Origin: Candidatus Moraniibacteriota bacterium | GTDB taxonomy: Bacteria; Patescibacteriota; Minisyncoccia; Moranbacterales; GWC2-37-73 | Length of the DNA stretch: 64,000 nucleotides | Assembly (NCBI GenBank): GCA_013336225.1 | Contig: JAAXUC010000001.1 | Coordinates: forward strand, 35,949 to 99,948 | Reading direction: 5' to 3' | Shown here: positions 1 through 64,000 of the stretch, piece by piece | Layout: each line of letters starts with the position of its first letter | Position numbering within the stretch: position 1 is the stretch's first letter | Notes under the pieces: generated by a model | Database searches by the model: none | What the model was told of the DNA's origin: nothing | What the model saw: only the letters and a program-made list of their open reading frames with translations | Made by a program: the position numbers and the translations under genes

Positions 1-432
1 GTGGCCATGCTTATTAAGACTGCCACTGACAACCGAAACAGGACTGGTAGCGAGGTGCGCAGCATTTTGACGAAAGCTGGCGGCAAGCCTGCGGCTGAAG
101 GCGGGGTTAAATTCATGTTTAAATTGGTGGGCAATATTGCCGTGGCTGTTGGCGAGCATGATCCGGCCGAAGTGGAAATGTCCATCATCGAAGCAGGCGC
201 TGAGGATATGCTTTTTGAAGGTGATACAGTCATTGTTTACACTAAAATTGAAGACTTGCAAAAAGTGAAGGAAAATCTGGATAAAGCAGGACTCACCGTG
301 GACGGCGCTGAATTGGTGTATGCAGCGGTGCGAAAAACCGAGCTGGATGGCGATTCAAGGCTTGATTATGAGAAACTTTTGGAAAAATTGGATGAGAATG
401 ACGACGTGCAGGAAATATACGACAATCTGTAA
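1..432 (+). CDS. YebC/PmpR family probable transcriptional regulator. C-terminal part only; the 5' end is cut by the window edge.
   Basis: The translation (MLIKTATDNRNRTGSEVRSILTKAGG...DDVQEIYDNL) matches the conserved C-terminal half of YebC/DUF28 proteins. Synteny with the downstream ruvC is the classic yebC-ruvC arrangement. Confidence 0.75.
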   Translation: MAMLIKTATDNRNRTGSEVRSILTKAGGKPAAEGGVKFMFKLVGNIAVAVGEHDPAEVEMSIIEAGAEDMLFEGDTVIVYTKIEDLQKVKENLDKAGLTVDGAELVYAAVRKTELDGDSRLDYEKLLEKLDENDDVQEIYDNL

Positions 433-439
433 TCTTGGG

Positions 440-587
440 GATTACGAATTGTAATTTCGAAGTATGAATTTTGAATTTCGAATGAAATCTTAATGATTTA
501 ATGTTTCAAACATTGGAAATTCAAAATTAAAAATTTATTCAAAATTCAAAATTCAAAATTAAAAATTCCCCTGAAACTCTGCGAGTC
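440..587. repeat. Palindromic intergenic heptamer-arm element, copy R1. Left arm is GAATTTY repeats, then a central AATGTTTCAAACATT hairpin, then a right arm of AAAATTC repeats.
   Basis: Seen directly in the sequence. The element is an imperfect long palindrome and is homologous to the copies at 1077-1229, 11764-11883 and 48124-48281. Confidence 0.6.
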
Positions 588-1073
588 ATGGGCATCGATC
601 CTGGGACGGCCATTGTTGGCTGGGCTATTTTGGATGAAACGAAAGGCTGCGTGACTGCAGTGGCCTATGGGCACATCACCACTTCTCCAAAAAAAACGAC
701 TGCCGAGCGACTTTTTGAGGTGGTGAAAGATTTGGAGCAGATAATTGAAAAATATAAGCCAAATGAGGCTGCCGTGGAGGATTTGTTCTTTTTCAAGAAT
801 GTGAAAACCGTGATGAAAGTGAGCCAAGCTCGGGGGTCAATACTCTTGACATTGGAGAGATTTTGTGTTAGCATATTTGAATACACACCACTGCAAGTCA
901 AACAAGCATTGACTGGCTATGGCAGAGCTGAAAAGAAGCAGATTCAATTGATGGTAAAGAATATTTTGAAACTAAAGGAAATTCCTAAGCCTGATGACAC
1001 CGCAGATGCAATCGCAATTGCACTGTGCCATATTAATTCAAGAAAGATGACTGCAGTGAAGAAAAGTTGCTGA
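588..1073 (+). CDS. ruvC: Crossover junction endodeoxyribonuclease RuvC
   Basis: The N-terminus MGIDPGTAIVGWAIL is the RuvC signature. Length (161 aa) fits, and it is syntenic with yebC upstream. Confidence 0.85.
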   Translation: MGIDPGTAIVGWAILDETKGCVTAVAYGHITTSPKKTTAERLFEVVKDLEQIIEKYKPNEAAVEDLFFFKNVKTVMKVSQARGSILLTLERFCVSIFEYTPLQVKQALTGYGRAEKKQIQLMVKNILKLKEIPKPDDTADAIAIALCHINSRKMTAVKKSC

Positions 1074-1076
1074 TAA

Positions 1077-1229
1077 AAAGTACAAATAGTGAGTTTTATT
1101 TTAATATTAATTTCGAATTTTTAATTCTGAATTTCGATTGAATTTTTAATGTTTCAAAATTGAATGTTTAAAGCATTTTGATTTGATTCAAAATTCAAAA
1201 TTGGAAATTCAAAATTTTTTATTAATGCT
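1077..1229. repeat. Palindromic intergenic heptamer-arm element, copy R2
   Basis: Same architecture as R1: AATTTCGAATTT arms, a central AATGTTT..AAACATT-like hairpin, and AAATTCAAAATT arms. Confidence 0.55.
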
Positions 1230-1886
1230 ATGGAAAATATCAGTCCTATTATCGGATATTTTATTCATCAAGGAGTACCACTGGAAACCGTTGTGCTTTT
1301 GTTTATGTTGCCTATCGTGGTGACATTAATTGCTTTTTTCCGTCAGGTGATTGGAATCAAGGCTTTTGGGATTTACACTCCGGCGATTGTGACCTTTGCT
1401 TTTTTGGCAGTGCCACAACTTCGCTATGGAGTGCTCATTTTCATTGTGGTTATTTTGGTTGGAATGTTGCTGCGCTTTGCGCTGAAAGGTTTGCGCATCT
1501 TGTATTTGCCACGCGTAGCTATTACACTCAGCATTATTGCATTTTCAATCTTGATTTTGCTCAGTGCAGGTGGAGCGATGCATCGCACGGGACTGGCTGC
1601 AGTTTCAATTTTTCCAATTTTGATCATGATTACGATTGTGGAGAAATTTGTGGCAGCTCAAATTGAAAAAGGCAATAAAGCAGCAGTCATCTTGGCGGTG
1701 GAGACTTTGATAATTTCCCTTTTTGGATATTATTTAGCAAGTTGGCCACTTTTAATCAAAGGAATCGTGGCTGTGCCATGGCTGATTTTGATCACCATTC
1801 CGATAAATATCTTTTTGGGGAAATGGGATGGTTTGCGCTTAAATGAGTACATTCGTTTCAGGGAGGTTTTGAAAAATCTTAAATAA
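1230..1886 (+). CDS. Polytopic (about 7 TM) membrane protein, possibly a 7TM partner of the adjacent RimK-like ligase (UUP1/7TM_transglut-like, without the transglutaminase part).
   Basis: The 218-aa translation is almost entirely hydrophobic helices. The call rests on membrane topology plus gene neighbourhood, not on recognised motifs. Confidence 0.4.
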   Translation: MENISPIIGYFIHQGVPLETVVLLFMLPIVVTLIAFFRQVIGIKAFGIYTPAIVTFAFLAVPQLRYGVLIFIVVILVGMLLRFALKGLRILYLPRVAITLSIIAFSILILLSAGGAMHRTGLAAVSIFPILIMITIVEKFVAAQIEKGNKAAVILAVETLIISLFGYYLASWPLLIKGIVAVPWLILITIPINIFLGKWDGLRLNEYIRFREVLKNLK

Positions 1887-2013
1887 TAACAGTGTCATCC
1901 TGAACTTGTTTCAGAGCCTGTCCTGAATTTAGTTCAGGAATCTCTCGAAAGGAAACACTTTGTGTGTTGAGGCTCGGGATTCCGGATCAAGTCCGGAATG
2001 ACAAATTTTTTCT

Positions 2014-3447
2014 ATGTTGGAAATTTTTAAGAATGGTAGCAAATTGCTAGGCATGAATGCTCGCAATTTGGATTACATTCGTCCATACAATCGAAAAAAG
2101 GCAAAAAAATTGGCAGATGACAAGATTTTAAGCAAACGCATGCTTAAAAAAGGTGGAATCCCTGTGCCAAAATTGCTTGCGAAAATACGAACCGCTGAGG
2201 AATTGGAAAATTTCGATTGGTCTTCTTTGCCGAGCACATTTGCGCTTAAACCAAATCGTGGCTATGGCGGTGGCGGAATCATGGTTGTTTATGGTCGCAA
2301 AAAACTTTCACGCAAAGAAATTGCCAACACTGAGGACGGCGAAACACCTTTACCAGTCTGGGTGAAATCAGATGGCGGCAAAGTTACAGTGGAAGATTTG
2401 AAAAGTCATATTCTAAACATTCTCGATGGTGCTTTTTCACTTGCAAACATGCCTGACATTGCTTTTTTTGAAGAACGCCTGACATTGCTGAAACTTTTCA
2501 AGCCGTATGCCTACAAGGGGATTCCTGATATTCGTGTGATTGTGTTCAATCGCATTCCGGTGATGGCCATGCTTCGTTTGCCAACCAAGGAATCTGGCGG
2601 CAAAGCAAATTTGCAACAAGGTGGAATTGGAGTCGGAATTGATTTGGCAACAGGTGTGACCACCACGGCTGTTTTGGGTAAGGGGAAGATTATTGATTAT
2701 GTGCCTGGCACTCGCATGCTTCTTTCTGGAATCAGAATTCCATATTGGAAAGAAATGTTGCTGCTTGCCGTGAAAGCACAAGAAATCTCAGGAATGGGCT
2801 TTTTGGGTGCTGATGTGGCAATTGATCGTGTGCGCGGCCCGGTCTTTTTGGAAATTAATGCGCGTCCAGGACTTTCAATTCAAGTTGCAAACCTTAGTGG
2901 ACTTAAAGAAAGACTTGAGCGCATCAAAGGTCTTAAGATTAAAACAGCTGTGCGCGGCGTACGTGTGGGCAGAGATCTTTTCGGGGGTGAAATTGAGGAA
3001 GAATTGGAGGAAATTTCTGGACGAAAAGTGATTGGCACAATTGAAAAGATAAGACTTATTGGAAAAAATGGAAAATCTGTTGAACTTGAAGCAAAAATTG
3101 ATACCGGGGCTGGATTCACTTCTATCGACACTGATCTTGCTGAAAAACTTGGTTTTGAAGATACAGTGAGGGAATATCAAAAAATTGAAACCACCTATAA
3201 AGATATTAAGCATTTAAGTAAAACAGAGCGCTGGAACATTTATAAGCATATTCCAAATCTGGAAAGCACTGTGGTTGTCAATTCTGCAAGTGGAAGCACT
3301 TACCGTCCTACCATTAAAATTACTGTCATTATGGATAACGTTATCATTCCAACAAAGGTAACATTGATCAATCGTGCACACTTGAAATACCCAATAATTA
3401 TTGGGAAAAGAAATCTGAAGAAATTTTTAATTGATGTTTCAAAATAA
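2014..3447 (+). CDS. Alpha-L-glutamate ligase-like ATP-grasp (RimK-related) fused to a C-terminal retropepsin-like aspartic protease domain (DUF785, the so-called putative ATP-dependent zinc protease)
   Basis: The N-terminus (KLLGMNARNLDYIRPYNRKKAKKLADDKILSKRML...GIPVP) resembles the alpha-L-glutamate-ligase-like family, and the ATP-grasp core is visible (FLEINARPGLS). The C-terminal part carries a D-T-G-A aspartic protease motif (KIDTGAGFTSID). Confidence 0.7.
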   Translation: MLEIFKNGSKLLGMNARNLDYIRPYNRKKAKKLADDKILSKRMLKKGGIPVPKLLAKIRTAEELENFDWSSLPSTFALKPNRGYGGGGIMVVYGRKKLSRKEIANTEDGETPLPVWVKSDGGKVTVEDLKSHILNILDGAFSLANMPDIAFFEERLTLLKLFKPYAYKGIPDIRVIVFNRIPVMAMLRLPTKESGGKANLQQGGIGVGIDLATGVTTTAVLGKGKIIDYVPGTRMLLSGIRIPYWKEMLLLAVKAQEISGMGFLGADVAIDRVRGPVFLEINARPGLSIQVANLSGLKERLERIKGLKIKTAVRGVRVGRDLFGGEIEEELEEISGRKVIGTIEKIRLIGKNGKSVELEAKIDTGAGFTSIDTDLAEKLGFEDTVREYQKIETTYKDIKHLSKTERWNIYKHIPNLESTVVVNSASGSTYRPTIKITVIMDNVIIPTKVTLINRAHLKYPIIIGKRNLKKFLIDVSK

Positions 3448-4399
3448 TATGAAAAATATTGTCATCATGTATGCTGGTGATGATTGGAAAAAAGAAATTC
3501 CAATCACGAATGATGGTACTAGGATTGCCATCCAGGACTGGATGATTCGAGCTGGGAAAATTAGGGTAAATCTCTACCGCGCAAGTATGAAATGGTATGA
3601 TTTAGAAAAAAATGTTTTCACAAAGGCTTGGTTTTTTAAGGATGGAATTTGGCAAAGATGCGAAAATGAGATTGAGCCAGATATGATTTATGATAAGGTT
3701 TTAAGTAAATATGATTATTCCTTACTGGATTTTAAATTAAAAATAGCTCAAAAAACACTGCTTTTCAATTCACCGCTTTTTCGTGCAACATTCAATAACA
3801 AATTATCTCAATATGTGATGTTTGGAGAATTTATGCCTTTTTCTCAAATTGCAAATAATAAAAAAGAATTCGAAAATTCAATAGCAAAAAGTGGGTCTGA
3901 AAAAATCGTAGTGAAGCCACTATATGGTTCTGGAGGTTTTGGTATTTTTATTGGTGGAAAGAAAGAAGCCTTAATGGAAGATTACAATTTTCCTGTCTTG
4001 GTGCAAGAATTTATTCTAAGCGAAAAAGGTATTCCTGGAGTTTCTAAAAATAATGAAGTTGCAGATCTCAGGTTGGTTTTTCAGGGAGGAAAGTTGGCTT
4101 ATGCACTTTCCAGAATTGCTGCTGACGGATCATTGTTTACCAATCTGCATCAAGGCGCAACAGGAAAAATGATTGCTGGTGAAGATATTCCAGAAAGCAT
4201 AACTGAAATGGCAAAAAAGATTAATAGCAAGATTTCAGTTTTTCAAAATGCTCAATATTCCTTGGATTTTATTTTTGATAATAGTGGGAGGCCATATTTT
4301 ATTGAAATGAATACGACACCAGGCATTGATTTGGTCACGCTCTTGGCTGATGAAAAAACAAAACAAGAAAATTTTGAATCCATAAGCGAACTGTTGTAA
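3431..4399 (+). CDS. ATP-grasp superfamily ligase (second ATP-grasp gene of the cluster). The start overlaps the upstream gene and may instead be the ATG at 3449.
   Basis: ATP-grasp motifs are present: KIVVKPLYGSGGFGIFIG and PYFIEMNTTPGIDL. There is no clear RBS, and the sequence is AT-rich. Confidence 0.6.
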   Translation: MMFQNNMKNIVIMYAGDDWKKEIPITNDGTRIAIQDWMIRAGKIRVNLYRASMKWYDLEKNVFTKAWFFKDGIWQRCENEIEPDMIYDKVLSKYDYSLLDFKLKIAQKTLLFNSPLFRATFNNKLSQYVMFGEFMPFSQIANNKKEFENSIAKSGSEKIVVKPLYGSGGFGIFIGGKKEALMEDYNFPVLVQEFILSEKGIPGVSKNNEVADLRLVFQGGKLAYALSRIAADGSLFTNLHQGATGKMIAGEDIPESITEMAKKINSKISVFQNAQYSLDFIFDNSGRPYFIEMNTTPGIDLVTLLADEKTKQENFESISELL

Positions 4400-5433
4400 T
4401 GAAAAATGAAAATTTACGTATCGCTATTGTGGCACCACCTTTTGGCGACACTGGAGGTCCTGAGGTTGTCACGCAAAATTTGACAGATGCTTTCTTAAAT
4501 ATGGGCGTGGACGTGACATTGTTTGCGCCAGCTGATTGGAATACAAGAGCAAAACATATTCCTACATTAGGAAAAAGCATTCAGAATATGACAAAAGCTG
4601 AAAAAAGCGATATCTCAAAACTTCGAATTGAGAGTCAAATGAAAGTGGTGGAATTTGCTGAAAATTTTGATATCATTCATTTTCATAGTCAACGTGAAGC
4701 TGCTAGTGTTGCAAATAAAATAAAAAATCCTTGCGTTGTTTCATTTCACAATAGAATTTCGCAGGACGTTTTTGATGGAGCCTTGGCAGCTGGCTTGTAT
4801 ACTGTGGCACTTAGCCAAAATCAAAGAGGGAATCTTAAGACATCTGCAATTATCTACAATGGGGTTCCTATGCGGAATATAAAATATTCATTCGAAAAAG
4901 GAGAGTATCTAATGTTTGTAGGCAGATTGAATGATCAAAAAGGCATAGATACAGCAATTGAAATTGCGATAAAGGCCCATAAAAAATTGTTCATTTTTGG
5001 TAGGATTGGCAATACGTCTGAAAGAAAAAAGTTTTTTGCTGAAAAAATAGAACCATTCTTAAATGATAACATTATATATAAAGGAGAAGTTGATCATAGT
5101 GAGATATATGAGTTTTTGAGAGGTGCTGAAGCATTGCTTTTCCCAATAAGGAGACCGGAGGTTTGTCCTATGGTTGTGGCAGAAGCTTTGGCGTGCGGCA
5201 CGCCAATAATTGGAACTACTATTGGGCCATTGCCAGAACTTTTGCGCAGTAAAAAAATTGCATTTCTTTCTGATCATATAGATGAGTTGGTCGAGGCTGT
5301 TCAACACACTGATCGTTTTGATAGGACAGAATGCAGGAAATATGCTCAAGATAATTTTGATAGCATTGTTATGGCTAAAAAATATTTGGATCTTTATGAT
5401 AAAATTATAAAAAATACTAATCATACCACATAG
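4399..5433 (+). CDS. Glycosyltransferase family 4 (GT-B fold)
   Basis: GT4 signatures are FVGRLNDQKGID and EVCPMVVAEALACGTPIIG. The start overlaps the upstream stop (TAATG), indicating an operon. Confidence 0.75.
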   Translation: MKNENLRIAIVAPPFGDTGGPEVVTQNLTDAFLNMGVDVTLFAPADWNTRAKHIPTLGKSIQNMTKAEKSDISKLRIESQMKVVEFAENFDIIHFHSQREAASVANKIKNPCVVSFHNRISQDVFDGALAAGLYTVALSQNQRGNLKTSAIIYNGVPMRNIKYSFEKGEYLMFVGRLNDQKGIDTAIEIAIKAHKKLFIFGRIGNTSERKKFFAEKIEPFLNDNIIYKGEVDHSEIYEFLRGAEALLFPIRRPEVCPMVVAEALACGTPIIGTTIGPLPELLRSKKIAFLSDHIDELVEAVQHTDRFDRTECRKYAQDNFDSIVMAKKYLDLYDKIIKNTNHTT

Positions 5434-5435
5434 AT

Positions 5436-6347
5436 ATGAATAATATCGATATTTTGAGAGAAGTCGAAACTAATTACAAAGATAATTTTGAAAGGCTTGA
5501 GGATAAAAAATTTCACTTCGCAGCTAGGCTGTTTCTTTGGTTTGGCGATGAGTTTGCAAAAAATAAATTAGCAGAACTTCAAGCTGAATATATTGGGAAA
5601 AATGAGCAAGAGTACAGTGAAAAAATCACAGAAATATTGAAAGAGGATAGTAGCAATGAAGGTCTCTTATTTAAAAATGAACGTGCAAAATTCTTTAACA
5701 AATATCCGCTTTTAAAAAGATATAATAAAATCTTATTTAGAAATCTGTTTTGTCAGATAATTTATGGAATAAATTTAAAACCAGTAATAAGTAAACAGAT
5801 AAATAAAGAGGATCTAATTGATTTGAAAAATGCATTATTGCATGATAGTGAGGCTATCGCAACACTTTCAACGCATGCAATAAATTACTTTTATACTTTG
5901 GATTATTATTTAAATGAAGAGGAATCATTTCTTGATCCAGCACTGTTTTTGGATATTGTTAAAAACAAGAAAAATTCAATTTTGAAAGTATATCTCTTAA
6001 CACATTGCATAATAGGAGAGTCCGCTTTTTATTCCAGGGCTATAAAAAGAAATTTGGCAGTATATGATAAAATGTTTATTGAATTGGAAACTATCATAGC
6101 TAATGATTATGCAGAGATATCCCTTGACAATAAGGTTGAATTTTTAGTTTGTGCTAAGTTGTGTCAAAAAAAGAGCATCTTGAAAGAAAAAATATTATTG
6201 GATACTGTCTTGTCTTTTGACTCAAATAACAAGTGTTTCATTGAAAATAGCGGGAAAAAATTGAAAGACACTTTCAGAAAAGGTGAGCATAGAAATGTGC
6301 TTGCGCTCATGGCTTTTTATTCTGAAAAAACAAGTCAGGAAGCTTGA
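5436..6347 (+). CDS. Hypothetical protein (303 aa)
   Basis: A long ORF tightly coupled to the upstream glycosyltransferase. It is AT-rich with no recognisable motifs. Confidence 0.5.
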   Translation: MNNIDILREVETNYKDNFERLEDKKFHFAARLFLWFGDEFAKNKLAELQAEYIGKNEQEYSEKITEILKEDSSNEGLLFKNERAKFFNKYPLLKRYNKILFRNLFCQIIYGINLKPVISKQINKEDLIDLKNALLHDSEAIATLSTHAINYFYTLDYYLNEEESFLDPALFLDIVKNKKNSILKVYLLTHCIIGESAFYSRAIKRNLAVYDKMFIELETIIANDYAEISLDNKVEFLVCAKLCQKKSILKEKILLDTVLSFDSNNKCFIENSGKKLKDTFRKGEHRNVLALMAFYSEKTSQEA

Positions 6348-6463
6348 TAAAAAATTTATTTCCTGTATACTTGAGCAGCTTTGAAAAAAGCTGTTTTAAG
6401 CATATAATGTAGTTACAAATCAGTGTTGTCGTTATAAATGTTTGTTAACTAAAATTTTTCAAT

Positions 6464-8836
6464 ATGAACTCAAATTTCATTTCACAAAGATTTAAAAGTA
6501 ACTCAGGAAAAAACAAATGGAAACTTGCTTGGAAAGCACTGGCAATTCTTTTTGGAGCTGGAATTGTGACTGTCATAGGCATATTTTTGTATTTTGCTAA
6601 AGATTTGCCAAGCGCAAATTCGGTGGATGCAAAATTGGTGGTGCAATCCACAAAAATTTATGATCGCACCGGCGAGCATCTTTTGTATGATGTGCATGGA
6701 GAAGAAAAGAGAACAGTGATTCCTTTCGATCAAATCCCGGACAATGTGAAATATGCAACCATTGCACTGGAAGATCAAACTTTTTATACGCATCATGGTG
6801 TGGATCCGAAATCAATCTTGCGTAGTGCGCTTAAAGATGTGATTAAGGGAGGAGCCGCGCAAGGTGGCAGCACCATAACTCAACAATTCATCAAGCAAAC
6901 TTTGCTCAGCAATGAAAAAACCATCACCAGAAAAATTAAGGAAGTCATTTTGGCAATTGAACTTGAACAGAAATATACCAAAGACGAGATTTTAAACATG
7001 TATTTGAATCAGATTCCGTATGGTTCAAGCGCCTATGGAGTGGAAGCTGCTGCACAGACATTTTTTGGGAAAGCAGCTAGAGATTTGACGTTAGCGGAAG
7101 CAGCTTTGTTGGCATCACTTCCAAATGCCCCAACCTATTATTCTCCTTTTGGCTCTCATACCGATGCCTTGGTAGGCAGAAAAAGTTCAGCTTTGCAGAA
7201 AATGGCTGATCAAGGCTATATCACGCAAGAGCAAGCAGATGAGGCAAAGAAGGTGGACATTTTGGCGGAAATAAATCCAAAACTAGACAACATATCAGCT
7301 CCACATTTTGTGATGTATGTGAAAGATTATTTGGAGCAAAAATATGGCGAGCAATCAGTGGAACAAGGAGGATTGAAGGTGTATACAACACTTGATTGGG
7401 ACAAGCAACAAGCAGCCGAAAAAGCAGTGAGTGAGGGTGCAGAAAAAAACGTTGCCAATAAAGCTTCCAATGCAGCACTGGTGGCTTCTGACCCAAGAAC
7501 AGGACAAATTCTGGCAATGGTTGGCTCCAAAAACTATTTTGACAAATCCATTGATGGACAGGTCAATGTTGCAATCCGTGATCGCCAGCCTGGTTCATCT
7601 TTCAAGCCATATGCATATCTGACAGCTTTCACAAAAGGATACACTCCGGAAACATTGATTTATGACGTGCCGACAAATTTTTCCACGGATGGTGAAAAAG
7701 ATTACACTCCACAAAACTATGACGGGAAGTTTCATGGGCCGCTGCAAATGAAAAATACGCTACCAATGTCACTCAACATTCCCGCTGTGAAAACTTTGTA
7801 TCTGGCTGGACTCAATGATGCCACAGCGCTAGCCAAAGGTTTGGGAATAACTGGGCTCAATGATCCATCGCGCTATGGCCTGTCTTTGGTTTTGGGTGGT
7901 GGCGAAGTTAAATTGATTGATCATGTGAATGCCTATGGTGCGTTGGCCGCTGGAGGAGTTCATCGGGATATCGCAATTATCATGAAGATCGAGGATAAGG
8001 ATGGAGCTGTGATTGAAAAATATAAAGACAATCCTGGCAATCGCGTGGTGGAAGAAAAGTATGTGGCTATGCTTGACTATATTATGTCTACCAATGAATT
8101 TAGAGCTCCGGTTTTCGGTGAAAACAGCCCGTTCAAATTTGTGGATCGTCCGGTGGCTGCAAAAACTGGAACAACCAATGAATTTCGTGATGGTTGGGCT
8201 ATGGGATATACGCCTTCAATCGCAGTTGGTGTTTGGGCTGGAAACAATGACAACACTTCCATGAAAGTCGGTGCCGATGGAATCGTGGTGGCAGCTCCAA
8301 TTTGGAGAAGTTTCATGAATTTCGCTTTGGGCAACAGCGCAATTGAACAATTTCCAAAATATGAAAAAGAAGATGCTGGAAAAGATGTGTTGAATGGAAA
8401 ATCTGATTCACAGAAAAATTTGAAAGTTTGTAAAATAGAAGTTAAGAAATACAAAGATAAGATTGGAAAATATTGTTTGGCCAATGACAGTTGTCCATCT
8501 GGCAGTGATGATAAAAAAGATTTTGCAACTGCTCACACCATTTTGTATTATGTGAACAAAGATGACCCACGAGGAGAAGCTCCAGCAAATCCGGAAAAAG
8601 ATCCTCAATTCAAGAACTGGGAAAGCGGCGTGCAAGAATGGTTCAAGGGCGAAAACAAAGATGATAATGGTGCCGCCCCAACAGAGGAGTGTAAGGAGGA
8701 ATATTTTCCTAAGCCTAAGGAGAAAGATTCCTCTGAAGAAAAACAAGCAGCTCCAACTTGCTCTGACGGTAGTCAAAATGGAGATGAAACAGGGGTGGAT
8801 TGTGGTGGGTCATGCAGTGCTTGTCTTATAATTTAA
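6464..8836 (+). CDS. Class A penicillin-binding protein (bifunctional transglycosylase/transpeptidase) with an unusual Cys-rich C-terminal extension
   Basis: It has an N-terminal TM helix, GT51 motifs (ALEDQTFYTHHGVD and STITQQ), a transpeptidase domain with SSFKP and KTGTT, and a C-terminal tail ending CSDGSQNGDETGVDCGGSCSACLII. Confidence 0.85.
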   Translation: MNSNFISQRFKSNSGKNKWKLAWKALAILFGAGIVTVIGIFLYFAKDLPSANSVDAKLVVQSTKIYDRTGEHLLYDVHGEEKRTVIPFDQIPDNVKYATIALEDQTFYTHHGVDPKSILRSALKDVIKGGAAQGGSTITQQFIKQTLLSNEKTITRKIKEVILAIELEQKYTKDEILNMYLNQIPYGSSAYGVEAAAQTFFGKAARDLTLAEAALLASLPNAPTYYSPFGSHTDALVGRKSSALQKMADQGYITQEQADEAKKVDILAEINPKLDNISAPHFVMYVKDYLEQKYGEQSVEQGGLKVYTTLDWDKQQAAEKAVSEGAEKNVANKASNAALVASDPRTGQILAMVGSKNYFDKSIDGQVNVAIRDRQPGSSFKPYAYLTAFTKGYTPETLIYDVPTNFSTDGEKDYTPQNYDGKFHGPLQMKNTLPMSLNIPAVKTLYLAGLNDATALAKGLGITGLNDPSRYGLSLVLGGGEVKLIDHVNAYGALAAGGVHRDIAIIMKIEDKDGAVIEKYKDNPGNRVVEEKYVAMLDYIMSTNEFRAPVFGENSPFKFVDRPVAAKTGTTNEFRDGWAMGYTPSIAVGVWAGNNDNTSMKVGADGIVVAAPIWRSFMNFALGNSAIEQFPKYEKEDAGKDVLNGKSDSQKNLKVCKIEVKKYKDKIGKYCLANDSCPSGSDDKKDFATAHTILYYVNKDDPRGEAPANPEKDPQFKNWESGVQEWFKGENKDDNGAAPTEECKEEYFPKPKEKDSSEEKQAAPTCSDGSQNGDETGVDCGGSCSACLII

Positions 8837-8851
8837 AATTACTTACAAAAA

Positions 8852-9424
8852 ATGATTGCAAAATTAAATGGCACAATTGATTTTATTCGGGATAACTATG
8901 TTGTAATCAGTGTGGGAGGAGTCGGCTATAAAGTTTTCGTGACTGTGCACACCTTTGGGATGATTGCAGGCAAAAAAGAAATCGACCTTTATACGCACAC
9001 CTATGTGCGCGAAGATATCTTGGCGCTATATGGTTTTTTGGAAATGGCAGAATTGGACATGTTTGAACTTTTGATTTCAATTTCCGGCATTGGTCCCAAA
9101 GCGGCCATGGGCATTTTGGCTATTGCTGATCCGAAAACAATTTCCATGGCAGTACTCAATGAAGATCCTTCAATTTTGACCAGGGTTTCTGGTGTGGGTA
9201 AAAAAATTGCACAAAGAGTTATTTTGGAACTCAAAAATAAAATCACTGACATGCCAGTGGCTGAAAAAGCGCAACTGGAAAGTGATTCCGATGCATTTGA
9301 AGCTTTGGTGGCAATGGGATATTCAGTGTCAGAAGCGCGCGAAGCGCTCAAGCTTGTTCCAGTCAAGATCGAAGATGTGGGAGAGCGTGTGAAGATGGCG
9401 CTAAAAAGTCTTGGACGAAAATAA
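8852..9424 (+). CDS. ruvA: Holliday junction DNA helicase subunit RuvA
   Basis: The N-terminus MIAKLNGTIDFIRDNYVVISVGGVGYKVFV and the HhH region ISGIGPKAA are both typical of RuvA. Confidence 0.85.
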   Translation: MIAKLNGTIDFIRDNYVVISVGGVGYKVFVTVHTFGMIAGKKEIDLYTHTYVREDILALYGFLEMAELDMFELLISISGIGPKAAMGILAIADPKTISMAVLNEDPSILTRVSGVGKKIAQRVILELKNKITDMPVAEKAQLESDSDAFEALVAMGYSVSEAREALKLVPVKIEDVGERVKMALKSLGRK

Positions 9425-9557
9425 AACAAAATTATATTTTCTAAATGGCATGCATTTCAAACTCTGTGGTATAATGTTAATACTTGAACAAAATAAAAAT
9501 TAAAAAATAAACTAAAAAATTGTTTCGCGGATAATTTTAAAGGTTTATTATTCAGTC

Positions 9558-10607
9558 GTGAAAACTAAACACAAAGGTTCCATTTTGGCATATTCTTTGA
9601 TCATTCTTTCCATGATGCTGGCAATTGCAGCGTCTCTTTCGGTGACCACTATTATTGACAAGAAAAGTGCGAGTGCAACGCAAGCTTCCGTGCAAGCTCT
9701 GCAAACTGGAGATAGTGGGATCCAGTTGGCGCTTAAAAAAATCAATGCAAATCTGACATTGGCAATTAATGACGCTGCAAATTTTGGCACTATCGGTTGC
9801 ACTGATAGCGGCACTGCCACAATAACCAGTCAGGCTTTGCAAGGAGGAAGCGAATATGTGTTAAGTTTTTATGATGTGAGTGGCGATCCAGTGTTGTGTA
9901 ATGCCTTGGCAAATAAGATTGGGATTGTTAAATCGGTTGGAACATACAAAGGTACAGCCAGAGTTGTGAGTGTAGGGATAGGTACATCATGTCCTGCAAC
10001 AATTAGTGATAATGATTCTCCAGCAAATGTTTATGCAACAGTTAGAATTGGGACGCAATGCTGGATGGCTGAGAATTTAAGAACGACCAAGAAGCCAGAT
10101 GGAGTAACAGCTTTAATAGAGGGCAATGGAATGTATTCATCAAATCCTGCAGGCACGGGTTCTCCCTGGGGTAGGTTGTATGACTGGACGACAGCGATGA
10201 ATAGTCCTACTGCAGCAGCTGCAACTGGCGAAAAAATACAAGGTCTTTGTCCGACTGGCTGGCACATTCCCTCCAATTTCAATTCATCTTCCTTGGATAA
10301 TTGGCAAATGTTGTCAGACTTTTTGGGTGGAAATAATGTCGCTGGTGGAAAAATGAAAAGCACTGACTTAAGCCATTGGAACATTCTCAATGCTGACAAT
10401 TCCAGTGGATTTGCTGGGGTGGGTGCCGGCTACTGGGAAGCAGGCACATATAAAAATGGTGGTGATTTGGCATATTTTGTTTCTTCAGATGAGCAAAATG
10501 GCAGTGATGTAAAGGCTAAGGTTTTGTCAGCTGCAGACGCCAAATTTGACACTTCTAATAGTATAGCTAAGACCGTTGGAATGTCTGTGCGCTGCATCAA
10601 GGATTAG
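9558..10607 (+). CDS. Fibrobacter succinogenes major paralogous (FISUMP) domain protein with an N-terminal membrane anchor. GTG start.
   Basis: The C-terminal half matches the FISUMP pattern (IGTQCWMAENL...YDW...CPTGWHIPS...SGFAG.GAGYW...SVRCIKD), and the N-terminus is a hydrophobic anchor. An extended -10 (TGGTATAAT) lies upstream at 9467-9475. Confidence 0.7.
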   Translation: MKTKHKGSILAYSLIILSMMLAIAASLSVTTIIDKKSASATQASVQALQTGDSGIQLALKKINANLTLAINDAANFGTIGCTDSGTATITSQALQGGSEYVLSFYDVSGDPVLCNALANKIGIVKSVGTYKGTARVVSVGIGTSCPATISDNDSPANVYATVRIGTQCWMAENLRTTKKPDGVTALIEGNGMYSSNPAGTGSPWGRLYDWTTAMNSPTAAAATGEKIQGLCPTGWHIPSNFNSSSLDNWQMLSDFLGGNNVAGGKMKSTDLSHWNILNADNSSGFAGVGAGYWEAGTYKNGGDLAYFVSSDEQNGSDVKAKVLSAADAKFDTSNSIAKTVGMSVRCIKD

Positions 10608-10692
10608 TTTGTAAAGCAAAAAAGTTTAGACATAATTCAAAGAGTCTTTTTCAATAAGACTCTTTTTGTTTTCCTGGTTTTCCTGATATACT

Positions 10693-11763
10693 TTGGGTAT
10701 GGAAAAAAATAAGCAAAATATGGATTTCTTGCAGTCAGAGGCTTGGCGAAAATTTCAAGAAGCTGCTGGACGAAAAACCTCACATTTGGAAGGTGATGGT
10801 TTTTCAGTGAGCATCATTGAACATCAATTGCCGATTGTGGGGAAATATTTGTATGTACCAAAGGGACCAGTAGCCTCGCTTGAAGGCGAGGAATTTCCAA
10901 TTTCCAATAACCAATTTCCAATAAAATCTCAATTTCCAATTTCCAATGACCAAATAAAATGCGGAATGCGGAAATTGATTGATTTGGCTAAAAAGGAAAA
11001 TGCTGGTTGGATTCGGATTGAACCTGCTGACAAAAAAACATTGGAATCGATCAAGGAAAATATTTCAGAAAAAGTCATCAAAGCGCCACATGACATGCAG
11101 CCGCGGGAACTTTTTGTGTTGGACATCGCAAGGTCACCGGAGCAATTGCTGACTGAAATGAAAACCAAGACGCGCTACAACATTGGCATTGCGATGAAAA
11201 AAGGTGTTACGATCGATCATTCACAAACGGAAGCTGGTAAAAAGAATAAAGAATTGTATCTGCATGCATTTTTGCGACTGACCAAAGAGATGGCGGAGCG
11301 GCATGGAATTGCTGCGCACAGCGAGGAGTATTATCAAAAAATGGTTGAAAGTTTGCCCGACGAAATGCTGCGAATCTATGTGGCAAAATTTGAGGACAAA
11401 ATCATTGCAGCTAATCTGGTTCTATTTTATGGCGATACTGCGGTGTATCTGCATGGAGCTTCTGGCAGTCTGCACCGAAACTTGATGGCGCCATTTTCTT
11501 TGCAATGGCAAGCCATTTTGGACGCCAAAGAACTGGGCTACGCAAAATATGATTTTGGGGGCGTGCGTATACAAGATACAAAATACAAGATACAAAATAC
11601 AAACAAGTGGGAAGGGATTACCACCTTTAAAACGGGATTTTCGCCGAGAACAAAGCCGGTTGTGTTTCCTGGAAGTTATGATATTATCATAAATCCTCGC
11701 AAATATTGGGCATATCGTGGATTGCAGGCAGCGAAGTCGTTTGCGGTTAAATTTAGAAAATAA
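10693..11763 (+). CDS. FemAB-family peptidoglycan interpeptide-bridge aminoacyltransferase, carrying two in-frame heptamer-repeat insertions
   Basis: Conserved FemX/FemAB blocks are present (QSEAWRKFQ, KTRYNIGIAMKKG, FYGDTAVYLHGASGS, FKTGFSP). The tandem repeats at 10891-10955 (CCAATTT units) and 11568-11607 (ATACAAG/A units) are translated in frame. Confidence 0.75.
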   Translation: MGMEKNKQNMDFLQSEAWRKFQEAAGRKTSHLEGDGFSVSIIEHQLPIVGKYLYVPKGPVASLEGEEFPISNNQFPIKSQFPISNDQIKCGMRKLIDLAKKENAGWIRIEPADKKTLESIKENISEKVIKAPHDMQPRELFVLDIARSPEQLLTEMKTKTRYNIGIAMKKGVTIDHSQTEAGKKNKELYLHAFLRLTKEMAERHGIAAHSEEYYQKMVESLPDEMLRIYVAKFEDKIIAANLVLFYGDTAVYLHGASGSLHRNLMAPFSLQWQAILDAKELGYAKYDFGGVRIQDTKYKIQNTNKWEGITTFKTGFSPRTKPVVFPGSYDIIINPRKYWAYRGLQAAKSFAVKFRK

Positions 11764-11883
11764 TGTAATAAAAAATTTCGAATTTCCAATTTTGAATTTT
11801 GAATCAAATCTGAATGAATTAATGTTTAAAAATTTGAAACATTAGAAATTCATTCAAAATTCAAAATTCAAAATTTAAAATTA
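11764..11883. repeat. Palindromic intergenic heptamer-arm element, copy R3
   Basis: Arms of AATTTCGAATTTCCAATTTTGAATTTTGAA, a central AATGTTTAAAAATTTGAAACATT hairpin, and arms of AAATTCATTCAAAATTCAAAATTCAAAATT. Confidence 0.6.
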
Positions 11884-13230
11884 ATGCATAGAATCAAAAA
11901 AATTGTGCCCCAATCCATCAAGAACCTTTACCATTTGGCACAAGCTCTTACTGCTAATGTGATTTATGGTTTTCCATCTCGAAAAATAAAAGTGATTGGC
12001 ATCACTGGCACTGATGGCAAGACGACCACGGCGCAAATGATTGCGGGAATTTTGCAGGAAGCTGGAAAAAAAGTTGCCTTGGCTTCGACCATTAATTTTG
12101 TGATCAATGGAGTGGAAGAAAAGAATCTTTCACATTATACGACGGAATCAGCTTTCAAATTGCAAAAATTCATCAGACAAGCAGTTGGGGCAGGCTGCGA
12201 ATATTTGGTACTAGAAACTTCTTCGCACGCATTGGACCAACATCGCGTTTGGGGAGTGGAATATAAAGCTGCAGTTGTCACCAATGTGACCAGGGAACAT
12301 TTGGATTATCATGAAACCATGGAAAAATATCGAGCAGCTAAAAAAAGGCTTTTTGAAGTGGTAGAGAAAAATAAGGGAACAGTCATTGTTAACCTTGATA
12401 TGGAAAAACCGAAAGAGTTTTTGAATTTCAAAGTTAATAAAAAGTTTGCCTATACGACAAATAGTGAAAACCTGGATTCCCTGCCCACCGGCAGGCAGGC
12501 TGATTTTCGCGGGAATGACAAGGAAAGGGTCGGAATGATAAAAAGCGATGTGGAAATGATTCAGGCTGAGAATATCAGGCTTGGAATTGCTGGTTCTTCA
12601 TACGAAATACGAAATACGAAATACGAAATACATTTGCCAGGTGGATATAACATTGAGAATGCCCTTGCAGCATCGTGTGTGGCTCTTGGTGAGGGTGTTG
12701 GCATGGAAACGATTAAAGAGGCGCTGGCAAAAATCCGAGGCGTGGCGGGGCGAATGGAGGCCATAGAGAACGATCTGGGATTGCACATTTTCATTGATTT
12801 CGCACTGACCCCAAATGCCTTGGAAAAGCTTTATGCGGGGCTTTCTAGAGCCAAAAAATCGGGAGCAAGAATCATCGCAGTTTTCGGATCATGTGGCGAT
12901 CGCGATAAAGGCAAGCGTCCAATTATGGGCGAAGTTGTTTCGCGCTACACTGACATAATTGTTCTCACTAATGATGAACCATATCATGAAGATCCCCAAC
13001 AAATAATCGAAGAAATTGCAGTTGGAATTAAAAACAAAACCGAAAATCAGAATCTTTTCAGAATTGCTGATCGACGCTTGGCAATCGCCAAAGCTCTCGA
13101 GCTTGCCAAAGCTGATGACATAATCTGTATTACTGGCATGGGCAATTTTGAAACCATGGTGGTGGGGGATGAAAAAATTCCCTGGAATGATCGAAAAGTT
13201 GTCGAAGAAGAGTTGGCAAAAATTGCCTAA
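11884..13230 (+). CDS. murE: Mur ligase, MurE-like (UDP-N-acetylmuramoyl-L-alanyl-D-glutamate--diamino acid ligase), with a 7-aa in-frame repeat insertion
   Basis: GITGTDGKTTT is the P-loop, and the Mur ligase middle and C-terminal domains follow. A tandem ATACGAA x4 at 12599-12632 encodes YEIRNTKYEI just before the conserved HLPGG.N..NALAA block. Confidence 0.8.
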   Translation: MHRIKKIVPQSIKNLYHLAQALTANVIYGFPSRKIKVIGITGTDGKTTTAQMIAGILQEAGKKVALASTINFVINGVEEKNLSHYTTESAFKLQKFIRQAVGAGCEYLVLETSSHALDQHRVWGVEYKAAVVTNVTREHLDYHETMEKYRAAKKRLFEVVEKNKGTVIVNLDMEKPKEFLNFKVNKKFAYTTNSENLDSLPTGRQADFRGNDKERVGMIKSDVEMIQAENIRLGIAGSSYEIRNTKYEIHLPGGYNIENALAASCVALGEGVGMETIKEALAKIRGVAGRMEAIENDLGLHIFIDFALTPNALEKLYAGLSRAKKSGARIIAVFGSCGDRDKGKRPIMGEVVSRYTDIIVLTNDEPYHEDPQQIIEEIAVGIKNKTENQNLFRIADRRLAIAKALELAKADDIICITGMGNFETMVVGDEKIPWNDRKVVEEELAKIA

Positions 13231-13232
13231 CA

Positions 13233-13265
13233 AAAAATCCCCACCAATTGAGTGGGGATTTTTTA
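13233..13265. terminator. Bidirectional rho-independent terminator
   Basis: The sequence AAAAAATCCCCACCAATTGAGTGGGGATTTTTT forms a GC stem flanked by A and T runs, between convergent genes. Confidence 0.7.
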
Positions 13266-13276
13266 TGAAGAACTTT

Positions 13277-13717
13277 TTATCTTAAAAGACTGATGAATAT
13301 TGTAGTGAAAGTTAGACCCAAAATTGCCCCCACAATCACTTCGCTCACTTTGTGGCCCATGCGTTCTTTGAGGCGTGGATATTGATCTTCATTAATGTTG
13401 AGCTGTCCGATCAGCATGTTTAGATATTTTCCTTGATCTCCCAAGGTCATGCGCAGACGAGTGGCGTCATCAATGATGAGGAAAGCCAGTGCCACTGCAA
13501 TTGCAAAGGTGCCGGTGTGAATGCCTTCATAAAAACCGATAGATGTCACCAGCGAAAAAGCAAAAGCGGTGTGGGCGCTTGGCATGTGACCATGGGTGAA
13601 CGCATAGCGGATGTTCCAGCCATGTTTCAAGCTATACAGCACAAACTTGATGGTTTGCACGATGACTCCAACCACAATTGGAATTAAAAACACTGCATAA
13701 GGCGTAATAAACTTCAT
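13277..13717 (-). CDS. DUF212/YuiD-like membrane protein (divergent PAP2-type acid phosphatase/haloperoxidase-related)
   Basis: HGHMPSAHTAFAFSL and IIDDATRLRMTLGDQG resemble the YuiD blocks GGMPSSHSA and FDATGVRRHAGEQA. Hydrophobic helices are present. Confidence 0.6.
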   Translation of the reverse strand: MKFITPYAVFLIPIVVGVIVQTIKFVLYSLKHGWNIRYAFTHGHMPSAHTAFAFSLVTSIGFYEGIHTGTFAIAVALAFLIIDDATRLRMTLGDQGKYLNMLIGQLNINEDQYPRLKERMGHKVSEVIVGAILGLTFTTIFISLLR

Positions 13718-13912
13718 AGGAATTTTATAGAAGAAATTAACTTCCTATATTATAGCATATATTTTATTTAGCGGGAAAAGTGCGTTTCTATAAATGACTG
13801 AGATAGTGTATAATTATATTTGTAATGTTTGGTATGAATAAGCTTTAGTTTTAAATTTAAAGAATCGCAATTGAGGTAAATTTTTACAGCAATCAAGCGG
13901 TTACATTTTTTT

Positions 13913-14464
13913 ATGAGTATTGGATTAATCGTTCTCGCAGTTGCAGTGCTCGCGGTTGTTTTCGGAGTTGGCATTTATAACAGCTTGGTGACGCTGAAAA
14001 ATAGAGTTGACGAAGCTTGGAGCGACATTGATGTGCAATTGAAGCGTCGCTATGATTTGATCCCAAATCTGATCAACACCGTTAAAGGTTATGCGACTCA
14101 TGAAAAAGAACTTTTTGAAAAAGTGACCGCAGCGAGAACTTCTGCCATGAACGCTGGATCTCCAAAAGAAAAACAAGAGGCTGAAAACATGCTTTCCGGA
14201 ACACTTAAAACTTTGTTTGCCGTTTCTGAAAATTATCCTGACCTGAAAGCCAATCAAAACTTTTTGGAATTGCAAAGAGAATTGACTGACACTGAAGACA
14301 AAATTCAAGCTTCTCGCCGATTTTACAATGGTAATGTGAGAGATTTCAACATCAAAATCGAAACTTTTCCAAGCAATATCATCGCTGGCATGCTAAATTT
14401 TGCCAAAAGAGAATTTTTTGCAGCTGAGGAAGCGGAAAAGGAAAATGTTAATGTTCAATTCTAA
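13913..14464 (+). CDS. lemA: LemA family protein
   Basis: An N-terminal TM helix is followed by the conserved LemA region (NSLVTLKNRVDEAWSDIDVQLKRRYDLIPNL...YATHEKELF). Confidence 0.8.
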   Translation: MSIGLIVLAVAVLAVVFGVGIYNSLVTLKNRVDEAWSDIDVQLKRRYDLIPNLINTVKGYATHEKELFEKVTAARTSAMNAGSPKEKQEAENMLSGTLKTLFAVSENYPDLKANQNFLELQRELTDTEDKIQASRRFYNGNVRDFNIKIETFPSNIIAGMLNFAKREFFAAEEAEKENVNVQF

Positions 14465-14474
14465 TTGAAGTTCA

Positions 14475-15146
14475 ATGCTGAAAGTTTTTGAAACATGTTA
14501 TCACAAAGATGGACTGGGAGAATCCAGTCAGCTTTCAATACTGGCCATGGCTAGTCTGGTTTTTGTGTTGGTTGTTGGGATAAGTTACGCCATGTATTTA
14601 TTGGTTGATGCGATGGGCATTTCAAATGCCTCAGGCATTCATGTCACCAAAAATATGATGCTTGCCGTGGAGGGCGCCAAAGGAAACCTATATTCCAATA
14701 CTGAAAAAAACATCAAGGATTGGATTGTCTATAAAAACGAATTCGATGGTTATGAGATAAAATACCCAAATGATTTGGAAAGCAATAAAAATGCCAGTGG
14801 TGCTTTTGAATTAAAAAAAACAATTCCAGGCGGCGACCCTAAACAGTCATCATTGCTCTATACGTTCATGTTTAGCAGGATAGATGAGGATGTCAGTGTG
14901 AATGTTGAAACTTTCATGCAAAAAAGATATCCGGAATGGACTGGAACTGCAAAACGAGATGTTTTTGGTGGTAAAGAAGGTTTGCGCACTGGCGTATTTA
15001 AATCTGTCAGTGGCATTTACAAGGATGTTGTTTGCTGGAAAAATGAAAGCAAGGTTCTTTGCCTGGAGAGCAAATATTATCTGGAAAACAATGCTGATTA
15101 TGTGAGCATCTTCGATAAAGTTATTGCAGAGGTTGATATTAGATAA
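14475..15146 (+). CDS. Hypothetical exported or membrane-anchored protein
   Basis: An ORF with an N-terminal hydrophobic segment, located between lemA and htpX. No recognisable motifs. Confidence 0.45.
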   Translation: MLKVFETCYHKDGLGESSQLSILAMASLVFVLVVGISYAMYLLVDAMGISNASGIHVTKNMMLAVEGAKGNLYSNTEKNIKDWIVYKNEFDGYEIKYPNDLESNKNASGAFELKKTIPGGDPKQSSLLYTFMFSRIDEDVSVNVETFMQKRYPEWTGTAKRDVFGGKEGLRTGVFKSVSGIYKDVVCWKNESKVLCLESKYYLENNADYVSIFDKVIAEVDIR

Positions 15147-15154
15147 AATTTTTT

Positions 15155-16048
15155 ATGGCGACATTATATACAGAGGCTGACAAAAATACACGTTTAACCT
15201 GGGTTTATATCACGGGCTTTTTAATATTTGTGATTGGAGTGGGCTATGTTTTTGCGGGAGCGATGGGAAATTCTGCCATTTTGTATGGTGCGGTGATCTT
15301 TTCAATCTTGATGAGTTTCGGCTCATATTGGTGGAGCGACAAAATTGTTTTAGCCATGAGCAGCGCAAAAGAGGTGACACATGAGGGAAATATGGAGTTA
15401 TACCACCTTGTGGAAAACCTGTGTATAACTGCTGGACTCCCAACTCCCAAGATTTATATTATTGAAGATTCTGCTCCCAATGCTTTTGCCACTGGTCGCG
15501 ATCCTGAGCATGGCGTGATTTGTGTGACCACTGGACTGTTGGATAAATTGGAGAAAATTGAGTTGGAAGGTGTGATTGCACATGAACTTTCGCACATTGG
15601 CAATCGCGACATTTTGCTTTCCACGGTGGTGGTGGTTTTGGTGGGCTTTGTGGCTTTGATGGCAGATTGGTTTCGTCACTGGGCATTTTTTGGTGGCAAA
15701 AGTGATGATCGCGACAAGGGGCAATTCGGCCTGATTTTAATGGTGGTGGCAATTGTGCTTTCAATTTTAGCTCCAATTGCCGCGATGCTTATGCAATTGG
15801 CAATTTCACGTAAACGAGAATTTTTGGCTGATGCTAGCGCAGCACTGCTCACTCGCTATCCTGAAGGGCTGGCCAGGGCTTTGGAAAAGATTTCAGGCGA
15901 CCAAGAGCCACTCGAAGCTGCAAACCGCGCCACAGCTCATCTGTATATCTCAAATCCTTTCAAAGGTAAAAACATTTCCAAACTTTTTTCCACGCATCCA
16001 CCCATGGAAGAGCGCATTGCAGCATTGCGAGGTGTAGAGGTGAAATAA
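15155..16048 (+). CDS. htpX: Zinc metalloprotease HtpX (M48 family)
   Basis: HEXXH is present as HELSHIGNRD. There are four TM segments, and the C-terminal motif STHPPMEERIAAL is characteristic. Confidence 0.85.
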   Translation: MATLYTEADKNTRLTWVYITGFLIFVIGVGYVFAGAMGNSAILYGAVIFSILMSFGSYWWSDKIVLAMSSAKEVTHEGNMELYHLVENLCITAGLPTPKIYIIEDSAPNAFATGRDPEHGVICVTTGLLDKLEKIELEGVIAHELSHIGNRDILLSTVVVVLVGFVALMADWFRHWAFFGGKSDDRDKGQFGLILMVVAIVLSILAPIAAMLMQLAISRKREFLADASAALLTRYPEGLARALEKISGDQEPLEAANRATAHLYISNPFKGKNISKLFSTHPPMEERIAALRGVEVK

Positions 16049-16057
16049 AAAGTATGA

Positions 16058-16106
16058 CCTCACCTGTCATGAGTACATGACATCCTCTCCTAAAAAAGGA
16101 GAGGAA
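16058..16106 (+). repeat. Twin-hairpin element, copy 1: a TGTCATG-AGTA-CATGACA hairpin followed by a CCTCTCC-TAAAAAA-GGAGAGG hairpin
   Basis: It lies immediately after the htpX stop. A near-identical copy at 49445-49494 shows compensatory changes in the second stem. Confidence 0.6.
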
Positions 16107-16126
16107 ACTATTGAAGAAAACTTTGT

Positions 16127-16624
16127 ATGCAATGGAAAAAACCTAAGGATACGGATAAATATCGCTGGACGACGCATGTCACGGAGAAGATGCATTTTTA
16201 TGGACTCTCGGAACAAAAAGTTTTGGGCGTGATTCGAAAACCGCAGCGCATCGAGAGCAGCATCGTGGAAAATACAGTGGCGGTGATGTTGCCAGTGGGA
16301 AACATCACTATAGGAAGTGCCAAGCCAAAATGGGGCAGGCCTGTTTTTGGAAATAAAAAGCAAGAAGAAAGTTCTGAAGAAAAAAAGAAACAAGAAAGTT
16401 GGAATCAAGAAATCTGGGTGCTGTATCAAACAAAGTCGCAAGAAAAAAAATTCAAAGACAAAACTCTGGGCGAAAAAAAGGATGAAAATATTGCTAAGTT
16501 GCAAAGAAAAATCAATCCCAGTAAGCAAATCACAATTATCTCAGCTTGGCGCTATCCGGGGGTGAGTCCTAAGAATAATCCTATTCCGGAGGAAATTATG
16601 CGAGAAATTGAATGGATAACATAA
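16127..16624 (+). CDS. Hypothetical protein with an N-terminal DUF4258-like region and a lysine/glutamate-rich tail
   Basis: The N-terminus (RWTTHVTEKMHFYGLSEQKVLGVI) fits the H-x3-M-x2-R/Y-G-I/L-S-x3-V pattern of DUF4258-like small proteins. The rest is a low-complexity K/E-rich stretch. Confidence 0.4.
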   Translation: MQWKKPKDTDKYRWTTHVTEKMHFYGLSEQKVLGVIRKPQRIESSIVENTVAVMLPVGNITIGSAKPKWGRPVFGNKKQEESSEEKKKQESWNQEIWVLYQTKSQEKKFKDKTLGEKKDENIAKLQRKINPSKQITIISAWRYPGVSPKNNPIPEEIMREIEWIT

Positions 16625-16633
16625 AATGAATAT

Positions 16634-16668
16634 GAAAAAAGGGATGACCGTTGTCATCCCTTTGTTTT
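16634..16668. terminator. Bidirectional rho-independent terminator
   Basis: AAAAAAGGGATGACCGTTGTCATCCCTTTGTTTTT forms a hairpin between convergent genes. Confidence 0.65.
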
Positions 16669-16670
16669 TG

Positions 16671-17363
16671 CTATACGTATTTTATAACAATGAAACCCCC
16701 CTTCATCTTTTTGTCGAGCTCGAGCAATTCCGCATTCTTGGTTCGGATGCAACCCCCACTGCATCTGGTGCCAAGCTTTGGTTCGTCTTTTTTGAGCGTG
16801 CCATGAATGCGATAGATGTCGCGTTCAAGTTCCGCTGAAGCTTGTTTTTCAAGGAATTTAATCCGCATTTTCAGGGGTCCCATGTAGTTCAGGGGATTGC
16901 CGGCTGGAATGATGACTTTGCCTTGGGCATTGCGAAACTTTTCCAGATCAGTGCCGCGCTTTTTGAATTGTTCAATGGTTCCATCAGTAGGTGCCCAAAT
17001 TGGATCTTTTTCAACAGAAGTGATGATGCCAAAACCTTTGGGATATTTTGCCGACTTGGGTGTGCCAACTCGATGAGTGCTGATTTCCTCAAGTGAAAAT
17101 GTTTCCTCATCAGTGTCTTCCACCAAGCGGTAAACTCTCATGTTGGATTGAACAACGTCTATTTCCATGAAAAAAAGTGTCTTTTCTTCCTGCTTTGATT
17201 CCTCACGAATGGCAATTAAGTGCTCAATGACTGCTAAATCTTCAGCTTGCTGTTTGATGAGCGCATTCTCGGAAAGTGCTGCTACTGTTTCAGTGGGGGT
17301 GCTAATTGCCATAAACAAAGAAAACATCATAGTTGTTGCCAGATAGCGAAGAATTGTTTTCAT
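16671..17363 (-). CDS. L,D-transpeptidase (YkuD-like) family protein, secreted
   Basis: A signal peptide is followed by the catalytic-domain motifs IHGT and CSGGCIRT (consensus H-G-T and S/T-x-G-C-I/V-R). Confidence 0.6.
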   Translation of the reverse strand: MKTILRYLATTMMFSLFMAISTPTETVAALSENALIKQQAEDLAVIEHLIAIREESKQEEKTLFFMEIDVVQSNMRVYRLVEDTDEETFSLEEISTHRVGTPKSAKYPKGFGIITSVEKDPIWAPTDGTIEQFKKRGTDLEKFRNAQGKVIIPAGNPLNYMGPLKMRIKFLEKQASAELERDIYRIHGTLKKDEPKLGTRCSGGCIRTKNAELLELDKKMKGGFIVIKYV

Positions 17364-17518
17364 TTGTTGCCTCCTTGGTCTTGGGTTGATATTAGGTACA
17401 ACGACTTCATATCATACATCAATATTGATAGAATGTAAATAGTTGAAATCAAAAGATATTTTGGTTAAAAGTGTAGTATTAGTTAAGAAGTAATCAACTT
17501 TAAAATATAGAATTTCTC

Positions 17519-18046
17519 ATGAGCAATGCTTATCTGAATTTCTATTTACTTAGTATGGAAGAAAACAAGACACAAAATGATGTCAAAGGCTTGGTTGCTC
17601 AACTCGAAGCAACATTGGATGAATATATGGTCAAAAAGGCTCCATTTGCAATTCCGCAAGGAGGCAAAGAGTTTATTGCAAGCGTATCTCCATTTTTGAT
17701 CATCATCTTCGCTGTGATGACGCTCCCGGTCATTTTTCTGGCCTTGGGTCTCTCAGCTGTCATGGCTCCTTTTGCCATGATGGGTGGTGCATATGGCACT
17801 GGATATGCTTGGGGAATTGGCTCAATGATTTCGCTGGCTGTGGCTGTGACGGTGCTGGTGCTGGAAGTTATGGCTGTGTCGGGATTGTTTAAGCGCACTA
17901 GAGGTGCTTGGAGACTGCTTTTCTATGCAAGTATTGTCAGTTTGATTGGTAGCATTCTCTCTATTCACGGCATCGTGGGGGGCATTGTTGGTGCGATTAT
18001 TGGTTGGTATATTTTATTTCAAATGAAGGATATGTATAAAAATTAA
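17519..18046 (+). CDS. Hypothetical integral membrane protein
   Basis: A 175-aa ORF with several hydrophobic helices and Gly-rich TM segments. The start may be the downstream Met at 17558. Confidence 0.45.
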   Translation: MSNAYLNFYLLSMEENKTQNDVKGLVAQLEATLDEYMVKKAPFAIPQGGKEFIASVSPFLIIIFAVMTLPVIFLALGLSAVMAPFAMMGGAYGTGYAWGIGSMISLAVAVTVLVLEVMAVSGLFKRTRGAWRLLFYASIVSLIGSILSIHGIVGGIVGAIIGWYILFQMKDMYKN

Positions 18047-18156
18047 GTTCCATCTTTGTATCTAGATTTGCAAGCAAGCAGTCCTTCATGGGTTGCTTGT
18101 TTTGTTTTAATGTGGCAATATTAATAGGAAATTAATAAGCATTTAAGGTATTTTGT

Positions 18157-19584
18157 ATGAATAAAAAAACAAAAATAGTAGCAACTTTGGGCTTGGTTTC
18201 AGACAGTAAAGAAGTTTTGAAACAAATGATTGAAAATGGCATGAATGTGGCGCGCCTGAATTTTTCTCACGGCTCCCATGAATGGCATGGCAACATCATC
18301 AAAACTGTCAGGGAGTTGTCCAGTGAAATGGGAATTTCTGTGGGAATATTGGGCGATCTGCAAGGACCGCGCATCAGAACCTTGGTGGATGAGCCAGTGG
18401 AAATGAAAAATGGCGAAACAATTTTGTTTAGTGATGTGACTTACAAAGAAAATGTAATTTCTTCAGAATTAAAGTCCATCATTCTGGATGTTCCAAGTAT
18501 TGTCGATGACATTGAGATTGGCAATGAGATTTTAATCGAAGATGGTTTGATGAAAGTCGTGGTGAAAGAAAAAGAAAATGGAGTTTTGACCACTGAGGTT
18601 ATGGATGGGGGAATTGTCAAAAATCATAAAGGGGTGAATATTCCTGATGCAAAATTGAAAATCAGCCCAATCACTGAAAAAGATGAAAAAGATTTGAAAT
18701 TTCTTTTAGGCATGGATGTTGATTTCATCGCAATGTCTTTTGTGAGCAGTGGAAAAAATATTGAAGATTTGCGCGACATGATGAAAAAAATTCTTGGGCG
18801 CGAGGACAATCTTCCTCAGATTATTGCCAAGATAGAACGCAAGGAAGCTATCAAAAATTTGGATGACATTCTGCAGCACACTGACGCCGTGATGGTGGCG
18901 CGCGGAGACTTGGGAATCGAAATTGAAGGCACAAAAGTTGCGGTGCTGCAAAAAGAAATTGTGAAAAAAAGTTTGCAAGCCATGAAGCCGGTGATCGTGG
19001 CCACGCAAATGCTTGAATCCATGATTGTGAATCCACGCCCAACTCGCGCGGAAGTTTCTGATGTGACTAATGCAGTGGTTGATCATGCTGATGCCGTGAT
19101 GCTTTCCGGTGAAAGCGCTTCTGGAAAATATCCAGTGGAAAGTGTGCGCACCATGAAAGAGATCATTGAGAACACTGAGGCCTCACCATTTGATGATGTG
19201 AAGCATATACTTACGCTTAATGGAGAAGAAGATTTCAAAATGGTCATCAAGAGTGCTTATGAACTGGCTAAAAACAGCAATGCAAAAGCAGTGGTGCTTG
19301 GATCAGCCAGTGGTTTCACAGCGCGTTTGTTTTCTCATTTTCGTCCAGAGCAACCAATGTTGGTGGTGACGCATAATAAAAAAACATATCAGCAACTTGC
19401 CTTGGTTTGGGGCATTGAAGCTAAGTTATATGAAAGAGGTGAAGTTTTCCGTGAAGATATTGATTGGCTTATTGAAGATGCCAAGAAACAAAACATCATT
19501 GCAAAAGGTGATAAGGTTATTCTGATTTTGGGCAGAACTCCAGACGGAGAGCATATCAGGTTGATTGGAATCAAAGAAGTGTAA
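18157..19584 (+). CDS. pyk: Pyruvate kinase
   Basis: KIVATLG, ARLNFSHGSHEWH and the MVARGDLGIEI motif are all diagnostic. Length is 475 aa. Confidence 0.9.
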   Translation: MNKKTKIVATLGLVSDSKEVLKQMIENGMNVARLNFSHGSHEWHGNIIKTVRELSSEMGISVGILGDLQGPRIRTLVDEPVEMKNGETILFSDVTYKENVISSELKSIILDVPSIVDDIEIGNEILIEDGLMKVVVKEKENGVLTTEVMDGGIVKNHKGVNIPDAKLKISPITEKDEKDLKFLLGMDVDFIAMSFVSSGKNIEDLRDMMKKILGREDNLPQIIAKIERKEAIKNLDDILQHTDAVMVARGDLGIEIEGTKVAVLQKEIVKKSLQAMKPVIVATQMLESMIVNPRPTRAEVSDVTNAVVDHADAVMLSGESASGKYPVESVRTMKEIIENTEASPFDDVKHILTLNGEEDFKMVIKSAYELAKNSNAKAVVLGSASGFTARLFSHFRPEQPMLVVTHNKKTYQQLALVWGIEAKLYERGEVFREDIDWLIEDAKKQNIIAKGDKVILILGRTPDGEHIRLIGIKEV

Positions 19585-19661
19585 GGCAGCTTTTTAGGCT
19601 TTAGCTTATCAACTTCTTAGGAAATACAAAATATAAAATTAACATGACTATGTCATGTTCT

Positions 19662-19730
19662 GGAGGGGTCGCAGTGTGGGCCGAATGCGAAGAACATGAG
19701 CATTCGGCGGGTTTCAAAAGAAACCCTGGC
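19662..19730 (+). other. tRNA-Ser-like 5' fragment (acceptor 5' strand GGAGGGG plus D-arm-like region), followed by a GAGCATTC-containing hairpin
   Basis: GGAGGGGTCGCAGTGTGGGCCGA parallels the 5' end of the intact tRNA-Ser (GGAGAGGTCGCATAGTGGTCGAG). It is preceded by the palindrome AACATGACTATGTCATGTT at 19641-19659. Confidence 0.4.
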
Positions 19731-19823
19731 AAAAATTCAAAACATTTTTTTGCTTGAGGCTTTGCCGAGTTTTAAATGATTTGAATTTTTGAGTGCACCT
19801 TCATTGTTAATTAGTTTCAAAGC

Positions 19824-19910
19824 GGAGAGGTCGCATAGTGGTCGAGTGCACCACCTTGGAAAGGTGGCATACTGTCAAAGGTATCGGAGGTTCGAATCCT
19901 CTCCTCTCCG
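19824..19910 (+). tRNA. tRNA-Ser (anticodon GGA), long variable arm, no encoded CCA
   Basis: Manual fold: acceptor GGAGAGG/CCTCTCC, D-arm GCAT..GTGC, anticodon stem CCACC/GGTGG with loop TTGGAAA, variable arm CATACTGTCAAAGGTATC, and T-loop TTCGAAT. Confidence 0.85.
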
Positions 19911-19923
19911 CTTTGAAACTAAA

Positions 19924-20103
19924 AAGGTGGCATACTTTAAACGGTATCGGAGGCTGTAAATTATAAAGAGCAAATGATTTTGCTAATTATAATTTACAGC
20001 GCCAGAGCAATTTTTCGTCAGCAGACAAAAATGCGAGGCGGTGGCCAGACAAATTTTTGTGGCGACAAAAATTTAGTCGAGACCGAATCCTCTCCCCTCC
20101 GCC
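19924..20103 (+). pseudogene. tRNA-Ser 3' fragment spanning anticodon-loop 3' side, variable arm, T-arm and acceptor. It is interrupted in the T-loop by an insert of about 130 nt, and its acceptor strand CCCCTCC is complementary to the 5' fragment at 19662.
   Basis: AAAGGTGGCATACTTTAAACGGTATCGGAGG matches the intact tRNA at 28 of 31 positions. After the insert, the sequence resumes with GACCGAATCCTCTCCCCTCCGCC. Confidence 0.5.
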
Positions 20104-20120
20104 TTTAAAATTAAAAAATT

Positions 20121-20516
20121 ATGGATACATATAATTGGTATTCTCAATTGATAAAACCAACTTGGGCTCCACCTGCTTTTCTTTTTGGACCAGTTTGGAC
20201 AGTGCTATATATCTTAATTGCGATTTCATTTGGCAAAGTTTTTTGGATGACTTGGCAAAAGAAAATTGCATTTTCAGTGGCGCTTCCATTTTTGCTAAAC
20301 TTGTTTTTCAATTTTGCATTCACGCCAATTCAATTTGGACTCCAGAACAATCTGCTCGCTTCAATTGATATTCTCTTGGTGCTGGCAACTTTGATTTGGG
20401 CAATGATCGCAATTCATGTTCATTCCCGCTGGGTTGCCTATTTGCAAATCCCGTATTTAATTTGGGTTTCATTTGCAACAATTCTGCAACTAACCATCAC
20501 TTTTTTGAATAGATAA
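20121..20516 (+). CDS. tspO: TspO/MBR family tryptophan-rich sensory protein
   Basis: LIKPTWAPPAFLFGPVWTVLY is the TspO signature, followed by further TM helices. At 131 aa it is slightly short. Confidence 0.75.
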   Translation: MDTYNWYSQLIKPTWAPPAFLFGPVWTVLYILIAISFGKVFWMTWQKKIAFSVALPFLLNLFFNFAFTPIQFGLQNNLLASIDILLVLATLIWAMIAIHVHSRWVAYLQIPYLIWVSFATILQLTITFLNR

Positions 20517-20520
20517 AAAT

Positions 20521-20859
20521 ATGAGAGTTTGGGATATTGATCCAAAGAAATTGTGTCAGAAGCATTTAGTTGCTGAGCATCGAGAGTTGCATGGACTTTG
20601 GAATATTTTAACTAAGCATGGTGGCAAGGGTGGATATTCAAAACATCCAGAGACTTTGCGTTGGGTTGGAAAAAATCGAGCACTTTTTGAAAGGCATGAG
20701 ACATTGATAAGAGAATTTGTGATAAGAGGATATAAGCATCACACTCCATTAGACAAGAAACTCGCTACTGGTAAAAAAGTACAAGATTTTTTCATCAATA
20801 CCCAGGAGGAGCAGGAAATGCTGCTTAAAAACAAGGATTGCAAATGCCTGCTCGATTAA
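20521..20859 (+). CDS. Pyrimidine dimer DNA glycosylase (T4 endonuclease V/DenV-like), short form
   Basis: MRVWDIDPKKLCQKHLVAEHRELHGLW aligns with the T4 DenV N-terminus ([28 protein letters not shown]). Confidence 0.6.
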   Translation: MRVWDIDPKKLCQKHLVAEHRELHGLWNILTKHGGKGGYSKHPETLRWVGKNRALFERHETLIREFVIRGYKHHTPLDKKLATGKKVQDFFINTQEEQEMLLKNKDCKCLLD

Positions 20860-20897
20860 TTTGCCTTTTTAGCTAAAGTTCTTTAGTCTACATATAG

Positions 20898-22685
20898 ATG
20901 AATAATAATGTTGAGGAAATAAAAGGCCGACTCAATATCGTGGATATTGTCGGCGAATATGTGCGGCTCACGAAGGCTGGTTCTCATTGGAAGGGAATTT
21001 GCCCTTTTCATCATGAAAAGAGTCCCTCTTTCATGGTTAATGAAGAAAAGCAAATTTTTCATTGCTTTGGTTGTGCCAAAGGTGGCGACGTTTTTTCTTT
21101 TGTGCAGGAAATTGAAAGCATGGAATTTCGCGAAGTCCTGAAGATCTTGGCTGAAAAAGCAGGAGTGCAACTCGAAGAATATAAAGGAGGACAAGTTACT
21201 GACAACAAAAAAAGAATTATGGCAGCTTTGGAGTTGGCCACAAAATTCTATGAAACGCAGCTTTGGAAAGGTGATGGCAAGGAGAAAATCATGGCATACT
21301 TGCGCGAAAGAGGATTGAACGACGAAAGCATCCAGAATTTTCGTTTGGGCTATGCACCCAATGGTTGGGACAATATCAGTAAATTTTTACTGGGACGAGG
21401 TTTTACTTTGGATGAAATTGAAAAAACTGGATTGTTGGTCAAGAAGGAAAATAGCAGCAGCGTCTATGATCGTTTTCGCGATCGAATCATGTTTCCAATT
21501 ATGGATGTGATGGGAGGCGTGATTGGATATTCTGCGCGCGTGGCGCCAGGCGGCGATGAATCGCAAGCCAAATATGTGAACACTCCTGAAACGCTGGTCT
21601 ATCATAAAGGCAAAGCACTCTATGGGCTTTCACATGCCAAGACTGAAATAAAAAAGAAAAATTATGTTTTGTTGGTGGAGGGAAACATGGATGTGATTGC
21701 TTCAGTGCAAGCAGGCATTGCAAACACGGTGGCAGTTTCCGGCACGGCACTGACTGGCGATCAAATCACGATGCTAAAAAGATATACGGAAAACATTGCA
21801 ATGCTTTTTGACATGGACAGTGCTGGTCAAGCGGCGGCGCAGAAAAGTGCCGATCTTTGCTTGCAAAAAGGCGTGAATGTGAAAATTGTCACTCTGACTG
21901 ATGGGAAAGATGCGGCCGACGTGGTTGCTAAAGATCCAAATTTGCTTTTGGACGCTGTGAAGAAATCAGTGTTGGCGATGGAATATTTTTTCAGTGAAGC
22001 GCTGAAAAAATATGACAAAAAAACTGCCGAAGGAAAACAACACATTGCCAAAGAAGTTTTGGCACATGTGGCCAACATTGAAAGTCAAATTGAGAAAGCG
22101 CATTGGGTGAAAAAAATCGCACACGAAGTCGATGTGGAAGAAAAAGTCATCGGTGATGTATTAAAAACCATTGCACCTGGATCAGATAGGCAGGAGCAAA
22201 AAACTCCCTTGGTCATTGAGGAATCAAGTTCGTTTCAAAAACGCAGTGAAGTCATCAGAAATTCATTGGTGGGATTGATTTTAAGCAATGCAAAAATTTG
22301 GAAAGAAATTTTTGAAAATCAGGAAACAGGTGAATGGTCAAAAAATGATTCCTTGCTGCAATTTGTTTTGAACAATGGAGCGACAGCTGATTTTTCTTTT
22401 GATAAATTATTGGCAAATATCGACGATCAGCGTGCTATAGAACACCTCAGAAAGATCTATTTCAATGCTAAATATCTGTTTACACAGGAAGGCATCGTGG
22501 AATATTCAGAAGATGAATTGCGGGACTTGGTAGCTAGTTATGTGGCTCAATATGTGAAAGAATTGCAAAAAGAAAAATTGCATGCTATCATCAAGCAAAT
22601 CGAGAATGCTGAACAAAAAGGGGATAAAGAGACCCTCGCCAAACTCATGAGCGAGTTCACAAAGCTTTCTCAAGAAATGCAGTAA
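20898..22685 (+). CDS. dnaG: DNA primase DnaG
   Basis: A CHC2 zinc finger (CPFHHEKSPSF...HCFGCAKGGDVFSFV) and a Toprim domain (LLVEGNMDVIA) are present. dnaG-rpoD synteny supports the call. Confidence 0.9.
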   Translation: MNNNVEEIKGRLNIVDIVGEYVRLTKAGSHWKGICPFHHEKSPSFMVNEEKQIFHCFGCAKGGDVFSFVQEIESMEFREVLKILAEKAGVQLEEYKGGQVTDNKKRIMAALELATKFYETQLWKGDGKEKIMAYLRERGLNDESIQNFRLGYAPNGWDNISKFLLGRGFTLDEIEKTGLLVKKENSSSVYDRFRDRIMFPIMDVMGGVIGYSARVAPGGDESQAKYVNTPETLVYHKGKALYGLSHAKTEIKKKNYVLLVEGNMDVIASVQAGIANTVAVSGTALTGDQITMLKRYTENIAMLFDMDSAGQAAAQKSADLCLQKGVNVKIVTLTDGKDAADVVAKDPNLLLDAVKKSVLAMEYFFSEALKKYDKKTAEGKQHIAKEVLAHVANIESQIEKAHWVKKIAHEVDVEEKVIGDVLKTIAPGSDRQEQKTPLVIEESSSFQKRSEVIRNSLVGLILSNAKIWKEIFENQETGEWSKNDSLLQFVLNNGATADFSFDKLLANIDDQRAIEHLRKIYFNAKYLFTQEGIVEYSEDELRDLVASYVAQYVKELQKEKLHAIIKQIENAEQKGDKETLAKLMSEFTKLSQEMQ

Positions 22686-22827
22686 GAAAACAATGACTGG
22701 GAAGACCCGGTTTTTGGTGTTTACGTGTGAATATTGGTTATGAGGCTAAAACAAAAAAATAATTTTTTTTACTTCAATATAACAAATTCGCAGTGGCCAC
22801 TGGCCATTTGAATTTCTACTACAGGGT

Positions 22828-24381
22828 ATGAAGAAAATGCAAAAGGGCGTTTCTCAATCGAAAGTGAAAGCTCGGAAGCTGAAAGCTCCCGCTGGCAAGG
22901 TTGTTTCAAAGACAATTGCCAAAAAAACTTCAAGCAAAAAAGTTGTCGCAAAGCCCGTCAAAAAGGGTAAGATTATTGCAGCTAAAACAAAGAAGGCCGC
23001 TGTAAAGTTGAAAAAAGTCGTTAAAGTTATTAAATCAAAAAAAATCGTGCAGAAAAAAAATCAGAAAATTCAGAAGAAAGCTGTTGCAAAGAAAGTTGTT
23101 GCAATCAAAAAGTCGCCAGTAAAAAAGGTGGCTGCTGCGAAAGCATTGCCAATCGTCAAAAAAGCAGCACCTAAAAAGGTGGTTGCAAAAGTGGCAGTTG
23201 CAGCGCCGAAGAAAAAGATTGCAAAAGTTGTCGTTGCTCCAAAGAAAAAAGTGACCGTGATTGAAAATGAAGACGGAGTCAAAAGCAAGAGTCAGATTAT
23301 TGCTGAGCTTATTGCGCGTGGAAAACAACGTGGTTTCGTGACAGAAGATGAAATCATTCATCTTATTCCAGAAGTTGAAGATGAATTGGATGAGCTTGAA
23401 AACTTGTATGAACAATTGGAAACAGCCGGAGTCAAAGTTGTTGTTTCTGATGATATGCTCAAGATTGATTCTGACAAAGAAGCTGAAATTTTTGAAAAAA
23501 GCAAAAAAGATAAGAATGCTGATTCCAATTTGATGGATGGAATTGAAGACAGCTCTTCTGATTTGGTGCAGATGTATTTGCGAGAAATTGGACGTGTGCC
23601 ACTGCTCAAATCCGAAGAAGAAATCAAACTTGCCAAAGCCAATGAAAAAGGGGATTTGGCAGCAAAACAGAAATTGACTGAAGCAAATCTTCGTTTGGTG
23701 GTAAGTATCGCCAAGAAATATGTGGGACGTTCACACAATCTTTCCTTGCTCGACTTGATTCAGGAAGGAAACATTGGACTTTTTCGCGCCGTGGAAAAAT
23801 TTGATTATCGCAAAGGTTTCAAATTTTCAACCTATGCAACTTGGTGGATTCGTCAAGCAATCACTCGCGCATTGGCCGATCAATCCCGCACAATTCGCAT
23901 TCCAGTGCACATGGTGGAAACAATCAATAAATATACGCAGATCACTCGAAGATTGGTGCAGGAATTGGGACGTGAACCTTTGCCTGAAGAAATTGCAGCT
24001 GAAATGAATTTGGAAGTCGACAAAATTCGTCACATCCAAAAGATTTCTCAAGAAACAGTTTCATTGGAAACTTCAGTGGGAGATTCTGATGATGACAGCG
24101 TGTTGGGAGATTTCATTGAAGACACTGAAACAGTGATGCCTCACCAAGTAGCTTCACGCAAACTGCTTAAAAATCATGTGGGCGAGGTTCTGAGAGAGTT
24201 GACACCACGTGAACAAAAGATTCTTAAAATTCGTTTTGGTCTTGAAGATGGAGTGACTCACACTTTGGAGGAGGTTGGAAAAGAATTTGGGGTGACGCGC
24301 GAACGTATTCGTCAGATTGAAGCCAAGGCTTTGGATAAGATTCGTCAGCATAAATCAATTGGAAAACTTAAGGATTACTAG
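22828..24381 (+). CDS. rpoD: RNA polymerase sigma-70 factor RpoD with a lysine/alanine/valine-rich histone-H1-like N-terminal tail of about 150 aa
   Basis: Sigma regions are recognisable: region 2 ([12 protein letters not shown]) and region 4 ([24 protein letters not shown]). The N-terminus is a low-complexity KKVVAK/AKK stretch. Confidence 0.9.
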
Positions 24382-24404
24382 GGAAATATACTTTATTCTG
24401 CAAT

Positions 24405-24430
24405 TAAGCCTCCGAAAGGAGGCTTTTTGC
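24405..24430 (+). terminator. Rho-independent terminator after rpoD
   Basis: AAGCCTCCGAAAGGAGGCTTTTTGC forms a GC stem followed by a T-run. Confidence 0.7.
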
Positions 24431-24435
24431 TACTC

Positions 24436-24464
24436 TTGCCAGATTTTTTTTTATTTGCTATACT
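24436..24464 (+). promoter_or_regulatory. Sigma-70-type promoter for tRNA-Asn (TTGCCA, 17 nt, TATACT)
   Basis: The hexamers and 17-nt spacer were read directly. It lies about 40 nt upstream of the tRNA. Confidence 0.45.
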
Positions 24465-24505
24465 AATTTTGTTGCTTGAAAGAGCAATTTTTGACAACTA
24501 AATAT

Positions 24506-24577
24506 TCCGCGATAGCTCAATGGTAGAGCAATTGACTGTTAATCAATGGGTTCTAGGTTCGAATCCTAGTCGCGGAG
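24506..24577 (+). tRNA. tRNA-Asn (anticodon GTT)
   Basis: Acceptor TCCGCGA/TCGCGGA, anticodon loop CTGTTAA, T-loop TTCGAAT. Confidence 0.85.
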
Positions 24578-24621
24578 CACCTTTCTAAATGGCTTTTATA
24601 AGCCATTTTTTGGTGTTTGCT

Positions 24622-24650
24622 CTTGACACGATTTAATTTTATTGCTAGAA
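24622..24650 (+). promoter_or_regulatory. Near-consensus sigma-70 promoter (TTGACA, 17 nt, TAGAAT)
   Basis: A perfect -35 and a good -10 with 17-nt spacing, about 55 nt upstream of the ORF at 24706. That ORF has a strong RBS (GAGGAGGAAGT). Confidence 0.5.
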
Positions 24651-24705
24651 TACGAAGTCCTGAATTTAGGCAAGAAGTTCATATCACACACGAGGAGGAA
24701 GTATC

Positions 24706-25011
24706 ATGGCAACGTATAAAAACATCTTTTGGCGTCCTGACATGCAACCCAACGAGAAAGGTGAATTATTTGCCAACGTTCATTTACTGATTGGATACAA
24801 TCAGGGGAGCGTAAACGATTTTCGCAAAATGGCAGACATGATCAGGGAAACTTTTCCACAAGCAACTGATGATGAAATCTGCGGCGGTAAGGTGATCAAG
24901 TCTACATATTGCCAAGGATTTACAATTGTCACGTGGAATGCACACATTCCCAAAGGAGAATACCCTGGTTGGAGACAAATCGACAATGGTCGAATGGACT
25001 ACAACTGGTAA
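24706..25011 (+). CDS. Hypothetical small protein (101 aa)
   Basis: A strong RBS, a near-consensus promoter and a downstream terminator-like hairpin frame this ORF. No recognisable motifs. Confidence 0.55.
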   Translation: MATYKNIFWRPDMQPNEKGELFANVHLLIGYNQGSVNDFRKMADMIRETFPQATDDEICGGKVIKSTYCQGFTIVTWNAHIPKGEYPGWRQIDNGRMDYNW

Positions 25012-25364
25012 TAACCCATCAATCGAAACAGAGACTCTCTGCTTCGGTGGTGGGTTTTCTGTTTTTATGCCAAATTAAGTTCAAATTCTTTAAATATCTT
25101 TTGAAATTTATCCCAGTCAAAAGTTCTAAGTTTGTTCAGTAGAGGGAGCACAAAGCAAAAAACATCCAATAGGGTGTTTTTTTGCTTTTTAATTTCCGAG
25201 TGACCAGGTCAAGGAGTTCATGCTCAGGCGCTAATTGAATGGGCAAAGATCATGTGATAATGCAAAATGGTACTGAGAGTTTTGCCAACCAAAATTAATT
25301 CAAGAAGTTGTGTTATAATGTTAATATAAATTTGATTCTAAGAAAAAAATAAAAAACTTTTTGT

Positions 25365-26111
25365 ATGTTCAAAAAAATAGATAAACAAGATTGGCTCCAT
25401 TGCTCTTTGATATTGGTTGTTGCTGTCATGGGAACTGCTTATGCCGTGTATTTGGGTTTTTCTGCTCATGAGAATAGCAAAGAAAACTTGCTTACCAGAG
25501 CCAACACGATTGCGCAGTTTGTGACCGCAAAGGATATTGCCTTGCTGCATGGATCAGAGGATGACTTGAATAATCCGGCTTACCTCAGACTCAAGAATAG
25601 ATTGATGTCACTTCAAGCCGTGAATCCAGACATGCGATTCATCTATCTCAATGGAATGAAAGATGGAAGCATGTTTTTCTATGCTGATTCTGAAAGTGCT
25701 GATTCATCTGAGTATTCCAATCCAGGGCAGCAATATAGTGAAGCTTCTGATTTAATGAAGCACTTGTTTCAAGAAAAAACAAGTGGATTTGAGATTGCAG
25801 GTGATCGCTGGGGAATGTGGGCTTCAGCCATGATTCCAATTATTGATAAGGAGAGTGGAAATATTGTGGCGCTGCTAGGTGTGGATGTCGCAGCCAAGAA
25901 ATATCTGACTGACATTTTGATATATTGTTTGTCGGCGCTGCTGTTCACTGCCTTGGTCATATTGTTGCTGATTTGGCAGAAGCGGGCGGCAAGATATGTG
26001 TATTTGACAGAAGGAAGTCTGAAAGCAAATAATTTGGAGGTCATGAATTTGATGAAAATCATCAAAGAAAAAGAGCAAAAAATAGAAGAGATCAGAAAGG
26101 GTGTATCCTGA
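25365..26111 (+). CDS. Membrane protein with an extracytoplasmic sensor-like (Cache/PDC-like) domain between two TM helices and no output domain
   Basis: Topology is TM, then about 170 aa extracytoplasmic, then TM, then a short coiled C-terminus. The domain assignment is tentative. Confidence 0.4.
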   Translation: MFKKIDKQDWLHCSLILVVAVMGTAYAVYLGFSAHENSKENLLTRANTIAQFVTAKDIALLHGSEDDLNNPAYLRLKNRLMSLQAVNPDMRFIYLNGMKDGSMFFYADSESADSSEYSNPGQQYSEASDLMKHLFQEKTSGFEIAGDRWGMWASAMIPIIDKESGNIVALLGVDVAAKKYLTDILIYCLSALLFTALVILLLIWQKRAARYVYLTEGSLKANNLEVMNLMKIIKEKEQKIEEIRKGVS

Positions 26112-26168
26112 ATGAATGTTTGCTGACAAGCAAATTCATCCGTATCATGGGACAATAAAATTGAATTG

Positions 26169-26212
26169 ACTCATCACGCAAGACAGAAACTTTCTGGGTG
26201 ATGAGTTTTTTT
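26169..26212 (+). terminator. Rho-independent terminator
   Basis: ACTCATCAC...GTGATGAGT forms a stem followed by TTTTTTTC. Confidence 0.55.
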
Positions 26213-26309
26213 CTTGAACATTAAATTTGAAATTTGAGAAGTCTAAATTCTAAATGAGGCTGCAGAAAATATAAATTATGGTATACTGAAGAAGAATTCA
26301 AATACAAAA

Positions 26310-26984
26310 ATGATCAATAAAAAAGTGGAATCAGAAATAGCGATCGGTTTAATTGTAATCATAGCCTTGATTATGGGAAGTTTAATTTGGATGAAAAATA
26401 CGAATCGATATGCTTCATCAGCTGATGTGCGGGACAAAGCTGAAGTTGGCGCAACTGATAGTGTGGTTTTTATTGGTGACAGCATCACTGCGATTGAAAA
26501 CTGGAATGCTCTGCTTGGAACGTCTTATGTGGCAAATGCTGGGATTTCAGGCAACACTACCGATGATGTTATTGCCAGGCTGGACAGGGCCATAGTTTAT
26601 AAGCCAAAGAAAATATTTTTAATGATAGGAGTCAATGATTTTCTGCGTGGCAGAGATGTTGCTCACGTTTTGGCTAACTATGAAATAATTCTGAATAGTA
26701 TCAGGAAGCAATCTCCGGACACTGTGATATATATTGAAAGTGTACTGCCAATCAATAATGATCTTTCAAAAATAGGAACCATTGATAGCCAAAAAATCAT
26801 CACCTTGAACCGGCAATTGAAAAAATTCATTGATGGAAAGAAAATATTATTCATAGACCTGTATCCATCTTTTTGTGGCGATGACAGTAAGTTATACAGA
26901 AAGTATACCGTTGATGGGGTGCATTTAAGCGCCGCTGGATATGGTGTTTGGAAAAATGCCATCTATCAATATGTGAAATTCTAG
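26310..26984 (+). CDS. SGNH/GDSL hydrolase family protein
   Basis: An N-terminal anchor is followed by the GDS motif (VVFIGDSITA), the GVND block, and D-x-x-H (DGVHLS). Confidence 0.75.
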   Translation: MINKKVESEIAIGLIVIIALIMGSLIWMKNTNRYASSADVRDKAEVGATDSVVFIGDSITAIENWNALLGTSYVANAGISGNTTDDVIARLDRAIVYKPKKIFLMIGVNDFLRGRDVAHVLANYEIILNSIRKQSPDTVIYIESVLPINNDLSKIGTIDSQKIITLNRQLKKFIDGKKILFIDLYPSFCGDDSKLYRKYTVDGVHLSAAGYGVWKNAIYQYVKF

Positions 26985-27083
26985 CGCCATGGCTTGCATA
27001 ACCGATGTTTGTTACGGTACAATGCATGCTGGCGTAAGTTTCCTTAAAGCAAGGCAGCATTTTTATGATTAAATTTAGATAAT

Positions 27084-35741: not shown

Positions 35742-35813
35742 TACCCTCAGCAGGAATCGGACCTACATAACAAGCTTAGAAGGCTTGTGTTCTATCCATT
35801 GAACTATGAGGGC
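35742..35813 (-). tRNA. tRNA-Arg (anticodon TCT)
   Basis: Reverse complement GCCCTCATAGTTCAATGGATAGAACACAAGCCTTCTAAGCTTGTTATGTAGGTCCGATTCCTGCTGAGGGTA. D-stem GTTC/GAAC, anticodon loop CTTCTAA. Confidence 0.8.
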
Positions 35814-35829
35814 AAGTCCTCCCTAAAAA

Positions 35830-35989
35830 AGGATGTGGGTTATGCAGGATTTCTGCTCGCTCCGACTCGCAGCCTGGGTGCTACGCACAGAATGCTCGTA
35901 TTCCTCGCATCCTACTCGCACCCTTCGAATCTTTGCATATTTTAAATATTTTTTAAAAACTCTAAAAATAAAGAATTTTTAAAAAAATG
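35830..35989 (-). repeat. tRNA-Lys-associated mini-element. A GC-rich core of about 90 nt with a GAGCATTC box is bounded on one side by the intact tRNA-Lys 3' end and on the other by a 19-nt direct repeat of it (ATGTGGGTTATGCAGGATT on the + strand).
   Basis: The 19-nt identity between 35833-35851 and 35988-36006 was read directly. The arrangement is the attL/attR-like signature of insertion at a tRNA 3' end. Confidence 0.55.
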
Positions 35990-36062
35990 TGGGTTATGCA
36001 GGATTCGAACCTGCGACCGTCGGCTTAAGAGGCCGCTGCTCTACCAACTGAGCTAATAACCC
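35990..36062 (-). tRNA. tRNA-Lys (anticodon CTT)
   Basis: Reverse complement GGGTTATTAGCTCAGTTGGTAGAGCAGCGGCCTCTTAAGCCGACGGTCGCAGGTTCGAATCCTGCATAACCCA. It closely parallels canonical bacterial tRNA-Lys. Confidence 0.85.
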
Positions 36063-36125
36063 AAATTTTTAATAACTAGCCAAGTATAGCAGGTTTCTTG
36101 TGGTTAGTCAATCGGATAAAAAGGC

Positions 36126-37457
36126 TTACCTCTTTGTATTTGCAGCTGCTTTGGCCATATCCCTGAGCATTTTTTTATAATCCTTCCATTCATTTTCGGA
36201 CCAATTGGCTGGTTTTGCACTCAAAGTTGGTCCTCCTGGATGAGGATATCTGTATGGCGAGCCATAGGAACTGTTGAAAACATCATTGATCAACTCTGTG
36301 CCATTTTTGTCCAGCACGGTTTGAGTGAAATGTGCCTTGAGTGAGCCATCTGGTTGCCTATCTGTGGTATATGGTCCATCCACGGTGGTTTTTCTGCCAT
36401 CATCAGTTCCATAAAATGAGAACGTTAAAACTGTGCCTTCTATTTTTGCTTGAATGAGAATGTGATTCGGGGTGTTGTTCAAAAAGCGCAAATCTGGATT
36501 TGGAATATATATTGTTGAATCCATCCCTTGGGGATTGTAATAGGAAACGGGGTAGGCATGATTTCTGCGAGCGGTTATTTTTAAGCCGGAATAAATGGCG
36601 GCCCTGAAAGCTGTGCTGGAAACTTGGCAGACTCCACCACCAAATTCTGGTTCAGTGACATTATTTTTGATCACCAATTCAGGCAGATAGCCATGTTCAG
36701 CGTCAACTTCTCCAAGATTTTTCACAAAAGAAAATTCTTCTCCTGGTTTTATCAGCAGGCCATTGAAACGCGCCGTGGCAACTTTGATGTTGAAAACTCG
36801 ATTTTTTGGTGAGCCTTTGAAATTGGATGTGCCTTCGCCAATAAGGGCTGAAACCCCAAGGTTATTGATGTCGCCATAACTACCTTCTTTTTTGATGGAT
36901 TCAAATGGTAGAGAGATTTTTTCAGCAGTTGCTAAATCTTTTTTATTGAGGATATCGGTGATGGCCACTAAACTTTTTTCTATATCAAGTGCGACTCCTG
37001 GTTGGGGCTCTGAAAAAGTGACAACTTTTCCGTCTTCAACTTTAAATTTTGCATCAATGGAATCATGATTAACTTTGCGAGCCAAATCTTCCAAATATGT
37101 TTTGATGGCTTGAGTGTTTATGTTTGACTCCGAAGACAGTAATAGGTGACTGCGCTGGATTCTGGTCAAAGTGAGAGCACAAAAAAACTCATCCACTGGG
37201 CAGATTGTGGAATTTTCGATTTCGCTTTTAAGGTTTGGGGAAAGCGAAAAAGAAGTTGAGTGAGAAACCCAGCTATTCAGCAGGTCTTGAGAAATTGGTT
37301 CTGAATATTGATCGACAGCGATGGTTAGACTTGTTGCATTCATTGTTTCAGTTGCTGATTGCACATCTGAAGCTTGCGCAACCTGAGAGGTTACGAGCAG
37401 AAGTAGTATTAAAAAAGCTGTGTAAGAGTATTTTTGCATAGATTCAGCATACTGCAA
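36126..37457 (-). CDS. VanW-like domain secreted protein
   Basis: A signal peptide is present. The C-terminal region (GGGVCQVSSTAFRAAIYSGLKITARRNHAYPVSYY...G.DSTIY) fits the VanW-family pattern. Confidence 0.55.
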   Translation of the reverse strand: MQYAESMQKYSYTAFLILLLLVTSQVAQASDVQSATETMNATSLTIAVDQYSEPISQDLLNSWVSHSTSFSLSPNLKSEIENSTICPVDEFFCALTLTRIQRSHLLLSSESNINTQAIKTYLEDLARKVNHDSIDAKFKVEDGKVVTFSEPQPGVALDIEKSLVAITDILNKKDLATAEKISLPFESIKKEGSYGDINNLGVSALIGEGTSNFKGSPKNRVFNIKVATARFNGLLIKPGEEFSFVKNLGEVDAEHGYLPELVIKNNVTEPEFGGGVCQVSSTAFRAAIYSGLKITARRNHAYPVSYYNPQGMDSTIYIPNPDLRFLNNTPNHILIQAKIEGTVLTFSFYGTDDGRKTTVDGPYTTDRQPDGSLKAHFTQTVLDKNGTELINDVFNSSYGSPYRYPHPGGPTLSAKPANWSENEWKDYKKMLRDMAKAAANTKR

Positions 37458-37591
37458 TTTTTGGATTATATCAAGAGTGTTGCAGGTTTTAGTTTTTAGA
37501 ATTTTAATTTTTTCTAATCAAAAAAGAAGACACAGTGTCTCCTTTTCTGCAACTCTAAAGCCTAAAAGCTAAGAACTAAAAGCTGATTTAT

Positions 37592-38113
37592 TTAGAATCC
37601 TCGCACTTGAATGCGTTTAATTTTGGTGGTGTCTGCTTTCGGAAGACGAATTGTCAAGATTCCATTTTTAAGGGAGGCTTCTGCTTTGTCTGAGATGATG
37701 TCGACAGGAAGCACAACTGAGCGTGAAAAATGTCCCCAATAACATTCTTGGTAATAATAATTTTCCACACTGACAGCTTCTTCATTTTTGCGTTCACCTT
37801 TGATGGTCACCATGTCGTTGTTGATGGAAACATCAAGATCCTCGGGTTTCACTCCTGCGATTGTTGATTTGATCACAATTTCCATGTCAGTTTGATAGAC
37901 ATCGATGGTGAGTTGTCCTTCTGCATCGCTGGAAAAATTTTCTTCTTCAGCGTACATGTGTTGCTGATGCTGTTGTGGCTCAGCGCGCATGATCATTTCT
38001 GTTTCCTCTTCTTCTGCATATATTGGCATATTTGATTGTTCCTGACGTCCATCTGAATCAATCGAAGTTGATCCAGTTACACGCTCGAAAAATGATTTTT
38101 TTGTTTTTAGCAT
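37592..38113 (-). CDS. Hsp20/alpha-crystallin family small heat-shock protein with an N-terminal extension
   Basis: The C-terminal ACD ends with GILTIRLPK (compare IbpA GVLTVTLPK). The upstream block is ...DVYQTDMEIVIKSTIAGVKPEDLDV. Confidence 0.75.
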   Translation of the reverse strand: MLKTKKSFFERVTGSTSIDSDGRQEQSNMPIYAEEEETEMIMRAEPQQHQQHMYAEEENFSSDAEGQLTIDVYQTDMEIVIKSTIAGVKPEDLDVSINNDMVTIKGERKNEEAVSVENYYYQECYWGHFSRSVVLPVDIISDKAEASLKNGILTIRLPKADTTKIKRIQVRGF

Positions 38114-38201
38114 AAAATTATATTTGAACCACCGACCAAGAAGATCGCTGATTTCCCCCTATTAAAAAATTAAGCCCCATATGAATATTATATGATGATT
38201 T

Positions 38202-38780
38202 TCAGTTCTGGGCAAGCTTGCTATTGATTCTAAAAATGTTGATAAAGTTATAAAGAATTAGCATTGCAAGTAAACCTAAGATTGCATAATTCATAACAAA
38301 TGTTCTGTTTAGGATTAAGAGATTGTAGGATCCATGAAAAAAAGTTGCCACCAAGATGGTTTGCAGTATCGTACTTATTTTTTTGGGATTTTTGATTGCC
38401 ACGAAATATCCGATGATGCCAGCTGTGCCAATATGAATGATGGCAATTTCGCTCAAAATTTGAATTTCAGGCAGGGCGCCGCTGATTGAGATTAGTGCCA
38501 GTTCGGTTGCAAAAAATCCAGCTCCCATTAAAAAAGAATTCATGATGTATGATCTTTTCAGGGATAGGAGGTCGATTTTTTTGGAGATGATAATATATTT
38601 GAAAATTTCTTCAGTGCAAGCCCCAGCAATTATTAGTTGGGGAATTGAAAAAAGTTGCGAAAAAGAAATGTCAGAAACTGAGCTTGTTGACATGGAAAAA
38701 ATCACGAAAACAACCAGCTCAATGATGAGTGCGCCAAGGGCTGCAATTATTCCCCAAAAAAATGATTCTAACTGTCGCAT
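38202..38780 (-). CDS. CPBP (CAAX protease/Abi) family intramembrane metalloprotease
   Basis: A multi-TM protein with an EE-containing motif (TEEIFKY) and H-x3-N (FFHGSYN). Moderate support. Confidence 0.55.
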   Translation of the reverse strand: MRQLESFFWGIIAALGALIIELVVFVIFSMSTSSVSDISFSQLFSIPQLIIAGACTEEIFKYIIISKKIDLLSLKRSYIMNSFLMGAGFFATELALISISGALPEIQILSEIAIIHIGTAGIIGYFVAIKNPKKISTILQTILVATFFHGSYNLLILNRTFVMNYAILGLLAMLILYNFINIFRINSKLAQN

Positions 38781-38786
38781 GATTTT

Positions 38787-41420
38787 TTATGATAATGTGG
38801 CCAGATGTTTTTTGAGCTCAATAAGCTCTGCTTGTTTTTTTGCTAGTGTTTCTTTTTGCTGACTGATGACTTGCGCGGGAGCCTTGGAAACAAAAGTTTC
38901 ATTTGAAAGTCTCTCTGTCAAACCTGAAACAAATTTTTCAATGTTCTCAATTTCCTTGGTGATCTTTTCTTTCTCTTTGTCTGTGTCGATGGCATTGGCC
39001 AAATGAATGTGAAGATCAATTTCTCCCAAAGTCCTTTTAACTGAACTTTCTAATTCTGCTCCAGCTTCATTGTATTTAATTGTTTCAATACCAGTCTTGA
39101 GTCGCTTGATGAGGTCTTCTTGAAAAGCTGATTTGAGCGCATCAAGCAGGCTTACATTTTCGCAGTTCAGGCAGATGGTGATTTTTTTCCCAAGCTCGAT
39201 TTTGTTTTCGGTGCGGACATTTCTGACCGTGGTAATGATATTTTGAATCATTTCAAAATTATTTTTTCCAATTTCTAATGTTGAAAGATTGGAAATTTTT
39301 GGCCAGGCAGAAATGATGAGCATTTTTTCAATCTGGGCCAATTCCCAAATATGTTCAGTGATAAAAGGCATAAATGGGTGCCAGAGGCGCAGGATTTTAT
39401 CTAAGACATAACCAAGCACTGCTTGATTTTTTTCAAGCTTGTTTGTTTCTACATACCAATCGGCAAAATCATTCCAAGTGAATGTCTTGAGCACATCAGC
39501 TGCCATGGCAATTTGCTTGCCGGCAAAGAGCTTGTTGATTTCAGTGATGGTTGCATCCAATTTAGAAATAATCCAAGCATCAGCTGGAGTTTTCACGTCT
39601 TCGTTTTCGATATTTTCGACCAATTTGAAATTTTCTTGGCTCAGGCAAAAACGTGAAATGTTCCAAAGCTTGTTGGCAAAATTTCGAAAGGTTTCAATTT
39701 TTTCTTCATACAATCGAGAATCTTGCCCAGGAGCAGAGTCCATAATGAGGCTCATGCGCAAGGCGTCAGCTCCAAACTTATCAATCATTAAAAGCGGATC
39801 GATTCCATTTCCTCGCGATTTGGAAAATTTATGACCTTCCTTATCCAAACCAAGTCCAGTGAAGAATAAATTTTTGAAAGGAGCTTCTCCAGTCTTATAG
39901 ATCCCTAACATTATCATGCGCGCTGCCCAGAAAAAAAGCAGATCACGACCCATGATCATCATGTCAGTGGGATAAAAGTCTTCATAATCATTTCCATGCG
40001 CCTTGAGTGTCGTATATGGCCATTGATTCGAAGTGAACCAGGTGTCAAAAGTGTTTTCATCCTGCGTTAATTTTGTGCCATTGCAATGAGGACACGCTTT
40101 GGGTTTTTCCAGTGAGACAATATATTTTTCTACTCCACAAGTTTCGCAATACCAAACAGGGAATTGTGGACCCCACCAAATTTGACGGCTGATGCACCAG
40201 TCGCGCATATTGTCGAACCAATCGATGAGAACTTTTTGAAAATTATTAGGAAAAATTTCAATCTGTGCATTTTCAACAACTTTCCTTGCTTCATTTTTCA
40301 ATGAATATGTTTTGGCATCAACATTGATGAACCATTGGCTGGAAGTCAAAGGTTCGAGGATGGTTTTGCAACGCTCACAAATGGAAACGGCATGCGAAAG
40401 TTCTTCAATTTTTTCCAAGAGATGCAATTTTTCCAAATCTTTCAAAACTGCTTCGCGTGCTTCATGCACGGTAAGTCCTGCATATTTACCGCCAAATTCA
40501 GTGATCAATGCTTTTTCATCGATGATTTGAATTTCTGTCAAATTATGGTCTTTGCCAATTTCCCAATCGAGTGGATCATGCGCCGGAGTGATTTTCACTG
40601 CGCCAGTTCCAAAAGACAAATCAATGCGTTGGTCGGCAATGACGGGGATGATGGTGTTTTGCAAAGGCAAGATGATGTTCTTGCCAACCAATTTTGCATA
40701 GCGCTTGTCTTTAGGATTGACTGCCACGGCTGTGTCTCCCAGCATTGTTTCAGGCCTCGTGGTGGCAACAGTGATGAATTCTTCAGAATTTTCCAGCGGA
40801 TATTTGATGAAATATAATTTTCCAGGAGTGTCTTTGTGATGCACTTCCACATCTGAAAGGGCGGTGGCGCAGCGCGGACACCAATTAATGATTCTTTTGC
40901 CTTTATAAATCAAGCCGTCTTCATGCATTTTTACAAAGGTTTCAAGTGCAGTTTTCAGCACATCGGGGTCAAGCGTGAATTTTTCGCGTGACCAATCAGC
41001 AGAAATTCCAATCTTTTTTTCTTGACTGCGCATGTAGTTGGCGCGGTCAAGGCAGAAGGCGTAAGTTTTTTTGTAGAATTCTCCACGTCCAACTTCTTGG
41101 CGAGAGAGTCCCTCTTCGGCTTGCAATTTTTTTTCAAAAACCACCTGGGTTTGAATGCCGGCATGATCTTTGCCAGGCAAAAGCAAGGTCTTTTTGCCAT
41201 TCATGCGGGCGTAACGTCCAAAAATGTCCATAATGGTATATCCGCTGGCATGACCGATGTGCAGTTCTCCATTGGCGTTTGGCGGTGGAAGTACATTGCA
41301 ATGTGTGCCAACTGTATTTTGCAAATTGTCAGGATTAAAACACCCGCTTTTTTCCCAACGTGCATAAATCTCATCCTCAACTTTTTGCGGTTCATATATT
41401 TTTGGAAGTTCTTTGTTCAT
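38787..41420 (-). CDS. valS: Valine--tRNA ligase
   Basis: The HIGH motif (PPPNANGELHIGHA), KMSKS (KFSKSRGN), the editing domain, a C-terminal coiled coil and a length of 877 aa all fit. Confidence 0.95.
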   Translation of the reverse strand: MNKELPKIYEPQKVEDEIYARWEKSGCFNPDNLQNTVGTHCNVLPPPNANGELHIGHASGYTIMDIFGRYARMNGKKTLLLPGKDHAGIQTQVVFEKKLQAEEGLSRQEVGRGEFYKKTYAFCLDRANYMRSQEKKIGISADWSREKFTLDPDVLKTALETFVKMHEDGLIYKGKRIINWCPRCATALSDVEVHHKDTPGKLYFIKYPLENSEEFITVATTRPETMLGDTAVAVNPKDKRYAKLVGKNIILPLQNTIIPVIADQRIDLSFGTGAVKITPAHDPLDWEIGKDHNLTEIQIIDEKALITEFGGKYAGLTVHEAREAVLKDLEKLHLLEKIEELSHAVSICERCKTILEPLTSSQWFINVDAKTYSLKNEARKVVENAQIEIFPNNFQKVLIDWFDNMRDWCISRQIWWGPQFPVWYCETCGVEKYIVSLEKPKACPHCNGTKLTQDENTFDTWFTSNQWPYTTLKAHGNDYEDFYPTDMMIMGRDLLFFWAARMIMLGIYKTGEAPFKNLFFTGLGLDKEGHKFSKSRGNGIDPLLMIDKFGADALRMSLIMDSAPGQDSRLYEEKIETFRNFANKLWNISRFCLSQENFKLVENIENEDVKTPADAWIISKLDATITEINKLFAGKQIAMAADVLKTFTWNDFADWYVETNKLEKNQAVLGYVLDKILRLWHPFMPFITEHIWELAQIEKMLIISAWPKISNLSTLEIGKNNFEMIQNIITTVRNVRTENKIELGKKITICLNCENVSLLDALKSAFQEDLIKRLKTGIETIKYNEAGAELESSVKRTLGEIDLHIHLANAIDTDKEKEKITKEIENIEKFVSGLTERLSNETFVSKAPAQVISQQKETLAKKQAELIELKKHLATLS

Positions 41421-41534
41421 GTGTGATGCTAATCTGCGAATAAACGCTAATCAACGAATTGCGAATAATGCTTCAATATTTGTAATTATAGTCTTATCGT
41501 AGCAAATAAAAGGATATTTTTCAAGGAAAGGCAA

Positions 41535-41566
41535 GAAAAAAAGGAGTTGCGGCGCAACTCCTTTTT
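41535..41566 (-). terminator. Rho-independent terminator for the minus-strand gene at 41575-41934
   Basis: GGAGTTGCGGCGCAACTCC forms a stem with an A-run on the plus strand, which is a U-run on the minus transcript. Confidence 0.6.
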
Positions 41567-41574
41567 AATGGTTG

Positions 41575-41934
41575 TCATTTCAATTCCTCGAGCATTGCAT
41601 ATTGAACATCGGGCCAAAGAACATCAGATGATGCTTTTGTGAGCAATGTCTTGAATTTGGTGAGTTCATCGCCAGAGAGTGTTTCTTTGATAAATTGGAC
41701 AAACAACATTCTTGGTTGCATGCTGTCATTTTCATTGAAAACGGTTTCCAATCCACTCAAAAACTTATCAATCCTTTCTTCCGCGATATTTTTTTTCAGA
41801 TCCTCTTCGCATTTTGCCAGGCGCAACTTTAATTCAGGATCAACATTTGTCTTGGTGGCAATCTGCGTGTGATAAAGATCATCAGCAAGTTGTTTAACGT
41901 CGATATCCAATTCAACAAAATCAGTTTCTTTCAT
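41575..41934 (-). CDS. Hypothetical protein (119 aa)
   Basis: An ORF with a downstream terminator. No recognisable motifs. Confidence 0.5.
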   Translation of the reverse strand: MKETDFVELDIDVKQLADDLYHTQIATKTNVDPELKLRLAKCEEDLKKNIAEERIDKFLSGLETVFNENDSMQPRMLFVQFIKETLSGDELTKFKTLLTKASSDVLWPDVQYAMLEELK

Positions 41935-41995
41935 GGTAACCTCCTTTATTTTTTAAGCTGCTAGGATATTTGGCTGATTGTATTGTTGCACAGAG

Positions 41996-43228
41996 TTACT
42001 TCATTTTCAAATTTGCATGCGGTTGCATGGTTTTCCAAGCAGAAATTGATTTTTTTCTTTGCGCGTCTGACATTTTGTTCCAGCGAAAAGCAGCGGCAGC
42101 TGCAATCATGGCAGCATTGTCACCAGTCAAGGATAAGGCTGGGATAATATATGAAACTTCGGACAGATTTTTTTTAATAGCTTCGCCAAGTTGCGCGCGC
42201 AATTCTTTATTGGCACTGACGCCACCAGCCAGCAAAATTGTTTTTGGTTGGTGGGCTTCAGCTGCTTTGATGGTTTTTGCGACAAGCACATCCACAGTTG
42301 CTTGTTGAAATTCATGGCAGATTTCTGTAAGATATTTCTTATCTTTTAAAAGTTCTGGATGTTTTTTGGTTTCATATAGTACCGCAGTCTTGAGTCCGGA
42401 AAAAGAAAAATCATAATTTTTTTTGTTGAGCATTGGGCGTGGAAATTGTATTCCATATTTCGTATCTTGCATCCTATATGAGCCGTTTTGATTTCTGGTT
42501 TTTTCTTTTTGACATTTGTCATTTGGATCTTGAAATTTCTCAGCCATAGCTGAGACGACAGGTCCGCCCGGATAGCCAATTCCTAAAATGCGAGCGACTT
42601 TGTCAAAAGCCTCGCCAACTGCATCGTCCAAGGTTTGTCCGATGATTTCATATTGCAGATGATCTTTCATGAGAACGAGTTGGGTGTGACCACCAGACAC
42701 CACCAAGCATAAAATTGGGAATTTTATGCTTGGTGAATTTTGAATTTTGAATTTTGAATTTTGAACGATGGAAGATTCTTTTTTATTTGTAATTTCTGTA
42801 TTTCGAATTTGTTTGGAATTTAGAATTTGAGATTTAGGATTTACGCTAATGAAATTGGCGTAAATGTGCCCCTCAATATGATGAATTCCCAAAAGTGGCT
42901 TTTCCCAGAGATAGGAGAGGGTTTTGGCATAGCTAACCCCCACTAGCAGCGCTGGGATGAGCCCTGGGCCTTGAGTCACTGCAATGACATCAATGTGCTC
43001 TGGCGAAACTCCGGCCTCTCTCAGGGCAAAATCAAGCAAATGGTCGATATTTTTCACGTGCTCACGAGCGGCCAAGTTTGGCACAACTCCACCCCATTTG
43101 GCATGCAGTTTTATTTGCGAAGAAACCTCGCTGGCTAAAATTGCAAGTCCTTGAGCCGATGATTTCAAAATTGAAATTGCGGTGTCGTCGCAAGAAGTTT
43201 CAATGGAAAGTATTAGATTATTTGACAT
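41996..43228 (-). CDS. tsaD: tRNA N6-adenosine threonylcarbamoyltransferase TsaD (Kae1/Gcp family), carrying heptamer-repeat-derived in-frame insertions
   Basis: Conserved TsaD blocks are present (SIETSCDDTAISIL, GIHHIEGHI, VVSGGHTQL, GEAFDKVARILGIGYPGGP). An insertion of about 40 aa encoded by TTCAAAA/GAATTTT tandem repeats lies at 42733-42840, and a second QDTKYGIQ repeat-derived segment lies near 42405-42480. Confidence 0.85.
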   Translation of the reverse strand: MSNNLILSIETSCDDTAISILKSSAQGLAILASEVSSQIKLHAKWGGVVPNLAAREHVKNIDHLLDFALREAGVSPEHIDVIAVTQGPGLIPALLVGVSYAKTLSYLWEKPLLGIHHIEGHIYANFISVNPKSQILNSKQIRNTEITNKKESSIVQNSKFKIQNSPSIKFPILCLVVSGGHTQLVLMKDHLQYEIIGQTLDDAVGEAFDKVARILGIGYPGGPVVSAMAEKFQDPNDKCQKEKTRNQNGSYRMQDTKYGIQFPRPMLNKKNYDFSFSGLKTAVLYETKKHPELLKDKKYLTEICHEFQQATVDVLVAKTIKAAEAHQPKTILLAGGVSANKELRAQLGEAIKKNLSEVSYIIPALSLTGDNAAMIAAAAAFRWNKMSDAQRKKSISAWKTMQPHANLKMK

Positions 43229-43326
43229 ATTTATGCTATTATTGTAATATACGACTTCAATAAGGATGTTTCAGCGTAATAGTTTTCTGATGTTTTGGGC
43301 ATGTAATCGTTAAACGATTCTACCAT

Positions 43327-44094
43327 ATGCAAGCGAAAATGAAAAGCCTGACAATCAAACCATCTTCTCGCAAAATTTTGCGAACTTCTGGTGTTAAACC
43401 TGGTCTCTTTAGGCGAAAAACTGATTTGCCATTCAGCATGTCGCAGCAGCTCATTTTGTCCCGAGAATTTTTTCTTGGAAATCATAACGATTCCTTGTAT
43501 CGCAGGAGCAGCGATTTGGATCGTGTTAAAAGTTTGAGCGACAATGAGCTCATTGTGGTTATCTGCACACAAAACAGGGAGGCATATAAAGAATTATTTT
43601 TGCGCTATCAGAAAAAACTTTTCACCTATATCTATCACCTGGTTGGAAACAGGGAAGAAACTGAGGACATCTTGCAAAATGTTTTTTCCAAGACATATAA
43701 AAGCATTAAGCACTTTGACACCTCACGAAAATTTTCTTCTTGGATCTATCGCATCGCGCACAATGAATCCGTGAATTATCTGAAACGTAAAAGCAAGCGC
43801 TACACTGTTTCCTGGGACGACATCACCACTAGTAAAGACAAATTAGACAGCGCTTCAAATGAGGAACTGCCAGAAGACCGAATGGGACATCAAGAAATTG
43901 TGAAACAAATGGATTTGGCCATGCTAAAAATTCCGCCAAAATATCAAGAAGTTTTGCGCTTGCGCTATTTCAATGAATATTCCTACGAAGAAATGGGAAA
44001 AATCTTGGGAAAACCCCTTAACACCGTGGGAACACTTATTAATAGAGCCAAAAAGAAATTGCTTGAAGTGGTGGAAAAAGACGAAAAAAAATAA
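43327..44094 (+). CDS. ECF-type RNA polymerase sigma factor (sigma-70 regions 2 and 4) with an N-terminal extension of about 80 aa
   Basis: Region 2 is ELFLRYQKKLFTYIYHLVGNREETEDILQNVF...WIYRIAHNESVNYLKRK, and region 4 is YQEVLRLRYFNEYSYEEMGKILGKPLNTVGTLINRAKKKL. Confidence 0.75.
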   Translation: MQAKMKSLTIKPSSRKILRTSGVKPGLFRRKTDLPFSMSQQLILSREFFLGNHNDSLYRRSSDLDRVKSLSDNELIVVICTQNREAYKELFLRYQKKLFTYIYHLVGNREETEDILQNVFSKTYKSIKHFDTSRKFSSWIYRIAHNESVNYLKRKSKRYTVSWDDITTSKDKLDSASNEELPEDRMGHQEIVKQMDLAMLKIPPKYQEVLRLRYFNEYSYEEMGKILGKPLNTVGTLINRAKKKLLEVVEKDEKK

Positions 44095-44431
44095 AAAATC
44101 CATATGATGCGGATGTTGCAATCTTTGTGGTGATGATGGGATTGCCAAAACATTGTCCAGAAATTGTTGATCAATTAAAGACTGGAGCATTTAAGACTGG
44201 GGCTGAAATTGATGATGTTCTGTTTGCTGGAAGCATATATCTGAGAAACCTTATTTTTGAAGAATTAGGTTTTAGTCTTAATGATTTGGATAAGAAAAAA
44301 ATGGAAACCAAGAAATGATACTTGTTTACAGAAAGAATAAGAAAAGAGCCTTTGGTGATTTCTCCAAAGGCTCTGATTTTATAATGATTGAGATGTCTTT
44401 TTAGACGGTTCTTGTTTCATCTCCTGTGTTT

Positions 44432-44698
44432 TCATCTGAATATGTAGTGAGTGAAAAAATCCTGCATGAAAGTCTGCTTGTTTACGAAATACCATGTTAC
44501 CCACATTATTGCACTTGCAGTGATGAAGCAAGCAACAAACAGCATGGCAATCAAATGTTCTATCTCTCTTGCGTTTGCCATCATTAATGTGCCAGCGATA
44601 ATGAAAATGACTGTCAGCATGACCAAAATCGTCGTTTGAAGGAAATATCCGAATACAAATCCGAGTACTATGAGAACTGGCCAGATAATTACTTCCAT
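44432..44698 (-). CDS. Hypothetical small membrane protein (88 aa, 3 TM)
   Basis: A hydrophobic ORF downstream of, and convergent with, the ECF sigma gene. Confidence 0.4.
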   Translation of the reverse strand: MEVIIWPVLIVLGFVFGYFLQTTILVMLTVIFIIAGTLMMANAREIEHLIAMLFVACFITASAIMWVTWYFVNKQTFMQDFFTHYIFR

Positions 44699-44728
44699 AC
44701 TCTTATCCTTTCTTGGGTGTGATGTTTT

Positions 44729-45076
44729 TTACAATGAAGCCATGCAGATTGCAGAGAAAAACTCTTTGAGAAATTCCTTTTTGATATACACCCAGATCAT
44801 TCCCATGCGGTTCGTGAGTTGAATACTGATGTAGCCGTTTTTCGTGAACAGGGTGCTACGAAGTTGATCATGAATGATAATGCCAATATCGGTCGAAAAT
44901 TTCTCCAGCATTTCATTTACTCTTCCGTACGAAACCCTCTGAAGCACAAACGGAACGGACACATCATTTACAACCAACTCTCCTGATTTCATGGTACTTG
45001 TCAGTTTATTGCCATCTTTGAGATTTTTGATACAAAAACTGTCTCCCCGTGGTTGACTTTGAATTTGCAGTTTCAT
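44729..45076 (-). CDS. Hypothetical protein (115 aa)
   Basis: An ORF with no recognisable motifs. Confidence 0.4.
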   Translation of the reverse strand: MKLQIQSQPRGDSFCIKNLKDGNKLTSTMKSGELVVNDVSVPFVLQRVSYGRVNEMLEKFSTDIGIIIHDQLRSTLFTKNGYISIQLTNRMGMIWVYIKKEFLKEFFSAICMASL

Positions 45077-45185
45077 TTGCGTGCTCCTTTTTAGCTTAAA
45101 ATAGCTGCTGATTTGAATTGTTAAACAACGTGAAATATTAGCATACTTTGCCTAATTAGTCAATGTTTTTATAGAGTGTGGCGCC

Positions 45186-45371
45186 AAGGAGAATTTGCGC
45201 GTCGTTTTCTGCTAAAAACTCCTTGTCCGCGGCAGCGCTAAATGCTCGCTCGCTCTCATTTATCGGCGTTCGATTATTCGCCTTCGCTCATATCTCACTG
45301 CTGCCGAGTCCGATTCTCATGGCGCTAGACAAATTTAAAAGCCATCATTACTGATGACTTTTAAAAATTTG
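45186..45371 (+). repeat. tRNA-associated GC-rich element B, MITE-like. Its terminal inverted repeats are copies of the tRNA-Glu T-arm/acceptor 3' end, the core carries AAATGCTC and CGGCGTTCG boxes, and a short hairpin follows. It abuts tRNA-Glu.
   Basis: The left end TGGCGCCAAGGAGAAT and the right end GAGTCCGATTCTCATGGCGCTA (reverse complement TAGCGCCATGAGAATCGGACTC) both mimic the tRNA-Glu 3' end (GGAGTCCGATTCTCCTTGGCGCTA). The core 45230-45330 aligns with element A 35390-35500 and with 52085-52142. Confidence 0.55.
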
Positions 45372-45443
45372 TAGCGCCAAGGAGAATCGGACTCCTGTTA
45401 CCAGGATGAAAACCTGGTGTCCTAACCACTAGACGATGGCGCC
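45372..45443 (-). tRNA. tRNA-Glu (anticodon TTC)
   Basis: Reverse complement GGCGCCATCGTCTAGTGGTTAGGACACCAGGTTTTCATCCTGGTAACAGGAGTCCGATTCTCCTTGGCGCTA. It parallels canonical tRNA-Glu. Confidence 0.85.
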
Positions 45444-45566
45444 ATTAGAAATAGCTTCTAGGCTTTAGCTTCTTAGCTTTTTAGAAAAAACGCTAGGAAA
45501 TGCTATAAAACGGTAACAAGAGATAGTTTAGCATAAATAAAAAATAAATCAAGGGGGTGCGCTTCC

Positions 45567-46193
45567 TTGAATAATTTGCCTCTTAGGCATACAATTGGGT
45601 ATATGGAACAAACAGGGCAACATATTTTTGAATTCTTGAGGCACTATGGCTATTGGGCGATGCTACCCTTAATGATTATTGAGGGTCCAATTGCAACCAT
45701 TATTGCGGCGATGTTAGCATCGCTGGGTGCTTTTGCTTGGCCGATGGTGCTATTTTTTTCAATCCTGGGAGATATTTTGGGAGACGTTCTTTTGTATGGT
45801 GCAGGATATAGATGGGGGATGGGATTTGTGCATGGTGTTGGAAAATACATGGGAATCACGGAAGCCCTGGTTTTGAAAATGGAAAAATATTTTGAAAAAC
45901 ACGGCGGCAAGACCATTTTTGCGGTGAAATCAACCACTGGACTTTGTTGGACAACTTTTGCAGCGGCCGGAATTGTGAAAATGGATTTCAAGAAATTTTT
46001 GAAATATTCACTTTTGGGCGGAGTTGTTTGGAGTGGATTTTTGGTGGCGATGGGATATTTCTATGGATTTCTTTGGAAAGAAATGAAGCAATATATCAGC
46101 TGGGTTGGCTGGATCATCTTTGTGGTTGCTGCAATTTCTTTTGTGATAATCACCCTGTATAAAAAGAAACAATCTGAGAAATTTGTTGAATAA
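45567..46193 (+). CDS. DedA/TVP38 family membrane protein
   Basis: LGDILGDVLLYGAGYRWG matches the DedA block LGD.LGY.LGRR.G. Multiple TM helices are present. Confidence 0.7.
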   Translation: MNNLPLRHTIGYMEQTGQHIFEFLRHYGYWAMLPLMIIEGPIATIIAAMLASLGAFAWPMVLFFSILGDILGDVLLYGAGYRWGMGFVHGVGKYMGITEALVLKMEKYFEKHGGKTIFAVKSTTGLCWTTFAAAGIVKMDFKKFLKYSLLGGVVWSGFLVAMGYFYGFLWKEMKQYISWVGWIIFVVAAISFVIITLYKKKQSEKFVE

Positions 46194-46260
46194 AAATATT
46201 TTGCCAAAGAAAAAAGCCGTCCAGAATCTGGGCGGCTTTTGTTTTGTTAAACATTTGAAC

Positions 46261-47127
46261 TCATTTAATGAGATTGAAAATGAAGTTATCAATTTCTTTG
46301 GCAGTCAAATCACTGCCAAACATGGTCGTGTTGTGCCATAAGTGTGGCAATGGCACATAAATAAGGCCATCACAATCAAGTGTGCGCGTGAATAGAGAAT
46401 CTTTTTCCCCATACATGCAGCGCACTTGCTTTTCTTTTAAAATTTTCCGGAGTGTTTTTAGGCTGTGATCATTGCAAAGAATGTTGCATTCTCTTATGCG
46501 CTGACGAATTCGGTCAAATGTAAATGGAGATTTTTCTTTGGGTAGGAATTTTTTAAGCTCTTTCCACTTGGGATTCCCACTGAATTTCCTGGCATGACCA
46601 ATTCCATTTGCAAGAAATTTAAGTCCAAGCTCCAAAAAGTTTCTCTTTTGAAATCCAACTGGATCAAGCAATGTCAGGCTAGCCACAATATTTGGATTTA
46701 TTAAAGTCAATTCTGTGATTATGGAAGCGCCCATCGAATGACCAACCCAATGAATATTTTTGCCGGGAAATATCTTTTTGGCCCAATCATTGAGATAAAT
46801 GGCATCTTCCAAAAAATCAGACCATGTAAACATTGGCGGATTGTCAGAATTTCCATATCCTAGCATTGAAACCATAGTCATTTGATAACCAAGAGTTGCC
46901 AACTCATAGCCGAGAAGAGAACTGCCGGTCCAACCAGATCCAAATCCACAGACCAACACAATTACGTCAATAAAAGAAATTGGATCTTTATTATCAATGG
47001 TGCAGTAATTTATATAGCAAGTTTTTGAATTGATACTTATATCGGCATATTCACTTTTTTGTAACTGCGGCCCGATAACTTTGTGGATAAAATTGTAATC
47101 TTCTCTGGAAATCAGCTCGTGTGCCAT
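46261..47127 (-). CDS. Alpha/beta hydrolase fold protein
   Basis: The nucleophile elbow is GHSMGA (G-x-S-x-G), with an oxyanion HGF-type region upstream. Confidence 0.7.
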   Translation of the reverse strand: MAHELISREDYNFIHKVIGPQLQKSEYADISINSKTCYINYCTIDNKDPISFIDVIVLVCGFGSGWTGSSLLGYELATLGYQMTMVSMLGYGNSDNPPMFTWSDFLEDAIYLNDWAKKIFPGKNIHWVGHSMGASIITELTLINPNIVASLTLLDPVGFQKRNFLELGLKFLANGIGHARKFSGNPKWKELKKFLPKEKSPFTFDRIRQRIRECNILCNDHSLKTLRKILKEKQVRCMYGEKDSLFTRTLDCDGLIYVPLPHLWHNTTMFGSDLTAKEIDNFIFNLIK

Positions 47128-47277
47128 GTGTAGCCTCCTTTGTTTGCGTGCAGGATTTGGAAAATAAGAAAATATTGAATTGTTAAGGAATATGAAATTA
47201 TACGGTAATAATGTGAAATGTCAAGGTTTTGGGTTGCAAAAAAGGCTAAATCGGAGTACTCTTAGACATAGAAATAT

Positions 47278-48123
47278 ATGGTACAAAGACTTGTAAAATT
47301 TGTTGGAAAAGCCGCAGGAAAGGCAAAAAGTGTTCTTTTTGCTGATCCTAGGATGCTTTATGAAGAAGAACGGCAATTTCTCAATCAGCCGTTTTTTTTC
47401 GCTGGGCAAAATGGCAAAGGAGTGCTTCTCGTGCATGGCTGGACATCGACTCCATATGAGCTGAGACGTTTGGGGAAATATTTGAATGAAAATGGTTACA
47501 CTGTCCTGGGGATTCAATTGACTGGACATGGCACGGTGCCAAAGGACATTGAAGATGTGAAGTGGTCTGTTTGGATGAATGATATTAAAAATGGCTACGC
47601 GCAGCTCAAAAAGACTTGCGACAAGGTGTATATTGGCGGCACTTCCATTGGGGCAGTTTTAACCATGATGATGGCAAAAGAAAATCCTGAAATTGCTGGC
47701 ATCATTTTGATGGCCACTCCATATAAAATAAGACAAGAAAAGCTTGTGACAACAGCAGCCAAAATCGCAATTTTATTTGGGCAAAAATATCGCAAGAAAT
47801 TCTATCCTCCAACCTTTGGTATTTCTTCAACCATCACGCGCTTGATTTCATATCAAACCTATCCAATCAAGAGCGCCTTGGAAACTTTTGACTTAATCAA
47901 GGAGACCAGGAAAAATCTGGATAAAATCATGCAACCGTGTTTGCTGATGCAATCAACACATGATCATGTGGTGGAAAAAAACAGCATGGAAAATATCTAT
48001 AATGAAATTGGTTCTGAAATCAAAAAGAAAATATATATTGAAAAAGCCTATCACACCTTCATCTCCGATATTAAAAATGAGCACATTTTCATGGATATCC
48101 TGGAATTTCTGGATGGAAATTGA
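47278..48123 (+). CDS. Alpha/beta hydrolase (carboxylesterase/lysophospholipase-like)
   Basis: LLVHGWTSTPYEL and GGTSIGA (G-x-S-x-G) are present, with a C-terminal His region. Confidence 0.7.
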   Translation: MVQRLVKFVGKAAGKAKSVLFADPRMLYEEERQFLNQPFFFAGQNGKGVLLVHGWTSTPYELRRLGKYLNENGYTVLGIQLTGHGTVPKDIEDVKWSVWMNDIKNGYAQLKKTCDKVYIGGTSIGAVLTMMMAKENPEIAGIILMATPYKIRQEKLVTTAAKIAILFGQKYRKKFYPPTFGISSTITRLISYQTYPIKSALETFDLIKETRKNLDKIMQPCLLMQSTHDHVVEKNSMENIYNEIGSEIKKKIYIEKAYHTFISDIKNEHIFMDILEFLDGN

Positions 48124-48281
48124 GTTTTTTTATTTGAGATTATTTCGTGCTTTTATTTGTATCTACAAATTTTTAATTTTTAATTTATAATTTTTAATCA
48201 AATCTAAATTTCTGAATTTTTAAATTAAGACATTGAAAATTCATTTCAAATTTCGAATTTCAAATTAAAAATTTTGGAAAT
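48124..48281. repeat. Palindromic intergenic heptamer-arm element, copy R4 (more degenerate)
   Basis: Tandem AATTTTTAATTT arms, a central hairpin, and a right arm of AATTTCGAATTTCAAATT, directly upstream of the GT4 start. Confidence 0.5.
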
Positions 48282-49460
48282 ATGCGCGTAGCGATATTTA
48301 CAAATAATTACCTGCCTAATCCTTATGGCGTTGCGGGATCAATCGAAAGTTTTCGCAAGGAATTTGAAAAGCTTGGACACAATGTCTATATTTTTGCGCC
48401 GGAGACAAAGGGCTATGTAAATGAAAATCCGCATGTCTTTTTTTATTCTGCACTTAATTTGAGATTTAAAAATATCAAGTTTCCAATTGCAATTCCATAT
48501 TCCTACCGCGTTGATAGGATTTTGGAAAAATTGGAAATTGATGTGGTGCATTGTCAGCATCCAAATTTACTTGGAAGTGCTGGGAAAAAATGGGCGCAGA
48601 AAAAAAACGTACCCTTGGTTTTCACTTGGCACACTTTGTATGACAAATATGCTCATTTTGTGCCACTTATTCCCAGCTCTTGGGCTGCTAAATGGGCGAT
48701 TGGAAATGCAGTTGGCTTTGCCAATGATTGCGATCAAATTGTGGTTCCCACGCAGGGCGTGAAAAACATTATTGAAGCTTGGGGAGTTATAAATGAAAAT
48801 ATTGTTGCAATTCCAACTGGCGTGCAAGAAAGTTTGGTTGCAACTGATGGCAGAGAAAAAGCTCGCCACGAATATGAAATTACTGATGATGAAATTGTGA
48901 TCACGTTGGTTTGTCGCATCACACCTGAAAAAAACGTGCTTTTCCTGGCTAATGCGATGAAAAATATTTTGCAGAAAAATGAAAAAGCAATTTTTGTGTT
49001 GGCTGGTGACGGCAGCGATTTGGCAGAGGTGAAAAAAATGTTAACCAATGACAAGATTGGTCAGCGGTTCAGGTTTTTTGGCATCGTGAACAGCGAAGAA
49101 AAAAGCAGGATTTATGCGATGTCGGACATTTTCGTGTATGCCTCAAAATCAGAAACCCAAGGCATGGTACTGACAGAGGCGATGAGTGCTGGCTTGCCGA
49201 TTGTGGCAGTGGAAGCCACTGGCGCAAAAGACTTGGTGGAAAATGGCCAAACAGGATTTTTGGTCGAAGAAAATGAAACTGCTTTTGTTAATGCAGTGCA
49301 AAAATTGATTGATGGGGAAAATTTGCGAAAAAGTTTTGGTGAAAATGCCAGAAAAATTGCCATGGAAAAATATACCAGTCAAGCTTGCGCCGCAAAAATG
49401 CTGGCTGTTTATGAGGAGGTTGTTAAAAGAAGAAAGCAGCTAAACCCTCATCTGTCATGA
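48282..49460 (+). CDS. Glycosyltransferase family 4
   Basis: The GT-B C-terminal block is YASKSETQGMVLTEAMSAGLPIVAVEATGAKDLV. Confidence 0.8.
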   Translation: MRVAIFTNNYLPNPYGVAGSIESFRKEFEKLGHNVYIFAPETKGYVNENPHVFFYSALNLRFKNIKFPIAIPYSYRVDRILEKLEIDVVHCQHPNLLGSAGKKWAQKKNVPLVFTWHTLYDKYAHFVPLIPSSWAAKWAIGNAVGFANDCDQIVVPTQGVKNIIEAWGVINENIVAIPTGVQESLVATDGREKARHEYEITDDEIVITLVCRITPEKNVLFLANAMKNILQKNEKAIFVLAGDGSDLAEVKKMLTNDKIGQRFRFFGIVNSEEKSRIYAMSDIFVYASKSETQGMVLTEAMSAGLPIVAVEATGAKDLVENGQTGFLVEENETAFVNAVQKLIDGENLRKSFGENARKIAMEKYTSQACAAKMLAVYEEVVKRRKQLNPHLS

Positions 49461-49494
49461 GTACATGACATCTTCTCCCTGAGATGGAGAAGAA
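49445..49494 (+). repeat. Twin-hairpin element, copy 2. The GT4 stop codon TGA lies inside the first hairpin.
   Basis: CCTCATCTGTCATGAGTACATGACATCTTCTCC matches copy 1 at 31 of 33 positions. The second hairpin CTTCTCC-CTGAGAT-GGAGAAG shows a compensatory base change relative to CCTCTCC...GGAGAGG. Confidence 0.6.
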
Positions 49495-49633
49495 AACAAT
49501 GAAAGAGCTATTATAAGGAAAGAAAATAAAATAAGAAGGGTAGTAATTGATATTGATTATATAAAAAACAAAGTTGTTGAGTTTGGAATTTTCTTTATGA
49601 ACTTTTCACTTTATAAACTTTATAAACCAAATT

Positions 49634-50221
49634 ATGTACGAAGCAAAAAAATTTGATCACTTGCTGGGACTGGAAGGTTTTTCTGACAAATTGCTCACCA
49701 ATCATTTCACTTTGTATGAAGGATATGTGGCCAACACGAACAAAGCAGTAGATGCCATTGCTGGTCTTTTGGCAGAGGATAAATCGGGCACGCCTGAATT
49801 TGCTGAAATCACACGCAGATTTGGTTGGGAATTCAATGGAATGCGACTGCATGAACTGTATTTTGAAAACATGATGAAAGGCGGATCAGTCTTGGATGCA
49901 AATTCTCCACTTGGCCAGAAGATTGTCGAGCAATTTGGATCGATTGAGAATTGGGAAAAACATTTTCGAGCGGTGGCTGCCATGCGCGGAATTGGCTGGG
50001 TTGTGCTATATCTGGACAATGAAAGTGGCAAAATGTATAACATGTGGATAAATGAGCATGACGGTGGACATCTTTCCGGAGCGACACCACTGCTGGTGAT
50101 GGATGTGTTTGAACATGCCTACATCACTGACTATGAAATCAAAAGAGCTGCATATATTGATGCTTTTATGAAAAATATTTGTTTTCATGTGGCCAATGCG
50201 CGTTTCAGCTTGGTAAATTAG
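49634..50221 (+). CDS. Fe/Mn superoxide dismutase family protein (divergent N-terminus)
   Basis: The C-terminal signature DVFEHAYITDY corresponds to the SOD block D-x-W-E-H-A-Y-Y. Candidate His ligands are present (NHF, LHELYF). Confidence 0.7.
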   Translation: MYEAKKFDHLLGLEGFSDKLLTNHFTLYEGYVANTNKAVDAIAGLLAEDKSGTPEFAEITRRFGWEFNGMRLHELYFENMMKGGSVLDANSPLGQKIVEQFGSIENWEKHFRAVAAMRGIGWVVLYLDNESGKMYNMWINEHDGGHLSGATPLLVMDVFEHAYITDYEIKRAAYIDAFMKNICFHVANARFSLVN

Positions 50222-50238
50222 TAAATTTAGACATATTA

Positions 50239-50276
50239 AAAGAGCCGCTGAATAATATCAGACGGCTCTTTTTTGA
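50239..50276. terminator. Bidirectional rho-independent terminator
   Basis: AGAGCCGCTGAATAATATCAGACGGCTCTTTTTTG. Confidence 0.65.
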
Positions 50277-50291
50277 TTCTCTTAATTTTTC

Positions 50292-50927
50292 CTATGCAAG
50301 TGCAAGTGGAATACAAAATGGAACTTCAATGCAGCAATCATGACGATCTAGATAGATGTTTGTCCAATTGGTTTTGGCTGAAGTTGGACTTTTGACAACA
50401 AGACAGCCGGTAATCAGTTCGTCTTTTTCAACTAATTGCAGTGGCAGCAATGAATTTTCATTGCCATATAGAGCGATAGGGAGACGTGGAGCAAGTTCAA
50501 CCCAATTGGAGTTAGTGAGTTGAATGAGCACTGAATCATTGTATCCTCTGCGAATTTTTTCAACAACTTCAGTTGTTGTCAGTCTGTCTCCAATCTTGAG
50601 AGCCATTGGTTGAGCAAATTTAGCAGTGCGCAGCAGGTTTGATCCAGTTCCTTTTTCTTTCTCAAGCCATTGTTTGAGTCCGTAAATGGATGCTTGTCTT
50701 TGGTTGTAATCTTTTTCTGTCAGTGGCCAACCTGGAGGATTAATAGCGGTCAAATCCTTTGCCATGATCGTTCCTGTTTTATTGCAATCAGTATCATCAA
50801 AGATTACATGTGCCACTGAATCAAGATTAGTGTTTGCAAAGAAATATTTAATAACATTGCAAATCCTGCCAGCATGCTTTCCTTGATTTACCAAATAGCA
50901 AATACTTGAATCGTTAACAATAGACAT
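50292..50927 (-). CDS. Hypothetical protein (211 aa)
   Basis: A long ORF divergent from the gene at 51131. No recognisable motifs. Confidence 0.5.
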   Translation of the reverse strand: MSIVNDSSICYLVNQGKHAGRICNVIKYFFANTNLDSVAHVIFDDTDCNKTGTIMAKDLTAINPPGWPLTEKDYNQRQASIYGLKQWLEKEKGTGSNLLRTAKFAQPMALKIGDRLTTTEVVEKIRRGYNDSVLIQLTNSNWVELAPRLPIALYGNENSLLPLQLVEKDELITGCLVVKSPTSAKTNWTNIYLDRHDCCIEVPFCIPLALA

Positions 50928-51130
50928 GATCTGCCTCCTTTTTGTGTGAGTTTAATATTTGAATGTTAAGTTGCTTTCAGTTGATATTGAATATTACGGA
51001 TAAATTGAGAATAAGTCAACTAAAAACAGGGCAGACTTGACACCTGGGTCTTTTTGCCGTATCATCAACAATTGGTTCTTTGGCAGTTTAATATTTTGCA
51101 GCACCACTAAAAACAAGGAGGAAGTGCGAA

Positions 51131-51828
51131 TGAAGAAGAGGATTTTGGTTTCAGTTGATCACATGTATGCCATGGGGGTAACAGCTGTAGCACTGATTGA
51201 AAAGTTGGAAAAGAGACTTAAAAGCAAGCGTTATTTGGTGTTTTCACATTCTTGTCCAGATGTTCCACGAGCCATTTTGCAAGCCCCAATGTTTCTTGCG
51301 CAGCATCCTTATGTGGGAAATTCTTTCTGGTTTGATTTTGGGACGGAACTTTTGACTAAGGCTAAGGTGTGCGAAGAAATCATGTCACAATGGAAAATCT
51401 CCCTGGATGCCAATGAGGGAATGGTCATTTTTTGTAAAAACATGAATGGCACCATTGTTCATGGCTTGCTTAGAAATCCAAATTGGCATGAGGATGGCAT
51501 GGATGGAATTGAAGATCGCATGCGTTGTGGAATTTCATTGGGAGAGCAGGTTTCTCCCGATCTCAACATTCTGTTGGATGCAACTTCGGAAAGTGTTTTA
51601 CCTGTGTATCAAAAAAGTATTAATGATTGTTTGGAGCAATTTGATGATCCTGTAAAAAAGGAAAACATGAGAGTCTTTTTCGAAGAAATTGATTTTCTTT
51701 CTCATCGTCAATTGTATTTGGATGAGTTTGCTCGCATGGGAAACAAAGCTTTGACACTCAACACCGAGATTGGCATGGATGAAATGGTGGAAGAAGCTGC
51801 AAAAAGAATCGAAGAATTGCTCAGCTAG
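51131..51828 (+). CDS. Hypothetical protein (233 aa). The start is chosen at the ATG with the RBS AAGGAGGAAGTGCGAATG rather than the longer ORF from 51037.
   Basis: A strong RBS at 51116-51127. No recognisable motifs. Confidence 0.5.
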
Positions 51829-51959
51829 TAAAGCTTGCGGGCAAAATTCACAACAAAAGGGCTATTTCAATTGAAATAGCCCTTTTTTCTATGACGGTAT
51901 TAAAACACTGGACAAAATATATATTTCGTTTATAATTGGAAGAGTTAGAAATTGAGAAA

Positions 51960-52031
51960 GCGGGTGTCGTATAGTGGCTATTATATCAGCCTTCCAAGCT
52001 GAGGAGGGGAGTTCGATTCTCCCTACCCGCT
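51960..52031 (+). tRNA. tRNA-Gly (anticodon TCC)
   Basis: GCGGGTG...TCAGC-CTTCCAA-GCTGA-GGAG-GGGAG-TTCGATT-CTCCC-TACCCGC-T; it parallels canonical tRNA-Gly. Confidence 0.85.
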
Positions 52032-52043
52032 CAAAATGATGAA

Positions 52044-52070
52044 ATCTCAAGTCTTAGGACTTGGGATTTT
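52044..52070. terminator. Terminator hairpin shared by tRNA-Gly and the convergent repeat element
   Basis: ATCTCAAGTCTTAGGACTTGGGATTTTTT. Confidence 0.55.
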
Positions 52071-52084
52071 TTCGTTTTTAACAT

Positions 52085-52142
52085 GGGTAGGGAGAATCGA
52101 ACTCGGCAGCAGTTAGATATGCGTGAAGGCGAATAATCGAGC
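52085..52142 (-). repeat. Partial copy (3' portion, about 58 nt) of the tRNA-associated element, ending in an inverted mimic of the tRNA-Gly T-arm/acceptor
   Basis: The reverse complement GCTCGATTATTCGCCTTCACGCATATCTAACTGCTGCCGAGTTCGATTCTCCCTACCC aligns almost base-for-base with element B, CGATTATTCGCCTTCGCTCATATCTCACTGCTGCCGAGTCCGATTCTC... Confidence 0.55.
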
Positions 52143-52160
52143 TATTGAAAGATGCATGAC

Positions 52161-52189
52161 TTGACCTCACTCTTTTCTCATGCGATAAT
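52161..52189 (+). promoter_or_regulatory. Sigma-70-type promoter (TTGACC, 17 nt, GATAAT) for the gene at 52270
   Basis: Hexamers and spacing were read directly. The implied 5' UTR is about 75 nt. Confidence 0.45.
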
Positions 52190-52269
52190 CTTAAATCATT
52201 CTTTAACAATTTTTAGTGTTTTTTGCATGCCACTTTGTGTTGGCAATCTCATTTAACAGGGAGGCTGAA

Positions 52270-52653
52270 ATGAAAGAGAAAAAGCCTGGAAACATGGGAA
52301 AATTTAAGGGTGGAAGGCTTAGAAAAGGCGATGATGCGGTGCGTCTCATTGAAGATGGCGGTGAAATCGAAGAAAGCAAATGCAAAGTTGTCAAAATTGG
52401 CAGGCATAAGATTGTTTGCGCAATCAAAACTGCAAAGGCTGGCTTAAAGAAGAATGTATTAACGGATATAGCTTTTGATAGAAAAACAGGCATACATTCG
52501 GATGGAAAGAAAAATGGTTGGCTTAAGAATCCACCAAAGCCTGCAGTCAAGAAAAAAAATGATGATAATGAAGAAAATGCTGTTTGTATTCAATCAATAA
52601 AAAATTCAAGAGGAGTTCAAGATGAAGTGTCATTATGGGACTACTGTAGTTGA
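52270..52653 (+). CDS. Hypothetical lysine-rich protein (127 aa). The start is chosen at the ATG with the RBS GGGAGGCTGAAATG.
   Basis: Its 3' end overlaps the PHP gene start by about 30 nt. No recognisable motifs. Confidence 0.45.
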   Translation: MKEKKPGNMGKFKGGRLRKGDDAVRLIEDGGEIEESKCKVVKIGRHKIVCAIKTAKAGLKKNVLTDIAFDRKTGIHSDGKKNGWLKNPPKPAVKKKNDDNEENAVCIQSIKNSRGVQDEVSLWDYCS

Positions 52654-53515
52654 TTTGCACATCCATTCCAATTATTCGGATGGAACACGCAGCCCCAAGA
52701 AGATTGTGGCTTTGGCTCAAAAGGCTGGTCTGAAAGCAATTGCGCTCACTGATCATGACACGGTTGCTGGCGTTGATGAATTTTTGAAATATGCAGCAAA
52801 GACTAAGCTGACAGTTTCTCCTGCGATAGAAGTTACATCTTTTCAGATGGGCGTGGAAGTGCACATTCTTGGTTATGGAATTAATCACGCACATCGCAAT
52901 ATTGGTAATCTTTTTCTTAAAAATATTGAAGCGCGCAGAGAGAGGCTTAATAGGACTCTCGAGCTTCTCGACAAGCATGGGATTATTCAAGCGACTGAAG
53001 CTGAAATTGCTGATTGGTTTAATTATGATGGGCCGGTTATTTCCATTTATCATTTGATTGAATATGTTTCCAGGATGCTTAGAAGGAATTTTCTTGAAGT
53101 GAAAAAACTTTTCAAGCGTGGTGGTGTTGCTTGGGTGTCATATGACTATTCCAAGTTACTTTCCGCCGATGAAGCAGTCAGGATCATCACTAGAGAACTC
53201 GGAGGAGTTGCGGTGTTGGCTCATCCAGGAAAAATTTTAAAGGCTGCTTCCTATGGCGAAGAATATTTTCATCAAAATTCTTGGCACATCCTGCATGTTT
53301 TGCTGAGCGACTTGAAAAGAGAGGGACTTGGTGGAATTGAATCTTTTCATCCAGCACATGATCAAGCTCAACAAGAAAATCTTGTCGCAATTTCGAAAAA
53401 ATTAGGTCTACACAACACTGCAGGTTCTGATTTCCATGGCGGTAAATTCAAGAAAAATAAAAAACTTGGAATGCCAGGAATTGGCACAGCTGATTTTTTA
53501 AGCTTAATCAGCTAG
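52622..53515 (+). CDS. PHP-domain metal-dependent phosphoesterase (TrpH/YciV-like)
   Basis: VDLHIHSNYSDGT is the PHP N-terminal motif, and His/Asp clusters follow downstream. A strong RBS AGAGGAG is present. Confidence 0.75.
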   Translation: MKCHYGTTVVDLHIHSNYSDGTRSPKKIVALAQKAGLKAIALTDHDTVAGVDEFLKYAAKTKLTVSPAIEVTSFQMGVEVHILGYGINHAHRNIGNLFLKNIEARRERLNRTLELLDKHGIIQATEAEIADWFNYDGPVISIYHLIEYVSRMLRRNFLEVKKLFKRGGVAWVSYDYSKLLSADEAVRIITRELGGVAVLAHPGKILKAASYGEEYFHQNSWHILHVLLSDLKREGLGGIESFHPAHDQAQQENLVAISKKLGLHNTAGSDFHGGKFKKNKKLGMPGIGTADFLSLIS

Positions 53516-53546
53516 CAGTAAAAGGCTCTGATGAAATGAGGAAATT

Positions 53547-53577
53547 TGGACTATCGAAAAATCGATAGTCCTTTTTT
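53547..53577 (+). terminator. Rho-independent terminator
   Basis: GGACTATCGAAAAATCGATAGTCCTTTTTT. Confidence 0.65.
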
Positions 53578-53667
53578 GTTGACTTCTGTGTGATTTTTCC
53601 TTATGATTGATAACTAATGAAACAGTAATTTTACATTTAAATATCCGATAATAATAGGAGGCGCTAA

Positions 53668-54633
53668 ATGAATTTTCAAATTGATGAGCTTGAAATTGAG
53701 TTGCTGCTTGATGTTGTGGGTAAAAGTGAAGATGGGCCAAGTGATGAGGAACTTGAAAGCATCGAGGGTGAGAATGAATTCTTGACTGAAGTTATCCTTA
53801 CGGAAGAAAGTGGGAGTGATATTGCCAGAAAATATCTTAATGAAATTGGAGCATGGCCAATCCTGACTAGAGAAGAAGAAATTGATTTGGCTCAGAAAAT
53901 TGAAAATGGTGACAGAGATGCATTTGAAAAATTTGTGAATTCAAATCTGAAATTGGTTGTGAAATGGGCCAAGCGTTACTGCGAAAATTATCATCTTAAA
54001 TTTCTAGACTGTGTTCAAGAAGGTAATTTCGGATTGATGAAAGGTGTTGAAAAATTTGATTGGAGGAGGGGGTTTAAATTTTCAACTTATGGCAGTTGGT
54101 GGATAAAGCAAGCAATTCAGCGAGCCATTAAGGATAATGACAGAACTATCCGTCTGCCTGTTCATATTAGTGAAATGTTATCAAAAATTTGGAAAGCAAG
54201 AAGGGAACTAGTGCTTTCCTTGGGATGTAATCCATCAACTTTGCAAATTGCAGAGCATATGGGTGTTCCAGAACAACTGGTCGTTAAGCTTTTTAGGAAA
54301 ATGTGTGACACAAAATCGCTGCAAGACCAACTTTCGAGTGATGATGATGGCACTGAGCTTGGCGATCTTTTGGAAGATAAAAATGGCTGTTGTCCTGAGG
54401 AGACTGCGCAAATAGTGCAGTTGGGTGATAAGCTCAGGCAATCTATTGATAGCTTACCAGAGGAACAGAGACAAGTTGTCATTTTCAAATGTATTGAAAA
54501 TTTACCAAACACTATAATTGCTGAAAGACTTGGCGTGAAACCTGGAAAAGTTAATGAGGTCTGGATACGAGCGAGAAAGAAGTTGATTGTATCAAAGGAT
54601 CTCAGAAAACTGTTGTCAGAATTTTGCAAATGA
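53668..54633 (+). CDS. Sigma-70 family RNA polymerase sigma factor (RpoD/SigA-like paralog with an acidic N-terminus)
   Basis: Region 1.2/2.1 (YLNEIGAWPILTREEEIDLAQKIENGD), region 2.4 (FSTYGSWWIKQAIQRAI), and region 4.2 (IIAERLGVKPGKVNEVWIRARKKL). Confidence 0.8.
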   Translation: MNFQIDELEIELLLDVVGKSEDGPSDEELESIEGENEFLTEVILTEESGSDIARKYLNEIGAWPILTREEEIDLAQKIENGDRDAFEKFVNSNLKLVVKWAKRYCENYHLKFLDCVQEGNFGLMKGVEKFDWRRGFKFSTYGSWWIKQAIQRAIKDNDRTIRLPVHISEMLSKIWKARRELVLSLGCNPSTLQIAEHMGVPEQLVVKLFRKMCDTKSLQDQLSSDDDGTELGDLLEDKNGCCPEETAQIVQLGDKLRQSIDSLPEEQRQVVIFKCIENLPNTIIAERLGVKPGKVNEVWIRARKKLIVSKDLRKLLSEFCK

Positions 54634-54640
54634 ATTTGTT

Positions 54641-54677
54641 CCACCTAAACCATATTTGGTTTAGGTGGATTTTTTTA
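54641..54677 (+). terminator. Rho-independent terminator
   Basis: CCACCTAAACCATATTTGGTTTAGGTGGATTTTTTT. Confidence 0.65.
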
Positions 54678-54779
54678 TAAACAATAATCCGAGTTGCTTT
54701 TATCTAGATTAAGTGCTTAAATGATAAACTAGCTTTTTGAAAAAATATAAACCAACTTGCAGTTGAGAAAGGGGGATAT

Positions 54780-55307
54780 ATGCAAGAAGATATCGATAAT
54801 AAGGAGTATGATTTTGAAGCCACACTTGTTTTTGTGTTCAAGGGCAAAAAAGTGCTTTTGGCGCCAAAAAAGGCCAAGATTGGCAAAGATCGTTGGAACG
54901 GCTATGGCGGTGAAGTTGAGCCGTGCGACCCTTCCATCGAATTTCGAGCAACACTGGAAATGTGGCAGGAATGTGAAATGATCTGCGCTGAAGAAGATCT
55001 TAAACAGGTCGCTATCGGATATTTTTCCAACATCAAGGATAGTGGCGAAATATTTGTCTGCAAAGTGCACGTCTTTCTGGCTGAAGAAAAAAAATGTGCT
55101 GGAGTGCCAACGGCAACAAATGAAATGGGAATGTCGGAGTGGTTTGAGATAGGTGAACTGCCTTTTGAGAAAATGATGGCAGCTGACCGCCATTGGATTC
55201 CTGAGATTTTCAAGGGCAGAAAAATCATTGTCAGGGCAACACTGAGAAATGGACAAGCAGAATTGGTTGGCAAAGTTGAGATTCAAGATGTGGAATCTTT
55301 TGAATAA
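54780..55307 (+). CDS. NUDIX hydrolase family protein (degenerate Nudix box)
   Basis: GYGGEVEPCDPSIEFRATLEMWQEC resembles G-x5-E-x7-R-E-U-x-E-E-x-G-U with substitutions. Confidence 0.5.
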   Translation: MQEDIDNKEYDFEATLVFVFKGKKVLLAPKKAKIGKDRWNGYGGEVEPCDPSIEFRATLEMWQECEMICAEEDLKQVAIGYFSNIKDSGEIFVCKVHVFLAEEKKCAGVPTATNEMGMSEWFEIGELPFEKMMAADRHWIPEIFKGRKIIVRATLRNGQAELVGKVEIQDVESFE

Positions 55308-55345
55308 AGGCCTGACTTAAATATTAAGTCAGGCCTTTTAATTTA
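55307..55345 (+). terminator. Rho-independent terminator
   Basis: AAAGGCCTGACTTAAATATTAAGTCAGGCCTTTTAATTT. Confidence 0.6.
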
Positions 55346-55507
55346 AGAAAAAGAAATGGTGGACAAAATCAAAAAAATGTGCTAGAATTGAATAGTTGTA
55401 AAAGACGGGTGATTCTCACCCGTCTTTTTTATTATTATTAATTAAATTTTTTAAGATAATCTCAATCAAGTGATCGCTTTGGCGGAATTTGACGAGACAA
55501 AAACAAA

Positions 55508-56608
55508 ATGATTCAAGCAAGCATTTTTCCTGGGCGCTACATTCAGGGAGCAGGAGCGCTTTCACGTTTGGGAAAGGAAGCTGCCAGATTTGGCAAAAAA
55601 GTTTTCGCAGTGTGTGATCCATTTGTAATCGAATCAATCATTCCAACTTATCAAGCAGATATCAAAAAAGAAATTGAAATTGTTTTTGAAAAATTCAATG
55701 GGGAATGCTCTGATAAGGAGATCAATAGAATTATTGATTTGGTTAAAAAAGCCGGCAGTCAGGTTGTGGTTGCGGTTGGTGGAGGAAAAACCATTGATAC
55801 TGCCAAGGCGGTGGCGCATGCGCTTTCACTTCCTGTGATTGTCACCCCGACAATTGCCTCAACTGATGCTCCTTGCAGCGCACTTTCAGTCATCTACACT
55901 GACGAAGGCGTGGTTGATAGATACTTATTTCTGCCAACAAACCCAAATTGCGTTTTGGTTGACACGACCATTATTGCTAATGCGCCGGTGAGATTCTTGG
56001 TTTCAGGCATGGGAGATGCGCTTTCAACTTGGCTTGAAGCAAAATCATGTCAAACCAAATATGCCAACAATTTCGCAGGAGAAAAAGGTTCAATGACAGC
56101 TTATGCGCTGGCCAAACTTTGCTACGACACTTTGTTGGAATTTGGAGTGGCTGCAAAAATTTCCAATGAAGCAAACGTGGTGACTCCAGCTTTGGAAAGC
56201 GTGATTGAAGCCAACACTTTGCTCAGTGGTCTTGGATTTGAAAGCGGTGGAATTGCATCCTGTCACGCTGTGCATAATGGCTTGACTGTGCTTGAGCCAA
56301 CACACAAATATTTTCATGGAGAAAAAGTTTCCATTGGAGTTGTGACTTCAGTCTTTTTGACCAATAAACCAGCTGACATGATTGACGAAGTGTATGATTT
56401 TTGCGAATCAGTCGGGCTTCCAACAACGTTGGCTCAAGTGGGACTCATCAATCCTACAGATGAAGATTTGATGAAAGTCGCCACTCGCGCTTGCGCCGAA
56501 GGAGAAACAATTTACAATGAGCTTGTGCCAATAACTCCTGAATCAGTGTTTGCTGCCATCAAAGCAGCTGACGCTTATGGAAGATCAAGATTGGAAGGTC
56601 TTTGCTAA
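55508..56608 (+). CDS. gldA: Glycerol dehydrogenase (iron-containing alcohol dehydrogenase family)
   Basis: The GGGKTIDTAKAVA glycine-rich NAD motif and the conserved His cluster (SCHAVHNG) are present. Length is 366 aa. Confidence 0.8.
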   Translation: MIQASIFPGRYIQGAGALSRLGKEAARFGKKVFAVCDPFVIESIIPTYQADIKKEIEIVFEKFNGECSDKEINRIIDLVKKAGSQVVVAVGGGKTIDTAKAVAHALSLPVIVTPTIASTDAPCSALSVIYTDEGVVDRYLFLPTNPNCVLVDTTIIANAPVRFLVSGMGDALSTWLEAKSCQTKYANNFAGEKGSMTAYALAKLCYDTLLEFGVAAKISNEANVVTPALESVIEANTLLSGLGFESGGIASCHAVHNGLTVLEPTHKYFHGEKVSIGVVTSVFLTNKPADMIDEVYDFCESVGLPTTLAQVGLINPTDEDLMKVATRACAEGETIYNELVPITPESVFAAIKAADAYGRSRLEGLC

Positions 56609-56639
56609 ATTGAAGCAATAAAAAAATAAGCGACAACTT

Positions 56640-56677
56640 ATCCACAGCATCAGCAATGATGCTGTGGATTTTTTTAT
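56640..56677 (+). terminator. Rho-independent terminator
   Basis: ATCCACAGCATCAGCAATGATGCTGTGGATTTTTTTAT. Confidence 0.6.
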
Positions 56678-56760
56678 AAATTGGCCGTGCTAAAGCATAT
56701 TTTTTGGAGAGTGGTGGCCGTTGTCTGTTTTTTCTTCTTGTGGTACAATCTGTTAACGAT

Positions 56761-56776
56761 ACACTACATGTAGTGT
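56761..56776. promoter_or_regulatory. Candidate NrdR box (perfect 16-bp palindrome ACACTACATGTAGTGT) upstream of nrdA, just downstream of an extended -10 (TGGTACAAT at 56741-56749)
   Basis: The palindrome was read directly. It resembles the NrdR-box consensus acaCwAtATaTwGtgt, and its position relative to the promoter fits a repressor site. Confidence 0.45.
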
Positions 56777-56854
56777 ATAAGTGTCATAAATCAATAAAAA
56801 CCCTGGTTAAATAGTATTTTGATTACAAAATAATTTAACGGGGTAAACACAAAA

Positions 56855-59470
56855 ATGAACATCACTCAAGTGAAACTTAGAAGTGGAGAATTGGCCGATT
56901 TTGATCGGGCAAAAATTGAAAGAGCAATTGAGTTGGCTTGCGATGCAACTGGCGAATTGAACAAGGAATTCATCGTCAAGATGGCGGATGAGATTGTTGC
57001 TGAACTCGTTGTTAGCTGCACCGAAAATGCCGAGATGCACATTCCCAGTGTGGAGAAAATTCAGGACATTACTGAAAAACATTTGATGAAAGATGGTCGC
57101 TATGAAACTGCCAAGGCTTTCATTTTGTATCGCGGAAAACAGAGTGAAAAGCGCGATGAAAAAAAAGAGAAATTGTTGGCACAATTTGAAAAGAATTCCA
57201 TGCAGGTTGTGAAAACAGATGGCAAGAAAGAACTTTTTGATTTGAAAAAGATCAAAGCTGTCTTTGTGCGTGCAGTGGCTGGATATGAGGAATTCTGCAG
57301 CTTTGAAGATTTGGTGGAAGCTTTTAAGAAAAATATTGTTGATGAAATCAAAACTTCTGACATCAACAAATTACTGGTCAAAACCTGCATCGACTTGGTG
57401 AGTGTGGAAAACATTCACTGGCAGGAAGTGGCAGGACGTTTGGCACTTTTCAATTTGTACAAAGAAGCGATTCGAAATCGAAGCCTGAAACATGAAGAGG
57501 TGTATTCTCCGCAGGCGGTGCTGGCTCTTTTTCACGAATATATTGAAAAAGGATTATACGCCAAGGAACTGCGCGAAGCATATACAGATGAGGAAATTTT
57601 GTTGGCTGCCAAAAGCATTGATGGCAAATTGGATTTGTCTTATGGCTACACAACAGTGCTTTCTTTGCATAAGCGCTATCTTTTGAATCCTAATAAGATT
57701 ATCAAAGAATTGCCGCAAGAAATGTATTTTTTTGTGGGCTTGTTTATGGCAATGCCTGAACCGAAAGAAACGAGAGTTGAGATGGCAGTGCAAATGTATT
57801 TGGCTTGCGCTGAGCAAAAGATTTCTTTGGCCACGCCATCGCTGATGAATGCGCGCACAACTTTTCATCAACTTTCCAGCTGTTTCAAATTGAATGTGGA
57901 TGATGATTTGAGAGCAATCTATCATTCCATTGAAAACATCGCGCAGATTTCCAAATTTGGCGGCGGAGTCGGAGTGTATTTGGGAAACATTCGCGCGCGC
58001 GGTTCTTCAATCCGCGGGGTAATGGGCATGAGCGGCGGCGTGAATCCCTGGGTAAAAGTGATCAACGACACAGCCATTGCAGTCAATCAGTTGGGTTCGC
58101 GCTTGGGTGCGATTTCTGTGACGCTGGATGTTTGGCATCATGACATCTATGACTTTTTGGATTTGCAAACTGAAACAGGTGACATTCGCTCCAAAGCTTT
58201 TGACATTTTTCCTGCCATCTCCATCCCAGATCTTTTCATGCAAAGACTGCAAAACAACGAAGACATTTCCTTGTTCGATCCGCATGAAGTCAGCAAGCTC
58301 CATGGGAAATGTTTGCAAGACACTTTCGGTGCAGAGTTTGAAAAGTTCTATGTCATCTTGGAAAAAGATGAAAGAATTCAGATGAAAAAAATTGTGCCAG
58401 CCAAAGAACTTTTCAAAAGATTCTTGAAGGTGGTGGTGGAAACTGGGATGCCATATGTATTTTTCCGCGACACGGTCAATCGTCTGAATCCGAACAAACA
58501 CGCAGGAAACATCTATTCTTCGCAGCTTTGCACGGAAATTTGTCAGAACACTTCTGCTTCAAAATTTGTCGAGGAGACTTTGGAAGACGGAAAAATCTTG
58601 ATCAAATATGAACCAGGAGACACAGTGGTTTGCAATTTGGCTTCAATCAATGTGGCAAAGGTGAACACTAAAAAAGAAATTGACCGCATTTTGCCAATTG
58701 CCATGCGCATGCTCGACAACGTAATCACGCTTAATTATTATCCGATTCAAGAAGCCAAAAGAACAGCAATGCGCTATCGCTCAGTTGGTTTGGGATATCT
58801 TGGCTTGGCGGAATATTTGGCAGTGCAAAAAATTGCTTATGATTCTCAGCAAGCAAGGGAAGTGACGGATGAATTGTTTTCCAAATATGCTTTGGCCACT
58901 TATCGCGCTTCTGTTGATTTGGCCAAGGAGCGCGGAGCATATCCGCTGTACGAAGGAAGTGAATATTCCAAAGGAAAGATTCTTGGCAAAGACGCGCAGT
59001 GGTTTGTGGAAAACACTAAAGACGGGGAGGCTTGGAAAAAACTTTTTGTTGACATGAAAATTTCGGGAGTGCGCTTTGCCTACAACACGGCGCCAGCGCC
59101 AAACACTTCCACGGCGGGCGTGGTGGGAACAACTGCTGCCTTGCTGCCGATTTATAAGAAGTTTTTCGTGGAAACGAATTTATCAGCGCCAACAGTGCGC
59201 GTGGCTCCAAAACTTAGCAAGGAAAACTTTTGGTATTACAAAGAATATATCAACATGGATATGAATGAAGTTATTGATATGATGGCTGTTTTGTATAAAT
59301 GGATTGACCAATCAATTTCTTTTGAATGGATGATTGATCCATCGAAAGTCAGCCCGGCGCAGTTGTATGAATATTATGTTAAATCCTGGTCAAAAGGTAT
59401 TAAAACTGTGTATTATGTGCGAAGTCTTTCTGGGGAAGTGAAGGAGGATTGTGTGAGCTGCTCGGGATGA
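56855..59470 (+). CDS. nrdA: Ribonucleoside-diphosphate reductase class I alpha subunit with an N-terminal ATP-cone
   Basis: The ATP-cone is VKLRSGELADFDRAKIERAIELA. The catalytic region is SQLCTEICQ, and the C-terminal redox pair is CVSCSG. Length is 871 aa. Confidence 0.9.
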   Translation: MNITQVKLRSGELADFDRAKIERAIELACDATGELNKEFIVKMADEIVAELVVSCTENAEMHIPSVEKIQDITEKHLMKDGRYETAKAFILYRGKQSEKRDEKKEKLLAQFEKNSMQVVKTDGKKELFDLKKIKAVFVRAVAGYEEFCSFEDLVEAFKKNIVDEIKTSDINKLLVKTCIDLVSVENIHWQEVAGRLALFNLYKEAIRNRSLKHEEVYSPQAVLALFHEYIEKGLYAKELREAYTDEEILLAAKSIDGKLDLSYGYTTVLSLHKRYLLNPNKIIKELPQEMYFFVGLFMAMPEPKETRVEMAVQMYLACAEQKISLATPSLMNARTTFHQLSSCFKLNVDDDLRAIYHSIENIAQISKFGGGVGVYLGNIRARGSSIRGVMGMSGGVNPWVKVINDTAIAVNQLGSRLGAISVTLDVWHHDIYDFLDLQTETGDIRSKAFDIFPAISIPDLFMQRLQNNEDISLFDPHEVSKLHGKCLQDTFGAEFEKFYVILEKDERIQMKKIVPAKELFKRFLKVVVETGMPYVFFRDTVNRLNPNKHAGNIYSSQLCTEICQNTSASKFVEETLEDGKILIKYEPGDTVVCNLASINVAKVNTKKEIDRILPIAMRMLDNVITLNYYPIQEAKRTAMRYRSVGLGYLGLAEYLAVQKIAYDSQQAREVTDELFSKYALATYRASVDLAKERGAYPLYEGSEYSKGKILGKDAQWFVENTKDGEAWKKLFVDMKISGVRFAYNTAPAPNTSTAGVVGTTAALLPIYKKFFVETNLSAPTVRVAPKLSKENFWYYKEYINMDMNEVIDMMAVLYKWIDQSISFEWMIDPSKVSPAQLYEYYVKSWSKGIKTVYYVRSLSGEVKEDCVSCSG

Positions 59471-59495
59471 TTTTTTATTGCGTTTTAAAATGTAG

Positions 59496-59677
59496 GCGCT
59501 TAACTATTTTCCTTTTTGGCACGCTTTTGGATGAAATGCTCAATATCCAAAAGCTCCGATTCAGGAAAGGGGTCGGGAAAACCTGGGTTTTCCCGTGGCG
59601 GAATTATTCAAACCGAGGGGTTTGAAGGAGTGCGAAGCACGACGCATTGGGCCAAAAAGAAAAATAGTTTCGCTTAA
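59496..59677. repeat. MITE-like GC-rich element (family G) with terminal inverted repeats of about 26 nt, in the nrdA-nrdB spacer
   Basis: The left end GCGCTTAACTATTTTCCTTTTTGGCACGC is matched by the reverse complement of the right end, AGCGAAACTATTTTTCTTTTTGGCCC. The interior has GAAATGCTCAATATCC and GCTCCGATTC boxes shared with the tRNA-associated elements. Confidence 0.6.
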
Positions 59678-59770
59678 ATTGTTTAAAGTTAATGTTTGAA
59701 TCTAAGAATATATAAATTAAAAAACTTAATAATATAAATTTTTTTAAGAAATTATTGTTTGAGAACCCGT

Positions 59771-59839
59771 GTTTTATCTGAAATTTTTTGTCCCTTGCGC
59801 GTTGTCGCGTGTGACCACAAAAAATTTCAGCTATAAAAC
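59771..59839. promoter_or_regulatory. Long inverted repeat (23-bp arms) in the nrdA-nrdB spacer enclosing GC-rich CCCTTGCGCGTTGTCGCGTGTGACC. Possibly an attenuator or operator.
   Basis: GTTTTATCTGAAATTTTTTGT is matched by ACAAAAAATTTCAGCTATAAAAC at 22 of 23 positions. Confidence 0.5.
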
Positions 59840-59895
59840 AGGGGATTTGAGTTTAATTTCGCAGAAAAAATTTCATATTATTAAGTTTCACGCAT

Positions 59896-60939
59896 ATGAC
59901 AGAAAAAATGAAAATGAATTTGATGTTCAATCCTGAGGGGAATGATGATGTGGCGGCAAGGAAAATCATCAAAGGACAGACCACGGGCTTGTTCAATCTC
60001 AATGCGGTGAAATATCCTTGGGCCAAATCTCTGTATCAAGTGATGATTGGAAATTTTTGGGTGCCAGAAAAAGTTTCAGGACTCAAAGACGATGCGCGCA
60101 TGTTCCACCAGGATCTTTCACCCGAAGAACAGCGAGCATACAAGGGGATTTTGTCGTTTTTGATTTTTTTGGATTCCATTCAAACTGTGAATTTGCCGCA
60201 TCTTTCGGATTATGTCACTTCGCCTGAAGTCAATTTGATTTTGGCGATTCAAGCATATCAAGAAGCGATTCATTCGCAATCCTATGCGACCATTTTGGAA
60301 TCAGTGGTGGAAAGTAAGGAGCGCGACGAGATTTATTATTTCTGGCGCACTGATGAAATCTTGCTCAAACGCAATAAATATATTGGAAATATTTATGAAA
60401 ATTTCATCAAAGATCAAACTGATGAAAATTTCTTTCGCGCCATTGTGGCCAACTTTTTGTTGGAATCAATCTATTTTTACAATGGGTTTGCATTTTTCGA
60501 CACCTTGGTCGACAAGATGAAAATGCTGGCCACCGGCAGAGTGATTGCCTATATTCGTCGCGACGAGCTGACACACATCACTTTGTTTGCCAACATCATT
60601 CGTGAGATTCAGCATGAATATCCCGAAATTTATAATGCGGAAATTATCAAAGAGATGATGAGCGTGGCCGTGGAGCAGGAAATTGAATGGAGCAAGCACA
60701 TTCTGGGAGATCGAATTCCTGGCATGAATGGCGAAACGACCAAGGATTACACTGAATGGTTGGCCAATAATCGTTTGGCAATGCTCAACATGGGACCGCT
60801 ATATCCTGACGCTGTGACCAATCCGTATAAACATTTGGATCGCCTGCAGGACACTAATGGCGACAAGAGCAACTTTTTTGAAAGCACGGTGGTGAATTAC
60901 ACTCAATCCAGCTCAATGAATGGCAGCTGGGATTTCTAG
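59896..60939 (+). CDS. nrdB: Ribonucleoside-diphosphate reductase class I beta subunit
   Basis: Diiron/tyrosyl radical R2 motifs are present (ESVVESKE...FLLESIYFYNGFAFF, E..H pairs). Length is 347 aa. Confidence 0.9.
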   Translation: MTEKMKMNLMFNPEGNDDVAARKIIKGQTTGLFNLNAVKYPWAKSLYQVMIGNFWVPEKVSGLKDDARMFHQDLSPEEQRAYKGILSFLIFLDSIQTVNLPHLSDYVTSPEVNLILAIQAYQEAIHSQSYATILESVVESKERDEIYYFWRTDEILLKRNKYIGNIYENFIKDQTDENFFRAIVANFLLESIYFYNGFAFFDTLVDKMKMLATGRVIAYIRRDELTHITLFANIIREIQHEYPEIYNAEIIKEMMSVAVEQEIEWSKHILGDRIPGMNGETTKDYTEWLANNRLAMLNMGPLYPDAVTNPYKHLDRLQDTNGDKSNFFESTVVNYTQSSSMNGSWDF

Positions 60940-61010
60940 CAAGTGCATTGCTGCGTTTTGAGGCTTATGCTACAATAAGAAATGTAATTTTTTAAAAAAT
61001 ATAAAAGTGT

Positions 61011-61538
61011 ATGAATAAAATTTTGCTAGTCCTTTGTGTCGCAGCCGCTGCGGTAGCAGGATATGTGCTTTTGGGGGGAAGTCCAGCAAATGCGCCGGTA
61101 GTGAAAGATGTGGTCACAGAAAAAGCAAAGGAAGTTAGAAAGACAGCTCAATCAGCAGCTGAAAAACCAGCTGCAGCGCAATCAACAACTAATTCAACTA
61201 ACGATAAAAAACCTATGGGATTGGAAATTAAAACAACACAAGAAGGAACAGGGGATCGCGTGATTAAGTCCGGAGATCACATCTCAGTGCATTACACGGG
61301 AAAATTGACCAATGGAACAGTTTTTGATTCCAGCGTGACTCGAGGAGTGCCATTTGATTTCACGATTGGACAAGGGATGGTAATCGCTGGTTGGGAACAA
61401 GGATTTATTGGAGCTAAGGTGGGAGAAAAACGCACCCTAACAATTCCAGCAGAAATGGGATATGGATCTCGCGACATGGGAACAATTCCAGCCAACTCAA
61501 CTCTCATCTTTGATGTTGAAGTAATGGGAATTAAGTAG
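61011..61538 (+). CDS. FKBP-type peptidyl-prolyl cis-trans isomerase, exported/anchored
   Basis: An N-terminal hydrophobic segment is followed by the FKBP domain (FDSSVTRGVPFDFTIGQGMVIAGWEQGFIGAKVGEKRTLTIPAEMGYG). Confidence 0.8.
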   Translation: MNKILLVLCVAAAAVAGYVLLGGSPANAPVVKDVVTEKAKEVRKTAQSAAEKPAAAQSTTNSTNDKKPMGLEIKTTQEGTGDRVIKSGDHISVHYTGKLTNGTVFDSSVTRGVPFDFTIGQGMVIAGWEQGFIGAKVGEKRTLTIPAEMGYGSRDMGTIPANSTLIFDVEVMGIK

Positions 61539-61558
61539 AGAATTATTTCAGTATTTTA

Positions 61559-61590
61559 AAACAGCCTCTTGCGAGGCTGTTTTTTTTTGG
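61559..61590 (+). terminator. Rho-independent terminator
   Basis: AAAACAGCCTCTTGCGAGGCTGTTTTTTTTTGG. Confidence 0.7.
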
Positions 61591-61633
61591 TATGCGAAAT
61601 ACAGTGTTTTGAAAAAAGTGAGTAAAATTTTTT

Positions 61634-61810
61634 GATTTGCCTGTTTCCTTTTTCGGCACGCTCGCAATTGAGGAACTATTGTTTAGCGGAGTGAGCGAAA
61701 TGAAATAGTAATTTCATTTCCGAACGAGCGACAACAACAAGCTTGCTTATAATTGCTTCGCTAAGACCTCGCTGTCGCTCGCTATTGCCTCAAAAGAAAA
61801 CAGCCAAATC
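61634..61810. repeat. MITE-like GC-rich element (family G), the longest copy. It shares both ends with 34010-34115 and has an internal insertion of about 70 nt carrying a CGCTCGTTCGGAAATGAAA hairpin motif.
   Basis: TTTCCTTTTTCGGCACGCTCGCA ... GCTTCGCTAAGACCTCGCTGTCGCTCGCTATTGCCTCAAAAGAAAACAGCC, with imperfect terminal inverted repeats GATTTGCCTGTTTCC / GAAAACAGCCAAATC. Confidence 0.6.
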
Positions 61811-61859
61811 AAAAAGAAATTTTCAAAGCATGTATTTCGTGTGATCAATTTCTGTTTTT

Positions 61860-63065
61860 TTACAAAACTACTTTAATGACATCTTCAATGGTGATGTCGC
61901 CGTTCTTGATTTTCTTGATGGCATCTTCCATGAGAGTTTCGAACCCTGTTTTTCTGGCAACGGCGATGATATCTTCATTGGAGCGTCTTTCGATGATAGC
62001 GGAGCGGATGGAGTCATTGAATTCCAAAATTTCAAAAATACCCATTCTGCCTTTGAAGCCAGTGCCATTACATTCTGTGCAACCAGCACCTTTTTTATAG
62101 GCTATGTTTTCATTTTCAAGTCCCAGGATTTGGATGAAGTCTTGTGGTGGAGTGTGGTCTTGTGAGCAGGCAGGACAGATTTTTTTGACGAGTCTTTGGG
62201 CGATAGCTCCATTTAGAGCATAAGAAAAGAGTCCACGTTCGATCTTCAGATCGATAAGTCTTGAAATTGTTCCAATGGCTGAATTGGCATGGATGGTAGA
62301 AAAAACACTTCGGCCTGAAAGAGCGGCTTCAAGGGCATAGGCTGCGGTTTCTCCATCGCGAATTTCACCGATCATCACGATGTCTGGGTCTTGGCGCAGG
62401 ATTGCCTTCATGCCTTCTGCAAAAGTAAATCCAACAGCTGTTTTGATTTGACTTTGACGAATCAAGTCAAAATTATATTCCACTGGATCTTCCAAGGTGA
62501 TGATATTTTTTTTGTCCTCACTTTTGCTGAGTTCAGAGATGATGGAATACATGGTGGTGGTTTTTCCAGAGCCCACTGGTCCGTTAATGAGAATCATGCC
62601 ATAACTTTTCATGGACAATTTTTTGAGCTTCATGAGACTGTCGGCATCCATGCCCAACTCAGCCATGGAAAGCAGAATCTCTGATTGATTGAGGATTCGG
62701 AGCACAATGGCATCGCCATGAATGGTTGGAAAGATTGAAAGCCTAATGTCCACTTCTTCAAAGGTGCCGTGCGCGTTGCGGTAGTTGGCTGAAAAATGGC
62801 CATCCTCTGGTAGTTCTGAGGTTTGATAGGAAAGATTGGCCATTACTTTCAGGGAATTGGCCACGAGCGGCAATTGATCAAGGGGTAAATCTATTTCAGA
62901 ATCAATGATGTCTCCATTTATGCGAAAACGTATCCTGCCTTTGTCTTTCAAGGCTTCAATATGGATATCTGAAACTCCAGCCAAAAAAGCTTCCTGAATG
63001 ACATAGTTGACGAAATCAGTGGGCGTTGATTCATTTTGAATTTCTTCTTTGTTGAAAATAGACAT
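61860..63065 (-). CDS. Type II/IV secretion system ATPase (PilB/GspE family)
   Basis: Walker A is GPVGSGKTTT, Asp/His boxes are present, and a C-terminal tetracysteine motif reads CPACS...CTECNGTG. Confidence 0.8.
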   Translation of the reverse strand: MSIFNKEEIQNESTPTDFVNYVIQEAFLAGVSDIHIEALKDKGRIRFRINGDIIDSEIDLPLDQLPLVANSLKVMANLSYQTSELPEDGHFSANYRNAHGTFEEVDIRLSIFPTIHGDAIVLRILNQSEILLSMAELGMDADSLMKLKKLSMKSYGMILINGPVGSGKTTTMYSIISELSKSEDKKNIITLEDPVEYNFDLIRQSQIKTAVGFTFAEGMKAILRQDPDIVMIGEIRDGETAAYALEAALSGRSVFSTIHANSAIGTISRLIDLKIERGLFSYALNGAIAQRLVKKICPACSQDHTPPQDFIQILGLENENIAYKKGAGCTECNGTGFKGRMGIFEILEFNDSIRSAIIERRSNEDIIAVARKTGFETLMEDAIKKIKNGDITIEDVIKVVL

Positions 63066-63267
63066 AATAAATGAAGATGAATTATTTATGCCGAAATAAT
63101 AGCATATTTTGTCTAATCTGAAAAGGATAAGGTCGTTGTTTGCATGTCTTGATGAATATGATGAGGGGGACTTTTTTCTTTTTTAAAATCGTGTATAATA
63201 TTTGAGGTGACATATCATGCAAACAAAGAAGCATGTAAAAATTTAAAAAAATAATGCTGAAAAAAAT

Positions 63268-63615
63268 ATGCAAATAATAGATGAAGAAGTTAAGAAGGTG
63301 ATGGAGATTTTTACTATTTTGGAGCTTAAACCTGTTCAGATCAAGGAACACGTGGAAAAATTGAAAAATGCGATATTGATGGACATGGTGGCTGAAGCAT
63401 TTGCAGAAAAAGGACAAATGCTCGAAGACATCAATTTTACTCAAGATGATGTGGAAGATTTCCTGACTGACAATTATGATGAAAGTGAAATTGTGGAAAT
63501 TTTGGAGCGGGTTTCGCGAGATGTGGTGGTGGAATATTTTTCCAAAATTTTGAAAAGTGCCCCAGAAGATAAGATCGCTAAGGTGAATGAAGTTTTGACT
63601 GCAAAATTCGAATAG
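63268..63615 (+). CDS. Hypothetical acidic protein (115 aa)
   Basis: An ORF divergent from pilB with an extended -10 (TGTATAAT at 63194-63201) upstream. No recognisable motifs. Confidence 0.45.
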   Translation: MQIIDEEVKKVMEIFTILELKPVQIKEHVEKLKNAILMDMVAEAFAEKGQMLEDINFTQDDVEDFLTDNYDESEIVEILERVSRDVVVEYFSKILKSAPEDKIAKVNEVLTAKFE

Positions 63616-63895
63616 GTTATAATTATGCGAAGTAACACATTAAATAAAAATATATGATTCTATATAATAAGAGACAAGTGGCTTTTGCTGAGCCAGAAGA
63701 AGATGAGGATGATGAGGATTGTGGAGACTTCGGTTGCTAATCTTGTCTGAAAATTGGTTCGAAATTCAAAAAAGTTGTTCGCTGAAATTGCGAGCAACTT
63801 TTTTGAATTGCAGGGCAAAGTTCCTGAAAAGTTGTGTTTTGAAGAAAATAGGAGGTATGATGTAGTAAAGGGTATATAGCTTAGGAGTTAAAAAT

Positions 63896-64000
63896 ATGAA
63901 AAAAACAGTCAAAAAACAACGAACAGGGTTCTGGTTTTTTTTCAAGCAAATCACGCTGGGCGTTCTTGATGCTGCAATCGTGGTTTTTATTGGTCTAACG
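63896..64000 (+). CDS. Start of a hypothetical membrane protein (partial, 3' end beyond the window)
   Basis: An AGGAG RBS 8 nt upstream of an ATG. The N-terminus MKKTVKKQRTGFWFFFKQITLGVLDAAIVVFIG is hydrophobic. Confidence 0.3.
   Translation, partial: MKKTVKKQRTGFWFFFKQITLGVLDAAIVVFIGLT

Follow-up and report, generated by a model that had tools for sequence, protein, structure and literature searches.

One working tRNA-Ser(GGA) gene in the genome of a Candidatus Moranbacteria (CPR) MAG is probably embedded in the wreck of an older, type-A copy that it has replaced functionally, the two together giving one scaffolded precursor. Four collinear pieces of this second ('outer') tRNA-Ser(GGA) enclose the intact gene at positions 19662-20101 of the window, the 64,000-nt stretch of DNA that was analysed. 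Three interruptions split the outer gene. Its D loop carries a 113-nt insert (ins1) and its T loop one of 130 nt (ins3); the intact tRNA-Ser, borne on a 13-bp stalk, sits in the anticodon loop. The nested layout recurs with homologous junctions in six other relatives; homologous spacers are found in L083, L085, L093, L091 and L120, and an arrangement common to these lineages is therefore inherited. The locus is an inherited structured RNA locus of tiny groundwater bacteria, rather than the scar of a mobile element.

Layout of the locus

The features are collected in table 1. A preliminary description had reported tRNA-Ser fragments on both sides of an intact gene, and all of its sequence statements are borne out by a repeat finder, ARAGORN and Rfam. 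ARAGORN, one of the tRNA finders it had proposed, and Rfam call a single tRNA-Ser(GGA) at 19824-19910/11, and the repeat finder detects four matches between outer and inner sequence. The D-loop insert and the GAGTGCACC piece had been overlooked. The region 19655-20110 folds with an energy of -181.7 kcal/mol, against -120.5 +/- 5.3 for shuffled sequence (z = -11.5).

Table 1. Features of the nested tRNA-Ser locus, in window coordinates.
Feature	Position	Strand	Description
Leader hairpin AACATGACTATGTCATGTT	19641..19659	+	Directly 5' of the outer 5' end
Outer piece 1	19662..19679	+	Acceptor 5' strand GGAGGGG, positions 8-9, D-stem 5' strand, start of D loop (to G18 G19)
ins1	19680..19792	+	113 nt, after G19 of the outer D loop; hairpins P1 19680-19708, P2 19709-19726, P3 19728-19791
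Outer piece 2, GAGTGCACC	19791..19799	+	End of D loop, D-stem 3' strand, position 26, first anticodon-stem bases; exact 9-nt repeat of 19844-19852
Spacer	19800..19810	+	From outer anticodon-arm remnant to stalk; homologous spacers TCATTGTTAATTAG / TCATTATTAATTGG / TCATTATAATCAG in window, L085, L091
Stalk leader arm TTAGTTTCAAAGC	19811..19823	+	13 bp; extends the inner acceptor stem
tRNA-Ser(GGA), functional	19824..19910	+	Type A body; acceptor GGAGAGG/CCTCTCC, no encoded CCA; ARAGORN, Rfam RF00005 (56.2 bits)
Stalk trailer arm GCTTTGAAACTAA	19910..19922	+	Repeat finder, pairing test
Outer piece 3	19923..19953	+	A36 of anticodon loop, anticodon-stem 3' strand, variable arm, to T-stem 5' strand GGAGG
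ins3	19954..20082	+	About 130 nt, between T-stem 5' strand and T loop (positions 53/54); hairpin H1 19954-19999, core 20000-20082
Outer piece 4	20083..20101	+	Mutated T-loop remainder CCGAAT, T-stem 3' strand CCTCT, acceptor 3' strand CCCCTCC, discriminator G; complementary to 19662-19668

Such an arrangement could in principle arise if a metagenome assembler had interleaved two tRNA-Ser loci via the repeated tRNA sequence. Two independent Logan contigs do break within the inner tRNA gene, where they overlap by just 30 nt, but on either side each matches the window at 100% identity. Independent assemblies of relatives in NCBI, ENA and JGI, built from other samples by other pipelines and including four of the L198 type, show the same nested architecture. 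The probability of a chimera is negligible.

The outer tRNA-Ser gene

The tRNA-Ser-like 5' end noted upstream of the intact gene (GGAGGGGTCGCAGTGTGG) matches the first 18 nt of that gene at 15 positions. Downstream, the copy that starts on the 3' side of the anticodon loop begins 12 nt past the gene, agrees with 19860-19890 at 28 of 31 positions and is indeed interrupted in its T loop for about 130 nt. The complementarity of GGAGGGG and CCCCTCC is perfect. The proposal that the fragments on either side derive, as matched halves, from a single former tRNA-Ser holds, as the same acceptor stem, 5' strand included, belongs to an intact gene in L087, L207, L198 and L206. The functional gene of L085, L198 and L206 has the same variable-arm allele as piece 3, CATACTTTAAACGGTATC. 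Similarity continues past the tRNA itself: 20084-20116 and 19893-19925 are 85% identical, a repeat that extends 15 nt into the 3' trailer. The repeated unit, trailer included, is 63 nt. In an alignment fold the outer D stem pairs across ins1.

The leader hairpin upstream of piece 1 has homologues before the type-A 5' end in L083 and before the intact type-A gene in L198. This hairpin is the upstream region that was native to the old type-A gene. In L087 and L207 a simple gene with GGAGGGG/CCCCTCC stands between pyk and dnaG; this simple type-A gene is the ancestral state, seen directly. Collinear partial similarity to a tRNA, failure to be called and intact orthologues in L087 and L207 all fit a gene relic. 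The suggestion of a decaying second isoacceptor comes near the mark: a second gene is decaying, but it belonged to the same isoacceptor, GGA, since L093 retains CTTGG of the outer anticodon loop. In L093 this CTTGG precedes the insertion point and the 3' half in the window begins AAAGG; the two fit insertion at 35/36, a position whose exact placement is blurred by the run of A.

The decay is not uniform. L083, L085, L091 and L120 each have a different outer anticodon arm, shortened to varying extents, and in L091 the outer 3' part is decayed as well. In the window, a splice test shows that the next approximately 7 nt after piece 2 (ACC TTGG) are absent from the anticodon arm. Eight junction variants of the joined outer pieces yielded no gene in ARAGORN, and a tRNA was called only once the missing ACCTTGG had been added. 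The outer copy is shown to be unable to yield a tRNA, and the nested copy therefore does the decoding.

These results bear directly on a reading of the outer gene as a working split or intron-containing tRNA, which the preliminary description had offered and which does not survive the splice test. In its fullest form, the outer gene would be a functional tRNA-Ser after removal of three introns (archaeal multi-intron or split type, or group I at 35/36), with the inner tRNA freed from the middle intron. The insert positions (D loop, 35/36 and 53/54) resemble non-canonical archaeal intron sites. Position 35/36 is moreover the reported site of group I tRNA introns in Patescibacteria (PMC13011429), and the outer acceptor stem covaries. 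The outer pieces nevertheless lack ACC TTGG, their T loop is mutated and every junction variant fails; the variable truncation of the anticodon arm among relatives and the decayed 3' part of L091 also count against splicing. The middle 'intron' is essentially just a tRNA. No group I core (RF00028) or group II core was matched at the gathering threshold in the window or at E <= 10 in 19500-20250; Rfam searches of that scope returned only the tRNA and spurious matches due to the tRNA itself. For the window, the three-intron reading is extremely unlikely and in practice refuted.

The embedded tRNA and its stalk

The inner gene lies within a perfect 20-nt inverted repeat (19811-19830 / 19903-19922). 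Across six loci the stalk helix is 98.7% paired, with two pairs changed on both sides and further G.U replacements. The outer acceptor helix is 92.9% paired over six loci, with three pairs changed on both sides; the exceptions are a mismatch in L083 and the decayed helix of L091. Variants that still pair include GGAAGCG/CGCTTCC in L120 and GGAGAGA/TTTCTCC in L085. Taken together, outer acceptor stem and stalk are 96.7% paired with five pairs changed on both sides. Their joint covariation score is 0.303 versus 0.202, and none of 500 shuffles reached the observed value, in a set of only six to seven related sequences, and related sequences can outscore shuffles without any structure. Gene conversion could mimic such constraint, because the outer 3' half of L083 is identical to the inner one.

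Inspection by eye suggests that promoter-like elements may lie between ins1 and the inner gene, namely a -35 box TTGAAT in the 3' arm of P3 and a -10-like box in the spacer. The putative -10 box is a perfect TATAAT in L091; a consensus promoter scan flagged nothing at the 19800-19810 spacer. If this internal promoter were used, the stalk leader arm would stay untranscribed. In L198 no gene start lies behind P3, yet the P3 stem is just as invariant there, and a promoter alone therefore leaves P3 unexplained.

The inserts and their modules

The covariance model R1 scores ins1 at 135.8 bits as the sole full copy in the window. In seven homologues, compensatory double changes affect 13 of the 38 pairs and are joined by G.U pairs that are valid on the + (tRNA) strand only. 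Between relatives ins1 is 82-92% identical, as against 42-52% at 4-fold sites of pyk, which are saturated. In this small sample ins1 thus combines above-neutral conservation with compensatory changes, the hallmarks of a conserved structured RNA, and its 113 nt in three hairpins constitute a candidate new structured RNA. Type-A relics and the type-B relic of L198 carry the insert at one and the same nucleotide of the D loop, after GG19; L087, L089, L202, L206 and L207 do not have it. When metagenomes were scanned with a gapped ins1 pattern, 101 stretches matched, of which local BLAST confirmed only L120, L132, L139 and L143 as real, the rest being AT-rich chance matches. Recent lateral spread was considered and is not favoured: the ins1 identity matrix roughly follows that of pyk, and divergence that tracks pyk gives no sign of it.

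The T-loop insert, whose character as a conserved element had also been overlooked, is found at the same site in the distant L089 and L206, rearranged in the latter, and not in the closest relative, L083; L085 and L093 lack it as well. Some relatives carry ins3 without ins1. In hairpin H1, nine pairs have changed on both sides and still pair; for the core, an estimate read off the alignment puts identity at about 93%. The target sites of ins1 and ins3 both read GG^T(T)CGA. Each insert is missing in several relatives and is therefore dispensable, which suits selfish elements as well as a host function. No intact host gene bearing ins1 or ins3 was found among the relatives examined, and splicing or tolerated excision is therefore not indicated.

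Four other tRNA loci in the window, whose genome is AT-rich (39.6% GC), also contain modules of the inserts. Whole ins1 and ins3 are single-copy in the 64 kb, and individual modules occur two to three times, far above the shuffled expectation. P1 of ins1 in L091 and L198 is identical at 23 of 23 positions to window 35890-35912(-). R1 gives that element 21.2 bits, and nothing in 715 kb of control DNA scored above 15.1 bits. The GAGCATTC box, earlier ascribed to a GC-rich element family, is only partly borne out: it does lie in P1 of ins1, and P1 has a homologue at 35891-35910(-), but the other three GAATGCTC matches are apparently in long ORFs and look like chance.

Both inserts could accordingly be viewed as selfish RNA-structured insertion elements that home to specific tRNA-loop nucleotides. 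Their conservation would then serve their own propagation, and nesting would be the survivor state after one copy had been killed. The shared D-loop nucleotide of ins1 in two types of relic, the shared T-loop junction of ins3 in the window and L089 with its absence from L083, patchy presence combined with high conservation of both inserts, the common target motif and the recurrence of modules at other tRNA loci all agree with this account. CPR genomes are also rich in rRNA and tRNA insertions (PMC11270868, PMC13011429). Against it, each whole element has one copy in the 64-kb window, ins1 divergence tracks pyk, no intact host gene with either insert was found, and neither a ribozyme or intron core (Rfam) nor an associated protein was detected. 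Self-serving elements of this sort are a rather unlikely explanation.

A broader variant is slightly less doubtful and is advanced only tentatively. An undescribed class of small RNA-structured insertion elements (ins1, ins3 and the GC-rich modules), with no known intron core or protein, might colonize defined D-, anticodon- and T-loop nucleotides in Moranbacteria. On these terms ins1 would have moved between the D loops of two paralogous tRNA-Ser genes at the same nucleotide, the host would keep an intact copy nested or adjoining, and the composite would be a single scaffolded precursor with selected relic helices.

Genomic context

The 12 related loci have pyk, TspO, Pyr_excise and dnaG as neighbours. 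Duplication from the anticodon loop had been taken for the footprint of tyrosine-integrase attB/attP exchange. The anticodon loop and the T loop are the two classical integrase sublocations in tRNA genes. The description of Islander covers integrase sublocations in tRNA genes (PMC4383910). Applied here, tyrosine-integrase elements would have repeatedly entered both loops, displaced the 3' part and later been deleted, leaving duplicated 3' fragments and short GC-rich arm remnants. The 3' copies are in direct orientation and do begin in the anticodon loop (A36, 19923-19953) or the T loop (20083-20101). For other tRNA genes of the window, 17-nt repeats of the 3' end, exact or nearly so, lie 138-193 nt further downstream. 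On inspection, the short GCGAG-type repeats within the GC-rich elements could serve as arm-type binding sites.

Several observations argue the other way. No integrase, recombinase-family or foreign genes are recorded at the 12 related loci; no island is present, and the synteny pyk-tRNA-(TspO)-dnaG is conserved. The gap between gene and 3' copy is just 12 nt, and the 63-nt tandem unit takes in the trailer. Integration predicts no 5' fragments, no D-loop insert and no nested intact gene, whereas 19662-19679 and 19791-19799 are present upstream. Even between lineages whose silent sites are saturated the layout has stayed the same, with compensation at the RNA level. Scans of viral contigs with the ins3 core, ins1, P1 and the core of the Glu/Gly element gave chance matches in coding DNA only. 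Integration scars are improbable as the origin of the locus.

The TspO-Pyr_excise cassette was rejected as an integrated element in its own right: no tRNA fragment bounds it and it merely precedes the conserved dnaG leader. A search of genome contigs with the pyk protein for synteny was uninformative, the matches listed being only approximately 40% identical and reflecting a universal pyk motif.

Proposed mechanism

The embedded-gene reading has six parts. (i) The outer gene was interrupted in each of its three loops, by ins1 after G19, by the stalked tRNA-Ser at about 35/36 and by ins3 between 53 and 54. The source of the inserts would be a family of modular GC-rich hairpins, dispersed in the same genome in or beside tRNA-gene fragments. 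(ii) The nested copy does the decoding in place of the dead outer gene. (iii) The whole approximately 440 nt is probably transcribed from the old gene's promoter as a single compact multi-helix precursor. (iv) RNase P and a 3' endonuclease would release the tRNA from this precursor. (v) The relic helices (outer acceptor stem, D stem and stalk) may have been retained to pair the tRNA-like pseudo-halves with each other, because paired pseudo-halves could not mispair with the real tRNA. (vi) ins1 may have some RNA-level role of its own.

Selection on the relic helices and on ins1 is supported by sequence comparison, through the pyk-versus-ins1 identities, the compensated ins1 pairs, the covariation of acceptor stem and stalk and the z = -11.5 fold. 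On this interpretation, an essential tRNA gene would have been replaced from inside in a streamlined bacterium, with intermediates kept in relatives. Pieces of a dead structural-RNA gene might remain selected because they are co-transcribed with a live one.

Relation to known systems

Neither nested tRNA genes nor elements of the ins1/ins3 type were described in the literature searched. Archaeal multi-intron tRNAs likewise have each of the three loops interrupted, at similar positions, with long helices at the junctions. Here, in contrast, the host is bacterial, the exons form no canonical tRNA and the middle insert is itself a tRNA. The locus provides a bacterial case of interruptions at the loop positions of archaeal multi-intron genes and bears on the origin of split and intron-containing tRNAs.

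In other bacteria, rRNA intervening sequences are excised by RNase III. The rRNA insertions of CPR bacteria (PMC11270868) are likewise extended stem-loops at loop positions of a structural RNA gene, patchy among relatives. Unlike these insertions and the intervening sequences, the present host is a non-functional tRNA copy, and the inserts measure 113-130 nt and contain no ORF. Patescibacteria group I introns at 35/36 (PMC13011429) share the phylum and the unusual anticodon-loop position, but the Moranbacteria locus lacks a catalytic core, carries a tRNA gene on a 13-bp stalk as its insert and has a host gene that cannot be restored.

Displaced tRNA fragments and pseudogenes (Islander, PMC4383910; PMC9897764) are also partial copies beside an intact gene, with a 3' copy that starts in the anticodon loop, and are invisible to tRNA finders. 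The Moranbacteria locus differs in having no island or integrase, a 5' fragment, an intact gene between matched halves, conserved structured inserts and maintained pairing. Loci of this kind can mislead tRNA annotation, and likewise any island-finding method that takes every displaced tRNA fragment for an att site.

Yeast mitochondrial GC clusters and REP/BOX-type elements are dispersed GC-rich palindromic modules of AT-rich genomes. The modular hairpins described here similarly recur in intergenic DNA of an AT-rich genome, but their copy number is low, they are tied to tRNA-gene fragments and their position is conserved in relatives; compensation points to RNA rather than DNA structure. With them the locus yields a family of tRNA-associated GC-rich modules in CPR bacteria as well as the candidate structured RNA ins1. 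In E. coli tyrT-type repeats, the last approximately 19 nt of the tRNA are repeated approximately 150-180 nt downstream. Those are simple tandem units, whereas the repeats in the window enclose distinct structured elements, with one gene nested.

Structure of the locus

The tRNA-Ser locus occupies a 536-nt spacer between pyk and the TspO gene in a Candidatus Moranbacteria (CPR/Patescibacteria) MAG. The GC content of the window is 39.6%, and the pyruvate kinase encoded there matches, at 100% identity, a protein that NCBI assigns to Candidatus Moranbacteria. A single tRNA, the intact tRNA-Ser(GGA) or inner gene, is called in the spacer by ARAGORN and Rfam. Around it, a repeat finder resolves a second, outer tRNA-Ser in four collinear pieces, with three inserts between them that are all made up of long hairpins. 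The similarity of the last piece to the gene extends 15 nt past the gene end, into the trailer. A perfect inverted repeat flanks the inner gene and lengthens its acceptor stem to 20 bp, the additional helix being termed the stalk. The predicted fold of the 456-nt region has an energy of -181.7 kcal/mol, against -120.5 +/- 5.3 kcal/mol in shuffles. All sequence statements of the preliminary description are borne out by the repeat finder, which adds one further piece (outer piece 2). We class the locus as the relic of a tRNA gene that has its replacement nested within it and bears conserved structured inserts.

Features of the locus and other elements (window positions; forward strand for the tRNA-Ser locus, elsewhere as marked)
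Feature	Position	Strand	Description
pyk	18157-19584		
Leader hairpin	19641-19659		conserved ahead of type-A 5' ends in L083, L198
Outer piece 1	19662-19679		15/18 match to gene positions 1-18
ins1	19680-19792		in outer D loop
Outer piece 2	19791-19799		GAGTGCACC, exact copy of D-stem 3' strand and anticodon-stem start
Middle block	19800-19922		in outer anticodon loop; holds intact gene
Inner gene	19824-19910		tRNA-Ser(GGA)
Outer piece 3	19923-19953		A36 to T-stem 5' strand, 28/31
ins3	19954-20082		at T-loop start of outer copy
Outer piece 4	20083-20101		remainder up to discriminator
TspO gene	20121-20516		
TspO + Pyr_excise block	20121-20859		Pyr_excise, pyrimidine-dimer glycosylase family
GC-rich patch	29276-29484		up to 70% GC in 40 nt
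ins3 hairpin loop copy	29398-29414		GTCAGCAGAC
tRNA-Arg(TCG) inverted partial 3'-end copies	35482-35500, 35285-35302	-	downstream of tRNA-Arg(TCG) 35545-35619
tRNA-Lys 3'-end repeat	35835-35851	-	exact 17 nt, ends fragment; downstream of tRNA-Lys 35989-36062
tRNA-Lys element	35853-35923	-	71 nt, GC-rich, in T loop of tRNA-Lys 3' fragment; T-loop-like context GATTCGAA|...|AATCC
Match to ins1 P1	35890-35912	-	23 nt
tRNA-Glu 3'-end direct copy	45178-45194	-	17 nt
tRNA-Glu element	45219-45305	-	87 nt, GC-rich
tRNA-Glu inverted copy	45306-45325	-	T arm and acceptor end; downstream of tRNA-Glu 45371-45443
tRNA-Gly inverted copy	52085-52142 region	+	exact 20 nt, T arm and acceptor end; downstream of tRNA-Gly 51960-52032
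GC-rich, hairpin-rich patch	59540-59650		GGGGTCGGGAAAACCTGGGTTTTCCCGTGGCGG...
AAAATTC tandem runs	541-558, 11856-11873, 42738-42762		AT-rich intergenic

An assembly chimera is very unlikely, because two Logan contigs from an independent assembly, one for each side, are 100% identical to the window and share an overlap inside the inner gene, and because the nested architecture recurs in NCBI, ENA and JGI assemblies of relatives, one variant of it in four separate assemblies. Both Logan contigs (L001 and L002, SRR11449212), which represent the same population, break exactly inside the inner tRNA-Ser, at window 19846-19875; this suggests a graph branch, caused by variation between strains or by a tRNA k-mer that occurs more than once.

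The outer copy and known systems

In the window the outer copy is dead: ACC TTGG is missing, which removes part of the anticodon stem along with the first two anticodon bases, and the T loop carries mutations. No tRNA is called by ARAGORN when the four pieces are joined in any of eight ways; with the seven missing bases put back, one is. Among relatives, the outer anticodon arm is shortened to a varying degree, and L091 has a badly decayed outer 3' part. Neither a group I or II intron core nor any other family is detectable with Rfam. We therefore reject the idea of a multi-intron or split tRNA that still works, since the pieces do not join, anticodon-arm loss varies among relatives and no intron core is detected. 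The loop positions resemble those of archaeal multi-intron tRNAs. The anticodon-loop insertion lies at about position 35/36, consistent with the site of the group I introns lately described from tRNAs of Patescibacteria (PMC13011429). Exon joining fails at the locus, and no intron core is detected.

Exchange by an integrase was first proposed for the duplication, and displaced 3' tRNA fragments are common to the locus and to integrase-generated att duplications (PMC4383910). In its remaining defining traits the locus departs from that class: it has neither integrase nor island, only 12 nt separate the gene from the displaced copy, the 63-nt repeat unit takes in the trailer, and fragments of the 5' part occur as well. 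The integrase origin is not supported.

Relatives at the same spacer

Twelve distinct spacer versions were obtained from contigs with pyk homologues of 81-92% identity and one match from a DNA-pattern scan. Two quite different tRNA-Ser(GGA) sequences occur among them, type A (GGAG[G/A]GGTCGCATAGTGGTCGAG...) and type B (GGAGAGATGGCCGAGTGGTTGAAGG...).

Spacer layouts in relatives
Contig	Layout	Detail
L087, L207	simple single gene	acceptor stem GGAGGGG/CCCCTCC, exactly outer type
L202	simple gene and 19-nt repeat of own 3' end	
L083, L085, L093	nested as in window, homologous spacers and stalk	without ins3
L091, L120	outer 5' piece, ins1, spacer and stalk as in window	nested gene type B, GGAGAGATGGCCGAGTGG...
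L089	type B, then type-A 3' half	ins3 at identical junction, GGAGG|ins3|TTCGAAT
L206	intact type-A gene, rearranged ins3, 3'-end fragment	
L198	intact type-A gene, 5'-truncated type-B copy with ins1, type-A 3' half	ins1 at same D-loop nucleotide, GAGTGG|ins1|TTGAAGG

Every version retains one intact tRNA-Ser(GGA), and the identity of the surviving copy varies by lineage. An ancestral gene of type A acquired interruptions in three of its loops, and the copy nested in its anticodon loop took over its function. The earlier reading of the flanking fragments as matched halves stands, their GGAGGGG/CCCCTCC being the acceptor stem of the simple gene in L087 and L207; the preliminary interpretation is thus supported in part.

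The working gene at this one locus alternates among close relatives (B in L089, L091 and L120; A in the window and the remaining contigs tabulated), and the stalk and trailer are common to working genes of both types. In the window and L202, the TspO and Pyr_excise block separates the tRNA-Ser locus from the conserved dnaG leader. L083 has a 48-aa ORF (no Pfam match) after TspO in place of Pyr_excise, and most relatives (L085, L087, L089, L091, L093, L198, L206 and L207 on that side) lack the block entirely. No tRNA fragment bounds it.

Constraint on helices and inserts

Fourfold-degenerate sites of pyk are saturated between window and relatives (only 42-52% identical). Because ins1 is 82-92% identical in the same comparison, and its identity matrix roughly tracks that of pyk, the sequences point to vertical descent of ins1 under constraint rather than recent spread. 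In the alignment of seven ins1 copies, 13 of the 38 predicted pairs keep pairing through two-sided changes; hairpin P2 occurs as GGGTTTC/GAAACCC, GGGTCAC/GTGACCC and GGGTTGC/GCAACCC, P1 shows four pair types, and several pairs are G.U, acceptable solely on the tRNA strand. Across six nested loci, the stalk and outer acceptor stem together have 96.7% of cells paired and five pairs changed on both sides, with a covariation score reached by none of 500 shuffles. Stalk variants are TTAG/CTAA and TCAG/CTGA, and TTTCAAAGC/GCTTTGAAA and TTTTAAAGC/GCTTTAAAA, with L120 showing G.U replacements. In the window the outer acceptor stem reads GGAGGGG/CCCCTCC; it is GGAGAGA/TTTCTCC in L085 and GGAAGCG/CGCTTCC, including a G-C to C-G swap, in L120; it has one mismatch in L083 and is decayed in L091. 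Nine pairs of the ins3 hairpin H1 are retained through two-sided changes, and the ins3 core is ~93% identical among the window, L089 and L206 (an estimate read off the alignment). Several helices are maintained at the RNA level, and the layout is inherited. That the relic is not drifting freely has good evidence, not proof, as the sample is small and gene conversion occurs: the outer 3' half of L083 is identical to the inner one.

Room is left for a selfish, homing-like origin of ins1 and ins3, because both are patchy among relatives, their insertion nucleotides are fixed (both targets are GG^T(T)CGA), and ins1 has shifted between type-A and type-B D loops.

Proposed working

The locus most likely works as follows. 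(i) The old promoter and leader hairpin would still drive one long precursor. (ii) RNase P and a 3' endonuclease would release the tRNA; an endonucleolytic 3' cut and CCA addition would be needed because the gene encodes no CCA. (iii) The outer halves would be kept mutually complementary because unpaired GGAGGGG or CCCCTCC could compete with the real acceptor stem. (iv) ins1 would have an additional RNA-level role, since it is conserved in L198 although downstream of the working gene there. Transcription may also start just before the inner gene, from a -35 TTGAAT (in hairpin P3), a 17-nt gap and a -10-like box, which is a perfect TATAAT in L091. The pair was seen by eye; the promoter scan made no call for it. 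The locus is unusual, is informative about evolution and, from a small comparative sample, provides a candidate for a new RNA element.

Related elements at other tRNA loci

By sequence similarity, the inserts are probably members of a family. In L091 and L198, 23 nt of ins1 hairpin P1 (GGATGCGAGGAATACGAGCATTC) match part of the tRNA-Lys element exactly. With the ins1 covariance model, the window contains a single full copy (135.8 bits) and the tRNA-Lys element scores 21.2 bits, whereas 715 kb of unrelated DNA yield at most 15.1 bits. Downstream of each of the tRNA-Glu, tRNA-Gly and tRNA-Arg(TCG) genes there is a terminator-like hairpin (by eye) and then the gene's T arm and acceptor end in inverted copy, which is joined to GC-rich sequence homologous among the three loci. 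The ins3 hairpin loop also has a second copy. Each module occurs 2-3 times in 64 kb, against 0-0.65 by chance.

GC-rich palindromic modules exist in other AT-rich genomes; the locus resembles them but is set apart by its host, size, copy number and positional conservation. The same resemblance and differences apply to the insertions common in CPR rRNA genes (PMC11270868).

The inverted and direct tRNA-Glu copies form a long stem closing the 87-nt element, to which GGCAGCAGTTAGATATGCGTGAAGGCGAATAATCGA, following the tRNA-Gly inverted copy, is homologous. Each tRNA-Arg(TCG) inverted copy is preceded by a terminator-like hairpin (by eye), and adjoining the first is a GC-rich element of 94 nt that is also homologous to the tRNA-Glu element, the two having ...CGAACGCCGAYAAATG...GAGCATTT...CAAGGAG in common. 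In the patch at 29276-29484, which is intergenic and where ARAGORN calls no tRNA, the GTCAGCAGAC-loop hairpin is flanked by CTCGCTCG and CGCTCGCT; the patch at 59540-59650 is likewise intergenic. The AAAATTC heptamer found in short tandem runs is the invariant base of ins1 hairpin P3.

Follow-up and report, generated by a model that had tools for sequence, protein, structure and literature searches.

Heptamer-derived inserts at two sites of TsaD in Candidatus Moranbacteria and their probable growth in place

The tsaD gene of a Candidatus Moraniibacteriota bacterium encodes two segments that lengthen the enzyme relative to its E. coli counterpart, and their DNA resembles heptanucleotide repeats found between genes of the same region. 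How did such DNA come to be translated inside a core tRNA-modification enzyme: did it arrive as an element from elsewhere, is it kept for a function of its own, or did it grow where it stands? We approached the question through a 64,000-nt stretch of this genome (the window) and the corresponding loci of relatives.

The tsaD coding sequence (41,996–43,228, minus strand; 410 aa in the list of open reading frames) contains an intact TsaD/Kae1 core. In a profile search the protein matched Pfam PF00814 at E=8e-86 (288 bits against a curated cut-off of 24.8), and the E. coli TsaD chain 4ydu in the PDB matched it at E=1e-73, with an alignment made of three blocks (query residues 6–132, 168–230 and 259–389). 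A first-pass annotation, made from the sequence alone, had described TsaD as full length with its catalytic blocks intact, and this held up: the motifs HHIEGH (116–121), SGGHT (178–182) and GDN (369–371) are unbroken and invariant in 75 orthologues, as are H117, H121, S178–H181, G46–P50, K210, R213 and D370, all present in the window protein. Among the elements with assigned roles are the HxxxH motif and the Asp of GDN (metal), the SGGH turn, the WGGVVP tip and the Lys and Arg of α5 (PMC13276492). An AF2 model of the protein (pLDDT 85.8, pTM 0.85) has a two-domain ASKHA fold that superposes on solved TsaD structures, with target-normalised TM scores in Foldseek of 0.88–0.91 to 3zet, 4wq5 and 4ydu (0.89 to 3zet and 4ydu).

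The extra residues lie between the aligned blocks. An in-frame expansion between HIEGH and FPILCLVVSGGHT had been proposed in the first-pass annotation, and the 4ydu alignment bears it out at about 36 aa. This insert 1 spans residues 131–167, PKSQILNSKQIRNTEITNKKESSIVQNSKFKIQNSPS (42,728–42,838, minus strand; 111 nt); about 35 of its residues have no counterpart in 4ydu, and the model predicts it to be disordered, with residues 132–164 at pLDDT below 50. Insert 2, residues 231–258, KFQDPNDKCQKEKTRNQNGSYRMQDTKY (42,455–42,538, minus strand), places about 28 aa opposite 5 residues of the 4ydu chain and is predicted to form a β-hairpin extension, with modelled strands at 240–245 and 252–256 (pLDDT 52–72). 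The parts of TsaD that contact tRNA are the α1–α2 hairpin, the α5 Lys/Arg, the SGGH turn and α7 (PMC13276492), and both inserts, when mapped by motif, fall outside these named elements. TsaD thus appears to tolerate the inserts, as suggested by a confidently modelled core, a disordered insert 1 and a reading frame that is intact in 80 of 80 relatives.

Both inserts carry a 7-nt periodicity. Read on the coding strand, insert 1 contains the array (TTCAAAA)4.6 without a mismatch (42,734–42,765, minus strand; TRF period 7, 4.6 copies, 100% matches), which encodes QNSKFKIQNS. An origin of the whole expansion in TTCAAAA repeats had been claimed, and the unit was confirmed; the perfect repeats, however, are confined to 32 nt, and the remainder of the insert is degenerate while still significantly periodic. 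Autocorrelation at period 7 is 0.62 over insert 1, and outside the perfect array it is 0.53 against 0.34 in shuffles (p=0.0005). Part of this remainder is a degenerate heptamer tract (42,790–42,843, minus strand; coding strand AAATCCT AAATCTC AAATTCT AAATTCC ..., of which TRF reports 42,818–42,843) that shares one orientation with the perfect array. By hand count, about half of the codons of insert 1 are ANN. In insert 2, which is built of degenerate heptamers, the autocorrelation is 0.53 over the whole insert (p=0.0005), whereas tsaD cores give 0.23–0.29. The earlier suggestion of a second repeat-derived segment was correct in kind, though the segment is the whole insert of about 28 aa and not merely an 8-aa motif. 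That motif, QDTKYGIQ, is encoded by the heptamers ATACGAA/ATATGGA/ATACAAT at about 42,446–42,469 (minus strand; placed by family scan, register and translation), a narrower span than the 42,405–42,480 first given; its kinship with the motif of a femX-like gene stood, as these heptamers belong to the AT(A/T)C(A/G)AA family seen in the femX-like tract (11,567–11,606) and also in a murE-like tract (12,594–12,635).

Period 7 is not a property of tsaD alone. The window contains seven short-period arrays of period 7, and none of periods 5, 6 or 8–12. With up to 3 mismatches, GAATTTTGAATTTTGAATTTT has 15 matches in the window against 0.09 expected, located in tsaD and in intergenic elements at about 459–568, 1,115–1,217 and 11,780–11,883, in agreement with the initial proposal that tsaD and intergenic DNA have a heptamer unit in common. 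The TTCAAAA unit of insert 1 is that of the right arms of four intergenic hairpin elements, which are 115–130 nt long and share a mean column identity of 74% and a common core (TTAATGTTTCAAA...). Insert 1 is not a copy of such an intergenic palindromic element: it has neither this core nor inverted arms, and only the heptamer unit in common with them. In-frame heptamer tracts also occur in unrelated genes of the window (femX-like, murE-like and valS in addition to tsaD) and, among relatives, in ValS and in a protein of 720–780 aa; such tracts sit in loops or in regions that do not align to PDB homologues.

We then turned to relatives, a comparison that the first-pass annotation had put forward as a check. 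Spacer lengths among 117 orthologues range over 18–77 aa at site 1 and 17–82 aa at site 2, the minimum being the canonical length, and the orthologue inserts have a period-7 autocorrelation of 0.50 (n=53) and 0.49 (n=48), respectively, whereas the core has 0.23 and shows period 3 instead. Across 80 loci of Moranbacteria we counted 111 period-7 arrays, and 79 of them are in tsaD, a density of 0.86 per kb versus 0.027 per kb, or a 31-fold enrichment. These loci hold at most 10 arrays at any other period, and an excess of period 7 persists outside tsaD (32 arrays versus at most 10). Roughly 17 arrays fall in the intergenic DNA that makes up about 10% of the 1.17 Mb of these loci, and the density in tsaD is higher still. 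Most tsaD arrays of relatives are perfect; their units number in the dozens and usually differ from those of arrays elsewhere in the same locus. Their length has a mode of about 30–32 nt, or 4.4 units; growth by three-unit steps was considered as a cause and set aside, since the intergenic arrays, although they look flatter, are too few for a test. The closest relative (79% amino-acid identity) has no array, lacks both of the palindromes described below and is 72 nt shorter, and part of insert 2 (NQNGSYR..) is conserved in one subclade. The tsaD reading frame is intact in all 80 loci and stop-free through both inserts, and no OFF allele was seen in these consensus genomes. Both tsaD sites are thus hypervariable heptamer hotspots throughout Ca. 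Moranbacteria.

The edges of insert 1 bear on its source. An inverted-repeat search identified a hairpin at each junction. That at the 5' junction (42,839–42,865, minus strand; gene sense ATTTACGCCAAT ttc ATTAGCGTAAAT) pairs 12 nt with one mismatch; its outer arm consists of the native I-Y-A-N codons and its inner arm of an inverted copy of them, read as I-S-V-N, and its RNA fold has −9.4 kcal/mol (z=−2.7). The hairpin at the 3' junction (42,701–42,735, minus strand; CACCAAGCATAAAATT ccc AATTTTATGCTTGGTG) is perfect over 16 nt with a 3-nt loop, its outer arm being the native I-L-C-L-V-V codons and its inner arm their inverted copy (S-P-S-I-K-F). It ties for the longest perfect hairpin of the 64-kb window, is among the few located in a gene and dominates the predicted fold of the insert 1 mRNA (z=−5.5), which has no other structure than a junction hairpin. 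At both junctions the copies of the flanks are inverted rather than direct, and no direct target-site duplication is present. From its first unit the degenerate tract is in phase with the inverted I-Y-A codons; aligned in this phase with the inner arm, its first three units match the arm at 6/7, 5/7 and 5/7 positions. A search for junction palindromes at the femX-like and murE-like heptamer tracts returned none.

Related palindromes recur in orthologues. About 29 of 81 have the 5' class and 5 of 81 the 3' class, and palindrome classes are scattered over the tree. For the register in which the loop starts 18 nt after the EGH codons, pair counts are bimodal: 21 of the 81 have 12–15 of 15 pairs and the rest 1–8. 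Within these palindromes 94% of cells are paired and 5 of the 15 pairs have changed on both sides, a level that 0 of 500 shuffles reach. In relatives the palindromes track synonymous changes, and the arrays begin in phase with the inner arm (array-to-arm identity 4.64/7 in phase and 1.88/7 out of phase). Mismatches on the mRNA strand show no preference for G.U, which fits a DNA-level process, and this lack of G.U enrichment among the non-Watson–Crick cells led us to reject RNA-level selection on the hairpins. A GC-rich palindrome at a third site had matches in tsaD alone, and for that reason we also rejected its mobility.

We consider it probable that both growth and turnover of the inserts took place locally, driven by slippage of heptamers and by quasipalindrome template switching, with reading frame and stop codons as the filter. 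Two kinds of replication error would strike the tsaD sites repeatedly. Strand slippage in a 7-nt register would create, homogenise and delete arrays; a heptamer bias is known in bacteria and has been ascribed to polymerase slippage (PMC4692102). In quasipalindrome template switching, the nascent strand would fold back and copy itself, a process that turns imperfect inverted repeats into perfect ones (PMC7202029). At tsaD it would bring the inner arm, which is free of constraint, into line with the coding arm, which is under constraint, so that perfect palindromes would seem to covary with synonymous changes, and the inner arm of a junction hairpin would seed the array. Selection would act as a filter only: the total length must be a multiple of 3, the units stop-free in three frames and the peptide tolerable. 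The peptide is rich in K, N, S, Q and I and is predicted to lie in a disordered loop (insert 1) or an extended β-hairpin (insert 2) outside the named tRNA-contact elements. As the unit is 7 nt long, three copies are read through all three frames to give a 7-aa peptide, and stop codons and orientation are constrained accordingly. The opposite orientation of the window array, (TGAATTT)n, would put TGA in all three frames; the stop-free requirement would thus leave TTCAAAA rather than TGAATTT and, for arrays that run the other way, TCG or TCC variants. A family scan found all in-gene arrays of the AAATWCR family in the sense orientation.

Insert 1 is edged by inverted copies of the codons that flank it in tsaD itself, which speaks for growth in place, and translated low-complexity DNA of local origin, not a foreign insertion, is the best explanation of the tsaD inserts. 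We infer both slippage and template switching at tsaD from a comparison of assembled sequences. Against growth in place, a uniform neutral process leaves the stronger load of tsaD relative to intergenic DNA unexplained, simple slippage does not predict the array length mode, and palindromes that are perfect across lineages 50–68% identical could reflect selection on DNA or RNA structure. Candidate native seeds in the present-day genes, namely the KFPIL codons AATTTCCAATTTTA (two heptamers, with an 8-nt palindrome) and the NFI codons AATTTTAT, showed no correlation with insert presence (Fisher p=0.23–0.78); we keep the idea of such seeds solely as an explanation of unit identity and phase.

The other readings that we weighed are all less likely than growth in place. 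The inserts could instead be in-frame copies of a small mobile palindromic element, MITE-like and comparable to the Rickettsia palindromic elements (RPEs), that belongs to the family of the intergenic elements and has since decayed. The identity of the (TTCAAAA) unit in insert 1 and in the right arms of the intergenic elements is what this would predict, and so are the similar lengths (111 nt and 115–130 nt), the inverted heptamer arms, (AATTTCG)n ... (CAAAATT)n, in the tsaD insert of relatives L001, L004, L013 and L026, and the in-frame tracts of femX-like, murE-like and ValS genes at structurally tolerant positions. RPEs set a precedent for in-frame palindromic insertion, being likewise short palindromic or repeat DNA translated in frame in unrelated housekeeping genes at fold-compatible positions (PMC10969869). 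RPEs, however, form families that spread by insertion and in which both a consensus of about 150 bp and the peptide are conserved (PMC10969869), whereas the tsaD inserts have only the 7-nt unit in common with other loci, use units that differ between species, are edged by inverted host codons and vary continuously in length. Insert 1 shows no multi-copy consensus beyond the heptamer unit and neither terminal inverted repeats nor overall palindromy: its two tracts run in one orientation and the intergenic core is absent. It also lacks a target-site duplication and is bounded by inverted tsaD flanks with the array in phase with them; orthologous sites carry dozens of units that are usually unmatched elsewhere in the locus; the GC-rich palindrome of the third site is confined to tsaD; and no transposase is linked to inserts, arrays or palindromes. 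We therefore regard a mobile origin as unlikely.

Selection on the tracts and hairpins is a somewhat weaker candidate again, whether they act as a frameshift switch, as an ANN-rich, t6A-sensitive sensor of TsaD, as an mRNA or DNA structure or as a lineage-specific protein loop. Contingency loci are classically built on a non-triplet repeat in a reading frame, the perfect arrays imply recent slippage, their 31-fold concentration in tsaD tops the intergenic density, and the palindromes have undergone compensatory changes. In favour also stand the part of insert 2 that is conserved in a subclade and modelled as a β-hairpin, the suppression by t6A of frameshifting at tandem ANN codons (PMC7430679), and the ANN codons that make up about half of insert 1. 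A switch is opposed by the 80 in-frame loci with no OFF allele among the assemblies and by like tracts in ValS and cell-wall enzymes, where OFF would be lethal or pointless. Hairpins present in about 29 and 5 of 81 orthologues, scattered on the tree and missing in the closest relative are unconserved, and G.U is not tolerated on the mRNA strand. The lack of codon periodicity in the insert sequence and its very low model confidence also speak against selection. We rejected a programmed frameshift signal: although the 3' hairpin lies after the array, the repeat does not form an X XXY YYZ slippery site, the zero frame is free of stops, and just 5 of 81 orthologues have that hairpin. The narrower proposal of a selected, tsaD-specific device, either a slippage ON/OFF or dosage switch of t6A synthesis or a t6A-dependent ANN tract giving feedback on TsaD, would explain the concentration of arrays in tsaD, their kept perfection and the compensatory palindrome change; we judge it a little more doubtful than selection in general. 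Phase-variable contingency loci likewise have a perfect non-triplet tandem repeat in a coding sequence, but tsaD differs from them in encoding a core tRNA-modification enzyme, in a low copy number (about 4.5) and in that no out-of-frame allele was seen in 80 species-level genomes.

It is very improbable that the region was misassembled (by collapse or misjoining of a repeat) or that the inserts stay untranslated, as an intervening sequence or through translational bypass. The sequence does come from a metagenome-assembled genome, and assemblers can be misled by repeats, but the perfect array covers only 32 nt, neither the frame nor the motifs downstream are broken, and an identical protein is present in NCBI from a 166-kb contig. 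The refutation envisaged in the first-pass annotation, an artefact of assembly, is countered by an array far shorter than the reads and by like inserts in independent assemblies of relatives. More than 100 independent assemblies have length-variable inserts at both sites that are always stop-free and in frame, which is not expected of untranslated spacers; by a rough estimate, an AT-rich spacer of 111 nt would be stop-free in frame in less than 10% of cases and have a length divisible by 3 in one third.

Inserts grown in place by slippage would have a parallel in other AT-rich genomes, such as that of Plasmodium falciparum, where Asn/Lys-rich, fast-evolving, slippage-driven inserts lie in surface loops of conserved enzymes, as in tsaD. 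In Plasmodium, however, the tracts consist mainly of codon or homopolymer repeats, whereas the tsaD unit is 7 nt. Closer in unit are the heptameric simple sequence repeats of bacteria (GGGAATC in Xanthomonas, the STRR heptamers of Nostoc and Calothrix), in which period 7 is likewise over-represented, about four units are favoured, unit and length vary between close relatives, and inverted array pairs sometimes form hairpins as in the intergenic elements of the window (PMC4692102). A cause proposed for them is slippage linked to the footprint of the polymerase (PMC4692102). With at least three head-to-tail copies of a 7-nt unit as the mark of such repeats, the array at 42,734–42,765 has 4.6, all perfect. 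The Xanthomonas and Nostoc heptamers are rich in G, lie mostly between genes and are under-represented within them (PMC4692102), whereas the Moranbacteria units are A/T-rich, with 79 of 111 arrays in frame in tsaD, and are coupled, unlike those heptamers, to flank-copying palindromes. The junction hairpins in turn resemble the products of quasipalindrome mutagenesis in E. coli thyA and lacZ reporters, where, under the Ripley model, self-copying of the nascent strand makes an imperfect repeat perfect (PMC7202029). The tsaD palindromes fit a template switch in the inverted arms at the window's junctions (16 nt, perfect, and 12 nt), in the pairs that have changed on both sides among relatives (5 of 15) and in bimodal pair counts. 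Quasipalindrome events are known singly, at reporter hotspots (PMC7202029), whereas those suggested by the tsaD sequences would be recurrent and lineage-wide, with palindromes of 12–22 nt in a reading frame and coupled to heptamers.

A literature search for published accounts of heptamer or repeat inserts in CPR, Moranbacteria or TsaD found none. The tsaD locus offers a picture, at the level of sequence, of how 7-nt slippage and fold-back template switching may rebuild the loops of core enzymes in small CPR genomes while the frame is kept, and it would account for recurrent odd peptides such as ISNFQFPIS, IENCELKIENS, YEIRDTKYEI and ISDKISV. In Patescibacteria, peptides of this kind will be a source of confusion in alignments, in orthology assignment and in structure prediction. 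The inserts also mark insertion-tolerant sites of TsaD and form a natural data set, with hundreds of independent events, for asking why repeats of bacteria favour units of 7 nt in about four copies, which the literature on heptameric repeats has left open (PMC4692102). Should the concentration in tsaD prove to be selected, repeat instability would be tied to control of a universal tRNA modification.

GC skew assigns tsaD of the window to the lagging strand, as it apparently does for 71 of 74 relatives. Replication orientation is no more than a hint of a driver. In the flanks, coding arrays favour genes co-oriented with tsaD, with 12 in such genes and 2 in genes of the other orientation, but they come from about three gene families only. 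Insert length does not correlate with skew (Spearman rho=0.15, p=0.20), and the femX and murE tracts are on the leading strand.

The tsaD gene (41996-43228, minus strand) is an open reading frame of 410 aa whose product matches PF00814 (Pfam, E=8e-86), aligns with the TsaD structures of E. coli, Salmonella, Thermotoga, and Aquifex at E values of 1e-70 to 1e-74, and has the same sequence as a MAG protein in NCBI that is encoded on a 166-kb contig. It aligned to 4ydu in three blocks (query 6-132, 168-230, and 259-389), with two inserts falling between them. The first, ins1 (aa 131-167; 42728-42838, minus strand), comprises ~35 residues without counterpart in 4ydu, bearing out the in-frame expansion that the first-pass annotation had reported after HIEGH. 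The second, ins2 (aa 231-258; 42455-42538, minus strand), places ~28 residues opposite five of the E. coli chain. The catalytic blocks are intact, as had been claimed: the catalytic and substrate motifs HHIEGH 116-121, SGGHT 178-182, WGGVVP 45-50, K210/R213, and GDN 369-371 are invariant across 75 aligned orthologues.

We modeled TsaD with AlphaFold from an alignment of 75 orthologues. The core was confident (pLDDT 85.8, pTM 0.85) and resembled solved TsaD proteins (target-normalised TM 0.88-0.91). Residues 132-164 of ins1 had pLDDT below 50 and are modeled as disordered, and ins2 formed a beta-hairpin of moderate confidence (strands 240-245 and 252-256). TsaD contacts tRNA through the alpha1-alpha2 hairpin, the alpha5 K/R residues, the SGGH turn, and alpha7 (PMC13276492); mapped by motif, neither insert overlaps these elements. 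The 7-aa period of peptides such as KYEIRNT would suit a strand-turn-strand pattern, and heptamer tracts may replace or extend beta-hairpins, just ahead of FPRPM in TsaD and ahead of LPGG in a MurE-like protein.

Both inserts are built from heptamers. TRF identified a perfect (TGAATTT)4.6 array (100% matches) at 42734-42765 in ins1 and a second, degenerate tract of period 7 at 42818-42843, and on the coding strand ins1 reads AAATCCT AAATCTC AAATTCT AAATTCC and so on to TTCAAAA x4.6. Period-7 autocorrelation was 0.62 for ins1, 0.53 for ins1 minus its perfect array, and 0.53 for ins2, compared to 0.34 in shuffles (p<=0.001) and 0.23-0.29 in tsaD cores; thus, each insert is heptamer-derived throughout. 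The earlier claim that repeats encode ins1 therefore holds for its period-7 character over its whole length, but only 32 nt of perfect repeat remain in the two inserts; the proposed second repeat-derived segment is upheld by the ins2 value. Among short periods in the window, period 7 alone is enriched, with seven arrays and none of periods 5, 6, or 8-12. The AAATWCR unit family forms 17 tracts in the window versus 0.65 in shuffles, and a 21-mer of the tsaD unit has 15 matches versus 0.09 expected, among them arms of the intergenic elements, confirming that the unit is shared with them. All in-gene tracts of this family in the window are in sense orientation, because 7 is coprime with 3 and three units span all three frames, so that (TGAATTT)n in gene sense would place TGA in every frame. 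The opposite in-gene orientation occurs as stop-free AATTTCC and AATTTCG, which encode ISNFQFP and ISNFEFR.

We then compared relatives; judged by their genome loci, the clade belongs to Ca. Moranbacteria (Moraniibacteriota), a group within Parcubacteria/Patescibacteria. The best homologues of the window TsaD are 351-490 aa long. Both sites vary in length across 117 homologues, the HxEGH-VSGGHT spacer from 18 to 77 aa (E. coli, 19) and the GYPGGP-FPRPM spacer from 17 to 82 aa (E. coli, 15), with the minimum at each being the canonical length. The insert peptides share a limited set of motifs (ISNFQFPIS, KQIQNSK, IENCELKIENS, YEIRDTKYEI, ISDKISV). In L081, the closest relative (79% aa identity), ins1 is shorter by 72 nt and contains no array, and ins2 is mostly conserved. 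In a census of arrays of periods 4 to 15 in 1.26 Mb from 80 tsaD loci, we found 111 of period 7, 45 of period 14, and at most 10 of any other period. tsaD makes up 7.3% of these bases and holds 79 of the 111 period-7 arrays, a 31-fold higher density than elsewhere (0.86 vs 0.027 per kb). These concentrate at ins1 and ins2, and a few others lie near aa 286 and aa 330-375. Period 7 also leads outside tsaD (32 arrays vs at most 10). The units are diverse (AAAATTC, AATTTCC, AATTTCG, AAAAGTC, AAATCTC, AAAGTTC, AAATCCC, ACCACCT, ATATGCG, and others), and the relatives' arrays are mostly perfect and most often 30-32 nt long.

Expanded inserts had autocorrelation peaks at periods 7 and 14 (0.50 and 0.43 for ins1 in 53 orthologues; 0.49 and 0.44 for ins2 in 48), and the orthologues' tsaD cores had the codon period only. 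Period-3 autocorrelation in these loci was 0.24-0.25 for insert DNA versus 0.29 for the core, although the inserts are translated, which fits little selection on the insert peptide. The blocks flanking both inserts lie in a single open frame in 80/80 loci. This universal preservation of frame, together with the shortness of the perfect tract, contradicts the idea that the inserts are an artefact or a non-translated spacer.

Going beyond what the first-pass annotation had observed, both junctions of ins1 are hairpins that copy their flanks. The 3' hairpin (42701-42735; gene sense CACCAAGCATAAAATT ccc AATTTTATGCTTGGTG) has a perfect 16-nt stem, and the 5' hairpin (42839-42865; gene sense ATTTACGCCAAT ttc ATTAGCGTAAAT) has a 12-nt stem with one mismatch. 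The outer arms are conserved coding sequence (I-L-C-L-V-V at the 3' hairpin, I-Y-A-N at the 5'), and the inner arms are insert sequence, the reverse complement of the outer arm. The 16-nt stem ties for the longest perfect hairpin in the window; nearly all of the rest lie between genes and resemble terminators.

In relatives, the 5' palindrome occurs in two registers. With its loop 18 nt past the EGH codons, it reads TACGCTAATTTTATC tcc GATAAAATTAGCGTA and encodes Y-A-N-F-I-S-D-K-I-S-V, which accounts for the ISDKISV motif; with its loop at 12 nt, the translation is I-Y-A-N-F-I-G-V-N. Pair counts in the 18-nt register are bimodal, with 12-15 of 15 pairs in 21/81 orthologues and 1-8 in the rest. 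In those 21 sequences 94% of cells are paired (slid controls, 28-41%), but the set was selected for pairing, and the evidence is the bimodality and the double-sided changes rather than this percentage. Five of the 15 pairs are altered on both sides, a number reached by 0/500 shuffles; at the third position of the Ala codon, for example, 13 sequences have a U-A pair, 4 have C-G, and 3 have G-C. G.U pairs were not enriched among this palindrome's non-Watson-Crick cells on the mRNA strand. A flank with its inverted copy was also found at the 3' junction of ins1 in 5/81 orthologues and, in relatives, at the 5' junction of ins2 (NVAAWAA, AISATAEMA). Some relatives have a third tsaD insert, a GC-rich perfect palindrome of 15-16 nt whose loop is 5 nt long, TGGGAGCTCAACTCCC acaaa GGGAGTTGAGCTCCCA, and which encodes GSSTPTKGVELP (L004:10864-10900, L013:7084-7120, L019:8606-8642, and L015:917-951); both arms are altered together in L015, and we found no other copy in the 80 loci. 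The palindrome classes are dispersed across a neighbour-joining tree built from the conserved core, and sister taxa differ.

Palindromes and arrays are linked. In the 14 sequences with the 12-nt register, the inner arm runs directly into a heptamer tract of the same phase, and the tract's unit resembles the 7 nt that end the inverted copy (CGTAAAT, then CCTAAAT, CCCAAAT, TCAAAAT, CAAAAGT, or TCGAAAC); identity between arm and unit was 4.64 of 7 in phase and 1.88 of 7 out of phase. Two heptamers make up the native KFPIL codons (AAATTTCCAATTTTA), which in the insert-less L074 also form an 8-nt palindrome, and (AATTTCC)n is among the commonest array units, tying the repeat content to tsaD itself rather than to an imported element.

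The data fit recurrent in-place growth and turnover through two replication errors that are already known. Many bacteria have an excess of heptameric repeats, with about four units preferred in Xanthomonas and Nostoc, and slippage tied to the polymerase footprint was put forward as the cause (PMC4692102); in quasipalindrome template switching, the nascent strand copies itself, making imperfect inverted repeats perfect (PMC7202029). Heptamer slippage would extend the tracts, and template switching would perfect inverted repeats at the inserts. Within an open reading frame, the only survivors would be changes that correct the unconstrained inner arm or that are synonymous in the coding arm, producing a pattern that mimics compensatory evolution. 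Selection would act as a filter on frame (total length staying a multiple of 3), on stop codons (fixing orientation and unit variants), and on peptide tolerance. This mechanism leaves unexplained why array density is higher in tsaD than in intergenic DNA of the same loci, and why lengths have a mode of 30-32 nt; present-day seed sequences did not predict which orthologues carry inserts. The length of tsaD arrays in L001-L080 peaks at ~4.4 units regardless of unit sequence, echoing the four-unit preference of the G-rich Xanthomonas and Nostoc heptamers. That preference was attributed to G-quadruplexes, which the A/T-rich tsaD units are unable to form.

Insertion of a mobile element like the Rickettsia palindromic elements, in-frame palindromic MITEs (PMC10969869), is improbable for ins1. 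Such elements are known to exist, and inverted heptamer arms do occur inside tsaD of some relatives, but ins1 lacks a shared core, inverted arms, and a direct duplication of its target, and its own flanks are the source of its edges. There is also little support for the tracts or hairpins being a selected switch or sensor, since no OFF alleles were seen among the 80 loci, the hairpins are not conserved, and like tracts occur in ValS and cell-wall enzymes. Heptameric repeats, in-frame repeat or palindromic DNA, and template-switch mutagenesis are each already known. In the literature searched, we found no account of heptamer inserts or repeat inserts in CPR, Moranbacteria, or TsaD; as far as we found, the combination of the three, the concentration of repeats in a single core enzyme throughout a candidate phylum, and flank-copying palindromes inside an open reading frame are new.

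GC skew offers a hint to the tsaD hotspot. Plus-strand skew is positive throughout the window (+0.14 overall), with a dip to +0.02 at 36100-43230, the minus-strand block that contains tsaD and valS; by this measure, both genes thus lie on the lagging strand, head-on to replication. Flank skew in tsaD orientation was negative in 71/74 relatives, so tsaD appears head-on across the lineage, an orientation unusual for a core gene that may be relevant to the hotspot. In-frame flank arrays are biased towards genes co-oriented with tsaD (12 vs 2), a count drawn from about three gene families, with synteny and coding-strand bias as confounders.

ValS, encoded next to tsaD, is a second recurrent hotspot. 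Several relatives carry in-frame arrays (AACTCAC, ACAGTTC, AAAATTC) at a single site directly after PVWY (L001:5522-5551, L011:13147-13178, L020:12990-13020, L049:7584-7611, and L079:6966-6999); the window's ValS has no heptamer array there. A 720-780 aa protein co-oriented with tsaD likewise has arrays at a single site (L029:1801-1830, L030:2169-2201, L037:5446-5464, L038:1380-1400, and L060:4423-4534), after ALLTNSY in L029 and L060. In the window, a femX-like gene (10693-11763) contains in-frame (AATTTCC)n and (ATACAAR)n tracts at 10892-10960 and 11567-11606, neither with junction palindromes; the second encodes IQDTKYKIQNT directly after a conserved YDFGG. A perfect (ATACGAA)4.6 array at 12594-12635 in a murE-like gene (11884-13230) encodes YEIRNTKYEIH directly before LPGGYNIEN, a stretch unaligned to solved MurE structures.

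The four intergenic elements (441-570, 1099-1218, 11772-11885, and 48160-48275) are 115-130 nt long and lie between co-directional genes. Each has a (GAATTTY)n left arm, a common core (..TTAATGTTTCAAA..), and a (RAAATTC)n right arm, with a mean column identity of 74%, and folds as a long hairpin (dG -15 to -29 kcal/mol, z -2.3 to -5.2). A terminator-like or MITE-like nature is possible. Perfect intergenic AAAA-stem-loop-stem-TTTT hairpins of 11-16 nt (13232-13264, 31969-31997, 41538-41566, 51855-51886, 55306-55338, 55400-55428, and 61558-61583) look like bidirectional intrinsic terminators. Perfect hairpins in the window gave 36 matches when overlapping loop registers were counted separately (~16 distinct loci), versus 0-5 in shuffles.

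Follow-up and report, generated by a model that had tools for sequence, protein, structure and literature searches.

Small non-coding units with tRNA-derived arms behind tRNA genes of Candidatus Moranbacteria, including a candidate insertion cassette at tRNA-Glu

Integrative elements in tRNA and tmRNA genes were reportedly classed by Williams in 2002 by their sublocation, in the T-loop or at the 3' end. The classic att signature of tRNA-integrating elements is a direct repeat of the tRNA end. Tandem islands are reported at ssrA in Dehalococcoides (PMC3146451). The locus analysed here resembles tRNA- and tmRNA-integrating islands in its tRNA 3' target, its intact tRNA and a displaced direct repeat of 14-19 bp that reaches from the T-loop to the gene end. 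It belongs to a family of short units that recur with the same anatomy, obey an orientation rule, form arrays, possess a covarying core and are present or absent at an orthologous site.

The window, that is, the whole stretch of DNA analysed, comprises 64,000 nucleotides of a Candidatus Moraniibacteriota contig. The unit designated Element B lies next to a tRNA-Glu(TTC) gene on the minus strand (45371/2-45443; ARAGORN and Rfam, 61.6 bits), whose 3' end is copied in both arms of the unit. The distal (left) arm, X'a (45176-45194, plus strand), was defined by repeat comparison of 45166-45194 with 45359-45387 and is a direct repeat of the 3' end of the tRNA-Glu gene as it reads on the plus strand. 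Specifically, it contains the trailer, the 3' strands of acceptor and T-stem and the final three T-loop bases, and its homology to the tRNA ends at T-loop position 57/58. The segment GCGCCAAGGAGAAT (45181-45194) is identical over 14 nt to 45374-45387 at the gene end, and these are the only two exact occurrences of the 14-mer in the 64-kb window, where ~0.45 matches are expected by chance even with up to two mismatches allowed. By inspection, the repeat extends to 18/19 over 45176-45194, so that 2-3 tRNA trailer bases are included. The first-pass annotation had described this end as a 16-nt inverted copy of the tRNA-Glu 3' end. It is indeed a copy of that end, with 14 rather than 16 exact nucleotides, and it is inverted relative to the right arm but direct relative to the tRNA gene.

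The proximal (right) arm, X (45306-45330, plus strand), is an inverted copy of the 3' portion of tRNA-Glu, recognised by inverted-repeat comparison (13/13). Three bases from the 5' strand of the T-stem are followed in it by the T-loop TCCGATT, by the 3' strands of T-stem and acceptor, and by discriminator and trailer. Its first part, GAGTCCGATTCTC (45306-45318), is complementary at 13/13 positions to 45382-45394, and after a one-base indel relative to the tRNA it runs on as ATGGCGCTA to 45327, in agreement with the 22-nt inverted tRNA-Glu copy (45306-45327) proposed from the first pass. None of the 29 non-cognate tRNAs in the data set matches this arm equally well. No tRNA was called within 45176-45330 by ARAGORN or Rfam. 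A tRNA with an intron or a pseudo-tRNA was rejected as a reading of the unit, which has no tRNA call and no 5' half; the left arm passes into the complement of the 3' strand of the T-stem rather than into a D arm.

The hairpin AAAAGCCATCATTACTGATGACTTTT (45337-45362) separates the element from the tRNA; it is terminator-like on both strands and has an intrinsic-terminator score for the tRNA strand. The coordinates of arm, hairpin and tRNA thus agree with the architecture recognised at the outset, in which tRNA-derived inverted arms flank a shared core and are followed by a hairpin and then by the real tRNA-Glu on the opposite strand. Together, the proximal arm, the hairpin and the tRNA gene 3' end form a long imperfect palindrome (45306-45394). 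With 89 nt and ~38 pairs, it replaces the stem on a 100-bp scale that had been postulated between the element end and the tRNA end. As DNA, the palindrome folds with -35.4 kcal/mol (z = -11), a value reached in 0/200 shuffles.

Proximal arm, trailer and hairpin are continuous as one palindrome centred on the hairpin loop, as would be expected of a replication-error by-product at the tRNA terminator, in which a snap-back or template switch at the hairpin copies the tRNA end in inverted orientation, with no further element biology. The T-loop sequence TTCGAA is itself palindromic and could be the switch point. We attach hardly any probability to this account. It explains at most the upkeep of the match between the proximal arm and the local tRNA, and leaves unexplained the covariation of the core, the spread over tRNAs and genomes, the distal repeat and the arrays with different hairpins. 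Moreover, an arm with no history of a core was never seen: the tRNA-Asn gene of the window and two relatives of the tRNA-Glu site (L035 and L038) have no inverted arm.

The arms enclose a conserved structured core of the variant subfamily B (45195-45305, with the minus, tRNA-sense strand as the preferred folded strand), defined by nhmmer and covariation. The nhmmer match spans 45198-45306 (E = 2.7e-17), and the subfamily-B profile gives E = 7e-30. The core family folds into a hairpin P1 and a three-way junction made up of P2, P3 and P4, with a near-invariant CTCCTTG between them that stays single-stranded and reads AAGGAG on the strand of the tRNA. In plus-strand coordinates, the window copy has TTGCGCGTCG at 45195-45204, P1 with the loop CTGC at 45204-45219, the invariant CTCCTTG at 45219-45225, P2 at 45230-45237 paired with 45298-45306, P3 at 45239-45262 and a short P4 region at 45264-45296.

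Across 24 distinct copies of the family, 96.6% of the cells are paired, compared with 81.5% in shuffles, and double (compensatory) changes occur in 24 of 33 pairs, a level reached in 0/500 shuffles; slid controls are 35-43% paired. The consensus fold of subfamily B, with the window copy included, has 29 pairs, 14 of them with compensatory changes. The hairpin loop CAGCAG is kept in subfamilies A and B, within different helices. As to the fold anticipated for the unit as a whole, the palindrome does fold strongly (z = -11), whereas the single-sequence fold is unexceptional (z = -0.9, -0.5); the complete set of unit folds gave z = -0.9, -2.8, +0.2 and -0.5. The evidence for structure is the covariation across copies.

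G:U-type pairs number 46 on the tRNA-sense strand and 6 on the other strand, a comparison in which the tRNA-sense strand is purine-rich and the cells are not independent events; with a structure derived from both strands, they number 43 and 11, subject to the same confound. In 21/23 copies, the tRNA-sense strand has the lower minimum free energy. The G:U-type pairs thus point to the tRNA-sense strand as the folded strand, in a test that is partly confounded. The core may work as RNA or as single-stranded DNA, and both were considered. A dependence of the folded strand on replication direction was rejected: GC skew is positive across the window, and the elements follow the orientation of the tRNA on both strands.

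A host-functional non-coding RNA gene could account for such conservation. The structured RNA would be read from the tRNA strand, by terminator read-through or from an unrecognised promoter, and the helix closing its arms would form a minihelix of the cognate acceptor and T-stem. This RNA might act on tRNA biology, for instance on RNase P, RNase Z, the CCA-adding enzyme or a tRNA-targeting nuclease, to which it would present itself as a substrate mimic or a decoy; alternatively, its exposed AAGGAG might act on ribosomes or on an RNA-binding protein. Copies would have spread by local duplication and gene conversion, with no dedicated mobility. The strong covariation, the G:U bias to the tRNA-sense strand, the nearly invariant single-stranded motif and the CAGCAG loop kept across subfamilies A and B are all consistent with this. 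At orthologous tRNA-Tyr loci, the hairpin and the outer arm drift, whereas conservation of the core roughly equals that of the flanking tRNAs. Furthermore, pairing of the arms would restore the 12-bp acceptor/T helix of the tRNA because the arms are mutually complementary.

The minihelix is not maintained, however, and the acceptor part or one arm has been lost in many copies. A terminator-like hairpin stands between tRNA and core, often with another after the unit, and no promoter was found. Several unrelated-looking cores (type 2, type 3 and an insert at tRNA-Ser) use the same arm architecture, and occupancy varies among close relatives, in which the site can be empty. A host RNA is a possible but doubtful explanation.

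Other RNA-based readings were discarded. In Rfam 15, only tRNAs reach the gathering score, with no core match at gathering or E-value thresholds, and relaxed scans of 45100-45500 and 35200-36100 gave only spurious long-hairpin, miRNA-like matches to the palindrome. Support in Rfam is thus absent for a tmRNA-like or YrlA-like RNA, a ribozyme or an omega- or bridge-type guide RNA, and the window has no TnpB, IscB or IS110 gene; likewise, group I introns and HEARO/omega RNAs have no covariance-model match. A small ORF behind AAGGAG was rejected, as its start codons and frames are unconserved and the region covaries as a hairpin. A promoter seen by eye upstream of the Glu unit (TTGCCT-N16-TATAGA) was missed by the promoter scan, and elsewhere a terminator abuts the distal arm.

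The 64-kb window holds five or six such units or remnants. One is a sister unit at tRNA-Arg(TCG) (35334-35540, plus strand; tRNA gene 35545-35619, minus strand). Its distal arm, GTGCGCT, is 7 nt long (35334-35340) and its type-1 core is full-length (35360-35482; nhmmer E = 1.1e-34); the proximal arm GGTTCAAGTCCCTCATCGCTACA (35482-35504; 15 nt exact, matched as well by 0/29 other tRNAs) and a hairpin (35510-35535) follow. Beside it lies the remnant of an older Arg-type unit (35283-35328, plus strand), in which the core is absent and an orphan proximal arm (35283-35306; 24 nt, 87.5% identical to the Arg arm) is followed by a hairpin (35310-35328). A truncated subfamily-B unit at tRNA-Gly (52042-52153, plus strand; tRNA gene 51960-52032, plus strand; profile E = 3.6e-05) consists of a hairpin (52042-52069), an inverted arm matching at 20/20 positions (52085-52104) and ~49 nt of core (52104-52153), the remainder being absent. 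The sharing of the core with the Arg and Gly elements, as first proposed, is borne out by nhmmer for the Arg unit and by 49 nt at 92% for the Gly unit.

Two further units differ in their interior. The unit at tRNA-Lys (35833-35939, plus strand; tRNA gene 35989-36062, minus strand) is of a short type, type 3, with the 19-nt distal arm ATGTGGGTTATGCAGGATT (35833-35851), the proximal arm TTCGAATCTTTGCATA (35924-35939) and a core of ~73 nt that retains the P3 hairpin (weak profile match in P3). The same core type occurs at tRNA-Glu in L031, L032 and L041. The unit at tRNA-Ser (19922-20104, plus strand; tRNA-Ser 19824-19911) is related but atypical. Positions ~37-53 of tRNA-Ser are copied directly at its start; then come a hairpin, an insert of ~85 nt containing a hairpin whose loop is UCAGCAGA, and finally a copied tRNA-Ser 3' end (20083-20104).

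In genomes and metagenomes of Candidatus Moranbacteria, which are very small uncultured bacteria, the core family was found 3' of tRNA-Tyr, Gln, Pro, Gly, Trp, Glu, Arg and Lys. The core-pattern search yielded 9 loci in Moranbacteria or Parcubacteria genomes and 13 metagenome loci; matches at L008, L012, L016, L021, L027, L029 and L030 were dismissed as chance matches in GC-rich coding DNA. All ~40 core copies with a tRNA on the same contig are convergent to that tRNA at a distance of ~60-75 nt, with a hairpin in between, and arrays of two or three units occur. The units measure 150-250 bp, with a core of 70-150 nt and no conserved ORF. In L014-Gly, L010-Gln, L018-Trp, L032 and L033, the order is that of a single insertion: a hairpin that looks native is followed by the 15-19-bp repeat, the core, the inverted arm, a new hairpin and the tRNA. 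No description of the family was found in the literature searched and Rfam contains no match, in line with the initial view of a recurrent repeat-like unit that had not been described; the family is apparently undescribed so far. The distal direct repeat, the arrays, the covarying core on the tRNA strand and the presence or absence among relatives go beyond the first-pass annotation.

The proximal arm of the family is an inverted tRNA copy from about position 51-54 to beyond the 3' end. In the Gln, Arg, Pro, Gly and Glu units, the cognate tRNA matches it better than all 26-29 others, with up to 22 consecutive bases. In most copies, the distal arm is a direct tRNA repeat that extends from T-loop position 56-58 to 1-3 bases beyond the 3' end. 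Its length ranges across copies from 12 to 19 nt, repeats of 14-19 bp being present in the window (45176-45194), L010, L014, L031, L032 and L036. Because the 1-3 trailer bases are present and CCA is absent, the distal repeat copies the gene and not the mature tRNA. An origin from mature-tRNA cDNA, by analogy with a retroviral primer-binding site and a stop at m1A58 (the distal arm starts at A58), was rejected on the same trailer bases in place of CCA. Nearest-neighbour cores often lie at different tRNAs, and near-identical cores have different arms. For example, by inspection, the cores at tRNA-Tyr (L002) and tRNA-Pro (L005) of one MAG have derived substitutions in common.

The initial caveat that the tRNA-end similarity might be a coincidental local duplication, lacking from other copies of the core, does not hold; most full-length copies carry the T-loop/T-stem of their own tRNA on the tRNA-proximal side. 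Among the copies, those at tRNA-Tyr keep a generic T-loop only, and one tRNA-Trp copy deviates.

We compared the orthologous tRNA-Glu/DedA site on eleven other contigs, two of which do not reach far enough to include it. On the others it is empty, occupied by one or two cassette-like units of different core types or occupied by a larger insert. Specifically, L035 is empty, with the hairpin present and the arm absent, and L038, in which the tRNA-Glu orientation is opposite, has the hairpin only. L032 and L041 have one short type-3 unit each, L031 has a type-3 unit and a remnant, L033 has one type-1 unit, L036 has two units and the window has its subfamily-B unit. The direct repeat allows two phasings of the inserted segment, core-arm-hairpin-repeat and repeat-core-arm.

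The larger inserts bear on the idea that the units are scars of integrase-bearing elements, such as phages, plasmids or islands, that entered the tRNA 3' end and were reduced to attP arms. tRNA-Glu is a hot spot for larger inserts: in L034, a gene for a 503-aa large serine recombinase abuts tRNA-Glu and the core is absent, and in L037, the insert adjoining the tRNA includes a gene read as HTH/excisionase-like. The direct repeat of the tRNA end also has the form of the classic att signature. Reduction of this kind would, however, need identical deletion end points repeatedly at many tRNAs, and compensatory evolution of the core helices would be unexpected for decaying arms. In a single viral-contig scan, the core pattern gave a chance match only, and serine recombinases are not known to create 15-19-bp repeats. 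Scars are a very unlikely explanation. An attP/attB pair of a large serine recombinase with crossover at the T-loop CG was rejected; the adjacent arms that it predicts at one junction are absent, and the junctions are not consistently CG. By inspection, they read ..GGRATT|T.. or ..GAATC|...

The first-pass annotation had called Element B MITE-like, and the inverted arms, the short non-coding sequence and the presence of several copies per genome are in accord with that description. A classical MITE would have tRNA-3'-end-like terminal inverted repeats bound by a transposase encoded elsewhere, and gene conversion or palindrome correction would later have brought its arms into line with the adjacent tRNA. 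The arms of L018-Trp, which agree with each other and deviate from the resident tRNA at 5 positions, look like carried ends. In addition, the window hairpin (45337-45362) differs from that of the empty L035 site at 1/26 bases, so that a repeat-core-arm block could be the insert; this near-identity fits repeat-core-arm phasing, or a donor that is a close relative. The MITE description fails in other respects. No target-site duplication outside the arms was seen by inspection at the window Glu unit, L010, L014, L018 or L032. The arms vary by locus and usually match the local tRNA, tracking even the rare T-loop variants TCCGATT (Glu) and TTCAAGT (Arg). Their inner limits are unequal (58 for the distal arm, about 52 for the proximal arm). 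The distal arm is missing from several intact copies, being absent or replaced in the Tyr units and in internal units with the left end TTGCCAAGTG, and none of the core copies found lies away from a tRNA end. We consider a classical MITE improbable.

The reading that we put forward, with evenly balanced confidence, is that Element B is a subfamily-B copy of small, non-coding, non-autonomous insertion cassettes specific to tRNA 3' ends in Candidatus Moranbacteria (CPR/Patescibacteria). A cassette, probably in the form of a small circle, would enter by recombination inside the tRNA 3' segment with an enzyme supplied in trans, and entry would leave the tRNA intact together with a displaced copy of the tRNA end. 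Successive entries would stack into arrays with the newest unit adjoining the tRNA. The cis-acting site would be the palindrome, the folded core or both, read on one strand, either as single-stranded DNA, as in integron attC, or as RNA made by read-through from the tRNA. Cores would be swapped among tRNA loci and arms re-templated from the local tRNA, with homology boundaries that probably fall within the universally conserved T-loop. Scans of 40 window ORFs and of the genes adjoining arrays revealed no recombinase, transposase or reverse transcriptase.

Several observations run counter to the cassette reading. Neither an enzyme nor a circular or excised form was seen. A simple carried attP fails for cores of one subfamily at many tRNAs, and a re-templating step is required. 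The L018-Trp arms differ from the resident tRNA, and several copies have no distal arm. Finally, the terminator-like hairpins that flank the core argue against strong transcription; a host-useful RNA, on the other hand, would also be compatible with the long-standing conservation of the fold.

A bolder version of the cassette reading, which we regard as rather unlikely, is an integron-like system with any tRNA 3' end as its docking site. Small circles with a folded, strand-specific core and a palindrome imitating the duplex of the target tRNA end would be inserted and excised either by a recombinase that reads structure or by a route that needs no recombinase and is guided by the folded nucleic acid, and the arms would be re-templated via the T-loop; or else the units would be expressed, one for each tRNA operon, as RNAs of a new class that mimic tRNA minihelices.

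If the cassettes are mobile, they represent a new lifestyle for a very small selfish element in a streamlined genome, one that parks behind an essential conserved gene, spares that gene with its own copy of the tRNA end and a terminator, and relies on structure rather than on a gene. How the ends of such an element are rewritten to match each new target would become open to testing. The core also provides a new, well-supported fold motif, a three-way junction with an invariant AAGGAG/CTCCTT strand and no Rfam counterpart, in a phylum whose RNA biology is poorly known. In practice, short-read assemblies seem to break at tRNA loci because of these units (contigs L001 and L040 stop at the locus or within it), and leftover partial tRNA copies can confuse annotation.

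Several known systems share single features with the cassettes. Like the self-splicing insertions in tRNA anticodon loops of the same phylum, they are structured, non-coding and tRNA-associated; unlike these, they are situated outside a tRNA that stays intact, fall below the size of a group I intron and have no Rfam group I match. As in the tRNA-like domains of tmRNA and YrlA/Y RNA, pairing of the 5' and 3' ends on either side of a large insertion would restore an acceptor/T-type helix, but there is no ARAGORN tmRNA or Rfam match, the 5' strand of the T-stem is not conserved as such and the helix is lost in many copies. REPINs (RAYT) and palindromic elements of the IS200/IS605 family are likewise non-autonomous, hairpin-forming, strand-specific and lineage-inherited, with the enzyme elsewhere. 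In contrast to them, the cassettes have target-derived arms and occur at tRNA ends only, with no RAYT or TnpA seen and no conserved tetranucleotide cleavage motif. Bacterial MITEs (Correia/NEMIS, ERIC, RUP, BOX) are also short, non-coding and present in many copies, have inverted ends and lie in intergenic regions beside terminators, where long transcript hairpins are possible. The cassettes, however, have no target-site duplication and are strictly associated with tRNA 3' ends and oriented to them; their ends match the neighbouring tRNA instead of being constant, and their interior helices covary.

The islands that integrate into tRNA and tmRNA genes likewise form tandem arrays by repeated entry and leave sites occupied or empty in relatives. 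Unlike an island, a cassette of 150-250 bp has neither an integrase nor any other gene; it has an extra inverted copy of the tRNA end and a hairpin, and a covarying core takes the place of cargo, one core family serving many tRNAs.

Integron cassettes differ in their entry point, which here is the tRNA 3' end rather than attI, and in their palindromes, the arms of which are here copies of the target. No GTTRRRY or RYYYAAC core sites were seen by inspection at the junctions, and no integrase was found in the window or next to the arrays. The cargo is a conserved non-coding fold in place of an ORF, and recombination of the cassettes is putative. In comparison with attC, the palindrome that arm, hairpin and tRNA end make up has a strong fold, and the core helices are covarying and strand-biased. 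As in integrons and CALINs (attC clusters without an integrase), the units are small, promoterless, in one orientation and stacked at a fixed entry point, with the newest unit presumably next to the entry site, and as in attC, an imperfect palindrome keeps structure over sequence and folds on one strand.

The tRNA-Glu(TTC) gene of the window (45371-45443, minus strand) is accompanied by a unit in which a core (45195-45305) is bracketed by arms copied from that tRNA. Specifically, the 14-mer GCGCCAAGGAGAAT at 45181-45194 (plus strand) is repeated exactly at 45374-45387, where the plus strand carries the tRNA-Glu gene 3' end, and has no other exact match in the 64 kb scanned. By inspection, this left repeat extends to 18/19 over 45176-45194, and since it reaches 45176 it includes bases of the tRNA trailer. 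On the tRNA side of the core, GAGTCCGATTCTC at 45306-45318 is perfectly complementary to 45382-45394, followed by a one-base indel and then ATGGCGCTA to 45327. Read on the tRNA strand, the 45337-45362 hairpin is scored as a terminator; right arm, hairpin and tRNA-Glu end together make a single 89-nt palindrome (DNA fold −35.4 kcal/mol, z = −11). The parts described in the first-pass annotation (arms, hairpin, tRNA-Glu) are thus all present by repeat, fold, tRNA and terminator evidence. It had also read both ends as tRNA-derived inverted repeats, able to form a 100-bp-scale stem between element end and tRNA end; both arms exist, but the left one is a direct repeat of the tRNA-Glu gene end, and the DNA fold gives ~38 pairs instead.

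Between the sigma-70 gene and the Glu unit lies ~1.1 kb (44095-45180) that contains three small uncharacterised ORFs: first a plus-strand one, and after it two of 88 and 115 aa on the minus strand with a promoter TTGACT-17-TAATAT at 45163-45135. This stretch is absent from L035, a contig whose sigma-factor stop codon abuts the tRNA terminator, and may be an older, larger insert at the tRNA-Glu site. Two short-read contigs from public runs stop nearby, L001 ending at ~window 45291 inside the Glu unit and L040 starting inside tRNA-Glu, consistent with assembly breaks at a repeat.

A degenerate 27-nt pattern of the core, searched against species-representative genomes, metagenomes and viral sequences, gave nine true loci in the genomes and 13 in the metagenomes. 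The genome loci are labelled, as reported, Moranbacteria/Moraniibacteria (6), 'Parcubacteria group' (2) and 'uncultured bacterium' (2), and the G+C of the window (~39-40%) is typical of the CPR lineage that they name. The remaining matches, including the sole viral one, are chance hits in GC-rich coding DNA.

Profile search and tRNA annotation raised the family to about 40 core copies. Wherever the contig allows, core and tRNA gene (Tyr, Gln, Pro, Gly, Trp, Glu or Arg) are convergent, spaced 60-75 nt apart with a hairpin between, and arrays of two or three units are frequent. At four loci (L014 1400-2100, L028 2757-3100, L011 7243-7700 and L041 1700-2000) the partner tRNA is missing, cut to a few bases or uncalled by ARAGORN, indicating that units can outlive the tRNA they entered. 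The same arm architecture surrounds different cores. Subfamily B includes the window Glu and Gly copies, and a short type-3 core occurs in the window Lys unit, L031, L032 and L041. The type-2 core (L006 ~280-420, L014 ~1560-1700), which looks unrelated to the main core, has a long hairpin with two CCUCC stretches (GGAGGA on the tRNA strand) and then an A/T-rich hairpin, with the same kind of tRNA-derived arms and the same arrays.

In L028, ~2 kb (3062-5119) separates two Gly-type arrays of one orientation; it encodes three ORFs on the minus strand, of which one has a SET domain, and its borders are a 9-nt fragment of a tRNA-Gly end and an arm-like sequence. This stretch could represent either a protein-coding cassette within the array or ordinary chromosome lying between two arrays.

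The proximal arm, on the tRNA side, starts at tRNA position ~51-54, continues across the trailer and reaches into the hairpin, which makes it the mirror half of one long palindrome. In Gln, Arg, Pro, Gly and Glu units it matches its cognate tRNA better than any of 26-29 others, over up to 22 consecutive bases; in Tyr units a generic T-loop plus four bases is left. Most full-length core copies found elsewhere thus also have tRNA-derived ends, which speaks against reading the similarity at the Glu unit as a coincidental local duplication. The distal arm, where present (window Glu, window Lys, L006, L007, L010, L011, L014, L031, L032, L036), is a 12-19 nt direct repeat of the tRNA gene that stops at T-loop position 56-58. 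Because it includes 1-3 bases of the trailer but in no case CCA, it derives from DNA and not from mature tRNA. Single-unit loci (L014-Gly, L018-Trp, L032, L033) read older hairpin, repeat, core, inverted arm, new hairpin, tRNA; L010 stacks two units in this order with three unrelated hairpins. No target-site duplication was seen outside the arms at the loci inspected. L018-Trp is the one informative exception to arms that track the local tRNA: in their T-stem part its two arms match one another and differ from the resident tRNA at five positions, yet they share its acceptor end, which suggests a unit that came from another lineage with a crossover near the acceptor end. Candidate routes by which arms come to match each new tRNA are recombination through the conserved, partly palindromic T-loop, template-switch palindrome correction, and gene conversion from the adjacent tRNA.

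The window contains further units. That of tRNA-Arg(TCG) is full-length, with a type-1 core at 35360-35482 and, in its right arm, the unusual T-loop of the Arg tRNA, TTCAAGT; an older orphan arm with hairpin lies nearby (35283-35328). The tRNA-Lys unit (type 3, 35833-35939) repeats 19 nt of the tRNA-Lys gene end in direct orientation; the tRNA-Gly unit is truncated, with an inverted arm matching at 20/20. An atypical relative (19922-20104, plus strand) follows tRNA-Ser (19824-19911) and, unlike the other units, has no inverted arm. It consists of a direct partial tRNA-Ser copy (positions ~37-53), a 46-nt hairpin, an ~85-nt insert with hairpin loop UCAGCAGA, and a tRNA-Ser 3'-end copy, an arrangement that resembles a second 3' half of tRNA-Ser interrupted in the T-loop. 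Behind tRNA-Asn there is a terminator alone.

About 115 nt upstream of tRNA-Ser, between it and the pyruvate kinase gene, 19669-19709 (+) weakly matches the profile (E = 0.0014) in the core P3 hairpin region (GAATGC...GCATTC), and may be a remnant unit without partner tRNA.

The 40 window ORFs scanned are housekeeping genes (ValRS, TsaD, RsgA, primase, RpoD, RNR, PBP and others) or lack a Pfam match, with no recombinase, transposase or reverse transcriptase among them. All 4-kb bins have positive GC skew (0.03-0.21), which makes the plus strand the leading one across the whole window; where the skew dips, at 36-44 kb, the genes form a minus-strand block.

The orthologous tRNA-Glu/DedA locus was found through DedA homologues in eleven other contigs, two of which (L039, L040) end short of the site. 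In L035 the site is empty, reading sigma-factor stop codon, hairpin, tRNA-Glu, and the hairpin differs from that of the window at 1/26 bases; in L038 the hairpin alone follows a tRNA-Glu in opposite orientation. Units are present at the tRNA-Glu genes of L031 (one type-3 plus a remnant), L032 (single type-3), L033 (single type-1), L036 (two, the tRNA-adjacent one of subfamily B) and L041 (single type-3, its tRNA-Glu uncalled by ARAGORN and apparently decayed by reading). In L034 a gene for a 503-aa large serine recombinase (854-2399; Resolvase, Recombinase and Zn-ribbon domains) overlaps the tRNA-Glu 3' end by ~40 nt, exactly at the site used by the small cassettes elsewhere, and L037 has a larger insert adjoining tRNA-Glu that includes a gene read as HTH/excisionase-like. 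The differing occupancy indicates that the site is dynamic.

Nearest-neighbour comparison shows that core similarity does not track tRNA identity: the L017 Glu core is nearest to Tyr copies (92%), the window Arg core to Gln copies (89%), and the L014 Gly core to the L033 Glu copy (85%). By inspection, the L002 (Tyr) and L005 (Pro) cores of one MAG have derived substitutions in common. Together these indicate that cores move or convert between tRNA loci while arms stay local.

The tRNA-Thr(GGT) gene is intact in L003 (3919-3992), L009 and L013, and uncalled in L002 (1780-1900), L022 and L025, where the 5' half alone aligns and the break is read at the anticodon loop. The break could be a group I intron, as in PMC13011429, or another insertion.

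Taken together, the sequence comparisons favour a mobile, non-autonomous cassette that inserts specifically at tRNA 3' ends: position and orientation are strict, the gene end is present as a direct repeat, genes are absent, units with different hairpins stack into arrays, and orthologous sites are empty or differently occupied. A decayed tRNA is not favoured by position and orientation, gene-end repeat, arrays and variable occupancy.

The core has a conserved fold. Its consensus structure, built on 24 distinct full-length copies, comprises a hairpin P1, a near-invariant single strand CTCCTTG (CAAGGAG on the tRNA strand) and a three-way junction P2/P3/P4. Pairing holds in 96.6% of cells versus 81.5% in shuffles, and 24/33 pairs have changes on both sides, reached by 0/500 shuffles; sliding the partners by 1-3 columns leaves 35-43% pairing and 6-8 pairs with double changes. 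Subfamily B, including the Glu unit, has its own consistent fold (14/29 pairs compensatory, six sequences), with the CAGCAG hairpin loop at P1 instead of P4. Wobble-type pairs favour the tRNA-sense strand by 46 to 6 in the structure predicted from that strand and by 43 to 11 in the union of both strands' structures, and this strand folds better in 21/23 copies, although it is purine-rich and cells are non-independent events. Neither strand matched an Rfam family. The covariation and G:U bias suit a serious rival reading, in which the core is expressed as an RNA that serves the host and its closing helix mimics the acceptor/T helix of the cognate tRNA; terminators on both flanks, arms that are often lost on one side and patchy occupancy suit it less well. 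The cassette and RNA readings are compatible, because a mobile cassette could carry an RNA gene.

With respect to known systems, the long palindrome and the core, with its covariation and strand bias, resemble cis-acting structure; among described sites, an integron attC or the folded attP of CTX-type phages comes closest. Integron cassettes have the stacked, palindrome-bearing, promoterless design in common with the units, whereas attC core sites and IntI are lacking in the latter. tRNA-integrating islands share the target and the direct repeat, but the units have no integrase. MITEs, the class first proposed for the Glu unit, are similar in size and hairpin potential; that assignment is not supported, since the arms usually match the local tRNA and are not constant inverted repeats, and target-site duplication was not seen. 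No description of such units was found in the literature searched, the nearest paper concerning a different thing, group I introns inside Patescibacteria tRNA genes (PMC13011429). The units combine features of known mobile and structured elements, and there is a real chance that they are something more unusual.
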